This document shows, in pieces, positions 1 to 10,972 of a stretch of 10,972 nt of DNA. The stretch comes from Candidatus Micrarchaeota archaeon (lineage in GTDB: Archaea > Micrarchaeota > Micrarchaeia > Norongarragalinales > SBBD01). The notes under the pieces were generated by a model, which saw only the letters and a list, made by a program, of their open reading frames with translations, was not told the origin of the DNA and did no database searches. Location of the stretch: NCBI GenBank assembly GCA_038046605.1, contig JBBSVW010000057.1:1-10972 (forward strand). The letters are read 5' to 3'. How positions within the stretch are numbered: position 1 is the stretch's first letter; every line of letters starts with the position of its first letter. The position numbers were made by a program, and so were the translations under genes.

Positions 1-1017
1 CATCATCCCGGATATGTCCAATCCGACGTACTGGAAATAATATGAAACCGCAAGCACTGCCGGGGATACGCCAAGGAGCAGGAAGGAATATTTGGAGATT
101 TTTTCCCCAATTGCAAGCCAGAGCAGGATGCAAAGGGTTGCGGATGAAAATGCAAGCAGGAGGGAATTGAAAATAGGGGTTAGGGGAATTGGCGCAAAAT
201 TCAGCCTAAGCAGGGGGCCAAAAAGGACCGCAAGAAAAATCACAAGGTAAGGGATGGAAAGCAAAAAGGCGAAGCGGCTTTTTTTCCTTGGAATTGCCGA
301 TAAATGCCAGGGCACGCTTTTCCATGCAAATGCAACCGGAATGAATATTGCCATTTGCAGGAACGCAAGGAAAATCCCCTTTTGAATATTGAAATCCCTA
401 AAGAAACTCCGGAAAATCTCAACTTCCAAAGTGGAATTGGAAATGCCCCCGAAAATCAGCGGGATGGAAAAACTGGTAAACGAAAAAGCAAATACGATGG
501 CAAACGAGGAGAGGATTGCCGGAAGAAGGGATGGAAGGGTAATTCGCGCAAAAGATTGACGAGGGCTTGCGCCAAGGGTCCTTGAAGCGCCTACAAGCGA
601 TGAATTGGAAAGCCATTTTGCGCCAATAATCCTTGCTGCCAGGGGGAAATTATATAATGAATGCGCAAGGATTATCCCCTCAAGAGTGTAGAGGGAAAAA
701 GGCAAATCGAACAACCCGTTTGCGCCAAATAGGGCAACTAGTGAAAGGATCATGGCGGGCTGGGGAAGCACAAGGGGGATTAGTGAGAGGGCGGAGAGGA
801 GTTTTGCTAGGGGCGAGCGCTTGGTCAGAATGTAGGCGAGTGGAAACCCAAGCAATATCGAAAAAATTGCGCTAATGGATGCCTGGAAAATGTTCCGCGC
901 TATTAGGGAATAGGGGATTTGGAAAATTGCGAGGTTGAAAAAAAGCAGGGCTAGTGGAAACAAAAGGAAAATTGCAAAAAAGCCAATTCCAATCAATTCG
1001 AAAGCGCTTCTTCCCAT
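1..1017 (-). CDS. thiP: Thiamine ABC transporter permease (ThiP/FbpB-type), truncated by left window edge
   Basis: Not in the ORF track because it runs off the edge. Hand translation from ATG at 1017 gives MGRSAFELIGIGFFAIFLLFPL...NIFQASISAIFSILLGFPLAY...LIPLVLP...GIILAHSLYNFPLAARII...GASRTLGASPRQSFARITLPSLLP...FSFTSFSIPLIFGG...TLEV. These match ThiP-type TM segments and an EAA-like loop. The frame still reads as membrane protein at position 1. The start overlaps the thiB stop. Confidence 0.9.
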   Translation of the reverse strand, partial: MGRSAFELIGIGFFAIFLLFPLALLFFNLAIFQIPYSLIARNIFQASISAIFSILLGFPLAYILTKRSPLAKLLSALSLIPLVLPQPAMILSLVALFGANGLFDLPFSLYTLEGIILAHSLYNFPLAARIIGAKWLSNSSLVGASRTLGASPRQSFARITLPSLLPAILSSFAIVFAFSFTSFSIPLIFGGISNSTLEVEIFRSFFRDFNIQKGIFLAFLQMAIFIPVAFAWKSVPWHLSAIPRKKSRFAFLLSIPYLVIFLAVLFGPLLRLNFAPIPLTPIFNSLLLAFSSATLCILLWLAIGEKISKYSFLLLGVSPAVLAVSYYFQYVGLDISGMM

Positions 1018-2138
1018 ATTTTTTCCCTTTTTTCATCATCAACAATTGTGTAATTGGAAGGGATGGGAATTTGCGCCAATCTGAAGGCATCGGGAATGGG
1101 GGTTTTTGCCACGGAAGGATACATGAAATTCCCAAGGGGGATTTCCATCTGGGCATTGGCGGAAAGCATGAAATCGATGAATTCTTCGGCAAGTTTGCGG
1201 TTTTTTGATCCCTTGACAATCGAAACGAATTCGACCTGCCTTGGAAGGGATTGGAATAATGCGGCTTTGTAGCGCGTAGTGTTTTCATTCACAATGTGGT
1301 ATGCCGGGGAGGTGGAATAACTAAGCACAATTGGCACTTCGCCCTGCAAAAAGAGGTTGTAGCCTTCGGTCCAGCCAGGAGTGATTGTCAATAGGTTCGG
1401 CTTTAGCCGAGAAAGATAATCACCGGCCTTATCGCCATATTCGCTTGCAACCCAATGCAGAAAAACCTTGCCAGGCGAGGAAGTGCGCGCATCCTCAATT
1501 ATTATTTTTTTGCGGTATTCGGGCAACGTGAGATCTTCAAGGGATTTTGGCGGCGAGCCTACTTTATTCGAGTCATAGACAAAGGCGAGGTAGCCCCAGT
1601 CGAAGGGGATGAAGCGGTAATCTGGCAGATTTGTATTTGGGAGTTTGGGAAAAAGAAAAGGATCGATGGAGTCAATCGCATTTGGCCCATATGGCTCAAA
1701 TAGGGCCCCATCAATTGCTTTTTGCATGAAAGTGTTGTCGGTGCCAAGGGCGATATCCGCCATGGGATTTTCCTTCTCGAAAATAAGCTGTGAAATGAAC
1801 GCGCCCACATCGCCTTTTGCAACCACTTTCAATTTGCAGCCGCACTTCCCCTCGAATTTGGGGAATATTTTTGGGCCCAATCCCCATTCCGATGTGATGC
1901 CATCATAGGTGTAAATTACAAGCTCGCGGATTGGGAGGGGAGGCGAATTTGCAGCAAGGGGGGAGGGCGATGAAAATATCGCCGGGGAAACAGTTGGCAT
2001 ATTTCGGGGATCGCCATTCCCTCCAACCACCACAATATCCACATTACGGACAGAGGGTTTTTCGGTTATTTTTGTTATTAACAAGGCTCCCGCTAAGAGT
2101 ATCAGGGATATTATGATGAATTTTGAAATTTCCCCCAT
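993..2138 (-). CDS. thiB: Thiamine ABC transporter substrate-binding protein (ThiB/TbpA), N-terminal TM anchor plus Pro/Ser linker
   Basis: Motifs LVIYTYDG..SEWGLGPKIFPKFE..CGC, ADIALGTDN, PFDWGYLAFVYD, DARTSSPG, GWTEGYNLFLQGE, VLSYSTSPAYH, RQVE and NFMYP are characteristic of ThiB. ATG at 2138 is preferred over TTG at 2147. Confidence 0.93.
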   Translation of the reverse strand: MGEISKFIIISLILLAGALLITKITEKPSVRNVDIVVVGGNGDPRNMPTVSPAIFSSPSPLAANSPPLPIRELVIYTYDGITSEWGLGPKIFPKFEGKCGCKLKVVAKGDVGAFISQLIFEKENPMADIALGTDNTFMQKAIDGALFEPYGPNAIDSIDPFLFPKLPNTNLPDYRFIPFDWGYLAFVYDSNKVGSPPKSLEDLTLPEYRKKIIIEDARTSSPGKVFLHWVASEYGDKAGDYLSRLKPNLLTITPGWTEGYNLFLQGEVPIVLSYSTSPAYHIVNENTTRYKAALFQSLPRQVEFVSIVKGSKNRKLAEEFIDFMLSANAQMEIPLGNFMYPSVAKTPIPDAFRLAQIPIPSNYTIVDDEKREKIWEEALSN

Positions 2139-2209
2139 CGCCTTCAACTGATCCCGATATGAATTGGGCAGGTTAAAAGCGGCTTCCCGGTTTATAAAGC
2201 ATATTTATA
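2139..2209 (-). promoter_or_regulatory. thiBP promoter region: TATA box plus inverted repeat adjacent to the start codon
   Basis: TTTATAAA at 2191-2198 and a second TATA-like TATAAATA (minus strand) at 2202-2209. Imperfect inverted repeat CGCCTTCAACTG (2139-2150) / CAGGTTAAAAGCG (2169-2181). Confidence 0.45.
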
Positions 2210-3188
2210 CCGGAAGGGATTTTTCGAAAAACTTTTGCAATAATAGGGTGTGTGCGAATGCCTTATCCTGGAATGGCTTAGTGTGGAAGTAGTGCTTTTC
2301 CCCAATGGGATGGATTGGCAGGAAATCATTTGCAATCCAATTCGCAATCAAGGAATTGTATGGAATCCAGAATTCTTTTATGGACGAGGAAATGTTTTCC
2401 CTATCGCCTTCATCAAATCCCTTGAAATATGAATTCAGGAAGGCAATTGCCTGCGGCTTATTGATGAAATACGGCCTTGCCCAGGAGGAGTTGAAGGGGG
2501 AGAGGATGTTGCAAACATCAAGCGCTGCGCAAGAATACATCGCCCAGCCCCAATCTATCAAATAGGGGCGGTTTTTCGAGATGAGGATGTTTTCGGATGT
2601 GAGGTCGTTGTGGATGAGGCACTGATAATTGCCGGTTGATGGCTCTGATTTTTCCAGGCGGGCCTTTGCCAGTTTGGCAAGCTTATTGATTGGGGAATTT
2701 TGGGGGGAACGTACGGCATCGATTTGCGCCTTTTTTTCCAGGTAGGTTTCCACATCCTCGACGCGGTATTGGCAAATTGACTTTTTCCCCCTGGTTTTGT
2801 GGTGAAGCCTGTGAAGAAGGCGGGCAACAGAAGGCAGATCCTTTGAATAATCCAAATCGGATCCATCGACAAATTCCTGCACGCTGTAGGGGAATTTCCT
2901 TCCGGATATTGTTATTGAGCCAAATGAGAGGAACCTGGGCGAAATGTCAAGGCTGGAAATTTTTTCCGCCAGCTTTTTTTCATATCCCGCCTGGATGAAA
3001 ACCGTGGGCTTGCTTGCGGGCGCAACGGCGAATTTTACCAAAAGCGATTTGGCGCTCGATTCGACCCTAAAGGCGATGTTTGCAATGCCCGCCCGAAGGA
3101 AGGAGGCACTTGCGCTTGCACCAAAATAAGGCAGGGCTTGCGCATGCTTTTGAAGCAGTGGAATTAGCCTGCTCTTTTTTTGCTCCAT
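2205..3188 (-). CDS. APH/choline-ethanolamine kinase family phosphotransferase (candidate thiamine kinase)
   Basis: Brenner motif LIHNDLTSENIL, Mg-binding LIDWGWA, hinge VQEFVDG, LLHRLH and an N-lobe LLVK lysine. Co-oriented directly upstream of thiB. Confidence 0.82.
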   Translation of the reverse strand: MEQKKSRLIPLLQKHAQALPYFGASASASFLRAGIANIAFRVESSAKSLLVKFAVAPASKPTVFIQAGYEKKLAEKISSLDISPRFLSFGSITISGRKFPYSVQEFVDGSDLDYSKDLPSVARLLHRLHHKTRGKKSICQYRVEDVETYLEKKAQIDAVRSPQNSPINKLAKLAKARLEKSEPSTGNYQCLIHNDLTSENILISKNRPYLIDWGWAMYSCAALDVCNILSPFNSSWARPYFINKPQAIAFLNSYFKGFDEGDRENISSSIKEFWIPYNSLIANWIANDFLPIHPIGEKHYFHTKPFQDKAFAHTLLLQKFFEKSLPV

Positions 3189-3260
3189 AAATATGATTTT
3201 GAAAATCGGTGTGGAAATAAGGCGCGAAACGGGGAAGGCAAAAGCGGGGCAACGCTAAAA

Positions 3261-3827
3261 CTAAAGCGCGCGGAGCATTTCGCTCCTGGCATTTTCAATT
3301 TGCCCCCGGATCATATCCTGCTTGTGCTTAAGGCCGCCAACTAGCGAACCCGAATACTTTAGCACCATCAGGTTATCGTAAATCTCGTTCATCTTGTCGA
3401 AATAGTACTGGGCGTCCTCCTTTTTGCCATCGCGAAGCGATAGCTGCAAGGCGCGCCTTAATTCCCCAACAACATCGGCAAGGCCAGATAGCCATGGCTG
3501 GAATTCGACTTCCAGCTCCTCATAATCGGGGATTTCCCTGCGCTTCAAAATGGCGGAAAGGACCTTTATTTCAACTATTTCCTGGTAGCATTGCTGGGAA
3601 ATATGGCCAAAATCAGAATCGTGCTTTTTAAGCTCGCCAATTTTGCCATCAATCTGCTTGACGAGGGCTTCCATTTCCTCGTATTCGCGCATGTGGATGC
3701 TTTTTATTGCGCGCGCGCAGTCGCGGATGGTTTCCCTCGAAAGGCGAAGGACAACGTCCTGGTTTTTTTCGCGCTCATCAAGTATTTTGGTAATTTTTGA
3801 AATCGCAGCTTTCAGCTTAGCATCCAT
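3261..3827 (-). CDS. Translin/Trax (C3PO-like) family RNA-binding nuclease
   Basis: LRLSRETIRDCARAIKSIH, YQEIVE and WLSGLADVVGELRR match the archaeal translin signature. 188 aa, helical-looking. SD GGTGA lies 7 nt before the ATG. Confidence 0.88.
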   Translation of the reverse strand: MDAKLKAAISKITKILDEREKNQDVVLRLSRETIRDCARAIKSIHMREYEEMEALVKQIDGKIGELKKHDSDFGHISQQCYQEIVEIKVLSAILKRREIPDYEELEVEFQPWLSGLADVVGELRRALQLSLRDGKKEDAQYYFDKMNEIYDNLMVLKYSGSLVGGLKHKQDMIRGQIENARSEMLRAL

Positions 3828-3954
3828 AATTTATTCACCTAAAAAAGCATTTGATTGCAGCATTGGAAATGCGGCATTTTCGCCCAGTTAACCAATGTGT
3901 CAGTCTCCGTGATTGATGGAATATTTTAATAACCTGAGATTAATAACCGTTTTG

Positions 3955-4653
3955 ATGGATATGAAGGCAATCGTAATTTCCCTTGGTGGATCGCTGCTTT
4001 TCAAGGAGGGTAAATTCGACAGGGAGCATGCTGCAGGACTAGCCAAAGTATTTATGGAAATTGCGGCAAAAGGGCAAAAACTGGCAATAATCACCGGCGG
4101 GGGCATGCGGGCAAGGGAATATGCCAATGCCGCAAGGAAAAAATACGGGAGCGAATTCTTCGCGGATAGGGAGGCAATAAAGGCGACGCGTGAAAATGCC
4201 ATGGAGATGATCAAATTAATAGGAAAGGCGTCTTATGGGAAGGCCATGATGGCTTTCGATGACATCGATGCCGCTTTCAAAACCCACAATATTGCGCTGG
4301 GAGGGGGGATGCTGGAAGGACTTACAACCGATGCCGTTTCCGTGCTATTTGCAGAAAAGCTAGGGGCAAGGTGCGTTGTGAATCTTGGGGATACCGATGG
4401 CATTTACACGGCGGATCCAAAAAAGGACAGGAATGCTAAAAGGCTGGAGATAATGACGCACGGCGAATTGGTTGATTTGGCAGTGAAAAACGATTCAAGA
4501 AGGGCAGGGACGCATTTCGTGTTTGACCTGGTGGCAGCAAAGCTTGCGGCAAGGAGCAATATCGAACTGCGGTTCGTGAATGGGAAGGATTTAATTTCCT
4601 TGAAGGGAGCGATTAGTGGAAATCATTTCGATGGAACAAGAGTGAGAGATTAA
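3955..4653 (+). CDS. pyrH: UMP kinase (uridylate kinase), archaeal type
   Basis: AIVISLGGS, IITGGGMRAREY, ATRENA, GLTTDAVSVLFAE, DGIYTADPKKD and AGTHFVFDLVAAKLAARS. Start placed at ATG 3955 (alternative 3961) rather than 3913 because TTTTAATA at 3924-3931 predicts a near-leaderless transcript there. Confidence 0.95.
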   Translation: MDMKAIVISLGGSLLFKEGKFDREHAAGLAKVFMEIAAKGQKLAIITGGGMRAREYANAARKKYGSEFFADREAIKATRENAMEMIKLIGKASYGKAMMAFDDIDAAFKTHNIALGGGMLEGLTTDAVSVLFAEKLGARCVVNLGDTDGIYTADPKKDRNAKRLEIMTHGELVDLAVKNDSRRAGTHFVFDLVAAKLAARSNIELRFVNGKDLISLKGAISGNHFDGTRVRD

Positions 4654-5372
4654 TGGCATCAAACAACCATAATTTAGCGGATGTATTGCGCGAGTTTTTC
4701 CCAAAAACAACTATCCCAAAAGGGATAAAAATGCTGCTTCTTGAAAAAACCAGGGAGGCACATCCAATAACTGGACAAATTAATCCGCATTCGGTTATTT
4801 CCGATCCATTGATGCTTCGCTCATTCCTAACCCATGCAAGAAAAAAAGGGGCGCTCAATTATATGGGCATATCAGATGGCCCAACAAAGGGAAAAATGCT
4901 GTTAACATTTACCCAGGGAATATCTCAAATAGACACAAACAAGGCAAAATTCCTGGTAAGCTTGCTCAAGCAGCCACACGATGTCAAAACATTCGAGCAA
5001 TCTTTTGATAAACTGCTGCCAGTTCAGAAATTACAGGAAATCAAGACGCTTGCAAAGGGAAGGATAAAACGAGTGGAATTCCACAACAACCGGGAGAGGA
5101 ACTTTAGGGTCACCGATCCCCGTGTTCTCCACGCCCTTTTATCCGAAAGAAATGCAAGATTTGGATTAAACCACCTAGTAATTGACAGATTCGATGAAAG
5201 CACCAGCACCCTCCATCTCTCTACGCCTTGGGATCTTGACAAGGTTCCAACTGAAAAAGGCAAGGTGAAAGCGCCAGGGGACCTTGCCGCCTTTAATGAG
5301 GAAGGAGCGGAATTTCTTTCCACCCACTTCAGCCTTGCAACAACAGCCTCTAGGCACAAACTTCGAGAATGA
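4653..5372 (+). CDS. Hypothetical protein with an apparent internal two-fold repeat
   Basis: 239-aa ORF coupled to pyrH by a TAATG stop/start overlap. The two halves align (ISDPLMLRSFL/VTDPRVLHALL, GALNYMGI/FGLNHLVI). No family recognised. Confidence 0.7.
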   Translation: MASNNHNLADVLREFFPKTTIPKGIKMLLLEKTREAHPITGQINPHSVISDPLMLRSFLTHARKKGALNYMGISDGPTKGKMLLTFTQGISQIDTNKAKFLVSLLKQPHDVKTFEQSFDKLLPVQKLQEIKTLAKGRIKRVEFHNNRERNFRVTDPRVLHALLSERNARFGLNHLVIDRFDESTSTLHLSTPWDLDKVPTEKGKVKAPGDLAAFNEEGAEFLSTHFSLATTASRHKLRE

Positions 5373-5796
5373 TATGCCTGCCCCCTTGGATTGCAAGCCT
5401 CTTGATGCATGTTGATTCGCCATTAGGAGGAAGGGAAGATATTGGGATATTTTGCCCATCGCCTAATAAAATACTAATTTCGAATTTGCTATCCTTTTCC
5501 AAGCCAAAAAAGGTAGTTACGGATTTAATTGGAATTTTTTTGAATTCAATCAAATCTTCATTTGATATCACATTGGCATCAAGATATCCTTTGCTGCAAT
5601 CCGCCAAGCCAAAATCATTTGCACAGGAGGAAAGGAGCATGTCCGCCAAAAAAATTGCATCCCGCTCCCTTTCGATTTGGGAAAGCTGGTGGGATAGGGA
5701 ATTGGCTTGGAGGAAAAAAGCGCCAATTAGGAGAATTAGGGTAAAGGAGCTAAGCAGCAGGGAAATCAGGAAATCAATGGAAAGGAGGGCGCGCAT
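5350..5796 (-). CDS. Putative class III signal peptide (archaeal pilin-like) membrane protein
   Basis: The N-terminus MRA|LLSIDFLISLLLSSFTLILLIGAFF resembles a prepilin cleavage motif (basic residue, G/A, acidic +5, hydrophobic stretch). Four Cys. The 3' end overlaps the convergent ORF by 23 nt. Confidence 0.62.
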   Translation of the reverse strand: MRALLSIDFLISLLLSSFTLILLIGAFFLQANSLSHQLSQIERERDAIFLADMLLSSCANDFGLADCSKGYLDANVISNEDLIEFKKIPIKSVTTFFGLEKDSKFEISILLGDGQNIPISSLPPNGESTCIKRLAIQGGRHIILEVCA

Positions 5797-5840
5797 AATA
5801 GACCAACTTCTTCCACGACTATTACGAAATGAACAATTAG

Positions 5841-5895
5841 CTTTAAATAGCTAAAACCATATAGTAAAAGCTTACAGTTCGTAAAAAAATGGTGA
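5841..5895 (+). promoter_or_regulatory. TATA box and Shine-Dalgarno for the 5902 gene
   Basis: TTTAAATA at 5842-5849 in a divergent intergenic region. GGTGA at 5891-5895, 6 nt before ATG 5902. Confidence 0.5.
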
Positions 5896-5901
5896 TTTCG
5901 C

Positions 5902-6732
5902 ATGTACGGTGGCCCGGTCGCTGGCAGAAGCACTCATCTTGAGAGCTCAATTCCATTGATTCTGATAATCATACTTGCAATATTTGTTGCGGGTCAACTA
6001 GGGGTAATCAATCTAGGCGACATACCAGGAGTTGGTTCGATCTTTGGCGGAGGAAATCAAATCAAGGTCGGTGTTGTAGGAACGCCTTCCCAGGGAATTA
6101 GATCCTATCTTGCAAGCACCGATGCACAGTTCCAAAAAATCAAGCTTTCGGGCATTTTGAGGGCGGAATCACTAAAGGCTTCCGGAGCGCTAAAAACATT
6201 TGACGTGATCATCCTCCAAGGGCAGCCTGTTTGCGACCGCACGGCAAGGAGGATACTTACCGAATGGGTCAAGGGAGGAGGGAAACTAATAGTAGTCGGG
6301 GATGCATGCACCCGTGTTAATGATGACAATTCAGCCCTTGGCTGGAACATTGGTGTTGGGCTTCTTGGAGATATAATGCCAGTAACTGTTGGCGGGCTAA
6401 CACCGCAGGCAGAGCCAATTAGGAGAGGGTGCTCTTCTGGGACATTCACAACTGCAAATTTTGGCCACCCGATTGTAAATGGGATAAAGGATTACCCATT
6501 CACGGGGCAGACAATTGAAACCGTTCCAAACAACGGAAACATCATTGCATACATTGACTGCGGAACTTCCGGAAGAGGAAGCTCGGCTACAACGCCTGCA
6601 ATTGTTGAGAACTCGGCATTGCTTGGAGGAAAGACGGTGTACTTTGCGTATGATCCGGGCATTGCGGGCCTCACCAACGGAAGGGAACTGTTCATTAATA
6701 CCCTGAAGTACCTCAAGAGCCAGAAAGGCTGA
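5902..6732 (+). CDS. Membrane-anchored extracellular protein with class I glutamine-amidotransferase-like (DUF4350/ThuA-like) fold
   Basis: N-terminal TM IPLILIIILAIFVAG. FDVIILQG...ILTEWVKGGGKLIVVG, HPIVNGI and GKTVYFAYDPG...LFINTLKYL are typical of GATase-like domains. Good SD. Confidence 0.72.
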   Translation: MYGGPVAGRSTHLESSIPLILIIILAIFVAGQLGVINLGDIPGVGSIFGGGNQIKVGVVGTPSQGIRSYLASTDAQFQKIKLSGILRAESLKASGALKTFDVIILQGQPVCDRTARRILTEWVKGGGKLIVVGDACTRVNDDNSALGWNIGVGLLGDIMPVTVGGLTPQAEPIRRGCSSGTFTTANFGHPIVNGIKDYPFTGQTIETVPNNGNIIAYIDCGTSGRGSSATTPAIVENSALLGGKTVYFAYDPGIAGLTNGRELFINTLKYLKSQKG

Positions 6733-6872
6733 CACCCCATAGGGGGATATGCACTAGAATCTCAAAGATTCTAGGCATGCCCAGAATTTTCAATTCTGGA
6801 GCATCCCCCTACCACGTGCCACGCAGACCTTGAGTCTGCTGAGCCGCAAAATAGATTTTGCGGTCGCCGCCT
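6726..6872. other. Highly structured intergenic element (candidate ncRNA or palindromic repeat element)
   Basis: Stems: TAGGGGGAT(AT)GC 6740-6752 / GCATCCCCCTA 6801-6811, enclosing CTAGAATCT-CAA-AGATTCTAG (6754-6774) and CCAGAATT-TTC-AATTCTGG (6781-6799). Then GCAGAC-CTTGA-GTCTGC (6823-6839) and CCGCAAAAT-AG-ATTTTGCGG (6844-6863). Possible closing stem AGGCTGAC/GTCG-CC-GCCT. Confidence 0.6.
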
Positions 6873-6927
6873 ACTCCCTTATTTACTTTTTTATTTCCTA
6901 GAATAGTGCAACAAAGGGGTAATTGCC

Positions 6928-7371
6928 ATAATCATCGGAATCGATTCAGGCGCAACATTCGCTTTCGCAGCCCTTAATTTCAATGGCGAAGTAATTGCAT
7001 TGAGGAGTAGGAGGAATGCGAGGAGGGAGGATATTATCCGGATGCTTGAGCCATTCGAGCCGGTAATCATAGCTAGCGATACAAACCCGCCTTCAAAGCT
7101 GAGCAGATGGCTGGCAGCTGCATTCAAATGCAGGCTTTCTTTCCCATCAAAGTCGGCAACGCAAATGGAAAAAATAAGGATTACGCGAAATTGCAATTTC
7201 AAGAATGCGCATGAACGAGACGCACTTTCTGCTGCGCGCAAAGCGTATTTCAAGATCGCAAACAAGATGAGGCAGGTGGAGAGGCACTATCGGGAAGCAG
7301 CCAGTGCACTGGAAATTGATGCCACGAAAAAAATTGTTGCGAAGGGCACCCGCATGGCGGATATTTTATAA
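6928..7371 (+). CDS. DUF460 domain protein (RNase H-like fold), short form, apparent non-AUG start
   Basis: The frame of ORF 7000..7371 extends upstream as IIIGIDSGATFAFAALNFNGEV, then PVIIASDTNP and NAHERDALSAARKAY, which are DUF460 hallmarks. In-frame TAG at 6904. There is no ATG/GTG/TTG before the GID motif. SD-like GGGGT at 6916-6920. Confidence 0.8.
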   Translation: MIIGIDSGATFAFAALNFNGEVIALRSRRNARREDIIRMLEPFEPVIIASDTNPPSKLSRWLAAAFKCRLSFPSKSATQMEKIRITRNCNFKNAHERDALSAARKAYFKIANKMRQVERHYREAASALEIDATKKIVAKGTRMADIL

Positions 7372-7462
7372 AAGACAATTAACCGCATGGGGAATTGGGC
7401 AATAGCGCAGATTAATCGGTTCAAATAAGTTCCTCCCCGATCTGCCGCATAAGCCAAATGAT

Positions 7463-8254
7463 TTATCCTCCCCTAATTTCCTTCATCCTTATTTCCATAT
7501 CCGCTTTTAGCTTTTCTGCAATGAAGTTGTGGGAATAGTAATCGGCCTTTGCCGCAATTGTCAGTTTCGTTGAAAGTGCGCGCGCCATCCTGCCGCGCTG
7601 GTTTAGGGGGGCGGTTCCCACCATTGGCGATTGGAATATTACACCGTGCTTTGGCGGGCGGGTGCCGGAACGCAAATGCTTAAAGAGCGCTTTTTCCGCT
7701 CCAATCACTTGAATAGTGCTTGCAGGCATCTTTGCCATGTTCTCAAGGGAGCCTGCGGTTGAAATTAGGCGCGCTGCCAGCACGGGATCTGTCAGGTAGG
7801 TAATGTTTGGAAGGGTCTTTTGCGCTTCAATCCCAATATAGGCCTCGATATCCTTCCTAAGGAGGAATAATTCGTGGAGCCGCCTTGCAAATTGCATTAT
7901 TACCTTTGCATCATTTTCATCAAATGGCGCGCCCATGGATCCATCCACCTGCGAATGGATTGCATCTCCCCTCTCGGCGCCCAGAATTTCTTCAAGCTCC
8001 TTTTTGGCAAGCGATTCCTTGGAGCCGGCTTTGGAAAGAAGTTTCAGGAAAAGCTCGTCCCCGGCAACGGAGAGCTCGGGGAAATTTATCCTATACCATT
8101 CGGTCAGCCGCTCAAGCAGGAGCGATTTTGCCTTGTCAATATCATCAAGAGTGCGGATGGCTTGAATCAGGAGCAAATCCTTGCGGGTAAGCTCCCCCCT
8201 CACCTTTGCCTTTGCCTTCCGAATTATTTCCTCGCGCCGGATAATTGAAGCCAT
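7463..8254 (-). CDS. nop5: Box C/D sRNP core protein Nop5 (Nop56/58), lacking the N-terminal domain
   Basis: IQAIRTLDDIDK, ERLTEWY..NFPEL, LPNITYL, MPASTIQVIGAEKALF, PPKHGVIFQ and RGRMARALSTKLTIAAKADY identify the coiled-coil plus Nop domain. Confidence 0.93.
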   Translation of the reverse strand: MASIIRREEIIRKAKAKVRGELTRKDLLLIQAIRTLDDIDKAKSLLLERLTEWYRINFPELSVAGDELFLKLLSKAGSKESLAKKELEEILGAERGDAIHSQVDGSMGAPFDENDAKVIMQFARRLHELFLLRKDIEAYIGIEAQKTLPNITYLTDPVLAARLISTAGSLENMAKMPASTIQVIGAEKALFKHLRSGTRPPKHGVIFQSPMVGTAPLNQRGRMARALSTKLTIAAKADYYSHNFIAEKLKADMEIRMKEIRGG

Positions 8255-8431
8255 ATGGATCGCCCAAACCTTTAATCAGATTATCGGAATAGTATGCAAT
8301 CAAACGAATAAAAAGGCAGCGATGCGACCCAAAAAAAGGATATGCGGATTGTTAGAAAAAAAGAGTTCCGGACAAATAATAAAGGAGTGTAAAATCCTTA
8401 AAAATCATCCATTCAATTGGTGGCAATTTTC

Positions 8432-9730
8432 TCATATGAAATTCAAAACATGCTCACAAATGTACTTTGTAATCTTGCCGGTTTTGTCCTTTTCCTTCCT
8501 GACAACCATGCTTACGCGCTTATCTTTTATGTACTCTTCCTTTAGTTTGATTGCCAAATCAAGGGGAATGGCCGGAACGCCCCTTAGCTGCAATATTTCA
8601 AGCGCCTGCCTTCCTAAAAATTCCACGGGGACGTTTATCTCATCGCGTATGTCGGCAATGACAAACAGCGTGCGTTCATCGGATATGCCAGAATGGCCAA
8701 CCAATTCCCCAGGGCGGTTCCCAGAAAGGCGGCCATTACTTTGCGGATTTCCTATCCGCAATTCCACCTTGCTGATTTTGCCAAAGTAGGCTTTCACAAT
8801 TCCCCGAGTTCCAGCCTTCATGTCCAGAAGGCGCACCTGGGGCAGGGTATCTTTTAGCATCTCATCCTCTTCCATGAGATTATGGGTTTTTGGGGAGATG
8901 ATTAGGTTAGATGCCCAATTAAGGTGCAGTTCAAGGCCGCCCCCCGTTTTTTTGGCAAGCGCGTTTTCCGCCTTGATTGCAATTCCAGGGCGCAAAAGCC
9001 TCGATCCGTTTTCCGCATGGTAGTCCCATAGGACAATGGGGATTTGCCCGCCATCGCCATCTGCAATAAGCAGGTTTAGGACTTTTCCCATCCGTTTTTC
9101 CTTTGCAAACTCACGCAAATGCGAAATCTGCAGGATGCGGCCGAAAATATCCACCATTTGCCCGTCGGATAGGTCCTTGATTTTTGCAAGCTTTGATGGA
9201 ATTTGCGCAATAGGCCTGTAATAAATGCTTCCGATGAATTCCATTTGTTTTTGCTGCAAAATTTCGGTTGTCAAAGAGGAGTGGATTTCAAGGGGATTAT
9301 AGCTTTTTACCTGGCCGGATTTTATCACCAGCACATCATCACGTTCAAGGCCTACTCGCTCAAGCCAACGCACGTCCTCGTCCCACAAAACAAGGAGCGC
9401 CTTCCCGGAATTATCCGCAATCTCCACATTGCAAACCTTCCCTTTCCTTGCCGCCGTCTCGAAATCCTTGGGGGAATTGACATTCATCACGCGCACAATC
9501 GCATTGGCTTCAATTGGCTTTGAAAGCATTATGTCCGCCAAATTCAGGAATTGGGTATCATCGGGTTCATTAAGCGCAATTCCAAGCTCCTTTGCAATAA
9601 GGCGGGCGGCGGAATTGGAATCTATCAGCCCCTGGAATTCGGCCTTTTTTAGCTCTATATTGTGGAGCACCTCCTCTTCGGGAAGGAGGGTTTTTTCCAT
9701 TATCCTATCTAAAAGGAATTTGAATTCCAT
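8432..9730 (-). CDS. rpa: Replication protein A (archaeal ssDNA-binding protein, multi-OB-fold)
   Basis: N-terminal EFQGLIDSNSAARLIAKELGI domain. OB folds RKGKVCNVEIADNSGKALLVLWD and GKVLNLLIADGDGGQIPIVLWD, plus a third C-terminal OB-like region (IRDEINVPVEFLGRQALEIL). Confidence 0.85.
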   Translation of the reverse strand: MEFKFLLDRIMEKTLLPEEEVLHNIELKKAEFQGLIDSNSAARLIAKELGIALNEPDDTQFLNLADIMLSKPIEANAIVRVMNVNSPKDFETAARKGKVCNVEIADNSGKALLVLWDEDVRWLERVGLERDDVLVIKSGQVKSYNPLEIHSSLTTEILQQKQMEFIGSIYYRPIAQIPSKLAKIKDLSDGQMVDIFGRILQISHLREFAKEKRMGKVLNLLIADGDGGQIPIVLWDYHAENGSRLLRPGIAIKAENALAKKTGGGLELHLNWASNLIISPKTHNLMEEDEMLKDTLPQVRLLDMKAGTRGIVKAYFGKISKVELRIGNPQSNGRLSGNRPGELVGHSGISDERTLFVIADIRDEINVPVEFLGRQALEILQLRGVPAIPLDLAIKLKEEYIKDKRVSMVVRKEKDKTGKITKYICEHVLNFI

Positions 9731-9931
9731 ATCAATCTAACCAATGCAAAGGGGAATTGCGGGCATTTTAAGGCAAATTGGAAACACCCTAAATGGCAAC
9801 AACAACATCTAGCTTGCCCATTTCAGATTTCCATTTCAAGCCAAATCCATCAAGGCAATATGAATGCATGCCAATATTATTATTGGCGGATAGCCTTTTT
9901 ATTCTTGGGCAGCCAAATATTGCTCCTAAAC

Positions 9932-10094
9932 GGGGATGTGGGCCAACCTGGTAAGCCTTTCTTTCTTAGGAAGAAAGAAATCCTTGGGAAAGAAAGAACA
10001 TTTTCCAGAATGCTGGCAGCTTCGGGACCTAAATTCCAATGAGGAATGCGGGCGGGAAAAGCTGCTGATCCGAGTTCAAATCTCGGCATCCCCA
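9932..10094 (+). tRNA. tRNA-Pro(CGG) with two introns: 9954-10010 (position 21/22, 57 nt) and 10027-10059 (position 37/38, 33 nt)
   Basis: Exons 9932-9953, 10011-10026 and 10060-10094 join to a 73-nt cloverleaf. Acceptor GGGGATG/CATCCCC plus discriminator A; D-arm GGC..CCTGGTA|TGCT; anticodon arm GCAGC-TTCGGG|A-GCTGC; T-arm CCGAG-TTCAAAT-CTCGG. Intron 1 has a BHB-type central helix CTGG/CCAG with TA|A and AA|T bulges. CCA is not encoded. Confidence 0.92.
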
Positions 10095-10451
10095 TGGCTG
10101 CGACGGGGGAACCAAGGTTCCCCCTTGACCAGCCTGGTCGTTCCCCTTCCTAATTGTGATTCGCAAATCAAATCCGCTTTCTTTGGCGGCGCCACCGCCT
10201 TTCTTTCTGGAAAGAAAGGCAAGGCGTTCCAAATCTCGGCATCCCCATCTTTTCGTCGGGGGGCACATCCCCCCTTGAAAAAAGTTTTCGCTCCCCCCTT
10301 AATTACTTCTGCGAATCAGTTAAGTTTTTATTTCCAGCGGCGCCACCGCCGCTTTCTTTTGCAGGAAACCGGGCAGACAAAGTCTGCGCGGCCCCAAAGA
10401 CCAAAGGTCTTTGCGGAAGAAAGGGGCAAGGCGAGTGCTCGTTCCCCCCCC
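10077..10451 (+). repeat. Degenerate tandem repeat (~150-153 bp period) whose units start with the tRNA-Pro 3' end
   Basis: Exact 19-bp CAAATCTCGGCATCCCCAT at 10077-10095 and 10230-10248. GCGGCGCCACCGCC at 10186-10199 and 10337-10350. GGCAAGGCG at 10218-10226 and 10425-10433. CG(A/T)CGGGGG...CCCCCTTGA in both units. Confidence 0.8.
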
Positions 10452-10662
10452 TGGTTTGCCGCCTTACCCAGGTCTAATTTGCCCAATTAATTAATCATAT
10501 TTTTCCCCTTCCACGTCTCACCGCCATCCCCTTTAATTACTTTGCATTTTGCATTGCCAAATCCCGGCCCCATGCATCAAACTATTGCTAAATTTTAGTA
10601 ACTACCGATGAGTTGATATTATCAAAAGCTCAGTAATATTGTGGAAAAAAACTAAATACCAT

Positions 10663-10677
10663 CGAAAGATTTATATA
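10663..10677 (+). promoter_or_regulatory. BRE-TATA archaeal promoter for the downstream secreted-protein gene
   Basis: CGAAAG-A-TTTATATA is a near-consensus BRE plus TATA, about 90 nt upstream of ATG 10767. Confidence 0.6.
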
Positions 10678-10766
10678 CTAGGTTGCTTTTTAACATTTAA
10701 TTATTTTTTTCCGCGGAATCCACATTTTTACTGCGGCTTTATTACCCACCAAAAAAACAGAGCGTG

Positions 10767-10972
10767 ATGCAGATGAGAAGTAGTTACTTGTGGCTGGCAG
10801 GCTTAGCTGTAATTGTTCTTTTGATTCAATTCGCCCAATCCGCCCTAATCGTTACAGATAACCTGGGCGTAGCCACCCCATCCCAGAATGGCACCTCCTT
10901 TGACCTAAATGTTACATCCAGGATGCAGCAGTATGTGGGTTATTTTGGGAATGTGGTCACGATGGTTAGGCT
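10767..10972 (+). CDS. Secreted/cell-surface protein, N-terminal part (truncated by right edge)
   Basis: Hand translation MQMRSSYLWLAGLAVIVLLIQFAQSA-LIVTDNLGVATPSQNGTSFDLNVTSRMQQYVGYFGNVVTMVR shows a Sec signal peptide and N-glycosylation sequons NGT and NVT. Open to the window end. Alternative start at 10773. Confidence 0.75.
   Translation, partial: MQMRSSYLWLAGLAVIVLLIQFAQSALIVTDNLGVATPSQNGTSFDLNVTSRMQQYVGYFGNVVTMVR

Follow-up and report, generated by a model that had tools for sequence, protein, structure and literature searches.

A hairpin element apparently inserted behind an archaeal tRNA-Pro gene, with duplication of the tRNA 3' end, and a possible route to T-loop introns

The 10,972-nt window analysed here, that is, the whole stretch of DNA taken from a Candidatus Micrarchaeota genome, carries two structured units behind a tRNA-Pro gene, each headed by the same copy of the tRNA 3' end. 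At the level of sequence, comparison with congeners establishes an insertion together with its duplication, and the membership of the insert in a wider element family. Unit 1 (module B1, a palindromic linker and module C1; 10096–10229) is probably a recent 134-nt insertion flanked by a 19-nt target duplication, and unit 2 (B2, a linker and a long C) is likely to be an older resident from the same element family, present before the insertion occurred.

The tRNA gene occupies 9932–10094 (all features are on the + strand) and contains two introns. ARAGORN calls zero tRNA in the window in its default mode and finds the gene when introns are allowed, with anticodon calls for the locus that disagree among themselves (Lys, Met, Leu). 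With the anticodon set by hand at the canonical 37/38 intron, the gene is most likely tRNA-Pro(CGG), with the acceptor GGGGATG/CATCCCC, the discriminator A at 10094, the anticodon CGG at 10023–10025 and the T arm CCGAG-TTCAAAT-CTCGG at 10070–10086; T arm and acceptor run uninterrupted through 10070–10094. Intron 1 (9954–10010, ~57 nt, D-arm/position-26 region), whose approximate boundaries were drawn by comparing the window to L026, L014 and L032, is a TTTCTTT/AAAGAAA hairpin that is missing in the G003, G004 and L032 orthologues. Intron 2 (10027–10059, 33 nt), at the canonical 37/38 position, is a manual assignment, and all tRNA-Pro orthologues have a 32-nt insert at this place. A 184-aa ORF at 9936–10490 was discarded as spurious, having no Pfam match and overlapping the tRNA and the repeats; ORFs in 10096–10433 also gave no Pfam match. 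An Rfam search (E up to 1) returned two matches, both far below gathering and none in 10096–10451; the tmRNA model paired the acceptor and T arm of tRNA-Pro over a 126-nt insert (E 0.59).

The repeated 19-mer, CAAATCTCGGCATCCCCAT, spans T-loop C56 to one base beyond the discriminator. Its proximal copy (10077–10095) belongs to the working tRNA and its distal copy lies at 10230–10248, exactly as the original prediction had placed them, and these are the only two copies in the 1.64-Mb genome. By chance, 0.01 matches would be expected in the window, and two copies were reached in none of 200 shuffles. In two congeneric loci, L032 (probably G002) and G004, tRNA-Pro is joined directly to B2 and exactly 153 nt are missing, corresponding to the 134-nt insert plus one 19-mer; the duplication was found in none of the five orthologous tRNA-Pro loci (G001, G003, G004, G005 and L032). 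The lack of precisely this segment from two congeners is what points to unit 1 as the recent insertion and to unit 2 as the older resident. In the alignment of filled and empty sites, the distal copy would occupy the original position of the tRNA 3' end, with the native trailer B2 still attached. The copy of the tRNA 3' end is best read, as had been proposed, as the footprint of an insertion, and the repeat looks anchored in the T arm because a 19-nt duplication ending at +1 necessarily starts at T-loop C56.

The two units have different affinities. B1 and B2 are ~69% alike, whereas the 19-mers are identical. The unit-2 sequence (B2 plus linker) has 96% identity to the single-copy native tRNA-Pro trailer of a congener, and for B1 plus linker the figure is 88% against a trailer in G002, that of tRNA-Lys(CUU); there, too, a copy of the tRNA's own end comes after a composite B-linker-C. 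What had been described as tandem repeats are, given the ~69% likeness of B1 and B2, two different family members and not duplicates of each other.

Module B1 (10096–10146, delimited by the family alignment and pair counts) consists of an outer helix, GGCTG/CAGCC, around the hairpin GGGGGAACC-AA-GGTTCCCCC, with an alternative hairpin GACCA-GCC-TGGTC and the tail GTTCCCC. It is followed by a linker (10147–10176) with the near-palindrome TGATTCGCAAATCA at 10157–10170, the same linker being found between B and C in other copies. Module C1 (10177–10229, from alignment and a consensus fold) is a polypyrimidine/polypurine hairpin with the conserved internal loop GCC-AYC-GC / GC-AA-GGC and the end GGCAAGGCG-TTC; no other part of the region is repeated as often, with matches at up to 16 further genomic sites. 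B2 (10249–10298), the older trailer element that lies directly 3' of tRNA-Pro(CGG) in L032 and G004, has the outer helix CTTTT/AAAAG and the hairpin GGGGGG-CACAT-CCCCCC. The segment behind it (10299–10433) holds linker 2 (CTGCGAATCAG, 10310–10320) and a long-form module C, and is 77.6% identical to positions 7836–7973 of contig C79 of the same genome. C1 is a short form and C2 a long one, with two additional internal hairpins and the end GGGGCAAGGCG at 10423–10433. Beyond it, 10434–10452 carries AGTGCTCGTTCCCCCCCCT. A decayed third start had been suspected at 10434–10451, but no third match to the 19-mer exists within 3 mismatches, and the sequence resembles the tail of B instead (10436–10452 against 10135–10151, 82%). 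In G003, a decayed tRNA-end copy precedes the shared AGTGCTC.

The hairpins named in the original prediction are all present where it located them, and the units do align beyond the 19-mer, in D1 (33 nt, 85%), D2 (32 nt, 75%; 10186–10217 against 10337–10368) and D3 (27 nt, 70%; 10120–10146 against 10270–10296). Over 16 distinct copies, 91% of the cells of the GACCA..TGGTC-type hairpin are paired, with both sides changed in 2 of its 5 pairs, and the proposed CGCC-ACC-GCC(stem)GGC-AA-GGCG domain is recovered as the RNAalifold consensus of 21 copies. To these we add the outer helix that encloses the G5/C5 hairpin of B, which is paired in 100% of cells of the family alignment and shows changes on both sides in 5/5 pairs, a result matched by 0/500 shuffles. 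Inspection by eye also led us to drop K-turn and box C/D motifs as explanations of B, of the linker and of the internal loop of C, as the G·A pairs that such motifs need vary across copies.

Long duplications of the kind seen in the window surround family members at unrelated sites. The family is genus-wide, and its members in the source genome (G000, a metagenome bin of 106 contigs and 1.64 Mb, 90.7% complete) are flanked by duplications of unrelated sequence, for example the ends of genes or promoters, with exact lengths of 17–42 nt, or ~49 nt at the longest if one mismatch is allowed; in a control, the longest such repeat at 2000 random positions was 15 nt. On contig C3, for example, a 47-nt B element is flanked by an 18-nt duplication of a gene's last codons and stop codon, and all four congeners holding that flank have a single copy and no element. 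Genome-wide, 37 of the 87 local direct-repeat pairs enclose the B hairpin or the C end motif. Similar units behind other tRNAs, for which the original prediction had suggested a search, occur in the source genome and in congeners: duplicated 3' ends are seen at tRNA-Leu(UAG) (20 nt), a tRNA on contig C9 (19 nt), tRNA-Ala on contig C68 (19 nt) and tRNA-Val(GAC) (18 nt), a 24-nt duplication lies at the 5' end of tRNA-Thr, and tRNA-Ile of G001 and tRNA-Lys(UUU) of G002 bear the same footprint. Near-identical B-linker units stand behind different tRNAs with the respective tRNA end repeated each time, and at many tRNAs of the genus B directly adjoins the discriminator. Most of the wider B family (~42 of 48 regex matches) lies away from tRNAs. 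B copies occur in either orientation relative to neighbouring genes, and a crude ORF map, used to look for a bias of B elements to gene 3' ends, gave no clear orientation bias. In 22 cases inspected by eye, the insert has one precise border, which coincides with a hairpin foot (GACAC or the a arm), and one variable border. Among the matches listed for archaeal tRNA introns and mobile elements, the literature contains no description of these elements; as a class they would be marked by the lack of a transposase and of terminal inverted repeats, one precise end and target duplications of 17–49 nt.

A different origin would be an array of miniature integrative elements that a tyrosine integrase had set into a T-loop att core, each of them bringing its own tRNA 3'-end copy; tandem integration would give the arrangement tRNA-E1-core-E2. 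Several observations in related genomes speak for it. The tyrosine recombinase domain (PF00589) has 1–2 matches in each of 9 of the 11 genomes of the taxonomic family, and G001 harbors a true 7.2-kb integrase element at tRNA-Val(GAC), bounded by an exact 24-nt repeat that covers G53 to +3; a B module separates the start of its integrase gene from the end of the tRNA. If one extra base is allowed, the window repeat reaches GTTC(C)AAAT... and so starts at G53, the same span as in the G001 element. In G003, tRNA-Pro and B are followed by the first 58 nt of the G001 integrase gene (93% identity) and, ~400 nt beyond this remnant, by the linker, a long C and the decayed tRNA-end copy; module C, moreover, ends in GCGTT in most tRNA contexts. 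Because of the shared G53 span and the GCGTT end, the C-bearing inserts may have an att-type origin. For the family, we nevertheless regard integrase placement as unlikely, since B elements as short as 47 nt at non-tRNA sites are enclosed by arbitrary host duplications with single-copy empty sites in four congeners, near-identical B-linker units at different tRNAs each have their own tRNA end repeated, and an att model would require every target to be carried by the element beforehand. The source genome has 0 matches to PF00589, and the G001 integrase itself was found in 3 genomes out of 68 in the order and, within the genus (seven genomes), in G001 alone; it was found in no viral contigs, and its DNA remnants were found in G003 only. 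The right end of the G001 element is without linker or C, and the integrase loci of G003, G006 and G008 have borders without B or C. Long-stagger insertion fits better than integrase att recombination because of the duplications of unrelated sequence around family members and, for one of them, the empty sites in four congeners. The minimal non-autonomous integrative elements put forward in the original prediction are retained as small, non-coding and non-autonomous inserts, but integrase att recombination is not the best model for them; the prediction was right that no integrase lies within the window.

Three further readings can be weighed against the same data. That the trailer is a functional RNA, with B and C as small RNAs freed by tRNA-processing enzymes or with the distal 3' copy as a spare splicing exon, would agree with the covariation that keeps the helices of both modules, with the many tRNAs of the genus that have B directly next to their discriminator and with the lack of a strong oligo-T run between the tRNA and unit 1, which makes read-through transcription likely. 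We find it quite unlikely, as no Rfam family matches, most B copies lie away from tRNAs in either orientation, and the distal junction of the window can form only 2 of the 4 pairs of a bulge-helix-bulge central helix, as a spare exon would need. This reading is compatible with an insertion, not opposed to it. A local tandem duplication of a unit (tRNA end, B, linker and C), arising through slippage or unequal crossing-over and with later compensatory divergence of the copies, would explain the regular unit-to-unit spacings (153, 151 and 150 nt) and the same module order in both units. It is very improbable in view of 19-mers that are 100% identical next to a remainder at ~69%, of a B2 plus linker that is 96% like a congener's trailer while B1 groups with the trailers of another tRNA, and of the short form of C1 against the long form of C2. 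Scarcely credible, finally, is an assembly artefact, namely a chimera of two strain variants made through the shared tRNA end: a bin of 106 contigs might invite such an error, but the same architecture recurs at four other tRNA 3' ends and one 5' end of the assembly and in independently assembled congeners, and assemblers normally join on words longer than a 19-nt overlap.

Insertion of unit 1 as a member of a mobile family would have taken place at the DNA level, through target nicks at least 17 nt apart and subsequent gap filling, and would depend on a trans-acting enzyme encoded outside this assembly. In the source genome, at its 90.7% completeness, 0 matches were obtained to reverse transcriptase, to Cas1 or to the TnpB zinc-ribbon domain, and no reverse transcriptase was found among the 11 genomes of the taxonomic family. 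Retroposition was dismissed because the enzyme is missing and because the duplicated tRNA ends extend 1–2 genomic bases beyond the mature end and lack CCA. A REP/RAYT relationship was likewise rejected: the sole Y1 transposase (C9:24252–24698) is GC-rich and is flanked by different hairpins of its own, as in a plain IS200-like insertion. Two DDE_Tnp_1 ORFs of the source genome (286 and 292 aa) lie in loci whose ends are unlike B or C, and comparison of the Y1 and DDE loci in the genome bin yielded no autonomous transposon with the same ends. To our knowledge, long variable duplications such as these (17–42 nt exact, ~49 nt) are made by no prokaryotic transposase family except IS1634/IS1549. 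The hairpins could be kept either for the movement of the element or for splicing when it is inside a tRNA, and in the window the tRNA would be matured from its intact proximal copy, the trailer being removed as waste.

The same modules also interrupt tRNAs. In the source genome, 20 tRNA loci are interrupted in the T loop by introns of ~54–199 nt, at least 16 of which are made, as judged by eye, of B or C modules. The four bases preceding the last three intron bases pair with T54–57 at 3–4 of 4 positions in 17 of the 20, a pairing that amounts to a 3-4-3 bulge-helix-bulge at 59/60. The window insert is not such an intron: the mature tRNA is uninterrupted, and the distal junction repeats the T-loop sequence instead of being complementary to it (TCCA versus TTCA, pairing at 2/4 positions only). 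The genome also encodes, on contig C20, a full-length relative (388 aa) of the three-unit EndA of ARMAN-2 (4FZ2; E 3.5e-126). At the orthologous tRNA-Lys(UUU), identified by the same downstream gene, G001, G004 and G005 have an intact tRNA followed by B; in G002 the intact tRNA is followed by a C element, a 19-nt copy and B; and in G000 (C79:12788–12516) and G003 the T loop of the tRNA is interrupted. These three states suggest, by sequence comparison, a route to intron birth, their order from intact through insert to intron being set by parsimony.

Based on these states, we tentatively propose, as a reading that is quite possible but that we stop short of calling probable, that the window captures the first step of tRNA intron birth by a hairpin element of an undescribed archaeal class. 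The long duplication would supply a spare 3' exon, loss of the proximal piece would convert the insert into a T-loop intron, and a broad-specificity EndA would remove this intron after complementarity to TTCR had evolved at the distal junction. The window arrangement would then be step one of two toward the gain of a T-loop (59/60) intron in the genus, and in step two the proximal 3' piece would be lost and the distal junction adjusted to form a bulge-helix-bulge.

The gain of archaeal tRNA introns is described as debated (PMC3239211) and, in a 2026 bioRxiv preprint, as open. The genus provides a testable series at orthologous genes, from an intact tRNA, through an intact tRNA with an insert and a duplicated 3' end, to a T-loop intron of the same modules. 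If the order of states is confirmed, introns can be gained without reverse splicing or reverse transcription; if true, the proposal also accounts for the preference for 59/60, as a hot spot, and for at least 20 T-loop introns in one genus. Target duplications of 17–42 nt without a recognisable transposase are unusual in prokaryotes. A practical consequence is that the family corrupts the tRNA annotation of these genomes, ARAGORN finding 21 tRNAs in the source genome even with introns allowed.

Similar kinds of element are already known. Tyrosine integrases that target tRNAs use att cores reaching from the T loop to the tRNA 3' end, in several sublocation classes. Like their elements, the window has a tRNA 3' repeat that brackets an insert and leaves the tRNA intact, and G001 offers a congeneric example with the same span. 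Unlike them, the window cargo is 134 nt long and has no gene, the genome has 0 integrase, and the family is not confined to a cognate att sequence, showing equally long duplications of non-tRNA sequence, which the att mechanism does not make. The distal repeats of E. coli tyrT are tandem, reportedly near-identical units, each with a short copy of the tRNA-Tyr 3' end; they share with the window tandem units and 3'-end copies behind a tRNA, but here the units are different family members and the locus is archaeal, not bacterial. MITEs resemble these elements in their small size, lack of coding sequence, multiple copies, hairpin-rich sequence and flanking target duplications, but terminal inverted repeats are missing here (22 cases, by eye).

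The closest parallel for the introns is Candidatus Micrarchaeum (ARMAN-2), with which the source genome shares the lineage, the 59/60 intron position and a full-length relative of 4FZ2; other tRNAs of the source genome have introns of this kind composed of the modules seen in the window. The ARMAN-2 T-loop introns are cut by the three-unit epsilon-2 EndA. The T-loop intron assayed in vitro there, in pre-tRNA-Cys, is given as 13 nt, unlike the ~54–199 nt found here, and the tRNA of the window is uninterrupted. For target duplications, the nearest precedent is IS1549/IS1634, a family described as having direct repeats of 8–514 bp, for which the passage concerned offers no mechanistic model, and as occurring preferentially in Euryarchaeota (PMC2266710). 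The duplications found here are similarly long and variable (17–42 nt exact), but no IS1634-like transposase was found among the DDE_Tnp_1 ORFs of the source genome, of which there are only two (286 and 292 aa). The idea of intron transposition is cited for Thermoproteales (PMC3239211), and in tRNA-Thr of Caldiarchaeum a mobile element is described as leaving a duplicated tRNA fragment and is linked to a new intron (Sugahara 2012; PMC3293823). That element is 1.8 kb long, encodes a recombinase and leaves a 5' fragment (PMC3293823), unlike the elements described here, which are 47–200 nt long, carry no enzyme and duplicate the tRNA 3' end, and for which three states of one orthologous gene can be compared.

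The tRNA-end repeat marks where a hairpin element recently inserted; the element belongs to a family that is spread through the genus and makes long target duplications, and it now sits on top of an older family member behind a multi-intron, putative tRNA-Pro gene. ARAGORN reports the gene at 9932-10094 (+ strand) when introns are allowed and no tRNA there in default mode; an Rfam tmRNA match (E 0.59, far below gathering) forms the acceptor and T-arm pairs of the gene around a 126-nt insert. Comparison with orthologues in related genomes, from which the first insert is absent, gives the acceptor stem GGGGATG/CATCCCC, the T arm CCGAG-TTCAAAT-CTCGG, the discriminator A at 10094, and introns of ~57 nt in the D-arm/26 region and of 33 nt at 37/38. 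ARAGORN puts the intron at 35/36 and variously names Lys, Met or Leu for a gene that is clearly one and the same, so that its identity can only be inferred; a canonical intron placed by hand yields the anticodon CGG in all orthologues, suggesting tRNA-Pro(CGG). The adjoining genes are archaeal (Nop5-type Nop domain, RPA-like OB folds, DUF460, DUF2240), and the genome that holds the window (G000) comprises 1.64 Mb in 106 contigs, with 90.7% completeness. A weak Rfam RAGATH-8 match inside coding sequence at 4948-5098 (+; 17.1 bits against a gathering threshold of 86.7, E 0.55) is probably due to chance.

The 19-mer CAAATCTCGGCATCCCCAT at the tRNA end is exactly repeated at 10077-10095 and 10230-10248, as predicted; no other site matches within three mismatches (chance expectation 0.01), and the whole genome contains two copies. 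A 19-nt duplication ending one nucleotide past the tRNA must begin at C56, so that the apparent anchoring in the T arm follows from length and end and requires no T-loop-specific enzyme. The original prediction saw in what follows two tandem units with conserved hairpins. These hairpins sit where it placed them, and the units do align past the 19-mer, at lower identity (33 nt at 85%, 27 nt at 70%, 32 nt at 75%). However, unit 1 (B1-linker-C1, 10096-10229) and unit 2 (B2-linker-long C, 10249-10433) are different members of one family rather than copies of one another, and the suspected decayed third start at 10434-10451 holds no tRNA-end copy, resembling instead the tail of the first hairpin module (82%). 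In the congener G003, a decayed tRNA-end copy does precede the shared AGTGCTC, a copy that the window lacks.

This assignment of the units follows from an empty site and from the identities of the trailers. B2 comes directly after the orthologous tRNA in L032 (JAZDKC010000057.1, probably from the congener G002) and in G004, and alignment leaves 153 extra nucleotides in G000, namely the 134-nt B1-linker-C1 and one 19-mer. The distal 19-mer, B2 and linker are 96% identical to G002 and 83% to G004. B1 and its linker share 88% identity with the tRNA-Lys(CUU) trailer in G002, where 12 nt of this tRNA's own end recur after a B-linker-C composite. The tRNA-Pro trailers of G001, G003 and G005 differ again, and these three loci show no duplication. 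The comparison identifies unit 1 as an insertion, probably neutral for the tRNA, and unit 2 as an old trailer.

Module B consists of outer arms a/a' around a G5-loop-C5 hairpin, followed by TTGA, an alternative small hairpin and a YTCCCC tail. The linker is the near-palindrome TGATTCGCRAATCA, and module C, ending in GGCAAGGC, forms a polypyrimidine/polypurine hairpin whose internal loop, GCC-AYC-GC / GC-AA-GGC, is conserved. The units have 29 matches in their own genome (query included), with up to 16 other places matching 10160-10225; there are 13-23 matches in each of the other six genomes of the genus, 1-5 in the four genomes from other genera of the family, and some match in 30 of 41 relatives, G000 counted. 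The structure of the modules is under constraint. Across 16 distinct B copies, no cell of the outer helix is unpaired, and each of its five pairs has changed on both sides, a covariation reached in 0 of 500 shuffles. The hairpin highlighted in the original prediction also holds (91% of cells paired, two of five pairs changed on both sides); it overlaps the outer helix by two bases, so that the two are mutually alternative. RNAalifold on 21 C copies recovers the predicted C domain, with apparent compensatory changes in its T/C-rich stem that are partly alignment-register shifts and carry little weight. Two TTTCTTT mirror-repeat tracts followed by AAAGAAA occur at 9954-10010 and in the C modules at 10177-10226 and 10337-10433; as pure speculation, this pyrimidine-loop-pyrimidine-loop-purine order makes an intramolecular triple helix conceivable.

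The long duplication is the general footprint of the B/C family, and the predicted phenomenon is real and more general than the window reveals. In G000, tRNA-end duplications accompany tRNA-Leu(UAG) on contig C26 (20 nt), an unnamed tRNA at C9:23279-22966 (19 nt, with an oligo-T run after the distal copy), tRNA-Ala on C68 (19 nt) and tRNA-Val(GAC) on C89 (18 nt), and congeners show the footprint at tRNA-Ile (G001) and tRNA-Lys(UUU) (G002). A B-containing insert at C9:50879-51065 duplicates 24 nt of the 5' end of tRNA-Thr(UGU), and long duplications therefore protect 5' gene ends too. On C3, a 47-nt B lies between two 18-mer copies of a gene's last codons and stop codon; the same flank in four congeners (G003-G006) is single-copy and without the element. 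Further cases are a gene end on C73 (17 nt exact, ~27-30 with mismatches), a gene start on C18 (42 nt), and a 19-nt promoter duplication at C32:2521-2722 that takes in a TATA-like box in front of an epimerase-like gene. This last case explains the promoter-like AT boxes before many B copies, whose transcription might start at the duplicated promoter. In G001, L079 (contig C73, ~650-850) carries a B-type element between copies of the first ~30 nt, from the ATG, of the gene that lies downstream of tRNA-Lys(UUU). Exact duplications range from 17 to 42 nt; of 2000 random positions, 61 had such a repeat of at least 10 nt, with a maximum of 15 nt. A B hairpin or C end motif is enclosed by 37 of 87 local repeat pairs (at least 14 nt, 40-450 nt apart). 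By eye, in 22 cases, one insert end is precise (0-6 nt before GACAC or the a arm), and the other varies, falling after the tail, inside the linker or after C.

The main rival, an att repeat left by a tyrosine integrase, appears unlikely for the window insert, even though integrases use these tRNA ends and B can border their elements. A true integrated element at tRNA-Val(GAC) in G001 (L041, G001:C57:6000-25999, at 9616-16874) has a 24-nt exact att repeat from G53 to +3, a 7.2-kb cargo, and a PF00589 integrase gene with its start codon a few bases past a complete B module; the first 58 nt of this gene (93% identity) follow tRNA-Pro and B in G003. With one indel allowed, the window repeat likewise starts at G53, and the C end is GCGTT in most tRNA contexts. 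However, the 90.7% complete G000 yields no PF00589 match, the G001-type integrase occurs in three of 68 genomes of the order, the right end of its element has no linker or C, and an att mechanism cannot explain duplications of arbitrary sequence. The G001 element, possibly a provirus or plasmid of Micrarchaeota, further encodes a Yip1-domain protein and several ORFs that lack Pfam hits.

No enzyme that would mobilise the hairpin family was found. Reverse transcriptase is found in none of 11 genomes of the family, and Cas1 and the TnpB zinc-ribbon domain gave no matches in G000. The sole IS200-like Y1 transposase gene (G000:C9:24252-24698, - strand) is flanked by its own GC hairpins, is far GC-richer than the genome, and looks like a foreign insertion unrelated to B/C; two short DDE transposases have unrelated ends. 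The only published parallel that we found for long, variable duplications is the IS1549/IS1634 family, reportedly preferentially found among Euryarchaeota, with duplications of 8-514 bp and, reportedly, no mechanistic model (PMC2266710); no transposase of this type was seen here.

What makes the phenomenon of interest is this element class, together with a likely path from its insertions to T-loop introns. The tRNA-Lys(UUU) gene has the same downstream neighbour in six congeners. It is intact and followed by B in G001, G004 and G005; intact and followed by a C-bearing insert, a 19-nt repeat of its end and then B on two contigs of G002; and interrupted in the T loop in G003 (reversed C plus C) and G000 (B-linker-long C). 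By parsimony, the simplest order would start from an intact gene, pass through an insert with duplication of the tRNA end, and finish with loss of the proximal 13-14 nt, which would leave B directly behind TTCAAAT, the arrangement observed in G000. Direct insertion into the T loop is a possible alternative.

Standard tRNA finders fail badly on G000: ARAGORN with introns gives 21 tRNAs and the Rfam tRNA model 15 matches above cut-off, and at least 20 more loci are recognisable only after T-loop insert removal. When inserts between the T loop and the downstream T-stem/acceptor are removed in silico, 20 interrupted loci become ARAGORN tRNAs, including Asn, Gln, Trp, Phe, Asp and Met, for which searches gave no uninterrupted gene. 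By eye, B and/or C modules in either orientation make up at least 16 of the 20 inserts. In tRNA-Arg (C106:10685-10848; L049, G000:C106:10200-10950), the direct repeat GTGGTC brackets a D-loop-region intron with a C module inside it, a further case of exon-edge duplication where an intron begins and ends. The 3' junction of the T-loop inserts reads ...GGCAAGGC(N)-YGRA-AAT before the T stem, and YGRA pairs with T54-57 at 4/4 positions in 11 loci, 3/4 in six and fewer in three, forming a 4-bp helix between two 3-nt bulges with cuts at 59/60. The distal junction in the window, TCCA-AAT, repeats the T loop instead of complementing it (2/4 pairs); unit 1 therefore cannot be spliced as T-loop introns are, and needs no splicing. 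The interrupted tRNA-Pro(UGG) on C27, whose junction GGCG-TTCAAAT is still copy-type, may be an intermediate. RNAfold gives the same bulge-helix-bulge motif for pre-tRNA-Lys(UUU), and the 388-aa EndA of G000 aligns over its full length with 4FZ2, the ARMAN-2 enzyme (E 3.5e-126). Position 59/60 and this motif are reported for ARMAN-2 (PMC3239211), so that the T-loop introns of G000 share both with that archaeon.
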